Assembly (NCBI GenBank): GCA_003278855.1
Contig: QCCU01000006.1
Location: forward strand, 1,578 to 65,577
Direction of reading: 5' to 3'
Source: Prochlorococcus sp. AG-347-M23
GTDB taxonomy: Bacteria; Cyanobacteriota; Cyanobacteriia; PCC-6307; Cyanobiaceae
Length of the DNA stretch: 64,000 bases
Positions within the stretch are counted from its first letter, which is position 1, and each line of letters begins with the position of its first letter. Under the pieces are notes generated by a model. That model saw nothing but the letters and a program-made list of their open reading frames with translations, had not been told where the DNA came from and did not search any database. Positions 1 through 64,000 of this stretch are shown piece by piece. The translations under genes and the position numbers were made by a program.

Positions 1-30
1 GGAAAATGGTTTTATTAAATTTTTAGAAAA

Positions 31-750
31 ATGATTGAAAATCAATCAGACAATATTGATATTAAAGAAAATGATGTTTCTAATCAGGATAATGCCCCTG
101 AGGATACTTCATCTGCTGAAGATAAAATAATCGAAAATGATAAATTGTCTTCTCAAAAAACAGAAGAAATAAACACCGAAGAATTAAAAAATACTATTTC
201 AAATAATGACGCAAGGTTAGAACAATTAGAAAAAGAGCACGAAACATTAAAAAATCAATATGTAAGGATTTCAGCAGATTTTGATAATTTTAGAAAAAGG
301 CAGTCTAGGGATCAGGATGATTTAAAAGTTCAGCTTGTCTCTAAAACTTTAACTGCAATACTCCCAATTGTTGATAATTTTGAAAGAGCAAGACAACAAC
401 TAAAACCAGAAAGTGAAGAAGCTCAAGCCCTTCATAGAAGTTATCAAGGATTGTATAAGCAATTGGTAGAAGTTTTAAAACAACAGGGAGTATCGCCAAT
501 GAGAGTTGTTGGTCAGCAATTTGATCCAAATTTGCATGAAGCTGTATTAAGAGAGCCCAGTGAAGAGTTTGAAGAGGATTTTATTATTGAAGAATTACAG
601 CGAGGATATCATTTAGAGGGAAAGGTTTTGAGACATGCATTGGTTAAGGTCTCTATGGGACCTGGTAAACAAAATTCACAAGAGGAAGTAGAAAAGGATA
701 CAGTTGAAGAGAGTATTGATTCAGAGGAAAATACTTCTGAAGATGTATAA
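31..750 (+). CDS. grpE: Nucleotide exchange factor GrpE
   Basis: Acidic N-terminal tail, coiled coil, motifs [38 protein letters not shown]. Confidence 0.97.
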
Positions 751-779
751 ATTCCAAATTTTTACTTGAGCGTTGTTTA

Positions 780-1907
780 ATGGCTGATTTTTATCAAATA
801 CTTGGAGTTTCACGAGATGCTGATGCTGATACCTTAAAAAGGGCTTACAGAAAATTAGCAAGACAATATCATCCTGACGTTAATAAAGAACCTGGTGCTG
901 AAGATAAATTTAAAGAAATAGGTAAGGCTTATGAAGCATTAGCTGATCCTGAAACTAGAGCAAGATATGACCAATTTGGAGAAGCTGGCCTTGGAGGTGC
1001 AGCTGGAATGCCTGATATGGGCGATATGGGTGGCTTTGCAGATTTATTTGAAACCTTTTTTAATGGTGGTTTTGGTGGACAAAATCCACAGGGAGGAAGA
1101 ACTCAAAGAAGAGGTCCTCAACAAGGAGATGATTTAAGATATGATCTTAATGTTGATTTTAAAGATGCAATATTTGGCCAACAAAGAGAAATTACAATTC
1201 CTCATCTTGAGACATGCGAAGTTTGTAGGGGAACAGGAGCCAAACCAGGAACTGGACCAAAAACTTGCTCAACTTGTGGAGGAAGTGGACAAGTTAGAAG
1301 AGCCACGAGAACACCTTTTGGGAATTTCACACAAGTAGCTGAATGTCCTTCATGTAATGGAACTGGTCAAATAATCTCAGATCCATGTACAAGTTGCGGT
1401 GGAAATGGAGTAAAGCAAGTCAGGAAAAAATTACGAATTAATATTCCTGCAGGAGTTGATACTGGTACTAAATTAAGAGTTTCAGGAGAGGGAAATGTTG
1501 GTTTGAAAGGAGGCCCACCTGGGGATCTTTATGTTTTTATCAAGGTGAAAAATGATTCGAAATTAAAAAGAGATGGTTTGACTATTTACTCAGAAATAGC
1601 CGTCAGTTATTTACAAGCAATTTTAGGAGATACCGTTGAAATTACTACAGTTGATGGCAAAGTTAATTTAAAAATTCCAAGTGGTACGCAACCAAATACA
1701 ACTCTTTCACTCGAGAATAAAGGGGTACCTAGACTTGGTAATCCAGTTGCCAGAGGAAATCATGAAGTTCTAGTAAAGGTAAAATTGCCAACTCGTATAA
1801 CTGATAAAGAGCGAAATCTTTTAGAGGATTTAGCTTCTCAATATTCAGATAAAAATATCAATTCCAGTAGTGGACTATTTAGTAAATTATTTGGTAAAGA
1901 ATCTTAA
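780..1907 (+). CDS. dnaJ: Molecular chaperone DnaJ (type I)
   Basis: J domain with HPD, G/F-rich linker, four CxxCxGxG zinc-finger repeats, C-terminal domain. Confidence 0.98.
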
Positions 1908-2137
1908 TGACTTTTTTAAAGTATTTGGATCTGAAATCTGTTCCATGTCCTTTAAATGTCGTCAAGATTAAATTGGCTTTAGAGAAGTTATCCAAAAATG
2001 AACAACTGATTGTTGAATTAGATAAAGGTGAACCAGAAGAAATGGTAATAAAAAATTTAAAAGAGATGGGATGTTTCTATGAACAAATCAATGAATATGA
2101 AAAATTTTTAAAAATAAAAATTCTTAATGAAAACTAA
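1907..2137 (+). CDS. TusA/SirA-family sulfur carrier protein
   Basis: 76 aa, LDLKSVPCPLN motif (TusA CPxP-like); start overlaps dnaJ stop (TAATG). Confidence 0.8.
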   Translation: MTFLKYLDLKSVPCPLNVVKIKLALEKLSKNEQLIVELDKGEPEEMVIKNLKEMGCFYEQINEYEKFLKIKILNEN

Positions 2138-3044
2138 TAATAAACATTCAGGTTTAGTTACGAAAAAATTTAATGAATTTTTCTTTGTTGACCTAAAAAA
2201 TAAAGAAAACTTTGGAAATAGCGAAAGATTTTTATGTAAGGTAAGAAAGTCTATAAATTTCAAAGATCAATTTATTTATGTTGGAGATGAAGTAGAAATT
2301 GATAATATTGATTTAACAAGCAAACGGGCAGTAATAACATCTCTAAAAAAAAGACAAAATTTATTAAATAGACCATCAGTTGCAAATATTTCTAATATTT
2401 ATATTACTTTTTCAGTTGAAGAGCCAAAGTTAAATTTATCTCAAGTTAATAGGTTTTTGATATCAGCAGAATCAATGGGAGTTGAAGTGTCATTAGTTTT
2501 GACAAAGTGTGATTTAATATCAGATAAAAAACAGATTTTCTTACTTGATAAATTCAAGAAATGGGGTTATCAAGCAATTATTTTAAATTTATATAAGCCT
2601 GATCACTTTGAGGATTTATTAGCTCAGTTGAAGAAAAAAAAGTGTTCTATTTTTATGGGTCCATCCGGTGTTGGTAAAACTACTTTGCTTAACAAGATAA
2701 TTCCAGGTCTTCAAAACTCTACTGCCCCAGTTTCAAATAAAATTAAGAGAGGAAAAAATACTACTCGAAATGTTGAGTTATTTTCTATGTCAAATCAAAG
2801 TTACATTGTGGATACTCCTGGTTTTAATATGCAACCCCTAGATGTTGATATTAAGTTGTTACCAAATTTTTATCCAGAAATATATAAACAGGTAATCGAA
2901 GAAGGTATTAAGTGTAAATTTCGGGACTGCTTACATTTAGAAGATGAGGGATGTAATTTAAATAAATCCTTCGAAAGATATTCTTTTTATAAAGAAATGA
3001 TTGAGTCGTCTAAGAGTCACTATTATCAAAACCAGGAAGATTAA
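2127..3044 (+). CDS. rsgA: Ribosome small subunit-dependent GTPase A
   Basis: Circularly permuted GTPase: TKCD before [18 protein letters not shown]; Zn motif [14 protein letters not shown]. Confidence 0.95.
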
Positions 3045-3360
3045 GATTTAATCCACCAGTCAAATCATTCATCCTTTCTTTCATAGTTGTGGTTGATAAT
3101 TCATGAGCTTTTTGAATAGCTTGTAGAATGTTTTGCTCTATTTTTTCTTTATCTGCATTTAAAATATTTTCTTGTACTTCTACCCTTAAAGGAAGTTGGT
3201 TGCCACTTATCCAAACTTTTATCATCTCATCATCACTTTTGCCTTCAATCTCCATATTTTCAAGTTCATCTTGTAGTTTTTGAGCATCTTGCTGAATTTG
3301 TTTAGCTTTTTTAAAAGCTTCTGTAAGTTGTCCAAAGTTAGGAAGTCCAAAACCCGCCAT
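3010..3360 (-). CDS. ybaB: YbaB/EbfC family nucleoid-associated protein
   Basis: [25 protein letters not shown]...VWISGNQ pattern, 116 aa. Confidence 0.9.
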
Positions 3361-3377
3361 TTTGTAAAAACGTTTCT

Positions 3378-4271
3378 TTAGTTAGGATAGTCAAAACCAA
3401 TCATTCTTACTTCCGGTTGCAAATAAATCCCTTTGTTTTGTAGTACTTTTTGTTGAATTACTGTTATTAATTCGTAAATATCTTTTGAACTTGCTGAAGA
3501 AGTATTAATTATAAAATTTGAATGCATTGTAGAAATTTCAGCACCGCCAATTTTAAATCCCTTTAAACCCATATCATCAATTATTTTTGCAGCATAATTA
3601 TTTTCAGGATTTTTAAAAACACTACCAAAACTTGGTTGATGATATGGTTGTGTTTCTGTTTTTAATTTAAGGTTATTTTTGGTTGTTTGAATTAATTTTT
3701 CTATATTTCCATTAGGTTCAAAATGTAATCTTGCACTAATAATTGATAAATCATTTCTTTGAAAAGAGCTAAATCTATACTCAAAATTGATATCTTTTTT
3801 TTCAATTTCAAGTTTTTCAAGAGTTTTATTATTAATAACTTTTACGGAAATAAGATTTTTTGCTAGCGACAAATTACCTGTGCCAGCATTCATATAAATT
3901 GCTCCTCCTAATGTTCCTGGAATTCCGACAGCCCATTCCCCTCCTTGTAATCCATTTTTAGCAAGAAAATTAGATAATGTTGGGAGCATTACACCTGCTT
4001 CCGCTTCAATAATTCCTGAATATGGTTCTATCTTTAGTGATTTCAATTTTTTTGTACAAACAACTAAGCCTTTTATAAAAATATTATTTATTAAAAGATT
4101 TGAACCTGCGCCAATTATTTGACATCTTTGTTTATTTAAATTAGCCCATTTTATTAGATATGAAAGTTCTTCAACGCTTCTTGGCTCAGCAAAATATTCA
4201 GCCACTCCTCCCACTTTTATAGTTGTATAACTACTTAAATTAAAGTTTTCAGAAAAAATTTTATTATTCAT
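3378..4271 (-). CDS. murB: UDP-N-acetylenolpyruvoylglucosamine reductase
   Basis: [36 protein letters not shown]. Confidence 0.97.
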
Positions 4272-4274
4272 AAA

Positions 4275-5696
4275 TTAGTTATTAATTTTAATTATTTTTT
4301 CATTTAAAATTGACCAGAAATTATGACAATCACCAGCTCCCATATTCAAAATTAAATCCCCTTTTTGAGTTAATTCGTAAAAATTCTTTGTAACTTCATA
4401 ATAATTATTTATGTAACTAACATTTTTATTTTTTTTATAAATCAAATCTGTAATAATTTTGGAAGTAATTTTATCTTCGTTTCCTTCTCCTGCTGCATAA
4501 ATACTTGTCACATAAATAACATCTGCTTTTGATAATTCTTCAGCAAATTCTCTATTAAATTGCTTTACTCGAGAATATCTATGAGGTTGAAATAAAGCAA
4601 CTAACCTATTTTTTTGAAATTCATTATTATTTTTTTGCTCAATAAATAATCTTCCTAATTTAATCGTCTCTTTTATTTCGTTTGGGTGATGAGCATAATC
4701 ATCATATAAACTTCTTTCATCTATTTGGCCTCTAAATTCAAATCTTTTTTTTGGCAGTTTCAAATACTTTAAATTTTTCTTAATTTCTATAAAATCTACT
4801 CCTATCATTCTGGAAGCTGCTATTGCTGCGGTGATATTGGATAGATTGTGTAGTCCTGGAATTGGAATATTTAAATTACTGATAAAATTTCCATTTTCAT
4901 AATATTTTCCAATTGTATACGTTGAATTAATTTCAGTCGGGATTATTGCATATGCTACGTTTTTAGCAGTAGAGTTTGACCACTTAAAATTAGAATAAAA
5001 ATTTTTTCTTGAGGTTTCACAATCAAAATTAAGTAATAATTTTTTAGAGTTTTTAGCGAAACTTTTAAAAGAAGATATGACTTCACTTAAATTAGAAAAG
5101 TGATCGCAATGATCAAAATCAATGTTATTGATTATTCCAATATCAGATTTATATTTGTCAATAGTCCCATCTGATTCATCAACTTCAGCTACTAGGTATT
5201 TTGTATTTTCTAGATGACAATTAGAGTTGTAAATAGGAATTATTCCTCCAGTTATTGAAGAAGAATTACGCGTGCATAACTCAAGTATCGTAGAAAGAAA
5301 TGTACTTGTTGATGTTTTCCCGTGGCTGCCTGCTATCGCCAATGCCGTATAATTGCGCATTAGCATCGCAAGTATCTCTGAACGATGTTTTATTGATAAA
5401 TTTTTTTCTTTGCAATACGAAAATTCTTCATTTTCTGGCTTGATTGCGGAGCTTACAACAAAATTAATCAATCTGTTGGTAAATTTTGCAGTAATAAATT
5501 CAATATTTTGTCGAACTTGAGAAGTAAAGATTACTGCACCTAGTTTTTCCAATTTATTAGTTTCATCGTTTTTAACTAAATCAGATCCTGAAACTGAACA
5601 ACCTTTTTTAAGTAAACCCATTGCTAATGCTGACATCCCAATACCTCCGATCCCAATAAAATGAAAATGACTTTTCAAAAGTAATTTTTTATCCAA
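4275..5696 (-). CDS. murC: UDP-N-acetylmuramate--L-alanine ligase
   Basis: HFIGIGGIGMS, GSHGKTSTS, EVDESDG, DDYAHHP, FQPHRYSR. Confidence 0.97.
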   Translation of the reverse strand: MDKKLLLKSHFHFIGIGGIGMSALAMGLLKKGCSVSGSDLVKNDETNKLEKLGAVIFTSQVRQNIEFITAKFTNRLINFVVSSAIKPENEEFSYCKEKNLSIKHRSEILAMLMRNYTALAIAGSHGKTSTSTFLSTILELCTRNSSSITGGIIPIYNSNCHLENTKYLVAEVDESDGTIDKYKSDIGIINNIDFDHCDHFSNLSEVISSFKSFAKNSKKLLLNFDCETSRKNFYSNFKWSNSTAKNVAYAIIPTEINSTYTIGKYYENGNFISNLNIPIPGLHNLSNITAAIAASRMIGVDFIEIKKNLKYLKLPKKRFEFRGQIDERSLYDDYAHHPNEIKETIKLGRLFIEQKNNNEFQKNRLVALFQPHRYSRVKQFNREFAEELSKADVIYVTSIYAAGEGNEDKITSKIITDLIYKKNKNVSYINNYYEVTKNFYELTQKGDLILNMGAGDCHNFWSILNEKIIKINN

Positions 5697-5824
5697 TGTT
5701 TATCTTTTACTTAAATCAAAATAACTTCTAGGTAAAATTTTGCTATTTTTTCTTAAAAAAAAATGTTTTTTTTTCTTGAATTAATACAAAACTAGACTTA
5801 TTTGCTTAATAAATCAAAAAAACC

Positions 5825-5853
5825 TTACGTTATTGCACAAAATTCAGTATGAT
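5825..5853 (+). promoter_or_regulatory. Candidate sigma70-type promoter for gap
   Basis: TTACGT-N17-TATGAT, 37 bp upstream of the gap start; pattern match only. Confidence 0.35.
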
Positions 5854-5889
5854 CAGCAACTTAGGTTAATCATTTAGAAATTATTAGTT

Positions 5890-6912
5890 ATGACTTTGCG
5901 TGTTGCAATTAACGGCTTTGGCAGAATTGGTCGAAATTTTATGCGTTGTTGGCTTAGTAGAGGGGCTTACACCAATATTGAAGTAGTCGGAATTAACGTT
6001 ACATCAGATCCTAAGACTAATGCTCATTTATTAAAATACGACTCAGTCCTTGGTCAACTTGATGGTGTTGATATTCAATATACTGATGATACTTTTGTAA
6101 TTAATAACAAAACAATTAAATGTTTCTCAGATAGAAACCCAATGAATCTCCCTTGGAAAGACTGGGGTGTAGATTTGGTTATTGAATCTACTGGAGTATT
6201 TAATACAGACGTAGGTGCAAGTAAGCACTTAGAGGTAGGAGCAAAAAAAGTTATCTTAACTGCGCCTGGTAAAGGGGATGGCGTTGGTACTTATGTAGTT
6301 GGAGTTAATGCTGATACATATAAACATAAAGATTACGATATTTTGAGTAATGCTAGTTGTACAACAAACTGTTTAGCTCCAGTAGTCAAAGTTTTAGATC
6401 AGACTTTTGGGATTAATAAAGGTTTGATGACTACAATTCATAGTTATACAGGTGATCAAAGAATTTTAGATAATAGTCATAGAGATCTAAGAAGGGCTAG
6501 AGCCGCTGCTACAAACATAGTTCCTACTTCTACAGGAGCTGCAAAAGCAGTAGCTCTTGTATACCCAGAAATGAAAGGTAAATTAACAGGAATTGCAATG
6601 AGAGTTCCAACTCCTAACGTTTCAGCAGTAGATTTTGTTTTTGAATCTTCTAAATCTGTCACAGCTGAAGAAGTCAATAATGCCCTCAAGGAAGCATCTC
6701 TAAGTACAATGAAAGGCATTATTAAGTATGGAGATGAACCATTAGTGTCAAGCGATTATGCAGGTACCAATGAATCATCAATTGTAGATAGTGATCTTAC
6801 TATGTGTATCGGAGATAACCTTGTAAAGGTGCTTGCATGGTACGACAATGAGTGGGGTTATAGTCAGAGAGTTGTAGATTTAGCAGAGATTGTTGCTAAA
6901 AATTGGGATTAA
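5890..6912 (+). CDS. gap2: Glyceraldehyde-3-phosphate dehydrogenase (cyanobacterial Gap2 type)
   Basis: [18 protein letters not shown] catalytic Cys, [11 protein letters not shown]-loop, WYDNEWGYS. Confidence 0.96.
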
Positions 6913-7899
6913 TTAAAAGTGTTTGAAAGGTGTGTTGTTAAATAATTTGTCTTTTTTATAATCTTTGAATTCTATTGATGGTTCACCATCAGTAAAAAAA
7001 CCAATCTTATTAATATTTTTATCAAGTCTGGATAAATTTTCTGCCCATTTTTTGGGCAATGAGAAAACTAATTCATAATCTTCTCCTCCAAAAAAATAGT
7101 ATTCGTCCCATTTATTTCCTTTAGGCCAATCCTTATCTTTAGGTATTTTTTCATAGTTTATGATCGCTTTGCAGTTGCTAGCTATTGCTAAATCTTGTAA
7201 GGCTTGAAATAGGCCATCACTGCTATCAGTACATCCTATTCTCTTTATATTTTTATTGGAGCGAGTTTTGAGGAGATTATTTAGAAAATTTGGGTAAACT
7301 CTAGGGCGACAAAAATGTTCAATGGACTTAATGATTAATCTTTCATTAAGAGAAAATTCATTATCGAAATTAATTTTATTTTGTATCAAAAATCCCAGTT
7401 TGCTAAGACCATGAATTCCTGTAGTTAAGATTATATCTCCTGGTTTAGATGCGTTTCTTCTTAATTCAAGCTCACCTTGAATTCCAAAGGCCGTAATTGA
7501 AATGATTTTTTCATTCCCCTTTGAACAGTCTCCCCCTAGAATCAATCCGCCATATTCTTTTAATGCTTTATTTATGCCTTTGTATACTTCTTCAACCCAA
7601 ATCCACTCAGTTCGAACAGGTAGAACTAGGCTTATTGTAATACCAATAGTTTTTTTGCTTCCACTGGACAATAAGTCAGAGATGTTGCTTACAACTGCTT
7701 TCCACCCAAGGTCTTGGGGACAAATACTATTGTCATTGAAGTGAACATTTTCTACTAAAGAATCAGTATTAACAAGTAAATTTTCATTTTTAGTTTTGAT
7801 TAAAGCACAATCATCTGAAACTTGATTTTTAGGCATAAATTTTCCTAGCCTATTTATTAATTCTTTTTCCCCTATGTCTTCTAATATTTCTTTATGCAT
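6913..7899 (-). CDS. thiL: Thiamine-monophosphate kinase
   Basis: DDCA, SNISDL, GGDC, DSSDGL, GGEDYELVF. Confidence 0.95.
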   Translation of the reverse strand: MHKEILEDIGEKELINRLGKFMPKNQVSDDCALIKTKNENLLVNTDSLVENVHFNDNSICPQDLGWKAVVSNISDLLSSGSKKTIGITISLVLPVRTEWIWVEEVYKGINKALKEYGGLILGGDCSKGNEKIISITAFGIQGELELRRNASKPGDIILTTGIHGLSKLGFLIQNKINFDNEFSLNERLIIKSIEHFCRPRVYPNFLNNLLKTRSNKNIKRIGCTDSSDGLFQALQDLAIASNCKAIINYEKIPKDKDWPKGNKWDEYYFFGGEDYELVFSLPKKWAENLSRLDKNINKIGFFTDGEPSIEFKDYKKDKLFNNTPFKHF

Positions 7900-8983
7900 T
7901 TAATTTGAGGTTTTCAATCCCTTCTAAAACATCAATTGAAATTATCGTGTCATCTTTAGTAAGCTCTTCTAATACATCAAATCCATCTACAACGTAACCA
8001 AAGGCAGCGTTTCTTCCGTCAATTAAATTGCGACCCGCTGGATTTAATTCTGCTTCATATAAAAAGAAGAAAAATTGCGATGAACCATCATCAACTGCGG
8101 CATTCGAATGGGACCATCCTAGAGTTCCAAGTGTTGCAAAAGGTAATGTTGGTGTCTCTGTGTAAAGACCTAAATCTTCAAAAGTTTGATTGTAAAAAGT
8201 ATCTTGTTCATCAGGAATTCTTATTTCTAAGGGAACGTGACGTTCTTCGTTTGTTTCAGGATCTATGTACCCAATATCATCACCAATTGGATCACCTGTT
8301 TGCAGTACAAAAAATTCTTCTGCTCTGTTAATGGGTAAATCTTTATAGAAGTTTTTTGAAGATAAATCTATAAATGCTCCTGCTGTAAGTGGGGCGTTAA
8401 ATCCATCTACAATTGCTTGCATATCTCCTTTGGAGGTTTTTATATTGACTTTTGCTCTGCCCAGTAATCTTGGTAAATTATCAAATTCCTGGGGAATAGA
8501 GTATGGAAATTCTTTTGGTAGAAAATATTCTTCTAATCCACCTATTTTATCTAAAGCATTTCTTCGAGTCGCTATAAACGAGTATTTATCCTTTGATTTA
8601 GAGTAATCTTGAAGGCTATCAAAATTTTCTTTGAGTTCTAAAAATATTTTTTCAGCAATCTTCTTTTTATCTTTTGGTAATTCTTGAATAATTTTACTTT
8701 GGTATTTTTTTAGCAAAGATTGACATTTTGTAACAGTTTTCGTAAGAGCGGGCCATCTTCCTCCTCTTACAAGGTCACTAGTTTCTTCCAATTTGTGTTG
8801 AATTTCTTGTAACTCAACTTGCTTGATAGGGAGTGCGTTTCTGAGGATTGCATTAGGGTCTTTTACTGCATTTCCAGTAGGTAAATCAGCTAATACTTGA
8901 ATAGGTTTTAAAAGAAAAACCTGTAAAATTACAATTGATAGAATTAAGAAAAGTTTGTTCTGATTTGATAAGAATTTTTGCAT
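7892..8983 (-). CDS. Cyclophilin-type peptidyl-prolyl isomerase (TLP40/CYP38-like)
   Basis: Signal peptide, helical bundle, then cyclophilin domain (LQTGDP, PLEI, GSSQFF). Confidence 0.9.
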   Translation of the reverse strand: MQKFLSNQNKLFLILSIVILQVFLLKPIQVLADLPTGNAVKDPNAILRNALPIKQVELQEIQHKLEETSDLVRGGRWPALTKTVTKCQSLLKKYQSKIIQELPKDKKKIAEKIFLELKENFDSLQDYSKSKDKYSFIATRRNALDKIGGLEEYFLPKEFPYSIPQEFDNLPRLLGRAKVNIKTSKGDMQAIVDGFNAPLTAGAFIDLSSKNFYKDLPINRAEEFFVLQTGDPIGDDIGYIDPETNEERHVPLEIRIPDEQDTFYNQTFEDLGLYTETPTLPFATLGTLGWSHSNAAVDDGSSQFFFFLYEAELNPAGRNLIDGRNAAFGYVVDGFDVLEELTKDDTIISIDVLEGIENLKLNA

Positions 8984-9027
8984 AGCACTCTTGCAGGTTT
9001 ATGATCCTTGGGGGATGTAATACAGGA

Positions 9028-9588
9028 ATGATTTCCAGTAACGATTTTCGCACAGGTACTACCATCGAATTGGATGGACAAGTTTGGCGTGTTGTAGAGT
9101 TTCTACATGTCAAGCCTGGTAAGGGTTCTGCTTTCGTACGAACAAAATTAAAATCAGTTCAAAGCGGCAACGTTGTTGAAAAAACTTTTCGCGCCGGAGA
9201 ATCAGTACAGCAGGCTATCCTTGAGAAGTCTAACCTGCAGCATACTTATGTGGAGTCTGGTGATTATGTTTTTATGGACATGACAAGTTTTGAAGAGACA
9301 AGACTCACCTCCGAACAAATCGGTAAAGGCGCAAAGTATTTGAAAGAGGGAATGGAAGTTAATGTAATTTTCCATAATGGTAAGGTTTTAGAAGTAGAAC
9401 TTCCAATATCTATTACTTTGAAAGTTACAGAGACTGATCCAGGAGTTAAAGGTGACACTGCTAGTGGGGGCACGAAACCAGCTATTCTAGAAACAGGTGC
9501 TCAAGTTATGGTTCCTTTATTTATTTCTGTGGGAGAAATGATTAAAGTTGATACTCGAAATGACACTTATCTTGGACGTGAAAATTAA
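9028..9588 (+). CDS. efp: Elongation factor P
   Basis: [19 protein letters not shown]; start trimmed to ATG 9028 ([10 protein letters not shown]). Confidence 0.97.
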
Positions 9589-10094
9589 TGGCTATGAAAT
9601 TAGATCATGATGACTTAGATCGCTTAATAGAGAAAATCTCTTCAAGTGATATACAAGAGTTCTCGCTAGAGGGAGAAGATTTTAAACTCGAAATAAAAAG
9701 GAATGTATTTGATCAGAATCAAGTTATTAATAATTTAGTGTCTAATACTTCATTTGATAAGCAGACAATTGCTAATCAAAAAACTATTAATGATAATATC
9801 CCAGTTGTTAATGAGCCTGAAGCACCTCAAGTGGCACCCCCAGGACGTTCTGACCTAACTGAAATTACTTCTCCTATGGTTGGGACATTTTATAGGGCTG
9901 CAGCGCCTGGCGAGGAGCCATTTGTCGAAGTAGGAAATAACGTTAAGGTCGGTCAAACTATTTGTATTTTGGAAGCAATGAAGTTAATGAATGAAATTGA
10001 ATCTGAATTTAATGCTGAAATTGTAGAGATTCTCGTTGAAAATGGAACACCAGTTGAATTTGGTCAAGTTTTAATGCGTGTTAAGCAGTCTTGA
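9588..10094 (+). CDS. accB: Acetyl-CoA carboxylase biotin carboxyl carrier protein
   Basis: EAMKLMNEI biotinylation motif, SPMVGTFY. Confidence 0.97.
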   Translation: MAMKLDHDDLDRLIEKISSSDIQEFSLEGEDFKLEIKRNVFDQNQVINNLVSNTSFDKQTIANQKTINDNIPVVNEPEAPQVAPPGRSDLTEITSPMVGTFYRAAAPGEEPFVEVGNNVKVGQTICILEAMKLMNEIESEFNAEIVEILVENGTPVEFGQVLMRVKQS

Positions 10095-11105
10095 ATTTTT
10101 AGTCATCTCTACGGCAACCTTAATAGCCTCAACCATGCTTTGAGATTGAGCAATTCCTTTGCCAGCAATATCAAATCCCGTTCCATGATCTGGAGATGTT
10201 CTTATAAAAGGTAAACCGATTGTGGTATTTACTGAGTAATTAAGAGCTATTACTTTCATTGGTATTAAACCTTGATCATGATACATAGCAAGAATGCCAT
10301 CATGTTTTTCAGCATTTTTGTCATTCCATGCTTTTACCGAAGAATTCCAGCAACTATCTGGTGATAAAGGGCCAAATAATCTAATATCTTTATTCTTCTC
10401 ATTCCACGCAATTAATGCATCATTGAGCCAATCCTTTTCTTCATGACCTAAAAGACCTTCTTCCCCGGCATGAGGGTTTAATCCTGCGACTTTTAAAGTA
10501 GGATTATCAGTATAGGTTTTACAAAATTTTTTGAAAAGATCCAATTTAGAGTGAATTAATTCAGTAGTTAATTTTTTGGGAACCTCAGAAAGCGATATGT
10601 GGGTTGTAGCTAGTAAAGTATTAAATCTCCACCCCGTAATTGGTGATTTTGCTGTAAATAACATTCCAACGTTTTTCACTCCACATGCTTTTGCTAATAC
10701 TTCAGTTTGACCAGAGAAGTAATGACCTGCTAGAGACCAAGATTTCTTGCAAATTGGTCCAGTTACAAGTGCTGAATTGGGGTATTGTTTTACAATTTCT
10801 ATTGCTTTCGTTAAATATTGGAAACTTGAATTACCGTAACTTGATTTAGGATCATCATCTAATGAAGAAATTTCGAGATCATGTATCTTGAAATTTTTTG
10901 GATTTGCAAGGTTTTCTAATCCTAATGATCTAAGATATTTATATGTATTTTGTAGATTTTTTTTTGATCCAACTAATATAAAATCAATATTTCTTGGTAT
11001 CTGATTAGAATAAAGTGCTTTTAAAATTATTTCAGGTCCAATACCTGACTCATCTCCAACGCTTAATACTACCTTCAATATTTTGTTTGTATTTTGAAAA
11101 TTCAT
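10071..11105 (-). CDS. pdxA: 4-hydroxythreonine-4-phosphate dehydrogenase
   Basis: GDESGIGPE, GLNPHAGE, AMYHDQG, RTSPDHGT. Confidence 0.96.
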   Translation of the reverse strand: MNFQNTNKILKVVLSVGDESGIGPEIILKALYSNQIPRNIDFILVGSKKNLQNTYKYLRSLGLENLANPKNFKIHDLEISSLDDDPKSSYGNSSFQYLTKAIEIVKQYPNSALVTGPICKKSWSLAGHYFSGQTEVLAKACGVKNVGMLFTAKSPITGWRFNTLLATTHISLSEVPKKLTTELIHSKLDLFKKFCKTYTDNPTLKVAGLNPHAGEEGLLGHEEKDWLNDALIAWNEKNKDIRLFGPLSPDSCWNSSVKAWNDKNAEKHDGILAMYHDQGLIPMKVIALNYSVNTTIGLPFIRTSPDHGTGFDIAGKGIAQSQSMVEAIKVAVEMTKNSRLLNTH

Positions 11106-11124
11106 AAAAAGGTTTAATTTATTT

Positions 11125-12003
11125 TTAAATGTTTAGATAGCAATTTTTTAAGCCTAATTTATAGTTTTTATAAATTAGTTTATATCCGAGTGTTTCGCAT
11201 AAAAGTTTGTTTGAAACTCTTCTATTTTCCATCCAAAAAGATTGAGCGATAGGAGATAATTCATCTTTTACATCTTCAAATAATATTGGCTTTGGCATTT
11301 TTAAACCAAGTAAATCGTAGCAATATTGAATAACTTCTAACTGCGAACAAGGTTCATCATCTGCAATATTAATGATTTGGTGAAATTTTAAATAATCTTT
11401 ATTTTGTAATAAAAAAATTATCGCATGTGTTATGTCAGCAACATGAACTCTTGAAAATACTTGAGCTTTTTTTAAAATTACTCGAATTTTATGATTTTTG
11501 ATTGCTTCAAACGTGGATCTTCTAGGTCCATAGATACCAGGCAATCTAAAAATTTGCACGGGCAAACTAGATTCAATCCATTTTTTTTCACAATTTAATC
11601 TATTTAAACTTCTTTTCTGAAAAGGATTAGGCTGATCTATTTCAGAAACCCAACCACCCTTAGTATTTCCATATACTCCTGTGGTGGATAAATATCCAAC
11701 CCATTCGAGTGGTAAATCTTGTAGTTTATTTTGAAGGCTTTGTAATACTGGATCATTACCATTTTTGTCAGGAGGAATGCAACTTAGAATATGCGTTACT
11801 CCATCAAAAATTCTTTCATCAGGAATAACACCGTTTTCACTATTGAAAATAAAACTATTTGGATCTTTGCTCGCAGATCTTGAGCTTGTTAAAACAGTGC
11901 AACCGAATTTTCGAATAGTTTTTGCAAAATAACTACCGCTGAAGCCACATCCCAAGACTAAAAATTTTTTTTTATTTCCAAGTAAACTTGCAGGTTTCTT
12001 CAT
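11125..12003 (-). CDS. NAD-dependent epimerase/dehydratase (atypical SDR)
   Basis: GCGFSG Rossmann motif, YLSTTGVYG, FRLPGIYGP. Confidence 0.88.
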   Translation of the reverse strand: MKKPASLLGNKKKFLVLGCGFSGSYFAKTIRKFGCTVLTSSRSASKDPNSFIFNSENGVIPDERIFDGVTHILSCIPPDKNGNDPVLQSLQNKLQDLPLEWVGYLSTTGVYGNTKGGWVSEIDQPNPFQKRSLNRLNCEKKWIESSLPVQIFRLPGIYGPRRSTFEAIKNHKIRVILKKAQVFSRVHVADITHAIIFLLQNKDYLKFHQIINIADDEPCSQLEVIQYCYDLLGLKMPKPILFEDVKDELSPIAQSFWMENRRVSNKLLCETLGYKLIYKNYKLGLKNCYLNI

Positions 12004-12035
12004 GCCAGGTTAAAGTAGTACATATGTATTAATTA

Positions 12036-12266
12036 TTGATGAAGACAGCTCTTAAGCCCGATTTAAAATCAAAAACTATTTGTATAAGCAAAAGTTACCC
12101 CCTTTTTATAAAGAAAGAAGTAAGTATATTTAATGTTAAATCCTACCAAAAATTAATTGTCTTTTTTATTGCATTTTCGATATTTTTAATATTCCCAGAA
12201 TCGCCAAAAGAATTGGATAATATATGTCAGAGTTATAACTCTAGAAAAATATGTAATGTTTGGTAG
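12036..12266 (+). CDS. Small hypothetical membrane protein
   Basis: 76-aa ORF with one hydrophobic segment (LIVFFIAFSIFLIF); fills the gap between flanking genes. Confidence 0.6.
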   Translation: MMKTALKPDLKSKTICISKSYPLFIKKEVSIFNVKSYQKLIVFFIAFSIFLIFPESPKELDNICQSYNSRKICNVW

Positions 12267-12668
12267 TTAAGCTGCTTCATATTCTGATTCATTTTTTATA
12301 TGATTTTTATTTTTAACTTTAAAATTAGGATTGGCCCATTGGAGTAATCTAATAGCTAATCTTAAATCTCCTTCTAACCAAGCTCTTATAGCCATCGCTC
12401 TTCGGGGATCATAAAATTTTTGCCTTCTATACCAATACAAAGCATTTTCATCTGATTTATCCCCATTACATGAAAGACACGCAGGGACGCAGTTTTCTGT
12501 TGTACTTAATCCTCCTTGGCTTCGAGGTATTACATGGTCAATAGATTCAGATGGTTTTCCGCAATATATACAACTTTTTCCAGTAAACTTATGAATAGAT
12601 TTTCGCCATTGTCTAAATCTGAACTTAGGACATAAATCCTCTAAAAAAACCGCATCATTAATATGCAT
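12267..12668 (-). CDS. HNH endonuclease family protein
   Basis: CIYCG...IDHVIPRSQGG...ENCVPACLSCNGDK. Confidence 0.9.
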   Translation of the reverse strand: MHINDAVFLEDLCPKFRFRQWRKSIHKFTGKSCIYCGKPSESIDHVIPRSQGGLSTTENCVPACLSCNGDKSDENALYWYRRQKFYDPRRAMAIRAWLEGDLRLAIRLLQWANPNFKVKNKNHIKNESEYEAA

Positions 12669-12831
12669 TCAGAATATTTAGTTAAATAAATAATCGCTTG
12701 AATATATTAAAAGTCAACATTGAATTATGCTTTTTTGCCTGAATTTTCCACTAGAAACATTTTTTAGTGTGTTTAGATACAAAAAAGTATTTATAAATTT
12801 AGCAAAAGGTATTTTCTTTCTGAAACCTTGA

Positions 12832-13296
12832 CTAGTAACTATATCTATCAAGTGTTTCATCAGTAAATTTTTCAGAGATTGCTTCATTAGCTTCTTCTAA
12901 TTCTTTTTCTAATTTTTTTCTTTTCTTTTCTCTATCTTTTGCTTCTTTTTCTTTTCTTTCTTCTTCTTTTTCTAAATCTCGTATTAGTTTTCTATTTGGA
13001 TGAAGATTATCTAAATATTCAACGCAATAATTAAATTTATCTCTTTCTCTTATAACTGTTTCAGTAATTTGTGCTGCTGCATTTTTAGGTGAAACTTTAA
13101 ACAATCCTCCCTTTTGTTTTTTTATATATGTGTAAGCTGCTTCCCAACTACTTTCATGGTCATTTCCGCCATCTCTCATGGTACAAAAAATTTCTGCTCC
13201 AAATGCACTTGCATTTACTTTTGTCGAAGTAAGAGTTAGAGGAGTTAAAATTCCCAACGCTAATAATATTAGTTTTTTCTCCTTAAATCTTTGCAT
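12832..13296 (-). CDS. Exported hypothetical protein with charged coiled-coil tail
   Basis: Signal-peptide-like N-terminus, two Cys, K/E-rich C-terminus. Confidence 0.8.
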   Translation of the reverse strand: MQRFKEKKLILLALGILTPLTLTSTKVNASAFGAEIFCTMRDGGNDHESSWEAAYTYIKKQKGGLFKVSPKNAAAQITETVIRERDKFNYCVEYLDNLHPNRKLIRDLEKEEERKEKEAKDREKKRKKLEKELEEANEAISEKFTDETLDRYSY

Positions 13297-13352
13297 TAGC
13301 CTTTTATCTTCTATTTAAAAATATCTTTTATTATGAATATGTCTATAGAAAT

Positions 13353-13874
13353 TTAAGATTTAATTACTCCAAATATATTCAAGCATTTCACAACTAAAGG
13401 AAGAATTAAAAGAACAGTTATCAATCTTACTGCGTGTAGAGTTGCTACTGCAGCCCCCACTCCATATTCAGACCCTACAAGACTCATTCCGCTAATTCCT
13501 CCTGGTGCAGCTCCTAGAATTGTTGTAATGATATCTATATTAAGTAATCTGCTTGTCCATAATCCAATTGCTAATCCAGTAATAACTAAAGTAAAAGTTA
13601 TTAATATAGCTGGCCTCCATAAATTTTGGATATCAACTAATGAGTCTTTTGTTAATGATGTACCAATGACTGTTCCAATGCCGATTTCTAAAATTGTTCT
13701 TGTTCCAATTGGCCACTCTGCGATTTCGACTTTGCCACTTATGCTAAGTAAGCTTGCCCCTATTAAAGCACCTGCTAGAGGAGCCGCAGGAATTCCTGTT
13801 TTTAGAGCTAAAGCTCCAAAAATACAACCTGCAAAAAGGTAATAGATTAAATTTATGTTAGGCATAAATTTCAA
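13353..13874 (-). CDS. AbrB-family membrane protein (single repeat)
   Basis: Highly hydrophobic; IPAAPLAGAL, GAAPGGISGM, VATLHAVRL. Confidence 0.85.
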   Translation of the reverse strand: MKFMPNINLIYYLFAGCIFGALALKTGIPAAPLAGALIGASLLSISGKVEIAEWPIGTRTILEIGIGTVIGTSLTKDSLVDIQNLWRPAILITFTLVITGLAIGLWTSRLLNIDIITTILGAAPGGISGMSLVGSEYGVGAAVATLHAVRLITVLLILPLVVKCLNIFGVIKS

Positions 13875-13998
13875 GGATTTCTGAACATAATATTAGAAAT
13901 TTTTTTTTTTGTTTAAGTTTATAGTCAAATAATATTTTTTGTTTCCTCTCGTAATGTCCCCTTTTGTTGGCATAATATTAACTAAAGCATGATTTTTT

Positions 13999-14196
13999 AT
14001 GTCTTCACAAATTTCTTATAAAGATAATAAAAACCGTATCAAGAAAAAATTATCTTTTTTTGAGGGTGGCCACCAGCTCGAAAAATTAGAGTTTGCCCTA
14101 GCAATAGCTCAAACCAAAGGTGATGAAAAAAAATCAATCGTTCTAAGAAAAAAGATTGTTGAATTAGGTGGAAATGTTGAAGAACCGGGTACTTAA
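13999..14196 (+). CDS. Conserved hypothetical small protein
   Basis: 65-aa ORF, FFEGGHQLEKLEFALA...GGNVEEPGT; AT-rich upstream region. Confidence 0.7.
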   Translation: MSSQISYKDNKNRIKKKLSFFEGGHQLEKLEFALAIAQTKGDEKKSIVLRKKIVELGGNVEEPGT

Positions 14197-14197
14197 C

Positions 14198-15361
14198 TTA
14201 ATTTCCCTCTAGATATTTTGATGCTATTACTAACGCTTCCCCTGCTTGTTGGGCTGTAATTTTACCGAGTTTGAGAAGTGTATTACTTATCGCAGAAACT
14301 ACCGTAATAATATCTTTATCATTCACATAACCTAAATGTCCGACTCTGAATATTTTCCCCTTCAGATGATCTTGACCACCGGCAAGTAGAATATCAAAAT
14401 TGTTTTTTATTGTTTTTCTAAATTCTTCAGCATCAATTCCTTCAGTTTTTATTGCAGTAATTGAAGGACTTAAATATTTTTCGTCAGCAAATAATTTTAA
14501 ATTTAAAGCCTTTACTGCATTGCTCATAGCTAATTTGTGTTTATTATGTCTTAGGAAAATGTTATTTAAGCCTTCTTCTCTCATCATTTTTAAAGCTTCA
14601 TCTAAAGCAAAAACTAAATTAACTGCTGGGGTGTATGGATTACTGTTTGTTAAAAGACTTTTTCTGTAGGATTTTAAATTTAAATAAAATTTTGGCAGAT
14701 TAGATTTCTCTGCAGCTAACCATGCTTTTTGGCTCATTGCTATAAAGCTAAGCCCTGGAGGTATCATATACCCTTTTTGTGATCCAGAGGCAACGATATC
14801 TAATTTCCATTCATCAACTGGTACATTGCAAGCTCCAAGACTTGTAACGCAATCAACAATAGATAAAGCTGTGTTGTGTGCACGAATATATGAACTGATA
14901 GTTTCTAAATCATTAATTACACCTGTTGATGTTTCAGAATGAGTCAAAATAACCGCCTTTATTTCTTTTTGCTTATCTTCCTCTAATATCTTTTTGAATT
15001 CTTCTGGATCAAGTGGAGTTCCCCACTCGGAATCAATTTTTATTACTTCAAGACCAAATTCTTTTGAAACTTTTACCCATCTTTCGCCAAATTTTCCATT
15101 TTCTCCACAAATTACTTTATCTCCTTTACTTAAGGTATTTATTATTCCAGCCTCCATTGCGGCAGTCCCACTACCAGTGATTGTTAGAACATCATTTTGA
15201 GTTTGATGAAGCCACTGTAAATTTTTAGTTGTACTCTCTACGAGATCTTGAAATTCTTTACTGCGATGGCCTATTGGATGCTTACTTAATGCTTGTAAAA
15301 CTTTTTCTGGAACTGGCGTGGGTCCAGGAATCATCAATGATAATTTTTGTTGTATGGCCAC
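14198..15361 (-). CDS. Class V PLP aminotransferase (alanine/serine--glyoxylate aminotransferase family)
   Basis: MIPGPTP, HSETSTG, DCVTS, SGSQKG PLP lysine, FRVGHLG. Confidence 0.93.
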   Translation of the reverse strand: MAIQQKLSLMIPGPTPVPEKVLQALSKHPIGHRSKEFQDLVESTTKNLQWLHQTQNDVLTITGSGTAAMEAGIINTLSKGDKVICGENGKFGERWVKVSKEFGLEVIKIDSEWGTPLDPEEFKKILEEDKQKEIKAVILTHSETSTGVINDLETISSYIRAHNTALSIVDCVTSLGACNVPVDEWKLDIVASGSQKGYMIPPGLSFIAMSQKAWLAAEKSNLPKFYLNLKSYRKSLLTNSNPYTPAVNLVFALDEALKMMREEGLNNIFLRHNKHKLAMSNAVKALNLKLFADEKYLSPSITAIKTEGIDAEEFRKTIKNNFDILLAGGQDHLKGKIFRVGHLGYVNDKDIITVVSAISNTLLKLGKITAQQAGEALVIASKYLEGN

Positions 15362-15421
15362 TTTTTATTAAATAGGTCATTCTTAGATTAGTTCTCATTA
15401 TATATTTTTCAATTACTTGAT

Positions 15422-16534
15422 TTGAAAAAAGGATTTTCTTTACCTTTGTGGGTTGCTGGAGCTGCTAAGTCAGCATTAAATAAACTAGTAGGTTTACCAT
15501 TTAAGAATTATGAACTAATAAAAATTCCTAATGAAAAAAAAGAAATAAAAATCGAGATTCATTCTGTTGGTTTACTTCAAGATGACTCGCATTCATTAGG
15601 AATTACCTTTGCAAAGTCTGGCTTAGATCTTGACATTACACAAAACTTAGAGATATGGATAATAGCCTCTTTAGAAAAAATTTCTTTTAATAATCCTGTT
15701 CAAAAAATTCCAATAAATATTATTGCAGGATCTGGTGTAGGCATAAAACAAGATACATCAGAGATATGCATTTCTAATTTTGCCAAAGAAGTTTTATTTG
15801 AAAATTTGTTAGATAGTATTCCTGCCGGCTTTAATCTGAAATTAGAAATTATTTTCCCAAATGGGGAGTTCTTAGCAGAAAGAACTAGTAACAAGTCATT
15901 TGGTATTGTTGATGGATTATCTATTATTGGTACTTCTGCTGAGACTTATTCGAGTGCTTCACCTGATCAATTAGCAGAAGCTAAAAATAATTTAGCTAAG
16001 TTAATTCAAAACGATTTTAAAGGAGAAGTGATATTTGTTATTGGTGAAAATGGGTTAAATTTGGCTAAAACTTATAATGTTAATTTGCCAATTATCAAAG
16101 TTGGAAATTGGATAGGACCATTATTAGTTGATGCTGCAATAAAAAAAGTTAAAACTGTAATTCTTTTTGGTTATCACGGGAAATTAATTAAATTAGCAGG
16201 CGGTATTTTTCATACACATAATCATTTGGCTGACGCAAGAATTGAGATTCTTATTTATTTAGCCGTTCGAGAAAAGTTACCTCCTGAAATAATTCTTGAA
16301 TTATCTCAGTTAGATAATCTTGAGAATGCATTACAATTTCTTGAGAGATTTAATAAATCTTCAGCTGATAAATTATTCAAGAATTTATCAAATACGATCG
16401 AAAAGCGTTCTTTTACTTATGTAAATAGGTATGTAAAAACCGATATGGAAATCGCATCAATCATTTTTGATAGAAAAAGGAAAATTAGGTGGGCTGGAAT
16501 TAACGGCAATAATTATATTTCTTATTTTCAATGA
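15422..16534 (+). CDS. cbiD: Cobalt-precorrin-5B C1-methyltransferase
   Basis: GLSIIGTS, GYHGKLIKLAGGIFHTH; TTG start. Confidence 0.93.
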   Translation: MKKGFSLPLWVAGAAKSALNKLVGLPFKNYELIKIPNEKKEIKIEIHSVGLLQDDSHSLGITFAKSGLDLDITQNLEIWIIASLEKISFNNPVQKIPINIIAGSGVGIKQDTSEICISNFAKEVLFENLLDSIPAGFNLKLEIIFPNGEFLAERTSNKSFGIVDGLSIIGTSAETYSSASPDQLAEAKNNLAKLIQNDFKGEVIFVIGENGLNLAKTYNVNLPIIKVGNWIGPLLVDAAIKKVKTVILFGYHGKLIKLAGGIFHTHNHLADARIEILIYLAVREKLPPEIILELSQLDNLENALQFLERFNKSSADKLFKNLSNTIEKRSFTYVNRYVKTDMEIASIIFDRKRKIRWAGINGNNYISYFQ

Positions 16535-16588
16535 GATTAATTTGTGATGCATTATGCTTTTGTAAATAAATTGAGTTAACTTTTATAC

Positions 16589-18175
16589 ATGAGTCAAATA
16601 ATTTTAAAAAAAGAAAGAGATCCTTCAATATTAATTTTGGATTTCGGATCTCAATATTCTGAATTGATTGCAAGAAGAATTAGAGAAACTAATGTTTTTT
16701 CTCTTGTAGTAAGTAATTACATTTCAATTGAGGAAATTAAAGATATTAACCCTAAAGGGATTGTTTTGAGTGGCGGTCCAAATTCTGTATATGAAAAAAA
16801 TGCTCCTAAGTGTGATGAAAAAATTTTTAATTTAGGAATTCCTATTCTTGGTATATGCTATGGAATGCAATTAATGGTCAAAGAACTGGGAGGATCTGTT
16901 ATGTCAGCAACCAAAAGAGCTGAATATGGCAGAGCACCAATAAGTATTGACCAAGAATCTGACCTCCTTTCTGATGTAGAAGATAAATCTATTATGTGGA
17001 TGAGTCATGGCGATTCTATTGATTGTTTACCTGATGGATTTAATAAAATTGCTCATACCGAGAACACACTCCATGCAGCAATTTCAAATGATGTAAAGAA
17101 ATTATTTGGCGTACAATTTCATCCTGAAGTTATTCATTCAGAGTTTGGGATGACGGTAATTAAAAATTTTGTTTATAAAATTTCTTGTTGTGCAGCGGAT
17201 TGGACAACCGACACCTATATAGAGGAAACTATTCCCAGGATAAGAGAGCAAGTTGGTAATAAAAAAGTTTTGCTTGCCTTATCTGGAGGGGTTGATTCTT
17301 CAACTCTTGCTTTTCTTCTTAACAAAGCTATTGGAAATCAGCTTACATGCATGTTTATAGACCAAGGTTTCATGAGAAAAGGTGAACCAGAGTTTTTAAT
17401 GAATTTTTTTGATAAGAAATTTCATATAAAAGTTGAATATATTAATGCAAGGGAAAGGTTTATTGCCAAATTAAAAGGTATTACTGATCCAGAACAAAAA
17501 AGAAAAATAATAGGTGAAGAATTTATTAGAGTATTTGAGGAAGAAAGCAATAGGTTAGGACCTTTTCAGTATTTAGCCCAAGGTACTCTTTATCCTGATG
17601 TTATTGAAAGTGCTGGTACTAATATTGATCCTAAGACTGGTGAAAGAATAGCTGTAAAAATAAAGAGTCATCATAACGTAGGTGGATTGCCAAAAGATTT
17701 ACAATTTAAATTAGTTGAGCCATTAAGAAAACTTTTTAAGGATGAAGTCCGAAAGGTGGGAGCTGCTTTAGGTTTGCCGGATGAAATTATAAAAAGACAT
17801 CCATTTCCAGGCCCTGGATTAGCTATAAGAATTTTGGGAGAGGTAAATAATGAAAAACTTGATTGTTTAAGAGATGCAGACTGGATAGTAAGAGATGAAA
17901 TTAAAAAAGCAGGACTTTACAATGATATTTGGCAAGCTTTTGCAGTATTACTACCTGTTAAAACTGTTGGAGTGATGGGAGATAAAAGGACCTATGCATG
18001 GCCAATAGTTTTACGTTGCGTATCAAGTGAGGATGGGATGACAGCGGATTGGTCAAAAATTCCTTTTAAGATTTTGGAGAGGATAGCAAATAGAATCGTA
18101 AACGAAGTAGATTCAGTTAATAGAGTTGTTTATGATATTACAAGTAAACCTCCTGGAACTATTGAGTGGGAATAG
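16589..18175 (+). CDS. guaA: GMP synthase (glutamine-hydrolysing)
   Basis: GICYGMQ, QFHPEV, SGGVDSS, C-terminal KPPGTIEWE. Confidence 0.98.
18160..18174 (+). repeat. Left att core (end of guaA)
   Basis: TATTGAGTGGGAATA followed by G, giving the TAG stop. Confidence 0.88.
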
Positions 18176-18394
18176 TTTATAGGGCAAGAATGTAGTTATA
18201 CACAAAAAATGCTGTTTGTTGTAAGTTTGTTCTGTAATTGATCTTAAAAAAATCACATTAATATTGAGTTTATAAAGCACCTATTTGTTGCCAGTTTTTT
18301 TGCGTCACTTTGTCATCGTTTTCACGAAAAAATCGTAAAGGGTCTTTGTTGTTTTATTCGGATAGAAATATTGCAATATTATTTTCTTCAAAAT

Positions 18395-19987
18395 TTATGA
18401 AACTAAGTTTTTATATTTCTTATTTTGATTAATGATTTCAATTGCAGGTTTAAGTAATTCTTTGTAGTTTTTCCAATTGCCAATCGATTTAGAATTTATA
18501 GGATAACGGACTTGAACGCTACTACGAGTTAAGACTGAACGTGAATTGAGGTGAGGTGACAGATATATATCTTCCCATTTCCAACCTATCCAAGAAATCA
18601 AGGATCTAATTTCTTTATGAGGATTGGTAACTAAAGAGTCATAATTTAGATCATATATTTTTGTTCTAAATCTATTTTTGTATTCCGTCATTATTCTTTC
18701 TTGATCTAAGTAGACTTTTGCGGAATCAGCAAGGGATGATGAGTATTCAATTCCCCTTGCAAAATGTGCTCGAAAAAGTGAAAGAATATTGTCTAAAGGA
18801 TTTCTAAAACAATGAATTATTTTGGCATTCGGTATTTTCTTAGCGATGATACCCGCATATTGATAATTTAATAAGTTTTTATTAGTTGTTATGTTGAATT
18901 TTTTATTAAAATCTTTAATCTTTTTCCAATAGTTTTTAGCGAGAGATAATGATTGATCACTTTTTTTACTATCTAAATATAATTCTTCTAGAATTTCAAT
19001 TTCACCTAAATCGTCAACATTAATATTCATACTAAGGATTGACTCTAACAAAGTAGAACCACATCTAGGCATCCCTACTATGAAAATACTCTGGGGATAT
19101 TTAATGTTATCTTCTTCAATATTTGTTATTTTATCAGATTCAAAAAGTAATGATTGAGATTTATTGAGTATTAACTCAGGTTTAGATGGATTAATACCAA
19201 GTTTTAAGTCATTCGCTAATAGTAAATTTTCTGCGCATTGATTGTAATTCTTTTCATTATGAAGAACATTTGCTCTTGCGAAGTAAATATCAATTTGATC
19301 TTTTTTTGATTTATTAATCAATATACTTTCTGAAAAGATATTTTTCTTCCATTTTTTATTTTTATTGGAATATTTCAGATTAGATATTGAAAAATATGCT
19401 CTTGCATAATCAGGATTGATTTCAATTGCCTTGAGACATGATGATTCTGCCTCTTTTAATTTTCCAAGATCTTTTAAAATCCCTCCCAAATTTGAATGAA
19501 ACATAGCAAAATTAGGATTTATTTTGATTGCTTTTCGGAATGCAATTTCTGCCTGATGTAAATTACCAAGGTCTCTTAACACATTTCCAAGATTGGTATA
19601 AGCATCAGCAAAACTAGAATTGATTTCAATTGCCTTTAGATAACAAAATTCTGCTTCTTTTAGTTTTCCTAGATCTTTCATTACATTACCAAGATTGAAA
19701 TGTGCCTTATAGAAATCAGGATTAATTTTAATTGCTTTGCGATAACAAAATTCTGCCTCTTTTAATTTTCCTAGACCTCTAAGTATGACTCCATAATTAG
19801 AAAATACACCATAGTCTTCAAATCCTTTATTGATGAAATATTGATAATATTTTGCTGCTTCTATAATATTTCCTTTTGAATGAAAATGAATTGCTTGATT
19901 ATATATTTGTTCTTTAGAAGTTTTAATTACTTTACTAATTTTTTCTTGTTTTTTATTTAATTTATTTTGATCTCCAAAACCTTTCAT
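18395..19987 (-). CDS. TPR-repeat sulfotransferase family protein
   Basis: MKGFG N-terminus, four well-conserved 34-aa TPRs, then IFIVGMPRCGSTLLE (5'-PSB) and RNPLDNILS (3'-PB) PAPS-binding motifs. Confidence 0.9.
   Translation of the reverse strand: MKGFGDQNKLNKKQEKISKVIKTSKEQIYNQAIHFHSKGNIIEAAKYYQYFINKGFEDYGVFSNYGVILRGLGKLKEAEFCYRKAIKINPDFYKAHFNLGNVMKDLGKLKEAEFCYLKAIEINSSFADAYTNLGNVLRDLGNLHQAEIAFRKAIKINPNFAMFHSNLGGILKDLGKLKEAESSCLKAIEINPDYARAYFSISNLKYSNKNKKWKKNIFSESILINKSKKDQIDIYFARANVLHNEKNYNQCAENLLLANDLKLGINPSKPELILNKSQSLLFESDKITNIEEDNIKYPQSIFIVGMPRCGSTLLESILSMNINVDDLGEIEILEELYLDSKKSDQSLSLAKNYWKKIKDFNKKFNITTNKNLLNYQYAGIIAKKIPNAKIIHCFRNPLDNILSLFRAHFARGIEYSSSLADSAKVYLDQERIMTEYKNRFRTKIYDLNYDSLVTNPHKEIRSLISWIGWKWEDIYLSPHLNSRSVLTRSSVQVRYPINSKSIGNWKNYKELLKPAIEIINQNKKYKNLVS
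19403..19810 (-). repeat. Four tandem ~102-bp TPR-coding repeats
   Basis: Units of the form xNLGxxL(K/R)DLGKLKEAExxxxKAIxINP; DNA similarity visible, e.g. TTCTGC(C/T)TCTTTTA(A/G)TTTTCC recurs; boundaries approximate. Confidence 0.85.
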
Positions 19988-20256
19988 TTTGACAAAAATT
20001 TATTAAGTTTTGAATATGATTATACCTAAATTGAAATTCCTATAAAACTGGATCGCTTATTGAGTAAGTCATGACTTGTTAACCGACGAAAAAGTTTATG
20101 ATGAAATCTATTTATGACTTGGGTAGAATTATCAAAGATTATCAGTTGCGATGATACAAAATTCTTACTTCGATTTGTTGTCAGTTTGTTGCGAAATTAC
20201 TTTATTAAAAGAAACCAGTAATACCAATCATTTTCAAGGAGTAAAAATGCTTTTTT

Positions 20257-20271
20257 TATTGAGTGGGAATA
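20257..20271 (+). repeat. Right att core (duplicate of guaA 3' end)
   Basis: TATTGAGTGGGAATA followed by A, so it reads ATT GAG TGG GAA TAA (IEWE-stop). Confidence 0.88.
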
Positions 20272-20340
20272 AAGTTTCAAATTTTAAAAAATAAAAGTTT
20301 TTATTTAAACCAGAAATTTTTAAATGAGATTTAAAAAGTA

Positions 20341-21054
20341 ATGCCCGATATTATTAAATTAAGTCGATCTACAGTTGAGAAATATCTTAGTTGTCCAAGA
20401 TGTTGTGTACTGGACAAAAAATATCAAATAAAACCACCATCATTACCATTTACCTTAAATATAGCTGTAGATAATTTATGTAAAAATGAATTTGATTATT
20501 ATAGAAAAATTCAGGAGCCGCATCCTTTATTTATTGAATATGGAATTGATGCTGTGCCTTTCAAACACAAAAATTTAGAACGTTGGAGAAGTAATTTTCA
20601 AGGGATAAGATATAAGTCAATTGAACATAACTATGACTTTGGTGGAGCTGTAGATGATATTTGGCAGAAAAAAAATGGTCATCTTATTATCGTTGATGTA
20701 AAAGCCACATCTAGAAATAATTTTGATTGGTCTGAGACTTTTAATAAATACGAATATGCAAAAGCTTATAAAAGACAGTTAGAAATGTATCAGTGGTTGT
20801 TTAAAAAAAACGGTTTTCAAGTGGCTAAAGAAGCTTATCTTTTATATTTCAATGGCAAGAAAAATGAAGAGTTTTTTAATAACCAATTAAATTTTGACGT
20901 ACATTTAATCAAATTAGATTGTTCTACTTCATGGGTAGAAAATAAGATAATTGATACGGTAAATTTATTACGTTCTGATAATTTCCCTAAACCCTCCTTA
21001 AATTGTGAATACTGTAACTATTTAAAGAAGCGTTGGCAGTTGTCCATAACTTAA
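20341..21054 (+). CDS. PD-(D/E)XK nuclease, RecB/Cas4-like
   Basis: GAVDD...IVDVKAT, QLEMY, N-terminal CPRC and C-terminal CEYC cysteines. Confidence 0.88.
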   Translation: MPDIIKLSRSTVEKYLSCPRCCVLDKKYQIKPPSLPFTLNIAVDNLCKNEFDYYRKIQEPHPLFIEYGIDAVPFKHKNLERWRSNFQGIRYKSIEHNYDFGGAVDDIWQKKNGHLIIVDVKATSRNNFDWSETFNKYEYAKAYKRQLEMYQWLFKKNGFQVAKEAYLLYFNGKKNEEFFNNQLNFDVHLIKLDCSTSWVENKIIDTVNLLRSDNFPKPSLNCEYCNYLKKRWQLSIT

Positions 21055-21130
21055 TAACAATAGGATAATTTTCTATATTTCTGGAAAAATAGTGAATTAA
21101 AGATAATCTTTAATTAGACTTCTAATAAAA

Positions 21131-21730
21131 TTGAAAAATTCTGAAAGAAAGATAACTAATCATCTGCAACAAGATGTAGTCAAGGTATCTGGTAAAACAA
21201 TTTTTATTAACCCTTTTTTATATTGGCGGAGATTTGACGAAAATACTAATAGATGGCTCAGAGAACCTGGTCAAATGTCAGAGGATCAAATCTCACCAAA
21301 CAGGAACCGTTTTTATCCAGAAATAGAGTGGGCTGATTTAAGTCATGAGCAAAAGCTTATAAAAGATGCAACTGTTGAGATGTTTTTAAAAACTCTTGAA
21401 TTGATAAGTACATTTCATCCTTATCTTAGTTCCGGACAATTATTAGAAGTGGAGAGAAAAATGGCGATTATAAAAAAGATTCCTTTCGAAAAGTGGGTAA
21501 CAAAATCTTTCGCTAAAAAAGCGAGATTGCTAGAAAATGAAAAAAGAAAATTTCAAAGAGAAAGATTTTATAATAGCTGGAGTGAATGGTTCAGTCTAGT
21601 AAATACTCAACAAGCAATTTTGCCTTTAATCGTCACTATATTTATTTCATCATTTATTGGATGGTCTTTAGGGATATCAAAGAATAGTTGTAATCCTTAT
21701 TTTGAACAAAATATAGAACAATTAAATTAA
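21131..21730 (+). CDS. Conserved hypothetical protein with C-terminal TM helix
   Basis: 199-aa ORF with TTG start; INPFLYWRRFD; hydrophobic C-terminal segment. Confidence 0.8.
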   Translation: MKNSERKITNHLQQDVVKVSGKTIFINPFLYWRRFDENTNRWLREPGQMSEDQISPNRNRFYPEIEWADLSHEQKLIKDATVEMFLKTLELISTFHPYLSSGQLLEVERKMAIIKKIPFEKWVTKSFAKKARLLENEKRKFQRERFYNSWSEWFSLVNTQQAILPLIVTIFISSFIGWSLGISKNSCNPYFEQNIEQLN

Positions 21731-21838
21731 TTTCTTTTTGATCTTTTTTAAGTATCTAAGTTAATAAAATTTTGAAAAAATAAATTTATTATTTAGAATT
21801 CTATTAATGGAAATAAATGCCTAAAAAGTATAAGTTTT

Positions 21839-21982
21839 ATGAGTGAAAATTTAAGTTCACATAATATTGAAAATGATGATTGTAATATCTTCAATGAAGA
21901 TACTGATTATAAAGATTTAATCGTAAAACTTAAAGAAATAAAATCAACCATTGCTTCATTAGAAAAAAAAATATTTAAATAA
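21839..21982 (+). CDS. Small hypothetical protein (47 aa, not in ORF track)
   Basis: My translation MSENLSSHNIENDDCNIFNEDTDYKDLIVKLKEIKSTIASLEKKIFK; fills the gap before mrdA. Confidence 0.5.
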   Translation: MSENLSSHNIENDDCNIFNEDTDYKDLIVKLKEIKSTIASLEKKIFK

Positions 21983-21992
21983 ATTTAAATTT

Positions 21993-23783
21993 TTGATAAA
22001 AACAAGTCCTAAAAAAAAACTTATTTCATTAAAGAGACAACCTTTAGTCTTACTTATTTTTTCTTCTGTATCATTTTTATTGATTCTATGTAGGTTAATT
22101 TTTTTACAACTTTTAAATTATGAATCTTTTAAGAAGATGTCAGATGAGAATAGGATCAGACTTATTGCTTCACAGCCAATACGCGGAAGAATTCTAGATA
22201 AAAATGGTTATGTTTTAGCAGACAGTAGAGTTAAATATTCATTAATAATAAATCCTCAATCTGTTAATAAAAGCAATTGGGAAAAACATAAATCAAGTAT
22301 TTCTAATTTGTTAAATATTGATAGTAATGTAATTCAAAAAAAATACTCTGATGGTCTAAAAAATCAGAAACTTTCAGTAATTATTCTTGATGATTTAAAT
22401 GTTGATCAATTAATTAAATTTAAGGAGAATGAAGATAATTTAATTAGTTTTGAAATAGCTACCAAATTAATTAGAAATTATCCTTATAAAACCCTTGCTG
22501 CCCATGTAATTGGTTATACTCAGCCAATAACTGAATTAGAATATAAATTCTTATCTAAGAGTGGTTATAAATTAAATGACTTAATCGGTAGAACTGGAAT
22601 TGAATATGTTTACGAAGATTTTATAAGAGGTGAATGGGGTGGAGAAATGGTTGAAGTAAATTCATTAGGCAAATTTCAAAGGTCATTGGGTATAAGGCCC
22701 CCAGTACAAGGTAATGATATTGAACTAACAATTGACCTTAATTTGCAATTAGTTGCTGAGGAAGTTCTTAAAGATAAAAAAGCTGGAGCCATAATAGTAA
22801 TGGATCCAAGAGATGGTGCAATAAGAGCAATGACAAGTAAACCTACTTTTGATTTAAATTTTTTCTCAAAGGATTTTAAACCTGAGAAAGAATATAATAA
22901 ACTTTTTAATTCTCCTGAAAAACCTTTATTTAATAGAGCATTAAATGCCTACGATCCAGGAAGCGTTTGGAAAATTGTAACGGCTTTAGCTGGCTTGGAA
23001 AGTGGAAAATTCCCTAAAGAAACCATGTTAGATACGAAACCATGTATAACTTATGGGAGCCAATGTTTTAGAGAGCATAATGACTTAGGCTTTGGGACAA
23101 TAGGTTATGAAGATGCCTTAAGAGTTTCTAGTAATACATTTTTTTATCAAGTAGGTTATGGAGTAGGAGTTGATGAAATTTATAAGGTCTCACGAAAGCT
23201 TGGTTTTAATTCTTTATCTGGAATAGAAATTTCTGAACAAGAAAATATAGGATTAGTAGCTAGCAGTGAATGGGCTAAAGAAGGCAGAGGATGGGGGCAA
23301 CCAGGAAGAACTCCTTGGGTTCCAGAAGATATTGCTAGTATGTCTATTGGACAATTTGTTGTACAAGTTACCCCTATTCAAATAGCTAGAGCATATGCTG
23401 CAATTGCAAATGGAGGTTATCTAGTGACCCCACATTTGACTAAAAAAGGTGCAGAAAGTCTTTTAGATAAAAAACGTATTCCAATTGACATTGAAACACA
23501 AAATATTCAGTTGATAAAAAGTGGTCTCAGGAAAGTAGTCGAGTCTGGCACAGGAGTATCAATTAATTATGGAGTTTCAAATTTACCTCCAGTCTCAGGT
23601 AAAACTGGAACTGCTGAAGATGGTGAAGGCGGATTGGATCACGCTTGGTTCGTTTGCTTTACTCCCTCTGAAAAAAGCGAATTACTTATAGTTGCTTTTG
23701 CACAAAATACTCCTGGTGGAGGATCTGTTCATGCACTGCCTATGGCTAGAGAAATTTTGAAAGTTTGGAATGAAAAAGAATGA
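21993..23783 (+). CDS. mrdA: Penicillin-binding protein 2
   Basis: N-terminal TM, RGRILD dimerisation domain, PGSVWK (SxxK), SSN, KTGT. Confidence 0.94.
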   Translation: MIKTSPKKKLISLKRQPLVLLIFSSVSFLLILCRLIFLQLLNYESFKKMSDENRIRLIASQPIRGRILDKNGYVLADSRVKYSLIINPQSVNKSNWEKHKSSISNLLNIDSNVIQKKYSDGLKNQKLSVIILDDLNVDQLIKFKENEDNLISFEIATKLIRNYPYKTLAAHVIGYTQPITELEYKFLSKSGYKLNDLIGRTGIEYVYEDFIRGEWGGEMVEVNSLGKFQRSLGIRPPVQGNDIELTIDLNLQLVAEEVLKDKKAGAIIVMDPRDGAIRAMTSKPTFDLNFFSKDFKPEKEYNKLFNSPEKPLFNRALNAYDPGSVWKIVTALAGLESGKFPKETMLDTKPCITYGSQCFREHNDLGFGTIGYEDALRVSSNTFFYQVGYGVGVDEIYKVSRKLGFNSLSGIEISEQENIGLVASSEWAKEGRGWGQPGRTPWVPEDIASMSIGQFVVQVTPIQIARAYAAIANGGYLVTPHLTKKGAESLLDKKRIPIDIETQNIQLIKSGLRKVVESGTGVSINYGVSNLPPVSGKTGTAEDGEGGLDHAWFVCFTPSEKSELLIVAFAQNTPGGGSVHALPMAREILKVWNEKE

Positions 23784-23805
23784 AATTTTATTAGGTTTTA
23801 AATGT

Positions 23806-24330
23806 TTATGTTTTTAGTTTTTTCATTTGTAAAAGTCTTTGAATAATATCTTCAATAGTTTTTGTATCTATAGGTTTACTATATGAGGACAAAAGTTGTC
23901 TTCCTAGTACTTGACTTCCTAAATGCACTAATTGAATTCGTAATGAGGTAAGTAGTTCTAACCCTATGCCACCAGAAAATGTTGCAATTGCAATCGGTTG
24001 ACCATTAAATAAATTCCTAAAGTCATCTCCAGAAATAGAAAGCCATGCTATGAAGTTGGAGAGAATGGGAGGTATAGATCCATTATATTCAGGAGCACAA
24101 ATCACCCACCTTTCAATCTTGAAAAGCTTTTTTTTTAAATCTTTTATTTCATTGGGAATATTTTCTTTGCTGTGAATTCTTGGATTAAATAATGGAATAT
24201 CAAGGGTGGTAAGATCTAAAATTTCAGAACTTATTTTAAGTTCATTACTTTTTTCAAGAAATTTTTCAGAAAGTTCTAGATTTTTACCACAACTAGCCGT
24301 AATGATTATTAGATCTTTTGTTTCAGTCAT
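23806..24330 (-). CDS. NADPH-dependent FMN reductase
   Basis: Flavodoxin-like fold, APEYNGSIP motif. Confidence 0.88.
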   Translation of the reverse strand: MTETKDLIIITASCGKNLELSEKFLEKSNELKISSEILDLTTLDIPLFNPRIHSKENIPNEIKDLKKKLFKIERWVICAPEYNGSIPPILSNFIAWLSISGDDFRNLFNGQPIAIATFSGGIGLELLTSLRIQLVHLGSQVLGRQLLSSYSKPIDTKTIEDIIQRLLQMKKLKT

Positions 24331-24347
24331 AAATTAGATAAATAAAT

Positions 24348-26150
24348 TTAATAGTTAGCACCTGTTTTGCGGTGATGAACTGCCGTTAGACTATCGGATT
24401 TTAGTATATTACCGTGTTGTACTTCGGCGTAAATTACCCAATGATCCCCACATTCCATTCTTTCTTTGACAGAAGCATCTAACCAAGCGAGCGATTCAGG
24501 AATGATTATCTGCTCATTAGGAGTTAATTCAATATTTATGCCTTCAAATCTATCTTCTCCAGGTGCAAAGGGCTTTGTGAATCTTTTCAAAGGTTCTTTA
24601 AAATCTTTTTCACTAAGAATATTTAATGCGAATGAATCTCCTATTTGCAGAAGAGACTCTACTGATCTATCTTTTGCTACTGCAATACTTAACCCGGGCG
24701 GAGAAAAACTTGCTTGACTAACCCAAGATGCAAGCATAGCTCCTTTAATATTATTCTCATCTTTGCCTTTAGAGGCTGTAAGGACACAAAGAGAACCAAT
24801 TACTCTTCCAAGAGCTTGCAGCTTTGGATCAGTTTTGCTTGTAATCATTCCAGTATCTGATTTTCTGGGTTTTTTCTTTGCTTTTTTTATGATTTTTCTT
24901 CCAAAGTGAGTTCCTATTTCTTCTAATTCTTTAATCTTTGGTTTATTTGGACTGAATTTAATCCTTATAGGGTCAAAACTAAACTTAAAACCACCGTCTT
25001 TTAATTTTGTTTCAAGTAAATCTATAGCTTCGCCGCTCCAGCCAAAACTCCCAAAAATTCCCACTGGCTTATCTCTACTACCCTCTGCTAACAATGTTCC
25101 TAGTGCACTAACTATTGGAGTTGGGGCGTGACCACCCAATGTTGGTGAGCCTATTAAATATCCATCAGCATTTTGGATAGATTTTACAAGTACATCATTA
25201 GGTGTAAATTCACAATTAATACTTTCAACTTCTACAGAAGTTCTATTTATCCCTTTGGCCAATGCATCACCTATTGAGGCTGTATTTCCATATGCACTTG
25301 CATATATCAGGGCGATCTTAGGATTATTTGTTGAGAGATTCTCTCCCCATCTAATATAGTCATTTAAAAAGCTTTTTAAGCTGTATTCGATCGCGGGACC
25401 ATGTAATGGTGCAATAGTTTTAATGTCATAATCTGAAATTTTTTCAGTTATTGATACTACTTGATTAGACATTGGTGCCATCAAGCAATCATAAAAATGT
25501 TTCCTATCAATTTCTGTACTAACTCGATTCGTTTCAGACCAATATTTAGTTGCAATGTGTGCAGAGAAAATTTTTTCACTAAGAAGTATTTCTTGATTAC
25601 GTTCATAAATTATTAGGCCACCAGGCCAACGTGCTGTTGGTATAGGAATTAACTCAAGTGAAATGTTATCTAATTCTAAATTATGTTCTTTTTTGATTAT
25701 GTTTATTTCAGGTAATTGAATTTCAATAAAGTTTTCTAAGGTAGGATTTCTTTGATTCCAAAGTTCGCTAATAAGTTTATAACCTGGATTAGAGCAAGTA
25801 ATAGTTGTGCTTTGAAATTGGGTACTTATATTTTTTATAGTTTCAATAATTTGGGGATTAATATGACCAGAAATGAAGTTGATTTTATCTAATTTAAATT
25901 GATCGCAAAACCTGGAAATTACTTTATTAAAGGTATTTAAATATTGTTTTTCAGGTGGATGAATAATAAAAAGTTCCTCATGACTTCTAATGAAAAAAGT
26001 ATTAAAAGAGGTTCCTTTCTCAAGGTTAAATTCAAGTTCAAATCTTTCTTTATTTTGGTCTAAGAATCTTACACAAGAAAAATTTTCAGTAATTTCAAAT
26101 TCTGATAAATTTTGATTTTCTGCAACTAAGCCTATATTAATATCTGACAT
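24348..26150 (-). CDS. flv1: Flavodiiron protein, Flv1-like (non-canonical iron ligands)
   Basis: Beta-lactamase-like + flavodoxin (SAYGNT) + flavin reductase (ASWVSQASFSPPG) domains; GHINPQ replaces HxExDH. Confidence 0.85.
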   Translation of the reverse strand: MSDINIGLVAENQNLSEFEITENFSCVRFLDQNKERFELEFNLEKGTSFNTFFIRSHEELFIIHPPEKQYLNTFNKVISRFCDQFKLDKINFISGHINPQIIETIKNISTQFQSTTITCSNPGYKLISELWNQRNPTLENFIEIQLPEINIIKKEHNLELDNISLELIPIPTARWPGGLIIYERNQEILLSEKIFSAHIATKYWSETNRVSTEIDRKHFYDCLMAPMSNQVVSITEKISDYDIKTIAPLHGPAIEYSLKSFLNDYIRWGENLSTNNPKIALIYASAYGNTASIGDALAKGINRTSVEVESINCEFTPNDVLVKSIQNADGYLIGSPTLGGHAPTPIVSALGTLLAEGSRDKPVGIFGSFGWSGEAIDLLETKLKDGGFKFSFDPIRIKFSPNKPKIKELEEIGTHFGRKIIKKAKKKPRKSDTGMITSKTDPKLQALGRVIGSLCVLTASKGKDENNIKGAMLASWVSQASFSPPGLSIAVAKDRSVESLLQIGDSFALNILSEKDFKEPLKRFTKPFAPGEDRFEGINIELTPNEQIIIPESLAWLDASVKERMECGDHWVIYAEVQHGNILKSDSLTAVHHRKTGANY

Positions 26151-26166
26151 TTCAAAGACTTATTTT

Positions 26167-27942
26167 CTAATAGTGATTAGCAACTTTTCTGTGATGAACT
26201 GCTGTCTTACATGATAAGTCAGAAACATTACCATTTTCAACAATTCCGTAAATTATCCAATGGTCTGGAGTCTCTAGTCTTGAACTGACTTTACAATCTA
26301 AAAAGGCGAGTGAATCTGAGAGAACAGGTCCTCCTTCAGCGATGTTGCTAATTATATCTACATCCGCAAATCTATCAGCTCCAGGGGCAAATCTTTTTAA
26401 AAAATGTCTGAACATTTTTTGATAGTTATCTTCTCTCAAGATATTCACAACAAAACCTTTACCAACTTGCATATATGATTCAATAGCTCTATCTTTTGCT
26501 ACTGCAACTGTAATACCTGGTGGTGAAAAGCTTGCTTGACTAACCCAACTTGCGACCATTGCACTTTGTCTAAATGTCGAACCTTCCCCTTGACTAGCTG
26601 TTACTACATATAATCCTCCACTTAATCTACCTAACGCTTTATCTAAATTTGAATCAAGGCTCTTCATAGAGGCAATATTCTTCTTTTTATTGATCAATTG
26701 ACCCAAATCAGTTCCAGCTTCTTCGAATTGTTGATAAACAATCGGATCTGGAATATTTTTAACTCTTAAGGGAGAAAAAGCTTCTTTTTGACCAAGTTCT
26801 CTTAATTTATTTGCTAAGGAATCTATAGGTTCATCATTTCCACCAAATGCATCATAAACTGCAGTAAATTGTTTTGGTTTTAGTGCTGCAAATAAAGTAC
26901 CGAGAGATTCTTTTAATTCATTATCTGAGTCTACAGGCCATGTGGGAATAACTACTGCTTTTGATTCGGAAATTAAACTTGTTAATTCTTGCGGGTCAGA
27001 AGATCTTAAATCTATTAATTGAACCTGTGCATCTGCTTTACTTATTCCATGAGATATCGCTTGACTGAGTCGGTCACAATAACCATAGTCACTTATGTAG
27101 CAGACTGACACAAAATCATTGCCTTTGCTTTTATTGCTACTCCATTCTAGATATTTTCCTTTCCAAAAATTGACCTGATTATGGAGCAAAGGCCCATGAC
27201 CAACAGCTATTGTTTTTAATTCAGGTAGTTTATCTATTCTTTTAATTGCCTGCATAACGCTTCTAGCGTTTGGACCCATAAGGCAATCGTAATAAAAACG
27301 GAAATCATCGTATATTTCTTTTTGATCAGTGTCAAAAAATTCGTCAGAACAATAATGGAGTCCAAAAGCATCGCATGTATAGAGAACATTTGTGCTGTGA
27401 TCATATGAAAATATGGTATCTGGCCAATGCAAATTTGGTGCACTTATAAATTCAATATTATGTTCTAAACCACTATTAGGATTAGTTCCGAGATTTAAAA
27501 ACTCCCCACTCTTAACCTCTAGACGTTTAAAGGGAATATGTATTTGGTCTTCAATAAATTTAAGTGCTAATTTTGATCCAACTACTGTGATATTTTGGTT
27601 TAACTCTAAAAGATTACCTATTAAACCAGAATGATCAGGTTCTGTATGGCTAGTGATTAGATAATCAACTTCTTGCGGATTTACCTTTTTCTGTAATTCT
27701 TCAAGCCATAATTCTTCGAACTTTGCGTGACTAGTATCAATGATTGCTAGTTTCTCGCCTTTAATAATAAAACTATTGTAAGTAGTTCCATTTCTTAAAC
27801 CAAATTCAATATCAAATCTACTGCGATCCCAATCCAAAGATCTTATGGCACAAGAATCATCAGCAAAGTTTTGAGATTGAACCGTCAACTTGTTATTAGT
27901 TTGTGCCAATTTAGAATTACTTGTCTGGGCAGAGGCTATCAT
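26167..27942 (-). CDS. flv3: Flavodiiron protein, Flv3-like (canonical iron ligands)
   Basis: SHTEPDHSG, HWPD, CDAFG, GHG di-iron ligands; C-terminal flavin reductase domain. Confidence 0.88.
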   Translation of the reverse strand: MIASAQTSNSKLAQTNNKLTVQSQNFADDSCAIRSLDWDRSRFDIEFGLRNGTTYNSFIIKGEKLAIIDTSHAKFEELWLEELQKKVNPQEVDYLITSHTEPDHSGLIGNLLELNQNITVVGSKLALKFIEDQIHIPFKRLEVKSGEFLNLGTNPNSGLEHNIEFISAPNLHWPDTIFSYDHSTNVLYTCDAFGLHYCSDEFFDTDQKEIYDDFRFYYDCLMGPNARSVMQAIKRIDKLPELKTIAVGHGPLLHNQVNFWKGKYLEWSSNKSKGNDFVSVCYISDYGYCDRLSQAISHGISKADAQVQLIDLRSSDPQELTSLISESKAVVIPTWPVDSDNELKESLGTLFAALKPKQFTAVYDAFGGNDEPIDSLANKLRELGQKEAFSPLRVKNIPDPIVYQQFEEAGTDLGQLINKKKNIASMKSLDSNLDKALGRLSGGLYVVTASQGEGSTFRQSAMVASWVSQASFSPPGITVAVAKDRAIESYMQVGKGFVVNILREDNYQKMFRHFLKRFAPGADRFADVDIISNIAEGGPVLSDSLAFLDCKVSSRLETPDHWIIYGIVENGNVSDLSCKTAVHHRKVANHY

Positions 27943-28061
27943 AGAATAATTAGCTTTATAAATTAACTTTAGTTATATAGAATATAAATTCGCGTGATTA
28001 TCTTTGCGAAATAACCGAAATTACGCTTTTATTTAATTTTTAATCTTCTTATTCTGGATAA

Positions 28062-30722
28062 ATGACATCTCAATTAATTAAAAAAATAGTTACTGGAGAT
28101 GAGATAAGAAATGCTTTTTTAAAATTTTACAGTGAAAAATTACATAAAATCATTCCAAGTGCATCTTTGATTCCAGATGACCCTACGGTTATGCTCACAA
28201 TTGCTGGAATGCTACCTTTTAAACCAGTTTTTTTAGGTTTAAAAGAAAGACCATCAAAAAGGGCTACATCTAGCCAAAAGTGCATCAGAACAAACGATAT
28301 AGAAAACGTTGGAGTTACAGCTAGACACCACACTTTTTTTGAAATGCTTGGTAACTTCTCTTTTGGAGATTATTTTAAACGAGAGGCTATTCAATGGGCT
28401 TGGGAATTAGTTACTAATATTTATCAACTTTCTGTTGAAAATATAATTGTGAGTGTTTTTCACGAAGACGAAGAGTCTGCAAAAATTTGGAGAGATGAAA
28501 TTGGTATTCATCCAGATAGGATAGTCAAACTGGGTGAGGAAGATAATTTTTGGTCATCTGGTAAAACAGGTCCATGTGGACCTTGTTCAGAACTTTATTA
28601 TGATTTTCATCCTGAAAAGGGTCTGCAGAATATTGATTTAGAAGATGGAGATCGTTTTATTGAATTTTATAATCTTGTTTTTATGCAATATAATCGTGAT
28701 CCCAATGGAAAATTGACAGATTTAAAATTTAAAAATATTGATACAGGAATGGGTCTTGAAAGGATGGCTCAAATACTTCAAAAAAAGCAAAATAATTTTG
28801 AGACAGATTTAATTTTTCCTATTATTCAAAAAATTTGTGAGATTGCAAATATTGATTATTTTTCTTCAGATGATAAAAACAAAATTTCTTTAAAAATCAT
28901 TGGTGATCATACAAGAGCTGTTATTCATTTAATTTCTGATGGAGTATCAGCAAGTAATCTCGGTAGGGGATATATATTAAGAAGGCTTATTAGAAGAATG
29001 GTCAGACATGGCAGATTATTAGGTATAACAAATGAATTTTTACCTCATATTGCTACTGTCGGAATTAACTTAATGCAAAATAATTATCCTGATTTAAAAA
29101 ATAATAATGATTTAATTTTGAATGAGATAAAAATTGAAGAAATAAGATTTAGGGAAACTCTTGAAAGAGGAGAAAAATTGCTAGATGAGTTAATTTCTTC
29201 AGGGCAGAAATTAATTTCTGGTTTTAAAGCTTTTGAACTTTATGATACTTATGGATTTCCTCTAGAACTTACTGTAGAAATTGCTGAAGAACATAGTATC
29301 AGTGTAGATGTAAAGGGTTTTGAAGAAGAAATGAATGTACAAAAAGAGAGAGCTAAAGCTGCTTCAAGTAATATTGATTTGACATTAGAGGGATCATTAG
29401 AGCGAGAAATAGATCTTTTTAACAAAACTGTTTTTAATGGTTACAAGTCACTCCTTTCGGAAGCTGAAATAAAGGGTATATTCTTGGATTCAACATTAGT
29501 TAAGGAAGCAAGTGAAGGTCAGAAAGTTTTAATTGTTCTTGATCAGACAACTTTTTATGGAGAATCTGGCGGGCAAGTTGGTGATATTGGAACGATATTT
29601 TCAAACGATGTTGAGGTCTTGGTTGATAATGTCATGCGAAAGAAAAATGTTTTTTTACATTATGGAACGATCAAAAAAGGAAAATTAACTATTGGACAAA
29701 AAGTTAAGACTAATGTTAGCTCCTCTAATAGAGCTAAGGCTGCTGCAAATCATACAGCTACTCATTTATTACAATCTGCACTTAAATCAGTTATTAATGA
29801 AAGTGTTGGACAGAAAGGTTCATTAGTAGCCTTTAATAAATTACGATTTGACTTTAATTCCTCTAATCCTATTTCTAAAGATCAAATTTCTAAGATTGAG
29901 ACTTTAGTTAACTCTTGGATTATGGAAAATCATGCCCTAGAAATAAAAAATATGACTAAGAATGAGGCTCTTGAAAAGGGCGCAGTTGCCATGTTCGGAG
30001 AAAAATATGATGATGAAGTGCGCGTCGTTAATGTGCCAGGAGTTTCAATGGAACTTTGTGGTGGTACACATGTTAAAACTACATCCGAATTAGGTTCTTT
30101 CAAAATAATTAGTGAGGAAGGAATCTCAGCCGGAGTAAGAAGAATCGAAGCATTATCAGGTCAATCAGCATTAGACTATTTCAGTGATAGAAATGCTTTA
30201 GTAAACCAACTAAGTGATTTGTTAAAAGCAAATCCTAATCAACTTTTTGAAAGGGTTAATAATTTGCAAGCAGAACTCATTAATAAGAATAAAGAGATAC
30301 AAAAAATGAAAGATGAAATTGCATATTTTAAATACTCTTCTATAAAATCATCCGCAGAAATGGTAAATTCTTTTTCAATTTTAGTAAATCAGATTGATGG
30401 CTTAGATGGGAATTCTTTGCAATCTGCAGCACTTAATTTAACTTCTCATTTGGGAAATAAAGCAATAGTGATTCTTGGGGGAATACCAAATCCAGAAAAT
30501 AGCAAGTTGTTATTTGTAGTTTCTTTAGGTGGTGATGCAGTAAAAATAGGATTGCATGCAGGTAAATTAATTAATGAGATTGCAAGAATTTGTTCGGGAG
30601 GTGGTGGAGGAAAGCCTAACTTTGCTCAAGCAGGTGCTAAAGATATTGATAAGTTAAGTGATGCTTTAGATTATGCTAAAAATTATTTGCAAAAAACATT
30701 AGCTAGTCATTCTGATAAATAA
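28062..30722 (+). CDS. alaS: Alanine--tRNA ligase
   Basis: [43 protein letters not shown]. Confidence 0.98.
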
Positions 30723-32653
30723 CTACTTTTTCTGAGACTAATTTCGATTTGATCCATTAATTTTCTTGCTTCTTCAATAGTTAATTTTTTGTGATCAATT
30801 GCTGATTCAGTATTAATTCTTATAGATTCAACCAAAGAAGCTGAACTGTAATCTAATAATTGTAAAATTTCAGATTTACTGTCCTCTTTAATAATATTTC
30901 TGACCTTATATGAATTATCTTGATTTATGTCTATATGAACAACGTTGGTACAGCCAAATAAATTGTGCAAGTTTCCTAATGCTTCTTGATAGGCTCCAGT
31001 CATAAAAATTCCAATTAGGTAATCTTTATCTTTTTCTGGCTTATGCAAATTTAGTAGTGATTTAATTTTTCCATTATCAATAAAATTATTCAGTTTCCCA
31101 TCTGAATCACAAGTTAAATCTGCAAAGTTGCCTTTGCAGAACGGCTCCTCTAAGTGCCTATGTATTGGTACTATTGGAAAAATCTGATTTATTGCCCAGC
31201 TATCAGGAATAGATTTAAAGATAGATAAATTTGCATAATAAGTTGATGCAAGAGTTTCTGTAATTTCAGATAAATCGGGGTGATTGATTTCATCATTATT
31301 AAGGTTATTAGAAATTTCTTTTGCGCAAGCCCAAGTAAGTTCTTCGGCATAAGCTCTTTCTGCCAAACTTAAAAATCCTAATCTAAAAGCGACTAAGCAA
31401 TCTTCTTTAAACTTTTTTGCATCATTCCATAGTTCAATTATTTGAGATAAATTTATTTTTTTATTTTTAAGTTTTTTTAATTCATAGAAAGTATCAAGTA
31501 AATTTGAAATTATTAATTGTTGATTTTTTTTATCAAAAATTTGTAGTTTGGAACTGACATGACTTGTTCCTAAGACATTAAAAATTAAAACTGAACAATG
31601 ACTAATTATTGCTCTTCCACTTTCTGAGATTATGGTTGGATGCTTGATATTATTTAATTCACATGAATCCTTAATAGTTGCAACTACATCGTTAGCATAA
31701 TTTTGGAGAGAATAATTAGTAGAAGTGTTGGAGGAGGTTTTAGTTCCATCAAAATCTATTCCTAATCCACCCCCAACGTCGATATATTGCATTGGGGCTC
31801 CTAGTTTGCATAGTTCAACATATATTTGACTCGCTTCTTGTAATGCGTCTTTGATCACAGCAATATCACTTATTTGACTGCCTATATGAAAATGGAGCAA
31901 TTTCATTTCGTTGATAAGATTTGCTTTTTTTAGTTCTTTTATTGTCAACATAATTTCTGGGATTGATAATCCAAATTTGGAATTATCTCCAATAGATTTA
32001 CCCCACCTACCACTACTTTTACTTGATAACTTTGCTCTAATTCCTATCAATGGAGTCGCGTTAAGTTCTTGAACTGCTTGAATAATTCTTTTTACCTCAT
32101 CTCGTTGTTCAATAACTATTATTGGATTTTTGCCGAGTTTTCTGGCCAAAGTAGCGATCTCAATATATTTTTTATCTTTATATCCGTTGCATATTAATAA
32201 TGAATTTTGGTTTTCAAGAAGTGCAAGGCCAATTAATAGTTCTGATTTGCTTCCTACTTCTAAACCAAAATTCCATTGACTACCAAACTCTATTATCTTT
32301 TCTAGGACATTTTTCTGTTGATTACATTTGACAGGAAAAACGCCTTGATAAATATTCTTATATTTATAGGTTTTTATTGCTTTTAAAAAAGAGTCATGTA
32401 ATGCATCTATTCGATCTTTCAAGATATCATTAAATCTTATGATTAATGGAGGATTTATTTCTCTACTCTTAAGTTCTTTGACAAGCTTAAAAAGATCAAT
32501 CTTATTTTCAGATTTTATATCTTTAGTTACTGATATATTTCCTTTGGAATTTATAGAAAAATATTTATCTCCCCACTTGTCTATGCTATAAGTCGCAATA
32601 CTATCTTTAATAGTCCAAATATTTTTTAATTTTTTCGGCTCAAAATTGGTCAA
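30707..32653 (-). CDS. speA: Biosynthetic arginine decarboxylase
   Basis: [35 protein letters not shown]. Confidence 0.96.
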
Positions 32654-32776
32654 TTTATGTCTTGGTAATTAATAAATGTTTTTGAAAAATAACTCAAAAT
32701 AATATCTTTTATTTTAATGATTACTTGCCAAGTTACCACCCAAAAGTTGAATATACATAGAGTGATTATTAACTAA

Positions 32777-33235
32777 ATGACTAAAGAGAGAACCTTTATT
32801 GCAATTAAACCTGATGGAGTTCAAAGAGGATGTGTTTCTGAGATTATTGGCAGATTTGAAAAAAAAGGATTTAAATTGGTTGGATTAAAGCAATTAATTC
32901 CTTCAAAAGAACTTGCTCAAAATCATTATGGAGTACATAGAGAAAGACCTTTTTTTGGTGATTTAGTAGACTTTATTTCAAGTGGTCCTGTTGTAGCAAT
33001 GGTGTGGGAAGGCGAAGGAGTTATTTTGAGTGCTAGAAAACTAATAGGTGCAACAAAACCACTGGAAGCAGAGCCTGGAACAATTAGAGGTGATTTAGCT
33101 ATTGATATTGGGAGGAATATTATTCATGGTTCTGATGGAGAAGATACAGCAAAATTTGAAATTGATCTATGGTTTAACGAAGAGGAACTATGTGAGTGGG
33201 AAACTTCTGATTCGAAATGGCGATCTGAAAATTAA
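32777..33235 (+). CDS. ndk: Nucleoside-diphosphate kinase
   Basis: AIKPDG, GTIRGD, NIIHGSD. Confidence 0.98.
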
Positions 33236-33238
33236 AAT

Positions 33239-34348
33239 TTAAATCGCAAATCTATCTAAACTAAATTTTTCTAAAAAGCTTTTTTCTATTGCGTTTAGAT
33301 TTTTATTTTGAACTATTTTCAAAAGAAGATCACTGGTTATTGCAGAAAATAAAACTCCATTTCTGTAATGTCCTGTAGCTATGAAAAGATTTTCAATTTT
33401 TGATTTTCCAATTATTGGTTTCAGATCTGGTGTGCAAGGTCTAAATCCCCACCAATGTTCCATTTGTGGCCAATTAATAGCTTCTGGTAATAAGGAGCGA
33501 ATGCCTTCTTGCAGTTGCTTTATTCCATTAGGAGTATTGCCCTGATTAAATTTTGAATCTTTTTCAACTGTCGCTCCAACTATGATAAGTCCATCATCAC
33601 GGGGAACTAGATACGTTTTTGGACCAAAAATAACTCTTTTCAAAAAATTTGTTGGACCTTGTATTGAAAGCATTTGTCCTTTTACAGGAAAGACTGGAAT
33701 CTTATTAAAAATTTTTTTACTCCAAGCACCGCTGCATATAATTGCTTTTTCGCAGTTAATTTTTTTTATTTCCCCAGTGGCACATAAAACTCTTGCACCT
33801 GTAATTTTGTTTTTTTCGAATGTCAAATCCTCTACTTCTGATCCCTCTTCAAATTCGACTCCATTCAAGGAGCATGCTCTCTCAAGAGCACGCATCAGTT
33901 TTCTTCGGTTATCTATTTGACCATCTTGTTCAAAAAGTAAACCATGTTTCCAAATAGAATTCATTCCATTGATTTCTGTTTGAAGATCTTTGTGATTTAA
34001 ATATTTTCCATATTCATGAGTGGGAAACTCTTCAAGATCTTCTTTGTTTTTAAAAGGAACTACTATGCCACATTTTTTTAAACCGCATTTAATATGACTA
34101 TCTTGTTCAATACTTTGTATCCACTTTGGAATTAGATTCTGACTTTCTTGGCCAAATTTTAGTAATTCATCTTCGAGCCCTTCGGCATGAGTAGCTAACA
34201 TTCCTGCAGCAACAAATCCAGCTGATTCATTTCTGTTTTTGCTTAAAACTAAAACTTTGAAGTTATTTCTAGAAAATTCATAAGCAATAGATAAACCTAA
34301 AAGTCCACCTCCAATGATTAATATTGAATTTTTGGTTTCTTGTGCCAT
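33239..34348 (-). CDS. thiO: Glycine oxidase ThiO
   Basis: GGGLLG FAD motif, AAGML, PVKGQM, GFRP, TGHYRNG. Confidence 0.93.
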   Translation of the reverse strand: MAQETKNSILIIGGGLLGLSIAYEFSRNNFKVLVLSKNRNESAGFVAAGMLATHAEGLEDELLKFGQESQNLIPKWIQSIEQDSHIKCGLKKCGIVVPFKNKEDLEEFPTHEYGKYLNHKDLQTEINGMNSIWKHGLLFEQDGQIDNRRKLMRALERACSLNGVEFEEGSEVEDLTFEKNKITGARVLCATGEIKKINCEKAIICSGAWSKKIFNKIPVFPVKGQMLSIQGPTNFLKRVIFGPKTYLVPRDDGLIIVGATVEKDSKFNQGNTPNGIKQLQEGIRSLLPEAINWPQMEHWWGFRPCTPDLKPIIGKSKIENLFIATGHYRNGVLFSAITSDLLLKIVQNKNLNAIEKSFLEKFSLDRFAI

Positions 34349-34427
34349 TTAAAAATTAATATTTTTATTTGTGTTTTGGTCCTCTTTTCCTTTATATCCA
34401 ATAATATTAATAAAGAGACTTTTAATA

Positions 34428-35900
34428 ATGAACAATTTGGAATCTTGGGAAGCTGTGATTGGTTTGGAAACTCATGTACAGCTTAATACGAAAAGTAAAA
34501 TATTCACATCTGCGTCAACAGCTTTTGGTGATGCACCTAATACCCATATCGATCCTATAGTTTGTGGGTTACCAGGAACTCTTCCAGTTCTGAATGAGAC
34601 TGTTCTTGAGTATGCTGTAAAAACTTCGTTAGCATTAAATTTAAACGTTGCAGAACATTGTAAATTTGATAGAAAACAATATTTTTATCCTGATCTTCCT
34701 AAAAATTATCAAATTTCACAATTTGATGAGCCACTGGCTGAAAATGGTTGGTTAGATGTTGAAATAATTGAAAAGGACAAAGAACCTTATATCAAAAAAA
34801 TTGGTATAGAAAGGCTACATATGGAAGAAGACGCCGGAAAGCTAGTCCATTCAGGAAGTGATAGATTAGCTGGCTCTAAGTATTCTTTAGTTGATTATAA
34901 TCGTGCCGGAATAGCACTTTGTGAGATTGTAAGTAAACCAGATATTAGATCAGGTAAAGAGGCATCTGAATATGCTTCAGAGATTAGAAGAACAGTTAGA
35001 TATCTAGGTGTATCAGACGGAAATATGCAAGAGGGTTCATTACGCTGCGATGTCAATATTTCAGTTAGAAAAGGACCCAATGCTCCTTTTGGCACCAAAG
35101 TGGAAATAAAAAATATGAATTCATTTTCTGCAATTCAAAAGGCTTGTGATTATGAAATAGCCAGACAAATAGAAGTTTATGAAAATGGAGGAAAAATTTT
35201 CCAAGAAACAAGGTTATGGGATGAAGCTAAGCAATTAACGAAAAGTATGAGATTAAAAGAAGGTAGCAGTGACTATAGATATTTTCCTGATCCTGACTTA
35301 GGTCCAATTGAAATAACAAAAGCCCAACAAGAAATATGGTTTAAAGAACTACCAGAATTACCTTCAAAGAAAAGATATAAATACGTAAGTCAATTTGGGT
35401 TGTCTGCATATGATGCAAGGGTAATTTCTGATGAAATAAGCATGGCAAACTTTTTTGAACAAACAGTAGCAAATGGTGCTGAGGCTAAATTAGCTTCAAA
35501 TTGGGTAACAAGTGATATTGTGGGCTATTTAAAATCAAACAAACTAAGTTTTAGTGAATTAAAGCTTAGTCCTGAAAATCTTGCTGAAATGATTAACATG
35601 ATTTCAAAAAATATAATTAGTGGAAAAATTGCAAAAGAAATTTTACCTGAACTTATTCAAAAAAATATTTCCCCGAAAAAATTAGTTGAAGAAAAAGGGT
35701 TGGCAATGATATCTGATTCTTCAAGTATTTCACCAATAATTGATGAACTTATAAATGAACATCCAAATGAAGTTCAAGCATTTAAAAATGGCAAAACTAA
35801 GTTACTTGGTTTTTTTGTTGGTCAACTTATGAAAAGAACAAAAGGTAAAGCTGACCCTAAACTTGCAAATAAACTTCTTATGGAAAAATTAAATAGCTAA
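34428..35900 (+). CDS. gatB: Asp/Glu-tRNA amidotransferase subunit B
   Basis: VIGLETHVQL, LHMEEDAGK, YRYFPDPDL; start trimmed to ATG 34428. Confidence 0.97.
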   Translation: MNNLESWEAVIGLETHVQLNTKSKIFTSASTAFGDAPNTHIDPIVCGLPGTLPVLNETVLEYAVKTSLALNLNVAEHCKFDRKQYFYPDLPKNYQISQFDEPLAENGWLDVEIIEKDKEPYIKKIGIERLHMEEDAGKLVHSGSDRLAGSKYSLVDYNRAGIALCEIVSKPDIRSGKEASEYASEIRRTVRYLGVSDGNMQEGSLRCDVNISVRKGPNAPFGTKVEIKNMNSFSAIQKACDYEIARQIEVYENGGKIFQETRLWDEAKQLTKSMRLKEGSSDYRYFPDPDLGPIEITKAQQEIWFKELPELPSKKRYKYVSQFGLSAYDARVISDEISMANFFEQTVANGAEAKLASNWVTSDIVGYLKSNKLSFSELKLSPENLAEMINMISKNIISGKIAKEILPELIQKNISPKKLVEEKGLAMISDSSSISPIIDELINEHPNEVQAFKNGKTKLLGFFVGQLMKRTKGKADPKLANKLLMEKLNS

Positions 35901-35903
35901 AGC

Positions 35904-36521
35904 TTAAAGAAGCTCTTTTATCGTATTGATCCATTTATTTTGATCATCTGAATTCTCTAAAATAATATCTGAGAATTTACTTTTTTCTTCAAAACTTAAT
36001 TGAAAATTTATCAATTCATACGCTTCTTTTTCGCTAATTTTATCTCTTGTGATAAGTCTGTTTTTTTGTATTTCTTTAGGACATTTAACTAACCATATTT
36101 CAGTGCAAATATCTTCAAATTTTGCTTCAAATAATAATGGAATAGCCAATACTATAGTTTGATTATTTCTGTATTGACTGCATTCTTCTATCATTCTTTC
36201 TTTAATTAAGGGGTGAAGTAGTTTTTCAATCCATTCCTTGCTTGCTGAATGTTTAAAAATAATGTTCCTTAAAAGTTTTCTGTTTATTTCCCTTTCTGAA
36301 TTGCTTTTATTATCAATAATTTTATTTCCAAAATAATCTAAAATTTTCTTATATCCATATGTGTTTGGTTTGATTAATTCTCTTGAAAAATGATCTGCAT
36401 CTAATATTGGTATGTTTTTATGTTTTCTTATGTAATTAGTTATGGTTGTCTTCCCACTTGCAATACCTCCTGTTAATCCAATCCTTCTTTGGTTGTTTTT
36501 TAATTTTTGAAGAATATCCAT
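35904..36521 (-). CDS. coaE: Dephospho-CoA kinase
   Basis: IGLTGGIASGKTT, LDAD, INRKLL, IPLLFE. Confidence 0.95.
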   Translation of the reverse strand: MDILQKLKNNQRRIGLTGGIASGKTTITNYIRKHKNIPILDADHFSRELIKPNTYGYKKILDYFGNKIIDNKSNSEREINRKLLRNIIFKHSASKEWIEKLLHPLIKERMIEECSQYRNNQTIVLAIPLLFEAKFEDICTEIWLVKCPKEIQKNRLITRDKISEKEAYELINFQLSFEEKSKFSDIILENSDDQNKWINTIKELL

Positions 36522-36597
36522 ATAATTAATAATAATCTAATTACTTAGTTTCTTTAGTATTAAAGAGTAGTTAGTATGAATAAAAATACCAAAAAGT

Positions 36598-37836
36598 TTG
36601 AGCCAGTTAGATTCCAGTTGGTCGTTTGTTGATGACAGTAAGGTAACACCCAAGGGGTTTCTTTTTGCTGGGATATCTGCTGGTTTAAAAGCTTCTAATA
36701 AAAAAGATTTAGCACTAATACTCGCTCCAGAAGGAAGTATTTTTAGTGGGATGTTTACCCAATCAATAGTTCGAGCTTCTTGTGTGGATATTTGTGAGGA
36801 AAGGATTAAAACAACTTCAGGTTTTGTAAGAGCAATACTAATTAATTCTGGTCAAGCAAATGCATGTACAGGAAATCTTGGTATTCAACATTTTCAAATT
36901 GCTACAGGAAAGATTGCGGAACTTTTAGGAATAAAAGAAGAAGAAGTTTTAATGTGCTCAACTGGTGTAATTGGTGTTCCAATACAAATAAATGATTTAG
37001 TAAAAAATTTACCGAATTTAGTTAGTGATTTAAAGGGTAATAATTTTGAAAATGCAGCAGAAGCAATTTTAACTACTGACTTGACTTTGAAAAAAGTGTC
37101 AATAGAGACGGTTATTCAAGGTAGAAAAATAAAAATAGCAGGATTTGCAAAAGGTTCAGGAATGATTTACCCCAACATGGCTACAATGCTTGCTTTTCTA
37201 ACCTGTGATGCGGGTATTCAAAAAGAAGAATGGGACAAAATGATTACTATTGCGGTTCAAAAATCTTTTAATGCAATATCAGTAGATGGAGAGACAAGCA
37301 CAAATGATTCTTTTGTTGGAATAAATGCAGGAGAAAAAATTGAAAAAAGGTTTTTTCCAATTATCCAACAAGGGATTGATATTGTATGTCAGAACTTGGC
37401 AAAAAATATTGCAAGGGATGGAGAGGGAGCAAATTGTTTATTAGAAGTTTTGGTTCAAGGAGCAAAAAATACAGATGATGCAATTATGCTCGCGAAATCT
37501 ATTTGTAATTCTGCCTTGGTAAAAACTGCGATACATGGTTGTGATCCAAATTGGGGACGAATCATTTCTGCTGCAGGTAATTCTGGAGTTGAATTTAATT
37601 TAGATGACTTTGACTTGTATATAGGAAACGCTCACATTTTGGAAAAAGGCCAGTTAAATAAATATGATCCACAAAAAGTCACAGACTATATTAAGTCCAG
37701 AATGAAAGGTAGATATTTGGTAGATGATATTGTAAAAATTATGATTAATTTAAATTCTGGCGAATCGAAAGGCACAGCTTGGGGGTGCGATCTTTCTAAA
37801 AAATATGTTGAAATCAATAGCGAATATACTACTTAA
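36598..37836 (+). CDS. argJ: Bifunctional ornithine acetyltransferase/N-acetylglutamate synthase
   Basis: KGSGMIYPNMATMLAFL autocleavage site, DGETSTND, DGEGA, NSEYTT. Confidence 0.97.
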   Translation: MSQLDSSWSFVDDSKVTPKGFLFAGISAGLKASNKKDLALILAPEGSIFSGMFTQSIVRASCVDICEERIKTTSGFVRAILINSGQANACTGNLGIQHFQIATGKIAELLGIKEEEVLMCSTGVIGVPIQINDLVKNLPNLVSDLKGNNFENAAEAILTTDLTLKKVSIETVIQGRKIKIAGFAKGSGMIYPNMATMLAFLTCDAGIQKEEWDKMITIAVQKSFNAISVDGETSTNDSFVGINAGEKIEKRFFPIIQQGIDIVCQNLAKNIARDGEGANCLLEVLVQGAKNTDDAIMLAKSICNSALVKTAIHGCDPNWGRIISAAGNSGVEFNLDDFDLYIGNAHILEKGQLNKYDPQKVTDYIKSRMKGRYLVDDIVKIMINLNSGESKGTAWGCDLSKKYVEINSEYTT

Positions 37837-38071
37837 GTTTTAGTAAATCTAATGGTAGATATTCATTAATATATAGAAACAGTATTGTTAAAGTTCCAAT
37901 TACAGAGCCTATAAAACCTCCAAAAAAATTAACTAATAATCCAGATTGTCTAATTATTGCTTCTTCTTTTTTTTCTTCTTCAAAATTAGGAGAATCAACT
38001 ACTTTTAAGCGCTTATTGGTTGTTGGTTGTTTAAGTTGTTGGTGTCGGATGAGGGCTTCGAAATCAGGCAT
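37829..38071 (-). CDS. Small protein with C-terminal TM helix, putative partner of the adjacent ParA-like ATPase
   Basis: 80 aa from ATG 38071 (ORF track extends to 38095); basic/polar N-terminus, acidic linker, hydrophobic segment GLLVNFFGGFIGSVIGTLTILFLYI. Confidence 0.7.
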   Translation of the reverse strand: MPDFEALIRHQQLKQPTTNKRLKVVDSPNFEEEKKEEAIIRQSGLLVNFFGGFIGSVIGTLTILFLYINEYLPLDLLKLK

Positions 38072-38676
38072 GGAATTTGTGAGGCAATTGAACAATAAGC
38101 AGACCAGCCCGTCATTCGACGAGGATCTGATCTGCCTAAATCGTCTACAGCTTCAAAAACAGCATTGCCAGAGGCTTCTGCTTTATCAAATGCTGAGAGT
38201 AAGGGTATAAATGTATCAAAAACATATAAACCAAAATTTTCTAGAGCTGCTTTGGCTTGTTGCGCTGCTTTTTGCTGTCTAAAATCAACTTTTACTATTA
38301 CTACAGCATGGTTAACTTTTAAGTTTCTTAATAAATTAGCTAGTTCAACAGTTAATTCTACTGATCTTGCTTTTGCAGTTGTAGGTAAGATAACTAAATC
38401 TGAACCATACGCTAAGTGTTTAAGTTCTTCTTGATCACTGCTCGCCTGGCCATCAGTTATTACAATTTCTGATGATCTTGATGCTTTAGCAGCTGAATTG
38501 ACGGGGAAAACTGGAAATGGAAGATTGCCTCTTGATGCGTATGCTAAAGCAGATCTGTTCTTGTCGGCATCGACTATGCAAACTTTTTTACCTTCGGAAT
38601 GCCAAACACTCGCAAGGTGAATACTTGTACAGGTCTTGGCCACGCCCCCTTTTTGTCCGCAAACGGTAATGAACAA
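38005..38676 (-). CDS. Short ParA-family ATPase (no N-terminal HTH)
   Basis: Deviant Walker A GQKGGVAKT, VDADKNRSA, ITDGQA, DLVILPT; TTG start. Confidence 0.92.
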   Translation of the reverse strand: MFITVCGQKGGVAKTCTSIHLASVWHSEGKKVCIVDADKNRSALAYASRGNLPFPVFPVNSAAKASRSSEIVITDGQASSDQEELKHLAYGSDLVILPTTAKARSVELTVELANLLRNLKVNHAVVIVKVDFRQQKAAQQAKAALENFGLYVFDTFIPLLSAFDKAEASGNAVFEAVDDLGRSDPRRMTGWSAYCSIASQIPCLISKPSSDTNNLNNQQPISA

Positions 38677-38826
38677 TTTTTTATTTTTATTTCTCTTACT
38701 TTGGAGAATAATTTCTTAATGTCAAGAGAAATTGATTTTTAATGCTTTAAAACTTATTTTTTGAAATATTTTAAAGAAGTTAATTTTTTTAGATAACCTT
38801 ATAAAGTTCCTTATTTAAATTGGCTA

Positions 38827-39789
38827 GTGAAGAAAAGAATTGGATTAGGTACGTGGTCTTGGGGGAATAAGCTTTTCTGGAATTACCAATCTACAAATGA
38901 CGATGATTTACGTGAGACATATGATGAAGCGTTACGAAGAGGTTTCGATCTAATTGATACTGCAGATTCTTATGGTACTGGGAATCTTCAGGGCAGAAGT
39001 GAATTGTTGATAGGAAAATTTCTACTAAATACTCCTTCAGCAAAGAAAAAAAGAATTCAAGTAGCAACTAAACTTGCACCTTATCCCTGGAGAATAGGTG
39101 ACAGAGGCTTCAATAAACCTTTTTTGAAAAGTTTAGAGAGACTTAATAACAAATTAGATATAGTGCAATTACATTGGTCAACTGCAAAATACAATCCTTG
39201 GCAGGAATTAGGGCTGTTGAATAATCTTTGCGATTTAAAAGATGAAGGCTTTGATTTTCAAATAGGCTTATCAAATATAGGCCCTAAAAGATTGATGAAA
39301 TTAATTAATTTCTTAGCAAAAAGAGATCAGCAGCTAAAGAGTGTTCAAATACAGTTTTCTTTGCTTGCTCCCGATTTAGGAAAACAATATCAGGTAAAAA
39401 AAATTTGCGACGAAAATAATATTGATTTCTTTGCTTATAGTCCTTTGTCCTTTGGAATACTTTGTATTGATCCAGATAATGAAGAAAATAAAGAAAAAAG
39501 TTTCATTCGTAATTCCTTATTTGAAAACTATAAAAAACCAACATATGAATTGCGGAGGTGTCTAAAAAGAATTGCGCATCAAAGATCAGTTTCCCAAGCG
39601 CAAGTAGCAATTAATTGGTGTTGTTATCAAGGAACTATTCCACTAGTTGGAATGCGAAAAAAATCTCAAGTTATAGATGTATCTAATGTATTTAATTGGA
39701 ATTTAAAAAAAAATGAATTTAAAGTACTTCAGGAAGTTTCAAAAAAATGTTTAAAAAAAATGCCGAAAAATCCTTTTTCGAGTAATTAA
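38827..39789 (+). CDS. Aldo/keto reductase
   Basis: GLGTWSWG, DTADSYG, ATK, QLHW, AYSPL. Confidence 0.92.
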   Translation: MKKRIGLGTWSWGNKLFWNYQSTNDDDLRETYDEALRRGFDLIDTADSYGTGNLQGRSELLIGKFLLNTPSAKKKRIQVATKLAPYPWRIGDRGFNKPFLKSLERLNNKLDIVQLHWSTAKYNPWQELGLLNNLCDLKDEGFDFQIGLSNIGPKRLMKLINFLAKRDQQLKSVQIQFSLLAPDLGKQYQVKKICDENNIDFFAYSPLSFGILCIDPDNEENKEKSFIRNSLFENYKKPTYELRRCLKRIAHQRSVSQAQVAINWCCYQGTIPLVGMRKKSQVIDVSNVFNWNLKKNEFKVLQEVSKKCLKKMPKNPFSSN

Positions 39790-39796
39790 AAAAATT

Positions 39797-39934
39797 TTAG
39801 CTAGATATTTTCTTATTTTTTTTGATTTGACAACCACTATTCCATAGTTCATTAGGAAATTTTTCACCAGTGAATCTAATAACTTTCGGTTTGAGATTTA
39901 TTATCAAGTCATTTAGTTTTTTATTAGATTCCAT
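39797..39934 (-). CDS. Small hypothetical protein (45 aa, not in ORF track)
   Basis: My translation MESNKKLNDLIINLKPKVIRFTGEKFPNELWNSGCQIKKNKKISS. Confidence 0.4.
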   Translation of the reverse strand: MESNKKLNDLIINLKPKVIRFTGEKFPNELWNSGCQIKKNKKISS

Positions 39935-40088
39935 TTTGCAAGATTGGATTTCTTAATAAGATAAATTAATTTAAAACTTATCTTCTCAGTATTTATACTT
40001 ATAAAATTAAAAAAATTCTTTTTAATACAAGTAATTGCAGCAATATTTACATACTCATAAATTATCTACTACAACTTCTTAGTTATTT

Positions 40089-40114
40089 AAAAAAGTGGAG
40101 TCCTTCCAGACTCC
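40089..40114 (-). terminator. Intrinsic terminator after the tmRNA coding piece
   Basis: Minus strand GGAGTC-TGGAAG-GACTCC hairpin, then AC and T6. Confidence 0.75.
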
Positions 40115-40345
40115 TAGTATCATTTGGTTGATAAGGCTGATATGACCCCATCTCCTTTAGGATCAAGCAGCAACTGGTGCTGTTTGACGGGAGAAACTAA
40201 CGATTTTGTTAGCATTTGTGTTTTTGCTCTAACCGAGCCGGCTTCAGTCATCTTCCTTATGCCCCGTCGAAACCATTACAACCCCAAATAGTGGAGTTGA
40301 GCGGAATCGAACCGCTGTCCGAAACATCGGTTGAGATCACCTAGT
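40096..40345 (-). ncRNA. ssrA: Circularly permuted (two-piece) tmRNA
   Basis: Acceptor piece with T-arm AGCGG-TTCGATT-CCGCT and CAACTCC-A (ends 40292) lies upstream of the 5' end GGGGTTGTAATGGTTTCGAC (starts 40285); G3-U70 pair; tag frame present; outer boundaries approximate. Confidence 0.95.
40163..40213 (-). other. tmRNA tag reading frame ANKIVSFSRQTAPVAA-stop
   Basis: GCT AAC AAA ATC GTT AGT TTC TCC CGT CAA ACA GCA CCA GTT GCT GCT TGA. Confidence 0.92.
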
Positions 40346-40415
40346 CCAATTGGACATTTATATTCTGACAGGCAAAATGGTTATTGAATAGTTTTTTTAC
40401 TAAGTTTTATCGTAT

Positions 40416-41540
40416 ATGAATGTAGTGGCATCATCTCCGGAGGGACTAGAGAAATCTTTAGCAGAAGAAATTTCAAATTTAGGCGGCTTTAATATTAATA
40501 CTTATAAAAGATTTATTAATTTTGAATGCGATCTTGAAACTTTTTATAGGGTTCATTTCTATTCCAGATTAGCTTTTCGTTTTTATAGAGAAATTGCAAG
40601 TTTTAATTGCTATGACAAGCAATCTTTATATGCGGGGGTTAGAGATTCATTTGATTGGTTAAATTGGTTGCACTTTGATAAAACGTTTAATGTTCAAGTG
40701 ACTGGGAGAACATCTGCTTTAAGTCATACTCATTTCACTGCTCTTGAAGTAAAAAATTCTATAACTGATTTGCAACAGGCAGTTTGGAATAAAAGATCAA
40801 ATATTTCTCTAGCTAATCCTGATTTTATAATTCATCTGCATTTAAATAATAATAAAGCAATTCTCAGTCTTCAAAGCAGCGTTGAAAGCTTACACAAAAG
40901 AGGCTATAGACCCGCAATTGGAAATGCTCCATTAAAAGAAAATTTAGCTTCTGGATTGATAAATATGACTCAATGGAATGGCAAAGTTCCATTAATAGAT
41001 TTTATGTGCGGCTCGGGAACTTTTTTAATTGAGGCAGTCAACCAATACCTTGGAGTTCCCATAAATATTGATCAAGTATATCTTTTTGAGAATTGGTTGG
41101 ACTTTAGGAAAGATATTTATCTTAAAGAAAAAAATAAGGTAAAAAATAAAATTATAAATTATGAAAAATTGCCAATAATAATAGGATGTGAAATTAATAA
41201 AAAGGTTTATGAGCAGGCGAATGTAAACATATCATTAGCTGGATTAGAAAATTATATTGAGCTTATAAATAATGATTTTTTAGCACTCCAATTAAGTTGC
41301 ACACCTGGGATAATCATATGTAATCCTCCATACGGCAAAAAATTAGGCGATGAAAAGGAATTGATTTATTTATATGAACAAATGGGAATCTTCCTAAAGA
41401 ATAATTTTTCAGGTTGGGAATTTTGGTTGCTAAGTGGAAATCCAAAACTAACAAAATATTTGAAAATGAAATCTTCATTGAAAATTCCTGTTAGTAATGG
41501 TGGAATAGATTGTAGATGGATAAAGTATTTAATAAGGTAA
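40416..41540 (+). CDS. THUMP-domain RNA methyltransferase (RlmL-like)
   Basis: THUMP region, HKRGYR, APLKENLA, DFMCGSGTFLIEA, CNPPYG. Confidence 0.92.
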   Translation: MNVVASSPEGLEKSLAEEISNLGGFNINTYKRFINFECDLETFYRVHFYSRLAFRFYREIASFNCYDKQSLYAGVRDSFDWLNWLHFDKTFNVQVTGRTSALSHTHFTALEVKNSITDLQQAVWNKRSNISLANPDFIIHLHLNNNKAILSLQSSVESLHKRGYRPAIGNAPLKENLASGLINMTQWNGKVPLIDFMCGSGTFLIEAVNQYLGVPINIDQVYLFENWLDFRKDIYLKEKNKVKNKIINYEKLPIIIGCEINKKVYEQANVNISLAGLENYIELINNDFLALQLSCTPGIIICNPPYGKKLGDEKELIYLYEQMGIFLKNNFSGWEFWLLSGNPKLTKYLKMKSSLKIPVSNGGIDCRWIKYLIR

Positions 41541-41541
41541 T

Positions 41542-41943
41542 TTATTTTTTGCCTAAAACGGCTTTTGTTGTCTTGCCTAAACCCTCTAATGTTTGAGGAA
41601 GATATGGTCCTTTGGCTAATTTTCCTCCAAGTTTTAAACTTAAGCCTGCAAGAACTAAATCGATAAATATTATGAGTAATAAATTATATTCAATATTCCA
41701 GTTATTATATTTTGTTAGAAAAAGGTAGAAAATAATATGGATGCAAATTAGTACTAATAATAATAATGTGCTGCCAATTGCCAAAAATATTCCACCACTA
41801 ATTAATCTTCTTTTTTCTCTATCTACTTCTTGAAGAGCTATTCTTACATGCAAATCCATAACTGAACTTGCAATAGCTGAAATTCTGGAGGCGGTATTTG
41901 CAAAGTTTTTATTTTTTGGTTTTTCCATATTATTTTCTACCAC
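41542..41943 (-). CDS. YqjE-like / holin-superfamily III membrane protein
   Basis: LHVRIALQE before two TM helices, then YLPQTLEGL. Confidence 0.75.
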   Translation of the reverse strand: MVENNMEKPKNKNFANTASRISAIASSVMDLHVRIALQEVDREKRRLISGGIFLAIGSTLLLLVLICIHIIFYLFLTKYNNWNIEYNLLLIIFIDLVLAGLSLKLGGKLAKGPYLPQTLEGLGKTTKAVLGKK

Positions 41944-42391
41944 TGTTTAGGAGCGTTCCTATTAGTAAACCAATACCAGCCGCAATAGCAATAGATAATA
42001 ATGGTTTTTTTCTTATAGGACTTTCTATTTTTGGTCTAAGTGTATCGTTAAGTTCTTCTAATAATTCTTCTAATTGACTTTCTATAGGCTCAATTTTTTC
42101 TGATATTTCCCAATTGTTTTCTCTTATTGAATCAAATATTTCAAATAGTTGGCTTTTTATTCTAATTGCTGAGGTTCCACTATGGCTTGCTATTACTTCA
42201 ACTAAATCGTCAATACTGCCTTTTGTGGCTTCAAGGGTTTGTTGTGCAATGTTAGGCCATTTTTCTTTTATTAAAGGTATTAAACTGTCAATTTTTTCGA
42301 GTAACCATTTTTCCGAGAGAACCTCTCTTTCAGGAAGATTAGAGTTATCTTCTTTATCTTCTACTTCTTTGGGAGGATGGTAAGTCTCCAT
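41930..42391 (-). CDS. DUF883/YqjD-like tail-anchored protein
   Basis: C-terminal IRKKPLLSIAIAAGIGLLIGTLLNSGRK; central IKEKWPNI...TKGSIDDLV segment resembles CsbD/YjbJ. Confidence 0.7.
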   Translation of the reverse strand: METYHPPKEVEDKEDNSNLPEREVLSEKWLLEKIDSLIPLIKEKWPNIAQQTLEATKGSIDDLVEVIASHSGTSAIRIKSQLFEIFDSIRENNWEISEKIEPIESQLEELLEELNDTLRPKIESPIRKKPLLSIAIAAGIGLLIGTLLNSGRK

Positions 42392-42578
42392 TATTCAAAC
42401 TTATTTATTTTAAGATTAGACCCATTTTCTTAATTTGGAACCCTTATCTAAATAATTGTGGGATTTATATAGAATAAAAACATATAAAAGTTTATTTACA
42501 TTTTATTTATCTACTCTGTTCTGCAAGAAGCTTTTGTTAAGCTATTACTGGAATTATTAAATGAGTTTAAATTTCATC

Positions 42579-42716
42579 ATGGATATTACATTTGCATCAT
42601 TAATTTTTGCATCTCGCACAATCCCTACAGATTTTGGATTAGTAGCTGCAGCTATTGCTGGAGCTGGAAGTTTGCTATTCATCGCTTTAAGATTTGTTCC
42701 TGATGCAGGTAATTAA
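42579..42716 (+). CDS. Small membrane protein (45 aa, not in ORF track; in-frame ATG also at 42561)
   Basis: MDITFASLIFASRTIPTDFGLVAAAIAGAGSLLFIALRFVPDAGN; Ala/Gly-rich TM helix; sequence more GC-rich than its flanks. Confidence 0.7.
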   Translation: MDITFASLIFASRTIPTDFGLVAAAIAGAGSLLFIALRFVPDAGN

Positions 42717-42799
42717 ATAAAAGGGATCATCTTTAAGAAAACATATCTTTATCTAAACTTTGTTTTGCAAAAAGATTTAATTTATTTATCAACTACATA

Positions 42800-43162
42800 A
42801 TGGATAAATGGGTTTTGCTGGAACACGAAGTTTATAATGCTAAGTCTAAAGATATTCATTATGATTTTCTTGTTGAAAATGGAATAGATTGTTTAACTTG
42901 GAAATTTTTAAAACTACCTTTATTAAATCAAGCTTCTATAGAAATTTCTAAGCAGCCAAATCATAGACTTATATGGCTATCCAGGAGAGAACATGAACTT
43001 TCTGATAATAGAGGTTTTGTAAAAAGAATTGATCATGGAATATTTAAAAACGTTTCTACAGACTTAGACTCTGAAAATTATCGATTCATTTTGGATGGTG
43101 AACTTCTTTCTGGTTTGTTTGAAATTTCGGCTAATTCTTGCAGATTGAGCAAAAATTATTAA
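42800..43162 (+). CDS. Hypothetical protein resembling the LigD 3'-phosphoesterase domain
   Basis: VLLEH...HYDFLVE...TW and HRLIWL...DNRGFVKRIDHG pattern. Confidence 0.6.
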   Translation: MDKWVLLEHEVYNAKSKDIHYDFLVENGIDCLTWKFLKLPLLNQASIEISKQPNHRLIWLSRREHELSDNRGFVKRIDHGIFKNVSTDLDSENYRFILDGELLSGLFEISANSCRLSKNY

Positions 43163-43238
43163 TATTCATTTATAAATAAACGTAATATTTCTATTGAGAA
43201 TTTTTGCAAATTAGTTATTCTTATTTAGCTATTGAGAC

Positions 43239-46200
43239 TTGAGATTGGTACATATCAATCAGGTCGAGTTTGAAAATTTTAAATCTTTTGGGGGAAATGT
43301 AAAAATTCCTCTTGAAGAGGGTTTCACAGTGGTTACGGGCCCTAACGGTTCTGGGAAAAGTAATATTTTAGATGGAATTTTATTCTGTTTAGGTCTAGCT
43401 AATAGTAGAGGGATGAGGGCTGAAAGATTACCAGATCTAATAAATAACTCTAAAGTTAAAGAGGGTAAGTCATCAGAAACATCTGTATCAGTAAAATTTA
43501 ATATTCAAGATTGGTCTCCCAGAGAGGACCTTCCGCCTTTAGAACTAGAAGAAGAAGAAATTGCCCTTAATAAAGGTCAAAAAGAATGGGTAGTTTCTAG
43601 AAAATTAAGGCTTATGCCAGGTGGTTCTTATGCTTCTACTTATACTTCTGATGGCAAACAATGTACCTTGCAACAAATACAGAGAATATTAAGAGATATT
43701 AGCGTTGATCCTGAGGGCAGCAATGTTGTTATGCAGGGTGATGTAACAAGAATAGTATCAATGAATAATAAGGAGAGGAGAAATCTTATTGATGAATTAG
43801 CAGGAGTAGCACTTTTTGATACAAGAATAGAACAAACTAATGCAAAATTAAATGACGTTTTTGAAAGACAAGAAAGATGTGAAATTTTGGAAAATGAATT
43901 GCAATCTAGTAAAAATAAGCTTGAAAAAGAATGTGATAAAGCAAAGCGGTATAAAGAGTTAAAGGCAAAACTATTACAAATAATAGAACTAGAGAAAGTC
44001 CTTATCTTTGAAAAACAAGTTAAGCATGTTGAATCTATAGAAAAAAAAGAAAGTGAAATTGAAAAAAATAAAATCTTGTTTAATAAAGAAAAGGAATCTA
44101 TTAGAAAAGAAATATTAGTTTTAGAAGATGCTTTGAAAATACTTGTTGATGAGCTTAAGGAGAAAGGAGAGGATAAATTGATAAAAGTTAATTCTGATAT
44201 TGGAAGTATTAATTCTAGCTTGAGAGAACTGGATAGGATATCAAGTCTGAATAAAGAAGAAGGTATTAAATTACAAAAACAGAGAGATGAAATTGCAATT
44301 TCTAAGAGGAATATCGAGTCAGAAAAGATGAGACAAGAAAATTTCGATGATAATTTTTTAAATCAATTGAACTTGCAAATTGACGATCTCACTTTAAAAC
44401 ACAAACTATCAAGAAAAAAACTTTCTGATGCGGCTGGAGAATCTGGAGAATTCTCAAAACAAAGTATCAAATTAAATGCTGAGCTTGAAAGTATAAAGAA
44501 TCAAATTAATCCTTTGGAAATAAAAAAAAGGAAAATTGAAGAAGAAACTATTCAAAATAATATTCAAAAAAGTGAGATATTGTCACAGATCGAATCCTTA
44601 GATTTAGAAAAGCAGAAACTTTTTCAGGGAAATCAAAGAAAAAAAGAGACATCCGATACAAAGAATAAAAACTTGGCAAGTAATAACACAGAAATTAATT
44701 CTTTAAAAAATGAAATCGATTTATTAATTAAGACAAAATCAAGGCTAAACAACGAGCAATTAAGGCTTGAAAAGGATTTATCTAGATTTGAAAGCAGGAA
44801 GGAGGCTTTAAACGAATCTAGAGGTTCATATGCTCTCAGAATTCTCTTAGAGGCAGGGTTAGAGGGTATACATGGTTATGTAGCTCAACTTGGAGAGGTC
44901 AGTGAGAAAAATAGATATGCATTAGAAATTGCTGCTGGAAATAGGTTAGGACAAATTGTTGTTGATAATGATCATATTGCTGCAAAAGCAATTGAAATTC
45001 TTAAAAAGAAGAAAGCGGGCAGATTAACTTTTTTACCTTTAAATAGAATTAAAAGTCAAAAAAAGAATTATGCAATTTCAAGATTTGAAAATAACAGGGA
45101 GAATGGATTTATTGATAAAGCTATTAATCTAATTAATTTTGATGAAGTTTATGCAGATGTTTTTCGATATGTTTTTGGAGATACTTTGGTTTTTTCAGAT
45201 TTATCCTCAGCTAGGTTATCTACACAAAAAAATAGGTTGGTTACCTTAAGTGGTGAATTATTAGAAGCAAGTGGAGCTATTACAGGAGGCAGTAAGTTAA
45301 ATAAAGATTTGGCTTATAGGTTTGGAATTAATAATGATAATGATGATTCAAGTCCTATAAAAGAAAGATTATTAGTTATCGAAGAAGCTTTAAAAGAGTC
45401 AAATAATGATTTGATACTAAAAAATAATAGACTTAGTATATTAAATTCTAACCGCAGTCAAATAATTGAGGATTGTGCCTCATTTAATAAAGAAATTGAA
45501 GTAAATCTAGATTCTCTTAAAGCTGTCTCGCAAAGAATTGAGGATTGTAAATCGAGAGTAAATAAACTTGATACTGCTAATAATTTATTAGTTAACGAGT
45601 TAGGTCATTTAAAAAATCAATTGAGGCCTTATCACGATAAGTGTGATCAACTACAAACCATTCAAAAGGCAAATTATGAGAAAAATCAAAAATCATCATT
45701 AATATCTTTTAATGACGATTTTAATAATCTTGATAAAAAACTTGAATTACTTATTAAAGAGAGAAATACATTACTAGATAAAAAGAATCAATTTGCTTTA
45801 AATAAAGAGCGTATCAATAATTCATTAAAAATTACTTTACTACAAGAAAAAAACTTGCAGGAATCTATTAAACAACTCGCAATTGCTCATAGTGAATGGA
45901 TAGAAAAAAGGGATCAATTTAAAAAAGAGCTTTCAGATCTCGATAATCAAAAAAATTCTCTAGAGAAGAATTTAGGTTTATTGAGAAGGAAAAGAGATGA
46001 ATTAAACTCTTCAATTTCAAATAAAAGGCAAGAATATAATAACTATCTGTTAAAGCTTGAATATCTTGAAAGGGATATGCATTCCCTTAAAGAAGAGATG
46101 AGGAGCGAGAAAATAAAATTAGAAAATTATAAAAAAGATCTACCTAATCCTTCCCCTGAGTTTGGAGAATATGAAGGGAAGAGTCTTGAATCTTTGCAAT

Positions 46201-46829
46201 CAGAAATTTCGATTATAAATGCAAAACTAGAAAGCTTAGAACCTGTCAATATGTTAGCTCTTGATGAACTAGAAGAATTAATTGAGAGATTAAATGGTTT
46301 GCGAGAAAAATTGGAAATTCTATCTAATGAAAGATCTGAATTATTGCTGAGAATAGAAACTGTATCTACAATGCGTCAAGAAGCTTTTATGCAAGCATTT
46401 AAAGAAGTTGATAGACATTTTAGAGAAATTTTTGCAAATTTATCTGATGGAGATGGATTCCTTCAACTTGAAAATCCTAATTCTCCTTTAGAAGGAGGAT
46501 TAACTTTAGTGGCTCATCCCAAGGGAAAAAATGTCAGAAGATTAGCGTCTATGTCAGGTGGTGAAAAATCGTTAACTGCTTTAAGTTTTTTATTTGCTTT
46601 GCAAAAGTATAAGCCTTCACCTTTTTATGCATTAGACGAGGTTGATAGTTTTTTAGATGGTATTAATGTTGAAAGGTTGTCAAAACTAATATCAAATCAG
46701 TCATCAAATGCTCAATTTATAGTCGTAAGTCATAGAAGGCCTATGATTAGTGCATCTGAACGAACAATTGGGGTTGCGCAAGCAAGAGGTGCTAATACTC
46801 AAGTTCTTGGGTTACCAAATGCTGCATAA
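43239..46829 (+). CDS. smc: Chromosome segregation protein SMC
   Basis: GPNGSGKSN Walker A, long coiled coils, hinge (AAGNRL, GRLTFLPL), MSGGEKS, LDEVDS. Confidence 0.98.
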   Translation: MRLVHINQVEFENFKSFGGNVKIPLEEGFTVVTGPNGSGKSNILDGILFCLGLANSRGMRAERLPDLINNSKVKEGKSSETSVSVKFNIQDWSPREDLPPLELEEEEIALNKGQKEWVVSRKLRLMPGGSYASTYTSDGKQCTLQQIQRILRDISVDPEGSNVVMQGDVTRIVSMNNKERRNLIDELAGVALFDTRIEQTNAKLNDVFERQERCEILENELQSSKNKLEKECDKAKRYKELKAKLLQIIELEKVLIFEKQVKHVESIEKKESEIEKNKILFNKEKESIRKEILVLEDALKILVDELKEKGEDKLIKVNSDIGSINSSLRELDRISSLNKEEGIKLQKQRDEIAISKRNIESEKMRQENFDDNFLNQLNLQIDDLTLKHKLSRKKLSDAAGESGEFSKQSIKLNAELESIKNQINPLEIKKRKIEEETIQNNIQKSEILSQIESLDLEKQKLFQGNQRKKETSDTKNKNLASNNTEINSLKNEIDLLIKTKSRLNNEQLRLEKDLSRFESRKEALNESRGSYALRILLEAGLEGIHGYVAQLGEVSEKNRYALEIAAGNRLGQIVVDNDHIAAKAIEILKKKKAGRLTFLPLNRIKSQKKNYAISRFENNRENGFIDKAINLINFDEVYADVFRYVFGDTLVFSDLSSARLSTQKNRLVTLSGELLEASGAITGGSKLNKDLAYRFGINNDNDDSSPIKERLLVIEEALKESNNDLILKNNRLSILNSNRSQIIEDCASFNKEIEVNLDSLKAVSQRIEDCKSRVNKLDTANNLLVNELGHLKNQLRPYHDKCDQLQTIQKANYEKNQKSSLISFNDDFNNLDKKLELLIKERNTLLDKKNQFALNKERINNSLKITLLQEKNLQESIKQLAIAHSEWIEKRDQFKKELSDLDNQKNSLEKNLGLLRRKRDELNSSISNKRQEYNNYLLKLEYLERDMHSLKEEMRSEKIKLENYKKDLPNPSPEFGEYEGKSLESLQSEISIINAKLESLEPVNMLALDELEELIERLNGLREKLEILSNERSELLLRIETVSTMRQEAFMQAFKEVDRHFREIFANLSDGDGFLQLENPNSPLEGGLTLVAHPKGKNVRRLASMSGGEKSLTALSFLFALQKYKPSPFYALDEVDSFLDGINVERLSKLISNQSSNAQFIVVSHRRPMISASERTIGVAQARGANTQVLGLPNAA

Positions 46830-46874
46830 ACACACTTTTTTAAATTTATACGTCAGAATGATAAAAAGAAATTT

Positions 46875-47930
46875 ATGAGCTTGTCTAACACATCTGCTAA
46901 TAAGAATCTCCCTAACTCGGTTCCTAGTGAACGTTTATGGTTAAGGTCAGAATTAATGGGAACACAAGTGATAACTACTGATACTGGAAGACGGCTAGGC
47001 GTAGTTGGCGAAGTTGTTGTTGATATTGATAGAAGAGAGGTGGTCGCTTTAGGACTAAGAGATAATCCACTTACAAGATTTTTACCAGGTTTGCCAAAAT
47101 GGATGCCTTTAGAAAGTATTAAGCAAGTTGGAGATGTTATATTAGTTGACTCCCTAGATTCTTTGAGTGAAAGTTTTTCTCCAGAAAGGTATGGGAAGGT
47201 AATTAATTGTCAAGTGATTACAGAATCTGGACAACTTCTGGGAAGAGTTCTTGGCTTTTCTTTTGATATTGAGACTGGGGATTTGATATCTCTTGTTATG
47301 GGTGCTGTTGGTGTGCCGCTTTTAGGCGAGGGAGTTTTAAGTACTTGGGAAATACCTGTTGAGGAAATTGTAAGTAGTGGTACTGATAGGATTATTGTTT
47401 ATGAAGGTGCGGAAGAAAAACTGAAGCAACTAAGTAGTGGACTACTTGAGAAACTTGGAGTCGGGGGTTCTTCATGGGATGAAAGAGAAGTCAATGGATA
47501 CTCAGCAAATCTTGTACCTGTTGAGAATCAGTTACTTTCAGGTTCTGAATCAGAACAGCAAAACAATTTGGTCGAGGAATATGAAGAAGTTCTTGAACAA
47601 GATGATTATGAAGATGATTATGAAAATGATTATGAAGATGAATTTGAATATGTTGAAATAAAGGGTTCTGAAGAAGAACTAAATAATAGAAAAAAGCTAT
47701 ACATGGATAATGATGATTCTGATCAGATCCAGAATCAAAATATTGTTAATCAAATAGATGAAAAAAACAATATTGATTTAAAGCAAAAAAAACAATCAAC
47801 TACTAATTTAGCTTCTAAAAGACCAATTCAAAATGCAACTGAAACTTTAGATATTGAACCACTAAACGAACAAAATTTAGTTCAAGATAATAAAAAATCA
47901 GAAAAGTTTGAAATTGATGATCCCTGGTAA
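46875..47930 (+). CDS. PRC-barrel domain protein with acidic disordered tail
   Basis: Two PRC-barrel repeats (GTQVITTDTGRRLGVV; NCQVITESGQLLGRV). Confidence 0.88.
   Translation: MSLSNTSANKNLPNSVPSERLWLRSELMGTQVITTDTGRRLGVVGEVVVDIDRREVVALGLRDNPLTRFLPGLPKWMPLESIKQVGDVILVDSLDSLSESFSPERYGKVINCQVITESGQLLGRVLGFSFDIETGDLISLVMGAVGVPLLGEGVLSTWEIPVEEIVSSGTDRIIVYEGAEEKLKQLSSGLLEKLGVGGSSWDEREVNGYSANLVPVENQLLSGSESEQQNNLVEEYEEVLEQDDYEDDYENDYEDEFEYVEIKGSEEELNNRKKLYMDNDDSDQIQNQNIVNQIDEKNNIDLKQKKQSTTNLASKRPIQNATETLDIEPLNEQNLVQDNKKSEKFEIDDPW
47601..47648 (+). repeat. Four 12-bp tandem repeats (DDYE/DDYE/NDYE/DEFE)
   Basis: GATGATTATGAA GATGATTATGAA AATGATTATGAA GATGAATTTGAA. Confidence 0.9.
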
Positions 47931-47933
47931 TTG

Positions 47934-49199
47934 TTAAAGTTTCTTTATTGAATTAACAATTATAGAAGCAAGTTTTTTAGCAGCACCTTTATCACCTCTT
48001 TCTTTTTTTAGATTATCCCTAATACTTTTTAATTGACCTTTATTTTTAATAAGAAATAATACTTCTCTTGCAATTTTTATTGTCGAAATATTACCTATCC
48101 TTTCAGGGACTATCATTCTTTTAGCTTTAATATTTGGCCAAGCAAAAAACTTCTTTTTTTTTAAATAAAATTTTTTAATTATAAAAGTTAGGAATCTATT
48201 TATTAATGAAATTTTTCCAACTACTCCAAAAATACCATCCCAAGCGTTCATCATATTTAAATGTTGAGTTGGCAGAACAACTAACATTGGAAGACTAATT
48301 GCTGCCAATTCTGCAGTATTTGCTCCTACAGTTGTAATTGCAAGATCACATTCTTTTAATATTTCATAGCAAGGATGTTTCTTGATTAGATAAATCTTTG
48401 TTTTTTTTGATGTTTCAATTACATAATCAAAACTAGAGTCTTTGAAGTTTTTAATTGTTTTGATTTTTGATGAGTAATATTTAGCAATTGGATTTTTGTT
48501 GCTTTGAAAAAATAAATATTCACTTTTATCAGTAGTTGGTGCAATGGGGATTATAAATTTTATATTTTGATTTTCTTTAGCGATATGATCTGCAACTTCT
48601 AAGAAGAAAGGAATTCCAACAGAAAGCTTTGCTTTCTTAGAACCAGGCAATAATGCAATGTAGTGTTTTTCTTTATTTCTTAGTGATATTTCGCTATTAA
48701 CTTTGATATCTGCCATCAAATCGCCAATTACTTTACATTTATATTTATATCTTTTAGGTATTAACTCTTTTACTTTTACATTCATAGCAGCAATTTCATT
48801 GGTCCATTTAGGCCATCGTGAAACCCATTCAGCATATGTGATATTTAAATAACCTAATCTTTTAGCTAATAAAATGCTCCAAAATTGATCTCCACCAAGG
48901 AAAATAACTAACCCTTTTTTTGGCCAATCAGCAAAAGAATGCGGCTTTATCAATAATTTCCAAAAACTTTTGGATTTTGTAATTAATTCGAATTTATTCC
49001 ATGAATTTGCAACTAAAAATTCTTTACCAGTGGCATTTGGGCAAGGAACAAGGACTAACCTAAGAGTGAAATCTTGTTTATCTTCATCACATAGTGATTT
49101 ATTTATTTTGTTAAGCTCATCCACTACAGGATTTACCCATGTAGTTAATTCACCAGGACCATTGGAAATTATAACTACTGCAACTGATTCTTTTTTCAT
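47934..49199 (-). CDS. Lipid-A-disaccharide synthase-related glycosyltransferase (LpxB-like)
   Basis: SNGPGE, LLPGSK, GANTAE, AWPN; start trimmed to ATG 49199 because the longer ORF runs through the tRNA. Confidence 0.82.
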   Translation of the reverse strand: MKKESVAVVIISNGPGELTTWVNPVVDELNKINKSLCDEDKQDFTLRLVLVPCPNATGKEFLVANSWNKFELITKSKSFWKLLIKPHSFADWPKKGLVIFLGGDQFWSILLAKRLGYLNITYAEWVSRWPKWTNEIAAMNVKVKELIPKRYKYKCKVIGDLMADIKVNSEISLRNKEKHYIALLPGSKKAKLSVGIPFFLEVADHIAKENQNIKFIIPIAPTTDKSEYLFFQSNKNPIAKYYSSKIKTIKNFKDSSFDYVIETSKKTKIYLIKKHPCYEILKECDLAITTVGANTAELAAISLPMLVVLPTQHLNMMNAWDGIFGVVGKISLINRFLTFIIKKFYLKKKKFFAWPNIKAKRMIVPERIGNISTIKIAREVLFLIKNKGQLKSIRDNLKKERGDKGAAKKLASIIVNSIKKL

Positions 49200-49224
49200 T
49201 GCAGTTAAACCAGAATACATTAAA

Positions 49225-49306
49225 TGCGGACGGCGAGACTTGAACTCGCAAGGCCGAAGCCACACGCTCCTTAGACGTGCGCGTCTACCAATTCCGCCAC
49301 GTCCGC
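49225..49306 (-). tRNA. tRNA-Leu, anticodon AAG, long variable arm, CCA not encoded
   Basis: GCGGACG-TG-GCGGAATTGGTAGACGC-G-CACGT-CTAAGGA-GCGTG-TGGCTTCGGCCTT-GCGAG-TTCAAGT-CTCGC-CGTCCGC-A. Confidence 0.96.
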
Positions 49307-49566
49307 AAAGGGTTTTCAGCAGCCGTGGGATGCTTAAACCTAAAAATATCATACATTATTGGCTGAATTAAGCATGTAGTTCTAAAAGAGTTTTTTTTGA
49401 ATATGATGAATAATTTTTCTATTGCATAAAACAAATATTTATACATATATAACGTTTTAGGTTGTATTGTAAAAAATGTCCTCTGATAACTAAAAAATTT
49501 TGTTGAATACTTTGGCAAATAATTTTTTATTTTAAGTCATTTCATTTCTTCAATTTTATTTTCATA

Positions 49567-50913
49567 ATGGTTGAAAAAGTTTTAATTGCTAATCGTGGAG
49601 AAATAGCTTTACGAATTGTCAGAAGTTGTAGAGAACTAGGTATTGCAACCGTTGCAGTTTTTAGCACTGTAGATAAAAAAGCATTGCATGTTCAGCTTGC
49701 TGATGAGGCGGTTTGCGTAGGAGATTCATTAAGTAATAAAAGTTATTTAAATATTCCAAATATACTTGCTGCTGCTACATCGAGAGGAGTTGATGCTATT
49801 CATCCTGGTTATGGATTTCTTGCAGAAAATGATAAATTTGCTGAGATGTGTAATGATCACGGCATAGTTTTTATTGGCCCATCTCCTAAAGCTATTAGAT
49901 CTATGGGAGATAAATCTACAGCTAAAGAAACTATGGAAGCAGTTGGAGTTCCAACAGTACCTGGTAGTAAAGGCTTGTTATCAAATGTTGATGAGGCTTA
50001 TAAATTGGCAGATGATATTGGCTATCCGGTAATTATTAAAGCCACTGCTGGAGGAGGTGGAAGAGGTATGAGGTTGGTTGAAAACTCTGATAATCTAGAA
50101 AAAATGTTTAAAGCTGCTCAAGGCGAAGCAGAAGCAGCTTTTGGTAATGATGGTTTATATATGGAGAAATTTATAAAGAAGCCAAGACATGTAGAAATTC
50201 AAATTTTGGCGGACAGGTCGGGAAATGTTGTTCATTTAGGAGAGCGAGATTGTTCAGTTCAAAGAAGACATCAGAAGTTACTAGAGGAGTCTCCTAGTCC
50301 TGCAATTAATACTGAGCTAAGAAAAAAAATGGGGAATGCAGCTATTGCTGCTGCAAAAAGTATCGGCTACGAAGGGGCGGGGACAGTTGAATTTTTAGTT
50401 GATGATGATAATTTTTATTTTATGGAGATGAATACTAGGATTCAAGTTGAACATCCTGTTACTGAAATGGTTACAGGAGTTGATTTAATAGCTGAGCAAA
50501 TTAAAATCGCAAGCGGAGCAAACTTGGAATTTAATCAGGATGATATCCATTTAAATGGACATGCCATTGAATGTAGAATCAATGCTGAAGATCCTTCTCA
50601 CAATTTCCGACCATCACCCGGAAAAATAACTGGGTGGCTTCCTCCTGGTGGGCCTGGGGTAAGGGTGGATAGTCATGTCTATACAGGCTATGAAATCCCT
50701 CCTTTCTATGACTCATTAATTGGTAAATTAATAGTCTGGGGGAAGGATCGTAATACTGCAATTAAACGTATGAATAGGGCTTTAAATGAATGTGCAGTAA
50801 CTGGTATTCCTACAACAATTAACTTTCATCTAACATTACTGAATAAATCTAAATTTAAGCAGGGTAAGATACATACTAAATATGTAGAAGAAGAATTATT
50901 GCCAAATTACTGA
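49567..50913 (+). CDS. accC: Acetyl-CoA carboxylase biotin carboxylase
   Basis: [35 protein letters not shown]. Confidence 0.98.
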
Positions 50914-50931
50914 GAAATAATTAAATGATTT

Positions 50932-51246
50932 CTATGAAATATGTGTATGCAATGCAAGTTTTATAAGCCCTTGCTGACCGACTAATATTTCTCTTAAAAA
51001 GCTTATAAATCCGATCCAAATTACGGGTCCAACATCAACGCCTCCAATAGGAGGAATTAGTTTTCTTGTTAAATTAAGAATAGAGCTTGATGGCATTGAA
51101 ACTAATAACCATAAACCTTTACTTAAATCAATTTTTGGGTACCAAGTAAGTATTAATCTTATTAGAAAAACTATAGTTAGATATGAAAGAGAAATTCCTA
51201 AACTAATATCTAAAATTTGAAGAGAGTTTACAAGCAAGGAAATCAC
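50932..51246 (-). CDS. YggT family (Ycf19-like) membrane protein
   Basis: RLILTWYP, IPPIGGVDVGPVI. Confidence 0.88.
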   Translation of the reverse strand: MISLLVNSLQILDISLGISLSYLTIVFLIRLILTWYPKIDLSKGLWLLVSMPSSSILNLTRKLIPPIGGVDVGPVIWIGFISFLREILVGQQGLIKLALHTHIS

Positions 51247-51327
51247 AATTATTTAATTCATCTTAATAAATAACCCATTGAAACGTATTTAATTCGTATT
51301 ATAAATTGAGAATTTAATATTTAAAAA

Positions 51328-51513
51328 GTGTTTCAAATCTCAAATTTATTACTAGCCGCAGATTTTTCTGCTGAAGTTGCAAATAATTCCGCAGTGGGAA
51401 TGATAGGTAGTTTTATTGCTGCTGCCTTACTTATCGTTATTCCTGCCACTGCATTTTTGATTTTTGTCAGCCAGAAAGATTCCCTCGATCGTACTTCTAC
51501 TGGAAGACGCTAG
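51328..51513 (+). CDS. psbX: Photosystem II protein X
   Basis: Single TM followed by FVSQKD; N-terminal extension. Confidence 0.88.
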
Positions 51514-51591
51514 TTTTTGTAGAAGTTTTAAGTACACTATATATAGGGGATATAAGTAACCCTTTAAAAAATAAATTTTTGGAGAAAGAAT

Positions 51592-52521
51592 GTGGTCAAT
51601 GCTAGTCTCAATTGGGCCAGTATTGTTGGTATAGTTCTGGCGGTATGCGGAGGCGGCCTTTATTTTTTGAGGTCCTTTAAGCCTGCCTTGGCGCGGGATT
51701 ATGATGTTTTTTTCGCAGCAATTGGACTTTTGTGCGGAGGAATATTATTTTTTCAAGGTTGGAGGTTAGATCCTATCCTTCAGTTTGGTCAGTTTTTATT
51801 AGCAGGAACTACAGTTTTTTTCGCATATGAAAGTGTGCGATTGAGGGGAGTTGCTACTGATCAAGCTAGAAGGTCATCTTATTTTGATGATGATCCTATT
51901 TCTGATGTTCCAAGAAATTCTAGAGGTCGATTCAATGACGATTATGATAGGTTTGAAGAATCTGAAAGACCATCTAGAAGATTTAAACCTCAAGAAGATG
52001 AATTTGAAGAAGACTATACGGAGGGGAGACCTCGTAGGAGGAATGTTTCAAGAGCCATACCCTCTGCTGCAGCAAGTAGAAGTAGGCCATCTACAAGGGA
52101 GATAAGTCAGTTTGAAAATGACGAGCCTTTAAGAAGGAGAAGAAAGACTTCTGAAGATAGAAATAGGATACAACCAGAAACAAATAACTTTGGTGAAAGA
52201 AGAAATTTGTCTCGCGATGAGGTTAAAACAGGTTCGAGACCCACAATGAATCGTACAGTTTCTCGACGAGATAATACCTCTACCCCTGGCGATTCTTCTC
52301 CATTAAGAAAGAAACCTAATAGATCTCCTATTAGACAGCAAACTTCTGCAGCTCAAGTAGAAGATGCTTCATTTAAAGATGCTAATCAAGCTAAAAAAAC
52401 ACGTGAAACTCGTAGAGTAAGCTCATCAGCTAGATCAAGTTCAAAAAATCAAAATAGTAGATATAACGTTGGAACAAACAAGAAAAAACCAAGAGATAAC
52501 AGTTCTAGATTTGATGATTAA
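51592..52521 (+). CDS. ycf66: Ycf66 family protein with Arg/Ser-rich disordered tail
   Basis: ARDYDVFF, QGWRLDPILQFGQ, ESVRLRG. Confidence 0.92.
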   Translation: MVNASLNWASIVGIVLAVCGGGLYFLRSFKPALARDYDVFFAAIGLLCGGILFFQGWRLDPILQFGQFLLAGTTVFFAYESVRLRGVATDQARRSSYFDDDPISDVPRNSRGRFNDDYDRFEESERPSRRFKPQEDEFEEDYTEGRPRRRNVSRAIPSAAASRSRPSTREISQFENDEPLRRRRKTSEDRNRIQPETNNFGERRNLSRDEVKTGSRPTMNRTVSRRDNTSTPGDSSPLRKKPNRSPIRQQTSAAQVEDASFKDANQAKKTRETRRVSSSARSSSKNQNSRYNVGTNKKKPRDNSSRFDD

Positions 52522-52797
52522 TTATAAGATTCCTGCCCATTTTAAAAACGATTGTTTACTAAATAATTCAATTAATATTATTGCAAGGAAGCCAATCATT
52601 GCGAACCTTCCATTAGTTATTTCAGAATAACTACTCCAACCAAATTTATATTCATCTTTAATTTCTACAGATTCTTCATCTAATTTATCTTCTCTAATTT
52701 GTTCATCGATGTAATTTGAATTTTTCTGTTGTTCTACATAACTATCATTCTCTAAATTAGTGACTTCTGAGTTAGTTTGTTCTTCTTTAGAATTCAT
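52522..52797 (-). CDS. hli: High-light-inducible protein (Hlip)
   Basis: EITNGRFAMIGF chlorophyll-binding motif. Confidence 0.92.
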   Translation of the reverse strand: MNSKEEQTNSEVTNLENDSYVEQQKNSNYIDEQIREDKLDEESVEIKDEYKFGWSSYSEITNGRFAMIGFLAIILIELFSKQSFLKWAGIL

Positions 52798-52805
52798 TTT
52801 TTTTG

Positions 52806-54788
52806 CTAATCCTTAAAATTATACTTATCAGAAGTCAATAATTTCCAGTCTCCTTGTCCATTTAATTCTAAAATATTCTCGTGAAAATCTTTTAAGCTAG
52901 GTCTATGTCCAACACTAATGAGAGAAAGTTCTCGTTCCTTTAGTAAACTATATAGTTTTTTTTCAGTGTTAATATCTAAAGCACTTGTTGCTTCGTCAAG
53001 TACTGCAAATCTTGGAGAATTTAGTAATAGTCTTGCAAAAGCCAATCTTTGCTGTTCGCCTAGGGAAAGAATTCGTGGCCAATCTTGTTTGATATCAAGA
53101 TTAGGATATCGATCTACTAAGGTTTGTAAATTTACTTCATGAAGTACAGAAGTCAAATGTTCATCACTAAATTTCTTAACTTCTGTGGGATAACATAATT
53201 GTTCCCTTAAAGAACCTAGTAACATATATGGTTTTTGAGGTATGAATAATAATTCCCCAATTTTTGGTTTTTTTACTACTCCCTGATCGGGTTCCCATAA
53301 ACCACTAATCATTCTTAGTAAAGATGTTTTACCGCACCCAGATGGTCCTACAACCAACAATGATTGATTATTATCGATGCTTAAATTTAAATTTTTAATT
53401 ATTGTTTTATTTGATCCTGGTGGGCATAGGTCAGCATTATTAATAAGAATTGAGGGGTAATCTGAAATAACGTTTTGATTGCTTGTTGGGTTGGTTTGAC
53501 TAATGGATTCAACTTTTGATTGGAATCCTTCTAATCTGCCAATACCAGCAGTAAATTTTGCAAGTTCTTCGATTTGATTAACAATGAAAAATAACGAACC
53601 TTCAACCATTCCAAATGCAAAGCTTGCCTGAATAAAGCGTCCATAATCAATATCACCTTTAAAGTAAGGGATTGCCATTATTAAATATGGAAAGAAATTT
53701 CCAGCATAATTAATGGATCTTCTCATTACGTCTATTATTACTCTCCATATAATCAGTAAATTAAAGTTTCTCACCACTTCTCCTAAGCGTCTTTCAGTTT
53801 CACTTCGCTCAGGATTCTCTCCAGAGTAAAAGGCTATTGATTCAGCATTATCTCGAATATGTACTAAGCCATATCGAAAATCTGCTTCATATCTGAGTTG
53901 ATCAAAGTCAATCTTTACAAGATTTTTTCCAGCAATTAAGAGGATAGAAGTTGCAAATGCGGCGTAACCAAATAAAGAAAAAGTAAGTGTTGTACTAATA
54001 CTCCATAAAATAAGAATATTAAGTGAAAATGTTAGTAGGGCATCAAAAATACCTAATGTGAAAGAGAGACTTTGCCCTGTAAAAGCTCGGGTATCATCTG
54101 TAATTCTTTGATCGGGATTATCTACATCGGTTTGTTCTTCATCATTTGGATTTAACTGGTAATAAGCTTTATTAGTCATATAATCTTTGACTAAACTTTT
54201 TGAAAGCCATTCTCTCCAAATTATTCCTAACTTATATGTAAAAAATATTTGGGAAACCCGTATTGGTAGAGCCACAGCGAAACAACAAGCGTAAATCCCT
54301 AATATCCGATAAAATCCATCTTCTTGTTTTTCTACTAAAGCATTTGTTAAATCTCTTGCAATGAATCCAATACCTGCGTTTATTCCGTTTACAGCTAAAA
54401 GCATTAATACAATTATCGCAAGGAATAACCAATGTAGCCATCTACGGTTTTTTAATTGACGTCTTAAGCTAAAAAAGCTTCCTGATCCAATTAGAAATAA
54501 TGCAGAGAAAAGCAATCCCCAACTCCCAGCCCAAATTGAATTGACAGTATTTACTACACCTCCGAAATACTTTTCAAGAAAAATTGGTTGAAAGCTTTCA
54601 AAAAAACTTATTATTCCTGTTAGACCAACAAGTACTACTCCACCAACACAAAATAAAAGAGAAATCAAGAGCCATATAAATTGGAATCCATTACATTGAT
54701 CTATGGGAAGGAAAAAAGGTTGAGATAGCTTCCTTAATTTTTGTAATTGGTACAGTATTTTAGATTTATTATTAACTGCTTTATTCAT
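52806..54788 (-). CDS. Fused ABC transporter permease/ATPase (YddA/BacA/ABCD-like)
   Basis: NPDQRI, EADFRYGL, GPSGCGKTS, LSLGEQQR, LDEATS. Confidence 0.93.
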   Translation of the reverse strand: MNKAVNNKSKILYQLQKLRKLSQPFFLPIDQCNGFQFIWLLISLLFCVGGVVLVGLTGIISFFESFQPIFLEKYFGGVVNTVNSIWAGSWGLLFSALFLIGSGSFFSLRRQLKNRRWLHWLFLAIIVLMLLAVNGINAGIGFIARDLTNALVEKQEDGFYRILGIYACCFAVALPIRVSQIFFTYKLGIIWREWLSKSLVKDYMTNKAYYQLNPNDEEQTDVDNPDQRITDDTRAFTGQSLSFTLGIFDALLTFSLNILILWSISTTLTFSLFGYAAFATSILLIAGKNLVKIDFDQLRYEADFRYGLVHIRDNAESIAFYSGENPERSETERRLGEVVRNFNLLIIWRVIIDVMRRSINYAGNFFPYLIMAIPYFKGDIDYGRFIQASFAFGMVEGSLFFIVNQIEELAKFTAGIGRLEGFQSKVESISQTNPTSNQNVISDYPSILINNADLCPPGSNKTIIKNLNLSIDNNQSLLVVGPSGCGKTSLLRMISGLWEPDQGVVKKPKIGELLFIPQKPYMLLGSLREQLCYPTEVKKFSDEHLTSVLHEVNLQTLVDRYPNLDIKQDWPRILSLGEQQRLAFARLLLNSPRFAVLDEATSALDINTEKKLYSLLKERELSLISVGHRPSLKDFHENILELNGQGDWKLLTSDKYNFKD

Positions 54789-54830
54789 TACTCGGCTAGT
54801 GTTATGAAATAAATTATAACTTTTAGCAGT

Positions 54831-55109
54831 CTATTGACCAAAGCCAATCAATGAAAGTGCCCACTCAGGTAAATTCAAGTAATTCATGATTGTTGCATCA
54901 AATTCATGAACTTTTGGAAAAGATTTATCTAATGCCCACCATAGTAGAAAAGGTAAATTAAATAAAATTTGTAATTGCCATTTATAAGTTATAACGTTCC
55001 AAATTTTTATTAACTTCGTTTTGAGAGAATCATCTAGCTCTGCCCAATTTTTTGAAATTAAATTGAATAAATTTTTAGATTCTGTATTTAAGGACTCAGG
55101 AGTATTCAT
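54831..55109 (-). CDS. Conserved hypothetical protein
   Basis: 92-aa Trp-rich ORF in the same orientation as its neighbours. Confidence 0.7.
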   Translation of the reverse strand: MNTPESLNTESKNLFNLISKNWAELDDSLKTKLIKIWNVITYKWQLQILFNLPFLLWWALDKSFPKVHEFDATIMNYLNLPEWALSLIGFGQ

Positions 55110-55155
55110 TTTGTTTTTATTTATTTATAACCCATTAATATTTCTTTCGAGAGTT

Positions 55156-55497
55156 TTAACCTGGAGGCCAATTCATTTTTCTTCCAGATAAAAAATGAAT
55201 ATGTAAATGAAAAACTGTTTGTCCCGATTCTGCGCCAGTATTAATTACTGTTCTCCAATTAGTTAAATTTTTTGATTTAGCTATTTTGCTACCAACAAAA
55301 AGTAAATGTCCTAATAAATTTGAATCTTGCTCAATACACTCTAATAAACTGATTATTGGCTTTTTAGGAATCACTAAAAAATGTACTGGAGCTTGTGCCT
55401 GGATATCATTAAACGCAATACAAAACTTATCTTCATAAAGCTTATCGCAGGGTATTTCTTCATTAATGATTTTTTGAAATATTGTTGTTTCAGTCAT
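55156..55497 (-). CDS. HIT family nucleotide-binding protein
   Basis: PQAP-like QAPVHFLVIPK, GQTVFHLHIHFLSGR. Confidence 0.95.
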   Translation of the reverse strand: MTETTIFQKIINEEIPCDKLYEDKFCIAFNDIQAQAPVHFLVIPKKPIISLLECIEQDSNLLGHLLFVGSKIAKSKNLTNWRTVINTGAESGQTVFHLHIHFLSGRKMNWPPG

Positions 55498-55501
55498 TAA
55501 A

Positions 55502-56107
55502 TTAATTAATTGAGATAACGTCTTTTTCGTTAAACCCTTCTTTTAAAAGTTCTTTGTTCAAATCATCTTTTGATGTAACTCTATCTACAAATAATATTCC
55601 ATTTAAGTGATCCATTTCGTGTTGAATACATCTCGCCAGAAGTCCATCTGCTTTCATTTTACGAGGTCGTCCCATTTCATCTCTAAATTTTAATTTTATA
55701 GTTGATGGTCTTACTACATTCAAATAGACGCCAGGTATACTCAAGCAGCCCTCTTCGTATGAATTAAGGGTTGTTCCAAAGTCCGTAATTTCTGGATTGA
55801 TTAATATTAGAGGTTCTGCTGCTGAATCTTCAAAATTTACATCTATAACAAGAAGCTCTTTGTTGATACCAATTTGAGGTGCGGCAAGTCCAATTCCTTT
55901 AGCTGCATACATGCTTTGAAGCATTTCTCTAGCAAGTTTTCTAACCGATTCGTCAACCTTAGTTATTCTTTTGGAATTTTGTCTTAATACATCATCACCA
56001 AGTTTATAAATATCTAGAGATGGCTTACCTGTTTGTTCTTTTGCAATTTTTTCTGAGCTTCCATTTGTTCTTGACTTTTTTGCAAGTTGTGAGAAATGGT
56101 TTGCCAC
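55502..56107 (-). CDS. def: Peptide deformylase
   Basis: GIGLAAPQ, EGCLS, QHEMDH. Confidence 0.97.
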   Translation of the reverse strand: MANHFSQLAKKSRTNGSSEKIAKEQTGKPSLDIYKLGDDVLRQNSKRITKVDESVRKLAREMLQSMYAAKGIGLAAPQIGINKELLVIDVNFEDSAAEPLILINPEITDFGTTLNSYEEGCLSIPGVYLNVVRPSTIKLKFRDEMGRPRKMKADGLLARCIQHEMDHLNGILFVDRVTSKDDLNKELLKEGFNEKDVISIN

Positions 56108-56183
56108 GTTAAAAAAGTTTTTAATTAAAAGTTTAGCTATAAAAATACTAGCACTTTAATTTACTTTCTTTATATTTTTATAA

Positions 56184-58109
56184 ATGAGTAATGATGATAA
56201 GTTAAAAGTCAGGCAAACTGATTGTAAAAAAAATGCTTTCAAGGAATTAACTATTATTAGGGATACCATTTTTTGGATTGATGTTGTTGGTGAAGGTCAA
56301 AATGAAAATGCCATTTTTGCAAGACCATTTAATTTCAAAGAAGCGTTTCCCCAGCAATTAACAAGTAAAAAATTCAATATTAAAAATAATTTTCATGGAT
56401 ATGGTGGTAAATCTTATAAATGTATAAATTTTAAAAATAGTTTTTATTTGATATGGATAGATCAGATTACCAAGGCAATATGGTTTCAAATTTTTAAAGA
56501 GGCAGCGTCAACTTATAGAAGCCAAAAAAAATATCTCATTTCAGTTCAAGAACCTAGACAATTATCTAAATCAATTGATGTAAATTTTGATTCTTCATTT
56601 GTCATTTCTGAAAAAAATTTATTGTATGGAATTTGCGAAATAAATAATAGAGATTATTTATTTTCTTTAAATTTAAAAAAAACCAAACAAGATATTCATC
56701 GAATAAAAAAATTTAAAAATTTTGCTGGAGAATTATCTTCTAATACATCTGCCAACTTACTTTCTTGGATAGAGTGGGATTCGCCATATATGCCCTGGGA
56801 GAAAAATGAGCTTTTTTTTGCTCAAATAAATTTAGATGGCGAGATACAAAAAATAAAAAAATTCTCAAATAAGCTGATAAATTCAAAAAAAAATGTTTCT
56901 TTTTGTCAACCCTATTGGATAAGTGAAACACATTTGGTATGTTCTGAAGATAGTTCTGGATGGTGGAACTTATTGTTTTTAGATGTTAGTGAAATTGAGA
57001 ATATTTTCATTAAGAAAAAAGTCGAGAGAAATTTGATTGAATATGGAGCACCACAATGGGCATCTGGAAAAGCATTTTTTTCAGGGACTATTAAAAATTT
57101 ATTTTGTGTATCAAAAAAAGAAAATAGTTTAATAGTAGAACAATATAAAGATCTTGAATTTGTTAAGGAATTTTCTACTCCTTTTACCTCAATAAGTGAT
57201 TTCAGTGTTTTTCGAAAAAAAGTTCTTTTAAAAGGTTATGGATCTGATTTTTTGGGAATTGTATTTGAAATTGATTTTGCAAAAAAAGTTTTATCAAATG
57301 TTTTTGAGAAAATAAATGTTGAATATATAAAACATTGTTCAAAACCTGAATCTCTTTGGTTTAAGGGTTTTGAAGATAAATCAACTCATTGTTTTCTTTA
57401 TAGACCGCTTGTTGAAAATTTTAGAAAGCCACCGCTCCTTGTTAGAGCGCATAGCGGACCAACTTCATTTTTTGATGGATCATATAATTCTGAAGTTCAA
57501 TATTGGACGTCGAAGGGATTTTTTGTTGCTGAAGTCAATTATGGAGGATCATCAGGATTTGGCAAAGCATATAGAGAGAGGTTGAACTATAAATGGGGTA
57601 TTGTTGATTCTTATGATTGCAAAGCACTAGCTCTTGAATTGATTAAATCAAATCAAGTTGATAGTGAAAAAGTAGTAATTTTAGGGAATAGTGCTGGTGG
57701 GTTAACTGCATTGAATTGTTTATTATATGGGTCTATTTTTAAAGCAGCAATCTGTAAATATCCTGTTATTGATTTGAAGGATATGCATTACAACACTCAT
57801 AGGTTTGAAAAAGATTATTTAAATTCTTTGGTAGGAAATTATGCAAAAAACCATGATGATTATATAAATAGATCACCGATAAATCATATTAACAAAATAA
57901 AAAAACCTATCTTATTGTTTCATGGAAAACAAGATACAGTTATTTCTTATAAACAAACTTTAAAAATTCAAGAAATTTTGATGCAGAATAATAAATATTC
58001 AGAAGTTATTTTTTTTGATAATGAAGGGCATGGTTTTAAAAATATTGAAAATAAAGAATTAGTAATGCAAAAATCTCAGGAATTTTTAAAAAATGCTTTG
58101 AATATTTAA
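56184..58109 (+). CDS. S9 family (prolyl oligopeptidase-like) peptidase
   Basis: HSGPT, NYGGSSGFG, GNSAGG nucleophile, D, EGHGF. Confidence 0.92.
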   Translation: MSNDDKLKVRQTDCKKNAFKELTIIRDTIFWIDVVGEGQNENAIFARPFNFKEAFPQQLTSKKFNIKNNFHGYGGKSYKCINFKNSFYLIWIDQITKAIWFQIFKEAASTYRSQKKYLISVQEPRQLSKSIDVNFDSSFVISEKNLLYGICEINNRDYLFSLNLKKTKQDIHRIKKFKNFAGELSSNTSANLLSWIEWDSPYMPWEKNELFFAQINLDGEIQKIKKFSNKLINSKKNVSFCQPYWISETHLVCSEDSSGWWNLLFLDVSEIENIFIKKKVERNLIEYGAPQWASGKAFFSGTIKNLFCVSKKENSLIVEQYKDLEFVKEFSTPFTSISDFSVFRKKVLLKGYGSDFLGIVFEIDFAKKVLSNVFEKINVEYIKHCSKPESLWFKGFEDKSTHCFLYRPLVENFRKPPLLVRAHSGPTSFFDGSYNSEVQYWTSKGFFVAEVNYGGSSGFGKAYRERLNYKWGIVDSYDCKALALELIKSNQVDSEKVVILGNSAGGLTALNCLLYGSIFKAAICKYPVIDLKDMHYNTHRFEKDYLNSLVGNYAKNHDDYINRSPINHINKIKKPILLFHGKQDTVISYKQTLKIQEILMQNNKYSEVIFFDNEGHGFKNIENKELVMQKSQEFLKNALNI

Positions 58110-59359
58110 GAATTGATTTTTAGAAAATCAATAGTATCTTTTAATTTTTCTATAAACATATCAATTTCTTCCTTATTGGTTGTGAAATTCATGCTGATTC
58201 TAGCTGTTGATTTAATTCCAATGTATCTGTGAAGAGGTTGACAGCAATGGTGGCCACTTCTGATGCAAATTCCTTTTGAATCAAGAATTTCAGCAATATC
58301 ATTTGAATGTATATTTTTTATATAAAAGGTGGCAAGTGAGGCTCTCTCAGGATCTATCTCCGGTGATGGACCTATGATTTCAATATTTTCTACTAGATTT
58401 AATTTTTCAAATAAATATTTAGTAATAGTCTTTTCATATTCATGAATTACATTCAATCCAATATTGTTAATATAATTAACTGCTTCAGCAAGACCTATTG
58501 CTTCAGCAATGGCTGGAGTTCCAGCCTCAAATTTGTGTGGTAGCTCTGCCCAAGTACTTGTCTTTTCAAAAACATCTTGAATCATTTCGCCACCTCCAAA
58601 GAGAGGAGGAATTTTTTCTAGGATTTCTTTTCTTGACCAGAGGAAACCAATACCTGTAGGACCGCATAATTTATGTCCTGATCCAGCTAAAAAATCTATA
58701 TTAAGATCAATCACATCTAGTTTTTGATGAGCCAAACTTTGGCATGCATCTATTAACACTAAAGCACCTTTTTGTTTAGCTAATTTAGTTATTTCTTTGA
58801 TTGGATTACAGCAACCTAGAGTATTACTAACGTGTACTATGCTAACAAGTTTAGTTCTAGATGTTAGTTTTGATTTAAAGTCTTCTATATCTAATTTCCC
58901 ATCTTTATCAATACCTATAAACTTTAATTTGCATTTATTTTTTGCTGCAACCATTTGCCATGGAACAATATTGCTATGATGCTCCATTATTGATAAGAGA
59001 ATTTCATCATCTTCTTTTAATGAATATTCGCCCCAAGATCTAGCTACTAGATTGATCGCCTCAGTAGCATTTCTTGTGAAAATAATTTCTTTTGCTGAAT
59101 TCGAATTGATATATTTACTAATTAAATATCGTGCATTTTCAAATTCTTCTGTTGCTTTAGCACTTAATTGATGTGCCCCTCTATGTACATTGGCATTAAA
59201 GTTTTTGTAATATTCATCAATTTTTTTTAGGACTTGTATTGGTTTTTGTGTGGTTGCAGCATGGTCTAAATAAATAATTTGCTCATTACTTTTTGAGTTC
59301 TTATTTAAAAGAGGAAAGTCTTTCTTCGTTATTTCAGGAAAATTTTGAATTGTTTCCAT
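58106..59359 (-). CDS. sufS: SufS cysteine desulfurase
   Basis: YLDHAAT, SGHK, RSGHHC. Confidence 0.96.
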   Translation of the reverse strand: METIQNFPEITKKDFPLLNKNSKSNEQIIYLDHAATTQKPIQVLKKIDEYYKNFNANVHRGAHQLSAKATEEFENARYLISKYINSNSAKEIIFTRNATEAINLVARSWGEYSLKEDDEILLSIMEHHSNIVPWQMVAAKNKCKLKFIGIDKDGKLDIEDFKSKLTSRTKLVSIVHVSNTLGCCNPIKEITKLAKQKGALVLIDACQSLAHQKLDVIDLNIDFLAGSGHKLCGPTGIGFLWSRKEILEKIPPLFGGGEMIQDVFEKTSTWAELPHKFEAGTPAIAEAIGLAEAVNYINNIGLNVIHEYEKTITKYLFEKLNLVENIEIIGPSPEIDPERASLATFYIKNIHSNDIAEILDSKGICIRSGHHCCQPLHRYIGIKSTARISMNFTTNKEEIDMFIEKLKDTIDFLKINS

Positions 59360-60576
59360 TAATCCTCATTTAAAAGTTTATCAAGCAAATCCCATTTATC
59401 TTTTGAAATGGGAATAAATGAAATTATTTCTTGAAAGTAAGAACTTAATTGTAGTTTACTTGCTTGTGTTAATGTGATCCCTCTTGTTCTCATATAAAAA
59501 AGTTCTTCTTCATTTAGTTGCGAAATTGTAGCCCCATGTTTGCATTTGACATCATCAGCAATTATTTCTAATTGAGGTTTGGTATCTATTTGTGCGAGAT
59601 TTGACAAAAGTAAATTTCTGCTTAATTGGGAAGCATCAGTTCTTTGGGCAATTTTCGGAACTATTATTGAACCTTCAAATATTGCATGTGATTTATTATC
59701 AGCAAGTGATTTATTAATTTGATCTAGAAATCCATTTGGGCCATTAAATTCTATTTTTGTATAGGTTGAAATCTGCTCATCTTTTTTTGTTATTTGCATA
59801 CCTTTGATATTTGTTTTGGCGTTTCCAGCAGATTGTTTAATACTAATTTCAAATCTCGCATAATTGAATTTGAAATGTAAAGATCCTAAGTTGTATGTAC
59901 TATTTTTTTGTTGAATCACATTAAGAGAATTTAATAGATTGGATCTGTTTTCACCGTAAGAAACAACACCATGATTTACGGAACTATTCTCTCTCAAGCA
60001 AAAGAAAGTTGATTGAGATAATGAAGAGTTTTCTTTACCAAGATTTACTTGTAATAATTCAATATCGCAATTCTTTTCTAAAAATATTACTAGGGTTTTT
60101 GCTTTTAAAGAATTACTTGATGCGTGACTAAAAATTTCAATAGGAGGAATTTTTGATCCATTTATTTTTAACCCCAAAATATTATTTTTACAACTTAAAG
60201 ACAGATTTAGTAGGTCACTCCAATTTTCGTTTTGCTTAAAAAAAGATATCTGTTCCTTGATATATTTTTGTAATTCATCCTCACTTAATTGCTGTATTGA
60301 ATAATTTTTATCTATTAATTTAATTTGGCACTTATCACCAATTATTAATCTAATAGTACTTTGAGAATCTTTCGGAAATGGTATATCAAATTTTGAATCT
60401 TTTTCATTAATTGAGTAATCTAAAAAGTTTGACAATTTTGATTTACTTGAAAGTCTCCATAGTTCATTTTTAGGATTAGGGAGAGGGCTTGATTGTAATT
60501 TATGAAGACAGATTTTTTGTATTTCTGTTAGGTTATCATCCGATTTATTAGTTTTTATTTTTTCAATAATTTCCAT
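59359..60576 (-). CDS. sufD: Fe-S cluster assembly protein SufD
   Basis: PQLEIIADDVKCKHGAT, YMRTRGI. Confidence 0.93.
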   Translation of the reverse strand: MEIIEKIKTNKSDDNLTEIQKICLHKLQSSPLPNPKNELWRLSSKSKLSNFLDYSINEKDSKFDIPFPKDSQSTIRLIIGDKCQIKLIDKNYSIQQLSEDELQKYIKEQISFFKQNENWSDLLNLSLSCKNNILGLKINGSKIPPIEIFSHASSNSLKAKTLVIFLEKNCDIELLQVNLGKENSSLSQSTFFCLRENSSVNHGVVSYGENRSNLLNSLNVIQQKNSTYNLGSLHFKFNYARFEISIKQSAGNAKTNIKGMQITKKDEQISTYTKIEFNGPNGFLDQINKSLADNKSHAIFEGSIIVPKIAQRTDASQLSRNLLLSNLAQIDTKPQLEIIADDVKCKHGATISQLNEEELFYMRTRGITLTQASKLQLSSYFQEIISFIPISKDKWDLLDKLLNED

Positions 60577-60580
60577 TTGT

Positions 60581-61366
60581 TTAGGTCTCTTTTATAAAGT
60601 TATCAGTCCATTCATACCCTTTTTCCTCAAGCTCTAGAGCAAGATCACTATCACCAGTTTTTATGATTTGACCGTCTGACATAACATGGACATAATTTGG
60701 CTTAATTTCATCTAATAATCTTTGATAGTGGGTAATAAGTATAATTCCAGTTTGTGCATTAGATATTTTTTTAATTCCTGATGCCACTATTCTTAGAGCA
60801 TCGATATCTAGACCAGAATCGGTCTCGTCTAATATTGCTATCTTGGGTTCAAGTAAAGCCATTTGCAGAATCTCATTTCTTTTTTTTTCACCTCCGGAAA
60901 AGCCTTGATTTACACTCCTTGATAGGAATGCGTGATCCATTTTCACAATTTCTAACTTTTCTTTAACTAATTCTTCAAAATCAAAAGTATCCAATTCTTC
61001 TTTGTTGAGGAATTTCCTTCTAGCATTAGTTGAAACTCTAAGAAACTCAAGATTACTTACACCTGGAATCTCAATTGGATATTGAAAACCAAGAAAAATT
61101 CCAGATTGAGATCTCTCTTCAGGTTCTAGAGAATTGATGTTTTCACCTAAAAATTTAATGTCGCCATTTGTAATATTATACGAGGGATGTCCTGCAATGA
61201 TTTTCGAAAGAGTACTTTTGCCACATCCATTTCTTCCCATAATGGCATGAATTTCTCCAGGATATACAGTAAGTGAAACCCCTTTTAAAATTGGAAGATT
61301 ATCAGTAGATGCAGAGAGATTTTCAACTTCTAAAATTGGATCTGATTCTTTCATTTTACTTTGCAT
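60581..61366 (-). CDS. sufC: Fe-S cluster assembly ATPase SufC
   Basis: [33 protein letters not shown]. Confidence 0.97.
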
Positions 61367-61387
61367 TTCAGTTTAGAAATTGATTAA

Positions 61388-62830
61388 TTAACCTACTGAT
61401 CCCTCTAGTTTAAGTGCCAGTAACTTATCTGCTTCAGCAGCAAATTCCATAGGTAATTGATTAAATACATCTCTGCAAAAACCGCTAACCATCATAGATA
61501 CTGCTTCTTCAAATTCTATACCTCTGCTTTGGAGATAAAAAAGTTGGTCTTCTGAGATTCTACATGTGCTTGCTTCATGTTCAATTTCAGAATTGGGTTG
61601 TTGAGATTTGATGTAAGGGAACGTATTTGCAGAAGCTTGATCCCCTATTAACATTGAATCACATTGACTGTAATTTCTTGATCCTGTAGCTTTTGTCCCC
61701 ATTTTGACAAGACCTCTATAGCTATTTTTTGACTTACCTGCACTAATACCTTTGCTAACAATAGTTGATTTGGTCTTAGGACCAATATGGATCATTTTTG
61801 TGCCGGTATCTGCTTGCTGGAGATTATTGGTGAGAGCCACTGAATAAAATTCTCCTATAGATTCTTCCCCTAAAAGAAGACAGCTAGGATATTTCCATGT
61901 AATTGCAGACCCTGTTTCAACTTGAGACCAGCTAATTTTACTTCTCTTACCTAAACATTTTCCTCTCTTAGTGACAAAATTAAAAATTCCGCCAATTCCT
62001 TCTTCATCACCAGCATACCAATTTTGCACTGTTGAATATTTTATTGAGGCGTCGTCTAGTGCTATAAGCTCTACAACTGCTGCATGTAGGGTATTTGTAT
62101 CAAACATTGGAGCTGTACAACCTTCTAGATAACTTACAGAACTTGATTCTTCAGCAATGATTAGTGTTCTTTCGAATTGTCCTGAATCTCCACTATTAAT
62201 TCTGAAGTAGGAAGATAGATCCATAGGGCAGGTAACGCCTTTAGGGATATAAACAAAAGAGCCATCACTAAAAACTGCAGAATTTAGTGCTGCAAAATAA
62301 TTATCACTAGCTGGAACTACTGTACCTAAATATTTTTCAATCAAATCCGCGTGATTTTTTACTGCTTCACTAATTGAGCAAAATATAACTCCATGTTCAG
62401 CAAGTTCTTCTCTAAAAGTTGTGGCTATAGAAACACTATCAAAGACAGCATCTACTGCTACATTTGTGAGTTTTTTTTGCTCTGTGAGGGGTATTCCTAA
62501 TTTATCAAAAGTCTCAAGAAGTTTGGGATCAACTTCATCTAAGCTAGAAATTTTCTCTTTTTGTTTAGGAGCAGAGTAATAAATAATATCTTGATAATCA
62601 ATTTTTTTATATCCTAATGCTGCCCAATCAGGCTCTTTCATTTTTTGCCATTTTTTAAAGGCTTTTAATCTAAAATCAAGAAGAAATTTTGGCTCTTCTT
62701 TTTTCTGTGAAATTAATTTTATGATATCTTCATTTAATCCCTTTTCTATTTTTTCAGTTTCAATATCAGTAACGAAACCATATTTATAAGGCTCTTTTAC
62801 TACATCTTTAACTAAATTTTCGTTGACCAT
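61388..62830 (-). CDS. sufB: Fe-S cluster assembly protein SufB
   Basis: YKYGF, GQFERT, YLEGC, WKYPS, HEA, LEGSVG. Confidence 0.97.
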
Positions 62831-62925
62831 GCTATCAAAAATAACTTATTACAATTAGCTTTATATACTTTAACGAAAGATACCCCCAATATTGAGTTTT
62901 TTTCCTTTATTAAAACTAAAAATTA

Positions 62926-63279
62926 ATGTCTAATCATCTTGATCCCTTGTCTAACCCATTAAATATAGAAACTATTCAAGAAATTGATAATCTTGATCTA
63001 CCTATAATGCAGAAACATCATTTAAGAATACTCGCTCATTGCCTTCAGATTTTAAAAATTATCAATTTAGAAAATAGTTTGGAATATCAAAATAAAAATC
63101 TTCTGAGAGAATGGTGTGATAACCAATCCAAAAAATTTGATGATAAAAAATTTAGTGATCTTTTTTATGAGCAGTTAGAATCAACTTCGAACAAATTAAG
63201 TACTTTTTCAAAAAAAATAGGCAAAAGTATTGAGGATTTAGAGATAGATGATTTAGTACTTTTAGTTAAACAAAGCTGA
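62926..63279 (+). CDS. Conserved hypothetical protein
   Basis: 117-aa ORF, QKHHLRILAHCL; divergent from sufB. Confidence 0.78.
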   Translation: MSNHLDPLSNPLNIETIQEIDNLDLPIMQKHHLRILAHCLQILKIINLENSLEYQNKNLLREWCDNQSKKFDDKKFSDLFYEQLESTSNKLSTFSKKIGKSIEDLEIDDLVLLVKQS

Positions 63280-63552
63280 ATTCTCTTTTATTAAACTGAT
63301 CCCGAAGAAAAAATATATTTTTGTTGAGTCGTTAACAAATTCAGGTAATAAAATTTAAAAAAAAAGAAAATTAATTTACATTTCAAAAAGATCTGAAAAT
63401 TAATTAATTTCATTGATACCAACTGTTTTGAAGAGAAATATCAATTTTGATAATTTTTTAGTAGTCAGAGGATCCTGACGACAGGCCAAAAAGACACACA
63501 ATTCCTAAAAAAAAAGAACATACTGATCCCAAACAAAAACGGAGAATCTAAA

Positions 63553-64000
63553 GTGGCTGATGGGATCATGAATAAAGATCAATTACTCTCACTAACCCTC
63601 AGACAATTACGTCAAGAAGCAAGTAAATTATCGGTTCCGCTTTACAGTCGCAAAACAAAAGCCGTTTTGGTTGATTTGATACTTAAATATCAAGAAAAAT
63701 CTACAAAGAAAACATACACAACATCTCCTGATTCAAAACCTGAAAAAACTCCTGAGTCCAATGCTTTCAACAATAGTGAAGAAGTTAAAACAAATGTAGT
63801 TTTCCTACCACGAGATCCAGATTGGGCTTATGTTTTTTGGCAAATTTCTGATGCAGATAGAGAAAAAGCACAATCATTAGGAGCCAATAAATTATGTTTA
63901 AGATTATTTGATGCATCTGGTTCTGAAGGAAGTAACTTTAATCAAGGAACACTTAGGGAGATAACAGTTGATAGCTATAGTACAGAGTGGTACTTGCCAA
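63553..64000 (+). CDS. DUF4912-type protein with N-terminal Rho-N-like domain (runs off window end)
   Basis: GTG 63553 or ATG 63568; MNKDQLLSLTLRQLRQEASKLSVPLYSRKTKAVLVDLI, later LPRDPDWAYVFW and EWYLP; open to 64000. Confidence 0.85.
   Translation, partial: MADGIMNKDQLLSLTLRQLRQEASKLSVPLYSRKTKAVLVDLILKYQEKSTKKTYTTSPDSKPEKTPESNAFNNSEEVKTNVVFLPRDPDWAYVFWQISDADREKAQSLGANKLCLRLFDASGSEGSNFNQGTLREITVDSYSTEWYLP

Follow-up and report, generated by a model that had tools for sequence, protein, structure and literature searches.

Genes and repeats at the guaA end

The window, by which we mean the whole 64-kb stretch of Prochlorococcus sp. AG-347-M23 DNA that was analysed, carries a short, repeat-bounded segment between guaA and a gene for a PD-(D/E)XK/Cas4-like nuclease. 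The features of the locus are as follows, with attachment (att) sites and arms labelled by their proposed roles:

16589–18175, + strand: guaA (GMP synthase), an essential gene and the target; GATase and GMP_synt_C domains (E about 1e-46); IEWE plus stop forms the attachment core
18157–18177, + strand: candidate attL core, AACTATT-GAGTGGG-AATAGTT in the window; this 7-7-7 core also occurs in many attP sites
18157–18163, + strand: AACTATT, chromosomal half-site of attL
18164–18170, + strand: GAGTGGG, presumed 7-bp overlap/crossover region of attL
18171–18177, + strand: AATAGTT, element half-site of attL, a perfect inverted repeat of AACTATT
18178–18330, + strand: left (P′) arm of the element, collinear with attP of the metagenome loci L124, L131, and L165 and of the G149 element
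18181–18201, + strand: imperfect inverted-repeat box of P′, AGGGCAAGAATGTAGTTATAC
18214–18234, + strand: tandem 11-mers of P′, GTTTGTTGTAA/GTTTGTTCTG
18284–18318, + strand: second pair of P′, TTTGTTGCCAG/TTTTTTTGCG, plus TCACTTTGTCATCG
18395–19987, − strand: cargo gene for a 530-aa TPR and sulfotransferase protein (TPR_1, E = 6e-36; Sulfotransfer_3, E = 3e-27)
20174–20256, + strand: right (P) arm of the element, of the same 11-mer class as the left arm
20174–20195, + strand: tandem 11-mers of P, TTTGTTGTCAG/TTTGTTGCGAA
20215–20229, + strand: box of P, CCAGTAATACCAATC, with a T-rich spacer from box to core
20254–20274, + strand: candidate attR core, TTTTATT-GAGTGGG-AATAAAG (GAGTGGG at 20261–20267), in which TTTTATT is the element half-site and AATAAAG the displaced original guaA end with its TAA stop
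20341–21054, + strand: PD-(D/E)XK/Cas4-like nuclease gene, the constant right flank of the hotspot, outside the element

Exact copies of TATTGAGTGGGAATA lie on the + strand at 18160–18174, the end of guaA, and at 20257–20271, a spacing of 2,097 nt, and there is no third copy anywhere in the 64-kb window, even allowing up to 2 mismatches. In a shuffle control at ≤2 mismatches, 0.15 matches are expected and two matches were reached in 2 of 100 shuffles; an exact pair on a gene end is much rarer than such loose-match pairs. The left copy comprises the last four guaA codons (IEWE) and the TA of the TAG stop, whereas the right copy reads ATT GAG TGG GAA TAA. Because the right copy encodes IEWE-TAA, a crossover joining the two copies would leave guaA whole, with IEWE-TAA as its end. 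These observations bear out the original prediction, which had described the last 15 nt of guaA as recurring 2,097 bp downstream, the intact gene that excision would leave, and a segment holding one cargo gene and no integrase. Upstream of the two copies, similarity is weaker (75% over 32 nt).

Both copies contain the consensus GAGTGGGA (18164–18171 and 20261–20268), which is the reported cutting site at proteobacterial guaA (PMC7775301). Comparison of relatives brackets the crossover by ATT/ATA and TGA/TAA polymorphisms and narrows it to GAGTGGGAG(T); exact cleavage positions at the guaA core are putative. The flank past the right copy, AAGTTTCAAATTTTAAAAAA, is homologous to GTCTTCAAAATTTTAAAAAAA, which directly follows guaA in empty-site relatives, and the PD-(D/E)XK gene adjoins the site in all relatives examined.

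Cargo and arms of the cassette

Between the TATTGAGTGGGAATA copies there is a single open reading frame (ORF) of at least 60 aa, encoding the TPR-sulfotransferase, in which a domain search recognises four TPR repeats and a C-terminal sulfotransferase domain. ORF and domain searches of the cassette detected no recombinase between the copies, and tblastn of the backbone proteins of related autonomous elements gave no match in it. Homologous TPR-sulfotransferase cargo is present at guaA in six relatives (G186, G264, G060, G276, G016, and G082).

The arms on both sides of the cassette belong to the TTTGTTG class of 11-mers, which are putative arm-type integrase binding sites, judging from their sequence and placement. 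When an attP is reconstructed from the window, it aligns collinearly with those of L124, L131, L165, and the G149 element (61 to 65% identity over about 300 nt, with three 11-mer pairs), some window 11-mers being imperfect relative to those of the autonomous relatives. The attR half-site TTTTATT is found unchanged in L165, an attP with an integrase, and the P′ arm stops about where the integrase gene of relatives begins. A search of the window's own genome with the left-arm motif at 2 mismatches returned as many matches as the reversed control. A small RNA encoded by the arms was also considered and was dropped after an Rfam search of the window region and nine related loci, which gave no family at the cassette ends (the sole match was a Cyano-1 sRNA in one relative).

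Integrase-bearing relatives

A homologous tyrosine integrase lies directly behind the guaA core in five Prochlorococcus single-cell genomes (SAGs; G179, G023, G215, G149, and G009), one Synechococcus (the SAG Synechococcus sp. AG-679-A04), and one Cyanobium (the MAG Cyanobium sp. NAT70). The distance from core to integrase is about 200 nt in six of these genomes and about 1 kb in G009, and the five Prochlorococcus integrases share 40 to 54% pairwise identity. In all five Prochlorococcus SAGs, the integrase unit is the one nearest guaA, and in three of them (G149, G215, and G009) integrase-less cassettes follow it. Such integrases are rare (5 of 285 genomes of the genus), cassettes being far commoner, and the window's own genome, which is 93% complete, has no integrase of the guaA family.

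The autonomous elements measure 5.6 to 10.6 kb and encode the tyrosine integrase, a 216- to 266-aa HUH-like putative Rep, and a conserved protein of about 316 aa, often together with a DUF5906 primase-helicase (631 to 663 aa) and a small serine recombinase (PF00239). The five Prochlorococcus integrases match PF00589 only, and neither an Arm-DNA-bind nor a P4-type N-terminal domain is recognised in them at E ≤ 1; no excisionase was recognised in the autonomous elements, no AlpA-like ORF among the ORFs scanned in them, and no tRNA adjoins the guaA integrases. Matches to other Prochlorococcus integrases are distant (24 to 25% identity). Among IMG/VR viral contigs, the integrase profile found no homologue; the core pattern there matched guaA ends and predicted prophages of unrelated bacteria, none with a homologue of the guaA integrase, and the left-arm pattern matched nothing but a coding region of an unrelated phage, in which the core is absent.

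attP junctions and circular forms in metagenomes

Many of 80 metagenome integrase loci lack guaA upstream, and in nearly all 80 the core lies 178 to 322 nt upstream of the integrase. Their attP sites share one layout, with two inverted 7-bp half-sites around GAGTGGG and with 11-mers in tandem pairs, of which P has one and P′ two; lineage-specific 11-mers adjoin lineage-specific integrase genes. Eight metagenome contigs have terminal overlaps, that is, they assemble as circles, and the same 5,607-bp circle was obtained from three independent assemblies. One circle (L119; 8,353 bp) is a circularly permuted version of element 1 of G215 (8,327 bp) at 96 to 98% identity, in another contig (L096) the two ends of the G179 element, right and left, are fused (99% identity), and the attP of L124 equals that rebuilt from the attL and attR of G149 (307/307 positions identical). 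No circle of an integrase-less cassette was seen among the metagenome assemblies.

Cassette–cassette junctions in arrays resemble attP on short contigs, and terminal overlaps could in principle stem from tandem identical copies instead of circles.

Empty sites and cassette arrays

In at least 56 of the 285 genomes of the genus the site is empty, the guaA end being contiguous with the PD-(D/E)XK gene. Other genomes have the site filled by a tandem series of between one and five cassettes that differ from one another, and the IEWE-stop core ends every one of them. A loose core pattern delimits 63 core-bounded segments in 44 loci; this pattern split a few cassettes at spurious internal matches, and the counts that matter were redone with a strict pattern. 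Cargo is unrelated among segments and includes TPR-sulfotransferases, TPR-methyltransferases, AT3-SGNH acyltransferases, peptidases, HNH and Mrr-helicase nucleases, and DnaB-like helicase remnants. Empty sites, variable and often stacked cargo, integrase-bearing elements with the same core, and attP junctions had all been anticipated by the original prediction, and each has thus been found, the junctions along with circular forms in metagenome assemblies.

The two arms of integrase-less cassettes tend to agree: a string of at least 10 nt is common to P and P′ in 22 of 31 such cassettes, versus 17% of mismatched pairs (permutation p ≤ 2e-4), and the concordant cassettes span more than 10 arm classes. 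Arms are discordant in the other 9 of the 31, which shows that decay of cassettes occurs. Other relatives carry cassettes with only DnaB-like helicase or sigma-r4 remnants, arm-only minis of 130 to 250 bp at their guaA sites, or the same arms with different cargo or none (G249 and G162), and G186 has its cargo and right arm, though not its left arm, in common with the window. Relative to its nearest homologues (G186 and G264), the window cassette has 82 to 84% nucleotide identity and the flanks 92 to 96%; in this comparison, which sets side by side species-level representative genomes that are far apart, a cassette more diverged than its flanks gives no sign, at the sequence level, of recent transfer.

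Origin of the cassette and alternative explanations

We interpret window positions 18175 to 20271 as an integrase-less cargo cassette of a group of small, guaA-targeting integrative elements of picocyanobacteria, a reading to which we assign a probability of roughly 0.85. Under this proposal, an autonomous element would exist as a circle with a lambda-style attP and encode its own integrase; recombination of attP with the chromosomal guaA end (attB, ...AACTATT GAGTGGG AGTAAGT...) would insert it and rebuild the guaA stop codon from element DNA, and repeated insertion beside guaA would push older units outward into tandem arrays. The window unit was probably integrated by recombination at guaA, because it has an attL and an attR that are both complete and correspond to the attP of relatives with an integrase, and this also favours the attL/attR geometry of site-specific integration that had been claimed for the repeat. 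The enzyme would have been a guaA-specific integrase, present only in rare parent elements. Since no integrase of the guaA family is present in the element or its genome, yet such integrases are present in relatives, the unit appears to be a non-autonomous derivative; it would now consist of both att arms and the TPR-sulfotransferase gene and be unable to move alone. It may still be mobile today, in which case an integrase of the matching arm-site class (TTTGTTG, G149/L124 type) would be needed in trans; the lack of a helper integrase in its 93% complete genome argues against present mobility.

Chance recurrence of a short AT-rich sequence, as in the 2 of 100 shuffles that yielded two loose matches, has practically no claim on these data: the match is exact, sits on the guaA stop codon, and in other genomes delimits dozens of units, so that comparative data refute this explanation. 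It is also very improbable that the interval between guaA and the PD-(D/E)XK gene is swapped by homologous recombination in the flanks, with the guaA-end repeats as roleless by-products. The position of the site between two conserved core genes in all relatives would suit such replacement, as would the mosaic of arms and cargo in some genomes such as G186, but the core bounds each unit and not merely the whole island, units with an integrase occupy the core, with the expected attP in their circles, and arm repeats are concordant within units. We give equally little credence to movement of the cassettes by a resident 389-aa tyrosine recombinase (encoded on contig C1), acting on an integron-like platform in place of the rare element integrases. 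This protein occurs in nearly all cyanobacterial genomes searched, and shares a catalytic C-terminal motif with the guaA integrases, and cassettes are so much commoner than the latter; however, it is 43 to 47% identical across cyanobacterial families regardless of cassettes, which fits a housekeeping role, its gene, the sole PF00589 gene in the window's genome, is unlinked to guaA, and the lineage-specific 11-mers sit beside the lineage-specific integrase genes.

The cassette could instead be an inert relic, as the original prediction had also allowed: an integrase-bearing ancestor would have shed integrase and backbone through internal deletion or replacement, leaving a unit now fixed in the guaA island, vertically inherited and never excised; we put this at somewhat below an even chance. 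The missing cognate integrase, the greater divergence of cassette than flanks, and the intermediate decay forms (helicase and sigma-r4 remnants, discordant arms, and arm-only minis) all fit a relic, and similar degenerate island remnants have been described for tycheposons (bioRxiv 10.1101/2020.12.28.424599). Against it, the window retains both arms, three 11-mer pairs, and both half-sites, up to about 50 nt before the integrase start of relatives, and complete arms without an integrase are likewise seen in 22 of 31 independent cassettes, which belong to more than 10 arm classes, although random deletion would often remove an arm. Identical arms with different cargo or none also speak against inertness, and trans mobilisation of such units is known from GIsul2 (PMC9376610). 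As a tentative extension of the integrase-less cassette reading, for which we again see somewhat less than an even chance, the guaA end may be a cassette platform on which integrase-less units, all with their complete arm sites, are true satellites moved in trans by rare helpers whose integrase fits their 11-mer class, with more than 10 parallel specificity classes and integron-like shuffling from lambda-type att sites.

Comparison with known systems

That guaA 3′ ends serve as integrase targets in other bacteria had been stated in the original prediction and agrees with the literature: guaA-associated islands and integrative conjugative elements are known in Proteobacteria (PMC9376610; PMC7775301; Song et al. 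2012 as cited there), and the GIsul2 integrase, which recombines at guaA GAGTGGGA, has been shown experimentally to move also an integrase-less, att-bounded CR2-sul2 unit (PMC9376610). As in the picocyanobacteria, these systems use the guaA 3′ end as attB, their crossover region contains GAGTGGGA, direct repeats flank the insert, and the gene end is rebuilt; the CR2-sul2 unit, moved by the integrase of a neighbouring island, and circular intermediates are further parallels. GIsul2-like integrases, however, are P4-type with an AlpA partner, whereas the picocyanobacterial ones match only the generic catalytic PF00589. The elements described here differ also in their hosts, in being 5.6- to 10.6-kb mini-replicons without conjugation genes, in stacking as many as five units in an array, in having more than 10 classes of lineage-specific 11-mers, and in carrying cell-surface or defence-type cargo instead of resistance genes; unlike GIsul2-like guaA elements, the window unit has no integrase of its own next to its guaA-proximal end.

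Described Prochlorococcus elements, by contrast, are mainly tRNA-targeted, as had also been stated: the integration sites of tycheposons are 7 tRNA/tmRNA genes, and the preprint that describes them nowhere names guaA (bioRxiv 10.1101/2020.12.28.424599). Tycheposons (Hackl et al.) resemble the guaA elements in occurring in the same genus, in their small size, in encoding a tyrosine recombinase, primase/helicase, and small serine recombinase, in tandem insertion at att that pushes older DNA into the island, and in having degenerate remnants and full-length copies in environmental DNA. They differ in their target, no tRNA adjoining the guaA integrases, and the preprint (bioRxiv 10.1101/2020.12.28.424599) reports no integrase-less units whose att arms are complete and match each other. 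The tycheposon gene set (a tyrosine or large serine recombinase plus a replication module with primase/helicase, to which a small serine recombinase may be added) is absent from the window unit, which holds cargo only, and present in its autonomous relatives.

The attP of lambda-type elements combines core-type sites with arm-type sites (P1/P2 and P′1–3) for heterobivalent tyrosine integrases. The guaA elements share its inverted 7-bp half-sites and 7-bp overlap, direct short repeats on both arms over about 250 to 300 bp, and an integrase gene beside the P′ arm; they depart from it in the strict tandem pairing of their putative arm sites (one pair on P, two on P′) and in having no recognised excisionase. 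Integron cassette arrays and CALINs likewise gather short cassettes without a recombinase, most of them holding a single gene and some no cargo at all, at a single place in the chromosome, where a recombination site terminates each cassette. The guaA arrays differ in having no IntI, in a recombination site that would be a double-strand 7-7-7 core with arm sites instead of a folded attC, in using the end of a protein gene as platform, and in that each cassette brings both attP arms.

Implications

Most flexible genes of Prochlorococcus are thought to be gained via tycheposons that target tRNA and tmRNA genes. The guaA locus would add a further, protein-gene-targeted island seed and with it a second route of accessory-gene swapping, served by an integrase family common to Prochlorococcus, marine and freshwater Synechococcus, and Cyanobium. 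Its att sites have a clean and testable design in which pairs of lineage-specific 11-mers accompany a 21-bp core, and together with the integrases they might be turned into tools for site-specific integration in picocyanobacteria, a group in which genetic manipulation is difficult. Should the cassettes that lack a recombinase prove to be mobilisable satellites, genes for surface modification and defence could be shuffled across a whole population of streamlined cells by a rare helper.

Repeat pair and locus

The 15-mer TATTGAGTGGGAATA occurs in two exact copies in the 64-kb window, and no third copy was found there even at two mismatches; the original observation of a guaA-end repeat pair around one cargo gene is confirmed. 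The left copy coincides with the guaA terminus (codons IEWE plus the TA of the TAG stop), and the right copy reads ATT GAG TGG GAA TAA. The locus comprises the following features:

16589-18175: guaA, with GATase and GMP_synt_C domains
18160-18174: left copy of TATTGAGTGGGAATA
18395-19987, minus strand: sole long ORF between the copies (530 aa; four TPR repeats and a sulfotransferase domain)
20257-20271: right copy of TATTGAGTGGGAATA
20341-21054: PD-(D/E)XK/Cas4-like gene, downstream of the right copy and flanking the site on its right in every relative

Four 102-nt tandem repeats (67 to 78% identity) inside the cargo gene, at 19408-19802, are the DNA image of the protein's four TPR units and no separate feature.

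Polymorphism of the guaA site

We compared the guaA site in 24, and then in 285, genomes of the same genus, the named ones being Prochlorococcus single-cell genomes. In some, the guaA end abuts the PD-(D/E)XK gene; in others, 0.13 to 17 kb of unrelated DNA lies between the two. At least 56 of the 285 genomes give an unbroken match to a 400-nt probe that spans an empty site, a lower bound, since diverged clades fall under the probe threshold. At filled sites, an ATH GAR TGG GAR stop copy closes every unit, up to five units are stacked, and cargo differs from unit to unit. The empty alleles and variable cargo expected of relatives are both present. TPR-sulfotransferases and TPR-methyltransferases form the largest cargo group; other types are AT3-SGNH acyltransferases, trypsin-like and metallo-peptidases, HNH nucleases, Mrr-helicase with a T5orf172 protein, FkbM-type and other methyltransferases, and DnaB-like helicase remnants. 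Cargo-free units, consisting of both ends alone (130 to 250 bp), occur in G003, G013, G018, G020, G021, G193, and G162.

Across the hotspot, TPR-enzyme fusions predominate (21 of the clustered ORFs), and the 12.5-kb guaA island of one genome (G082; L068 457-12965) contains at least four consecutive TPR-domain paralogues (623, 365, 513, and 481 aa). Separately, G024, a complete genome from the genus, encodes a Cyano-1 sRNA (RF01701; L046 10311-10379; 61.8 bits, E=1.7e-8) at the distal end of a 9.5-kb guaA island, ~170 nt before the PD-(D/E)XK gene; the window's own region has no match to this sRNA.

Integrase-bearing relatives

Elements with the same core that carry an integrase, as had been sought, are present. 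In Prochlorococcus sp. AG-355-P18 (G179), 6.5 kb lies between two cores, with a 491-aa tyrosine recombinase (PF00589) at its start and a small serine recombinase at its end. Homologues of this integrase (40 to 54% identity) exist in 5 of the 285 genus genomes, ~200 nt behind the guaA core in four and ~1 kb behind it in G009, with no tRNA near any of the five; in the species-representative collection, one Synechococcus SAG and one Cyanobium MAG share the arrangement of guaA core and integrase. The integrase unit is nearest guaA in all five cases, followed by integrase-less cassettes in G149, G215, and G009.

The backbone of these autonomous elements consists of the integrase, a Rep-like protein of 216 to 266 aa, a conserved protein of ~316 aa with no assigned function, and a resolvase-type serine recombinase, frequently joined by a DUF5906/primase-like protein (631 to 663 aa). 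This gene set resembles that of the tycheposons, the tRNA/tmRNA-targeting elements of Prochlorococcus (bioRxiv 10.1101/2020.12.28.424599). The 216- to 266-aa protein contains an HUH-like LHIHILMER motif (pattern G-[DK]-LH-[ILT]-HIL-[LM]-E) and has a sub-threshold match to Replication-associated protein ORF2/G2P; it may be a rolling-circle Rep for the replication of small circles. It is encoded at these loci:

L066, 3355-4155
L093, 3042-3692
L101, 3606-4373
L095, 3442-4200
L094, 3657-4340

Two integrase-less guaA units, L070 (G194) and L073 (G044), encode a DnaB_C helicase (E=3e-80), the former additionally with a Sigma70_r4-like protein; their make-up suggests an intermediate stage of decay, or a satellite that has kept replication genes.

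Circles and attP junctions

An integrase-profile scan of metagenomes returned 80 loci (G+C 0.29 to 0.54); nearly all have an IEWE-stop core 178 to 322 nt upstream of the integrase, and what precedes that core is in many cases not guaA. Eight metagenome contigs repeat their first bases at the end, in direct orientation and over an assembler-k-mer length, as circular molecules would. A 5,607-bp circle, recovered identically from three independent assemblies, encodes the integrase, the Rep-like protein, the ~316-aa protein, the serine recombinase, and nothing else. Circle L119 (8,353 bp) is a circular permutation of the integrated G215 element, which has 8,327 bp between its cores, with 96 to 98% identity; in contig L096, the right end of the G179 element runs into its left end (99% identity); and contig L124 holds the sought attP junction, which agrees at all 307 positions with the one rebuilt from the right and left arms of the integrated G149 element. 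Because these three match integrated elements, attL × attR → attP is observed in nature for this family, although tandem identical copies could yield the same assemblies.

Anatomy of the att sites

In all elements, attP opens with a tandem 11-mer pair and a short imperfect inverted-repeat box; after the core come a second box, another two 11-mer pairs, and finally the integrase gene. The core has a 7-7-7 layout: in the window's attL, AACTATT GAGTGGG AATAGTT (18157-18177) is a perfect inverted repeat around GAGTGGG. One element lineage has ATA on the P side (right arm) and TGA on the element side in place of the chromosomal ATT and TAA, which places the exchange point within GAGTGGGAG(T), in agreement with GAGTGGGA, at which proteobacterial integrases that target guaA are reported to cut (PMC7775301; PMC9376610).

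The 11-mers are lineage specific (TTTGTTGCG, TTTGTCACG, TTTCACGTG, TTTTACGTG, TTTCCCGTG, TTTCCCTCA, GTTACACGTG, TACCCCGTG, TTCCACA, and others), and both arms of one element carry the same ones. Of 31 integrase-less cassettes with a length of 400 nt or more, 22 have arms that share 10 or more consecutive nucleotides, versus 17% of mismatched pairs (permutation p ≤ 2e-4). The 11-mers are putative arm-type sites of a heterobivalent integrase.

The window unit as a non-autonomous member

The window's attP, rebuilt from the right arm to 20271 and the left arm from 18175, is collinear over ~300 nt, at 61 to 65% identity, with those of the integrase-bearing elements L124, L131, L165, and G149. The alignment takes in all three 11-mer pairs (20174-20195, 18214-18234, and 18284-18304) and ends ~50 nt short of where the integrase start codon would lie. 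The window contains no trace of the backbone genes, and its own genome (93% complete) has no family integrase. The only PF00589 gene of that genome lies outside the window (contig C1 112393-113556, minus strand; L051 1426-2595); its 389-aa product, conserved at 78 to 97% identity in the genus and 43 to 47% across other cyanobacterial families, resembles a housekeeping tyrosine recombinase and may be the chromosome-dimer resolvase. Given collinear arms, no backbone, and no family integrase in the genome, the unit is a non-autonomous member of the family with apparently complete attL and attR. Its arm class recurs cargo-free in G162 and with an FkbM-type methyltransferase in G249, and its cargo recurs with a different left arm in G186.

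Such a unit could be a satellite mobilised in trans or a relic. Most cassettes, of many classes, keep complete concordant arms, and cargo is swapped within constant arms, both of which argue for mobilisation, as does the analogy with CR2-sul2, an integrase-less proteobacterial unit bounded by att copies and moved by the GIsul2 integrase (PMC9376610). However, the helper is absent from the window's genome, the cassette is more diverged from its nearest homologues than are its flanks, decay intermediates occur, and no cassette-only circle was seen; we place present-day mobilisation of this cassette in trans at somewhat below even odds.

Relation to known systems

It is established that P4-type integrases of Proteobacteria insert DNA around GAGTGGGA at the 3′ end of guaA (PMC7775301; PMC9376610). 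The picocyanobacterial guaA integrases, in contrast, match the generic catalytic domain alone and come with a tycheposon-like backbone and picocyanobacterial hosts. In the preprint on tycheposons, these are reported from seven tRNA/tmRNA sites only, with guaA unmentioned (bioRxiv 10.1101/2020.12.28.424599), and full-text literature searches gave no account of elements that target guaA in Prochlorococcus or Synechococcus. The IEWE-stop pattern also lies at guaA ends on IMG/VR stretches L176-L199 (predicted viral contigs from unrelated bacteria; G+C 0.26 to 0.66), none of which encodes the guaA integrase family; these core matches fit with guaA as a general integration hotspot. The window alone is a clear but ordinary instance of guaA integrative elements; the real interest for marine microbial genomics is at the level of the family, with its integrases, circles, arm-site classes, and abundant integrase-less cassettes.

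Follow-up and report, generated by a model that had tools for sequence, protein, structure and literature searches.

A ParA-type ATPase gene and an overlapping gene for a small predicted membrane protein form a candidate positioning system in Prochlorococcus and Cyanobium

We identified a pair of overlapping genes on the minus strand of the window (the whole analysed stretch of 64,000 nucleotides from Prochlorococcus sp. AG-347-M23). One gene encodes a small ParA-type ATPase with a ParF-like fold, and the other encodes a protein of about 80 amino acids with a predicted C-terminal membrane helix. The two genes are strictly coupled in Prochlorococcus and its freshwater Cyanobium relatives, and both are under selection. 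The pair is probably a chromosomal two-gene ParA/partner module of alpha-cyanobacteria that was derived from a type Ib (ParF/ParG-like) system, its adaptor carrying at the C-terminus a membrane anchor in place of the ribbon-helix-helix (RHH) DNA-binding domain of related systems. We found no prior description of such a pair in the literature searched, and it looks like an undescribed positioning system.

Gene layout and the ATPase

The parA-like gene (38005..38676, minus strand) starts with TTG and encodes 223 amino acids. The small gene (37829..38071, minus strand) encodes 80 amino acids from a conserved ATG at 38071; a longer form of this ORF, started by TTG (37829..38095, minus strand), would have 88 amino acids. 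The ORF list agrees with the original prediction on both products and on their overlap of 67 nt (38005..38071, minus strand), in which the ParA tail and partner residues 1-22 are encoded in different frames. The divergent intergenic region between parA and an aldo/keto reductase gene (38677..38826, 150 nt) is presumed to hold the promoter, and it had no centromere-like repeats. A minus-strand scan of this region revealed no consensus promoter and no terminator; such a scan is uninformative because the genome is AT-rich.

The ATPase motifs quoted earlier (DADKNRSA, RGNLPF, ITDGQA...ELKHLAYGSDLVILPT, AFDKA and DPRRMTGWSAY) were all present in the translation, as was the quoted stretch of the small ORF (RHQQLKQPTTNKRLK). 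At 38632..38652 (minus strand) the sequence reads K9-G-G-V-A-K14-T15, a deviant Walker A motif that includes the signature lysine. No variation was seen in the Walker A, A' and B residues, and the ITDGQ box is present; in an alignment of 19 relatives (A1), K9, G10, G11, K14, T15, D36 and D38 did not vary. In Pfam the ATPase matched CbiA (3.6e-13), AAA_31 and VirC1. It scored 85.5 bits against NCBIfam ParA_partition, under the 180-bit cut-off, and MinD models gave just about 21-27 bits in the Walker A region.

The AlphaFold2 (AF2) model of the ATPase had a pLDDT of 87.8 and a pTM of 0.84. Foldseek matched it with probability 1.0 to 3CWQ, ParF, Soj and MinD, and 3CWQ took the top rank (TM 0.82/0.88), followed by ParF (TM 0.77/0.83) and ParF-ParG complex entries. 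At the sequence level 3CWQ matched the ParA profile at 1e-39, full-length matches were limited to 3CWQ, ParF and TP228 ParA, and the match of Soj-like proteins was restricted to the Walker A region. Judged by its sequence and predicted fold, the ATPase is a small ParA of ParF/3CWQ type (type Ib) with a deviant Walker A. Its residues 207-223 (38008..38058, minus strand) are predicted to be a disordered polar tail (AF2 pLDDT <50) that ends in a conserved x-Ala, and the terminal Ala was found in 17 of 17 alpha-clade ParAs in alignment A1. There was no MinD-type amphipathic membrane-targeting helix at the C-terminus of ParA.

In a quick tree with long branches, in which placement among small ParAs is not firm, the alpha clade (99) was sister (97) to two alpha-cyanobacterial ParAs (L030 and L035). 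The genes after these two encode RHH-like partners that begin with MDFEKLIAQ and MKLDKLT. An insertion of 6 residues before the DP motif is common to the alpha clade and the L030/L035 group and absent in all other groups.

The original prediction had stated that no ParB gene and no recognisable parS accompany the pair, and the profile and repeat scans are congruent with it. At 93% completeness, the genome gave no match to ParB_N (PF02195) at E 0.1. A search of 37700-39000 for iteron or parS-like arrays turned up just short AT-rich two-copy chance repeats. The only other ParA/MinD-type gene in the genome was a probable minD on another contig (C5), a call resting on a truncated fragment that grouped with beta-cyanobacterial MinD in the tree. 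The pair resembles chromosomal ParABS (Soj-Spo0J) in having a ParA-family ATPase on the chromosome, but differs from it in the lack of ParB_N in the genome and of parS-like repeats, and in an ATPase of the short type Ib.

The small protein and its coupling to the ATPase

The small protein has three parts: an invariant N-terminal helix (MPDFEALIRxQQ), a variable linker and a C-terminal hydrophobic helix. Its length ranges from 67 to 89 aa. M1-L7, Q11, Q12 and T60 are invariant, and R9, F49, G55 and S56 nearly so. AF2 placed helices at residues 4-13 and 31-68, with a pLDDT of 79-93 over the hydrophobic helix. The predicted transmembrane helix covers residues about 45-69 (37865..37939, minus strand) and carries a GxxxGSxxGT glycine-zipper pattern. 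The best 19-residue Kyte-Doolittle window was 1.94; the maximum among 52 orthologues had a median of 1.89 and a minimum of 1.44, and the highest window anywhere in ParA was 1.14. The C-terminal transmembrane helix proposed earlier is thus matched by the hydropathy peak in the window and in the orthologues and by a confident AF2 helix.

The first 12 codons (MPDFEALIRHQQ, 38036..38071, minus strand) are proposed, from their invariance and the AF2 model, to form a ParA-binding and ATPase-stimulating helix. N-terminal helices of about 20 residues, in which one basic residue is key and several residues are hydrophobic, were reported as necessary and sufficient for ParA interaction (PMC12139897). 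The likeness to ParA partners that had been suggested for the small protein is borne out by its anatomy: the helix at its N-terminus is short, and hydrophobic and basic residues in it are conserved. The RHH partners of beta-cyanobacterial ParAs start with MS[RK]F[DK]xL[LI], and candidate type-2 McdB proteins with M.[RK]K.LSDLL. When the small protein was aligned to RHH partners by hhalign, only its first 10 residues aligned, to their N-termini, with an E value of 0.078 that is not significant; the N-terminus therefore resembles those of RHH partners as a sequence pattern, which is not proof. No RHH domain was matched in the small protein with Pfam or NCBIfam, and an RHH scan of the partners of related ParAs gave weak matches below the cut-off in two of three. 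The conservation of partner residues R21 and L22 may come only from their overlap with the constrained 'SA-stop' C-terminus of ParA.

Public data contain at least 1730 close relatives of the small protein. A profile search against 1.84 billion representative proteins returned 42 clusters only; each cluster inspected was either a Prochlorococcus- or Cyanobium-like variant or an assembly chimera, except for one unrelated repeat protein. The cluster names for the small ORF were 'hypothetical protein' only.

In one sample of 121 genomes of the family, the small ORF was present in exactly the 14 genomes whose ParA was at least 66% identical, and the genomes with more distant ParA clades (52-63% identity) lacked it altogether. 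An ORF starting MPDFEAL accompanied ParA in all 35 named loci where the identity of ParA was 66% or more, two of these ORFs being cut short. The partner ATG kept the same register in 53 of 53 loci with GC from 30 to 69%, and in the same 53 of 53 ParA started with TTG or GTG at the same position; the overlap measured 67 nt in 50 of them and 61 nt in the other 3. Because the small ORF is open and ATG-initiated in the same register at all these loci over such a GC range, it is far beyond chance. High-GC genomes have GGAG 5 nt 5' of the partner ATG. The 'CLISK' conservation of ParA over the overlap stretch vanishes in ParA clades without the small ORF.

The neighbourhood of the pair is an aldo/keto reductase gene and argJ in high-light (HL) Prochlorococcus, SDR and ABC-type genes in low-light (LL) Prochlorococcus, and rpmB and htpG in Cyanobium. 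ParA and the small ORF stay together in all three. The neighbourhoods did not point to a cargo, and those of LL Prochlorococcus and Cyanobium shared no cargo-like gene. The pair was present in 12 of 12 HL genomes sampled and also in LL and Cyanobium lineages. Its distribution in the family is patchy, and it is dispensable because many family genomes are without it. The strict co-conservation of the two genes, on which the original prediction depended, is shown by both the 121-genome sample and the conserved loci.

The dN/dS of ParA was 0.04-0.11. The non-overlapping part of the partner gave 0.22-0.24 in the high-GC set, with control frames at 0.86 and 3.1, and it is under purifying selection in this set. 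The signal was weak in HL Prochlorococcus, with 0.45 for the transmembrane helix plus tail, 0.90 for the linker and 0.52 for one control frame. The ATPase is intact and strongly constrained, with invariant catalytic residues, and it is therefore not a decaying relic.

Other explanations of the pair

The small ORF could encode a genuine small membrane protein that is only co-transcribed and translationally coupled with parA. In that case ParA would act by itself or together with a factor encoded elsewhere, for instance to organise the nucleoid. The hhalign result given above is compatible with this, and related beta-cyanobacterial chromosomal ParAs (195-198 aa) have no conserved neighbour. Partner-less ParA clades also occur in marine Synechococcus-like genomes; in one such clade (G2) no remnant of the small ORF was recognisable in a region that has diverged. 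However, the overlap register and the invariant 12-residue N-terminus were held across the whole GC range and all three neighbourhoods, and the small ORF was never seen apart from this ParA clade in the family sample. Constraint on the small protein is strongest in just the part that known partners use (PMC12139897), and a broken ParA copy was carried by 2 of 3 genomes sampled from one partner-less genus (L029/L037 and L036/L038). We consider this explanation rather unlikely.

It is improbable that the pair is the missing carboxysome-positioning (McdAB-like) system of alpha-cyanobacteria, with the small protein as a divergent McdB that would touch carboxysomes via an aromatic C-terminal tail. 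The role itself is vacant, because McdAB is reported absent from alpha-cyanobacteria (PMC7182216; PMC12918739). The Cyanobium partners end with GW[LIF]xF, a Trp lies within the last 8 residues in 24 of the 52 orthologues, and the AU test did not reject a deep grouping of ParA with type-2 McdA (p 0.18). The likeness to McdAB, both of type 2 beta-cyanobacteria and of proteobacteria (alpha-McdAB), extends to a ParA with the signature lysine, to a small downstream partner that evolves fast and has a conserved N-terminal helix, by analogy the likely ATPase contact, and to a host that has carboxysomes without described McdAB.

The ATPase, however, did not keep the McdA flavour that the original prediction had given it. 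The hallmark of type-2 McdA is a double tryptophan followed by an insertion of ~7 aa (PMC7182216). The reference candidates (L148-L150) showed S[AS][ST]WWVxR with insertions, whereas the ParA of the window has SALAYASRG, that is A-Y at the double-tryptophan positions, with no insertion. The nearest structures were 3CWQ and ParF; McdA structures ranked 21st or lower in Foldseek, and McdA was absent among the best 60 sequence matches. Disorder and low hydrophobicity are reported for McdB proteins (PMC7182216), unlike the strongly hydrophobic helix of the partner. Type-2 McdB has a central coiled coil and an invariant C-terminal Trp, whereas the partner is not coiled-coil and its C-terminal Trp varies, being found in no Prochlorococcus. 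The pair is unlinked to carboxysome genes, near which type-2 McdAB genes often lie: the BMC shell genes of the same genome are on another contig, and 420-450 kb separated the cso operon from the pair in three complete genomes of the four relatives examined, the across-origin distance in the fourth not being measurable. McdAB membership was rejected on the ATPase hallmarks, the partner properties and this lack of linkage.

The pair might also be a fixed remnant of the partition module of an integrated plasmid or mobile element, with no present cellular function. The ParAs nearest to its own are of plasmid type, the HL locus adjoins a variable spot and has tmRNA at 1.4 kb, and the patchy distribution would fit. 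But ParA has the low dN/dS and invariant catalytic residues described above, the pair occurred in every HL genome sampled and in LL and Cyanobium lineages, and both genes are intact though no centromere repeats or DNA-binding adaptor are left, so that a remnant is very improbable. A programmed frameshift in the overlap, joining the frames into a membrane-anchored ParA fusion, is scarcely credible. The length and conservation of the overlap speak for it, as does the reading frame of the small ORF, -1/+2 with respect to ParA. Against it, the small ORF has its own ATG in all 53 loci, which GGAG precedes in high-GC genomes; inspection by eye of the overlap in the window's sequence showed no X XXY YYZ heptamer; and in the ParA frame the overlap encodes a predicted disordered tail.

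A proposed membrane-anchored adaptor and its possible role

The proposed type Ib module with a membrane-anchored adaptor is best compared with ParF-ParG of TP228 and with the cyanobacterial 3CWQ-type ParA and its RHH partner. As in these systems, the ParA is small (~200 aa there) and without an N-terminal DNA-binding domain, the partner gene lies directly 3' and overlaps the 3' end of parA, and the partner opens with a short peptide of F-[DE]-x-L-[IL] type. In contrast with them, the partner has a predicted transmembrane helix and no RHH, centromere iterons are lacking beside the pair, and the module is chromosomal and kept across Prochlorococcus and Cyanobium lineages. The genomes bearing the pair are described in the literature as plasmid-free.

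Coupling of a ParA/MinD ATPase cycle to a membrane location, as we propose for the pair, also exists in other systems. MinD binds the membrane itself and MinE is soluble, while HubP in Vibrio and TipN in Caulobacter are large polar transmembrane landmark proteins that bind ParA-like ATPases. The ATPase of the pair differs from MinD, since it has no membrane-targeting helix and the predicted anchor is on the proposed stimulating partner. HubP and TipN differ in turn, for they are not operon-encoded adaptors of ~80 aa with a type Ib N-terminal peptide.

We suppose that ParA-ATP dimers would coat the nucleoid, as is usual for the family. The adaptor may sit in the thylakoid or plasma membrane with its N-terminus in the cytoplasm, as a single hydrophobic helix near the C-terminus suggests. 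Its N-terminal helix (F4, L7, I8, R9) would dock on the ParA dimer and lead to ATP hydrolysis and release, by analogy with the N-termini of ParG, ParB and McdB. This would set up a ParA depletion zone, or a ratchet, linking the nucleoid to a cargo embedded in the membrane, and not to DNA or carboxysomes. In cells without ParB, such a system may set the position of a membrane complex along the nucleoid, or that of the single nucleoid with respect to the membrane.

A bolder form of the proposal, which we think unlikely, is a nucleoid-to-membrane ParA ratchet. Within the thylakoid shell of picocyanobacteria that lack ParB, an adaptor anchored in the thylakoid or plasma membrane would read the ParA gradient on the single chromosome, and would centre and segregate the nucleoid together with the carboxysomes that are packed about it. 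If so, the 'centromere-binding protein' of this partition system would bind the membrane and not DNA.

No photosynthetic cell on Earth is more abundant than Prochlorococcus. Many picocyanobacteria, including all 12 of the HL Prochlorococcus sampled, hold one constrained ParA locked to a dedicated small candidate partner, one end of which is like a ParA-stimulating peptide and the other like a membrane anchor. If the interaction is true, a type Ib adaptor would have been re-targeted by a swap of its cargo domain with the N-terminal peptide kept, and the ParA cargo adaptors, which bind DNA, organelles or clusters, would gain a tail-anchored membrane class. Work on the spatial organisation of picocyanobacteria would gain a concrete handle as well.

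A ParF-like ATPase and its locus

The pair lies in a window of low GC content (about 31%), and the named close relatives of this DNA are Prochlorococcus. The ParA ORF (38005-38676, minus strand) encodes 223 aa from a TTG start. The small ORF (37829-38095, minus strand) carries a conserved ATG at 38071, which gives an 80-aa product. The two genes overlap by 67 nt (38005-38071, minus strand), exactly as originally predicted, and every motif quoted in that prediction was found in the translation. On the left of the pair is argJ (convergent), on the right an aldo/keto reductase gene (divergent), and a tmRNA gene (40072-40381, minus strand) lies 1.4 kb from the pair on the side opposite argJ. At several related loci (L010, L011, L064, L068, L069, L072; compare 37829-37836 in the window) inserted DNA separates argJ from the small ORF; in L010 this DNA includes a 172-aa PEBP/YbhB-like gene. 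Because these displacements occur in several high-light (HL) Prochlorococcus genomes, the spot just 3' of the pair is a small variable region.

The ATPase matched the Pfam families CbiA (3.6e-13), AAA_31 and VirC1, and its top NCBIfam model was ParA_partition (85.5 bits, under the 180-bit cut-off). The deviant Walker A (K9-GGVAK14-T15), Walker A' (D36/D38) and Walker B region are intact and invariant among 19 relatives. Among solved structures, full-length sequence matches were obtained only with 3CWQ (an uncharacterised Synechocystis ParA), ParF (4DZZ) and TP228 ParA (5U1G, from a ParA-ParB complex); the profile search scored 1e-39 for 3CWQ and 1e-9 for ParF, and no McdA entry was among the 60 best matches. 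The AF2 model had high confidence (pLDDT 87.8) apart from residues 207-223 (pLDDT <50). Foldseek placed 3CWQ first (TM 0.82/0.88), ParF and ParF-ParG entries next, Soj and MinD after them, and Cyanothece McdA 21st (TM 0.68/0.61). The full-length matches together with this ranking identify the protein as a short, type Ib, ParF-like ParA.

No ParB_N match was detected in the window's genome, which is 93% complete, and no repeat array was found near the pair. The other CbiA-family matches in this genome had ORF lengths expected for the usual housekeeping P-loop proteins. Among them is a probable MinD, an assignment based on a truncated fragment that groups with a beta-cyanobacterial MinD.

All 17 alpha-cyanobacterial chromosomal ParAs in our alignment, with or without partner, have Ala as their last residue, preceded by a small or hydrophobic one (PISA, PLSA, PLVA, NLAA, RIAA, RQVA). 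In the window (38005-38058, minus strand) this x-Ala comes at the end of a tail for which AF2 predicts disorder. Since such an end resembles ssrA-like C-terminal degrons, ParA levels may, by analogy, be controlled by proteolysis.

The overlapping small gene

ParA-like matches were found in 23 of 121 family genomes sampled (11 of 64 genera). Of these 23, 14 gave a convincing match to the small-protein profile, and this set coincides exactly with the genomes in which ParA shares at least 66% identity with that of the window. In the complete genomes without a ParA match, the ATPase is truly absent. Among named loci, the pair is present in HL and low-light (LL) Prochlorococcus as well as in freshwater strains and MAGs of Cyanobium, Vulcanococcus and Synechococcus, including Synechococcus sp. 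8F6 and CS-1331. At 53 loci with GC of 30-69%, ATG is the start codon of the small ORF without exception; 50 of them share the 67-nt overlap, and the other three have one of 61 nt. The small ORF encodes 78 aa at loci L015, L017 and L019. GGAG stands 5 nt 5' of this ATG in high-GC genomes. In one single-cell genome (L065) the small ORF is cut to 51 aa, and one further locus runs into a contig edge. The pair is kept together though its neighbourhood varies by lineage: aldo/keto reductase and argJ in HL genomes, SDR and an ABC-type gene in NATL-like LL genomes, and rpmB upstream with convergent htpG in Cyanobium. The ATPase with its overlapping small gene is confirmed, and the two genes are co-conserved, as the original prediction demanded.

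The ParA start codon is non-ATG in the window (38674-38676) and in all 53 related loci, TTG in low-GC and GTG in high-GC genomes. Set against the ATG of the partner, it suggests deliberately low translation of ParA relative to its partner. In some LL lineages (L014, L016, L018) we also observed two more conserved small ORFs 40-550 nt 3' of the pair. The first encodes 62-63 aa with a TM segment (...LWLFVFFLNLFGLVGFWYLK...AFRGG), and the second 62 aa (MLKALFWGMLGAS..YYGD[AS]IGLAPIALG...NP.RIACLNY[DE]S); the first is absent from L018.

The small protein matched no Pfam or NCBIfam family. It has 1730 close relatives in public data, one of which is annotated by NCBI as hypothetical protein. When its profile was run against 1.84 billion representative proteins, only 42 clusters emerged; the ones looked at comprised picocyanobacterial variants, assembly chimeras and a single repeat protein that is unrelated. 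An alignment of 12 orthologues and AF2 agree on a three-part anatomy. Residues 1-12 are invariant (MPDFEAL[IV][RK]xQQ), with residues 4-13 predicted helical; the linker varies in both length and sequence and has low AF2 confidence; the hydrophobic helix has a GxxxGSxxGT pattern (pLDDT 79-93) and is followed by a tail of 9-21 residues in which an aromatic motif is loosely conserved. The top 19-residue hydropathy window had a median of 1.89 (n=52 orthologues). Such a value is consistent with a membrane protein of single-pass, tail-anchored-like type, with an inferred topology that puts the N-terminus in the cytoplasm. By its sequence, the adaptor's hydrophobic helix would be of glycine-zipper type with a short distal tail.

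ParA is under strong constraint: its dN/dS is 0.04 for the HL genomes and 0.11 for the high-GC set. For the non-overlapping part of the small ORF, the high-GC set gave 0.22-0.24 (control frames 0.86 and 3.1). The HL set gave 0.45 for the TM and tail and 0.90 for the linker (control frames 0.52 and 1.73); this signal is weak, so the argument in HL genomes rests on preservation of the ORF. Within the overlap, which in ParA is mostly the tail predicted as disordered by AF2, conservation of the ParA-frame stretch CLISK is confined to loci with the small ORF; in partner-less ParA clades the stretch varies freely. This means that the constraint on the overlap stems from the N-terminus of the small protein. 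Unlike CLISK, the C-terminal x-Ala is kept in all ParAs of the alpha-cyanobacterial clade, and the invariant R21/L22 of the small protein may be partly its by-product.

Partner-less ParA paralogues, one or two per genome, occur in family genomes of 2.2-2.7 Mb and GC 0.50-0.60 (L023-L028, L032-L034, L082, L083, L029/L037, L036/L038). They belong to two clades: G2 proteins have 215 aa, whereas G3 proteins have 231 aa and a C-terminal extension reading PIGWDxxPLE. Lineages that lost the small ORF keep the ATPase in diverged form only, and two of three genomes sampled from one partner-less genus carry copies broken by frameshift or TGA (L029/L037, L036/L038). Both observations fit a coupling of the two genes, and neither proves it.

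Relatives and comparison with McdA

The best ParA relatives outside the family (about 30-41% identity) are of two kinds. The first are beta-cyanobacterial chromosomal ParAs of 195-198 aa without a conserved neighbour. The second are ParAs of 196-199 aa, from the group containing 3CWQ, followed by proteins of 71-146 aa, often with a 4- or 42-nt overlap. These partners begin MS[RK]F[DK]xL[LI] and end in a ribbon-helix-helix (RHH)-like domain; the Pfam RHH evidence is weak (two of three scanned matched, both under cut-off). Two alpha-cyanobacterial ParAs, L030 and L035 (35% identity), also have RHH-like partners, starting MDFEKLIAQ and MKLDKLT. The beta-cyanobacterial 195-198-aa ParA (MIIAITALKGGVGKTTT...EILP; L084-L101, L103, L104, L109, L115, L117, L119, L122) is itself conserved, including in genomes that GC content and size suggest are Synechocystis-like and Microcystis-like, and is distinct from type-2 McdA and from RHH-partnered plasmid-type ParAs.

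In a quick maximum-likelihood tree, the alpha-cyanobacterial chromosomal ParAs formed one clade (SH-aLRT 99), with G2 and G3 (tentatively labelled marine-Synechococcus-like from GC content and genome size) nested within it. This clade was sister (97) to L030 and L035, and a 6-residue insertion ahead of the DP motif, present in both, supports the link. Type-2 McdA and the two beta groups (orphan and RHH) lay apart from the clade. By hhalign, exactly residues 1-10 of the small protein aligned with the N-termini of RHH-type partners (E 0.078), which is resemblance only. The simplest reading is that the pair is a type Ib ParA/adaptor module with a membrane anchor where related systems have an RHH domain.

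One Cyanobium-like genome (G085) carries, on different contigs, both the chromosomal ParA with a TM partner (L020; MPDFEALVRRQQ...) and the 35%-identical ParA with an RHH-like partner (L035; MKLDKLTNQLEGR...). There, the two partner N-terminal peptides would need to discriminate between two ATPases.

The original prediction had likened the ATPase to type-2 McdA, whose published hallmarks include a double tryptophan (PMC7182216). Three candidates from beta-cyanobacterial genomes (L148-L150) have this double tryptophan, and two of them are followed by a coiled-coil protein that starts M.[RK]K.LSDLL and ends in a Trp motif. The tree separates our ATPase from them, but an AU test did not reject grouping with type-2 McdA (p 0.18); long branches meet in the tree, which does not resolve the deep order. 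Kinship with type-2 McdA is not supported: the ParA lacks both the double tryptophan and the insertion, the partner is hydrophobic and its C-terminal Trp is not invariant, and the cso operon is 420-450 kb away in three complete genomes (the fourth, where the distance runs across the origin, gave no value) and on another contig in the window's own genome. McdAB is reported absent from alpha-cyanobacteria, many of which are without any ParA (PMC7182216, PMC12918739), and the patchy distribution found here fits both reports.

Proposed mechanism and significance

Diverse ParA partners contact the ATPase via an N-terminal helix of about 20 residues, in which one key basic and several hydrophobic residues matter (PMC12139897). 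For McdB of H. neapolitanus the residues are K7, L4, L8 and I12, and its N-terminal peptide proved both necessary and sufficient (PMC12139897). The small protein has F4, L7, I8 and R9 at the same place, in a predicted helix. Based on this likeness we propose three steps. ParA-ATP dimers would bind the nucleoid; the N-terminal helix of the membrane-anchored adaptor would then stimulate hydrolysis and release; and the nucleoid would thus be coupled either to the membrane or to a cargo embedded in it.

No description of the pair was found in the literature searched. The pair is a genuine, constrained, previously undescribed module of Prochlorococcus and Cyanobium, made of a ParA and a small membrane protein. 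The best reading is a positioning system of type Ib descent whose adaptor is putatively anchored in a membrane, and the module merits experimental follow-up.
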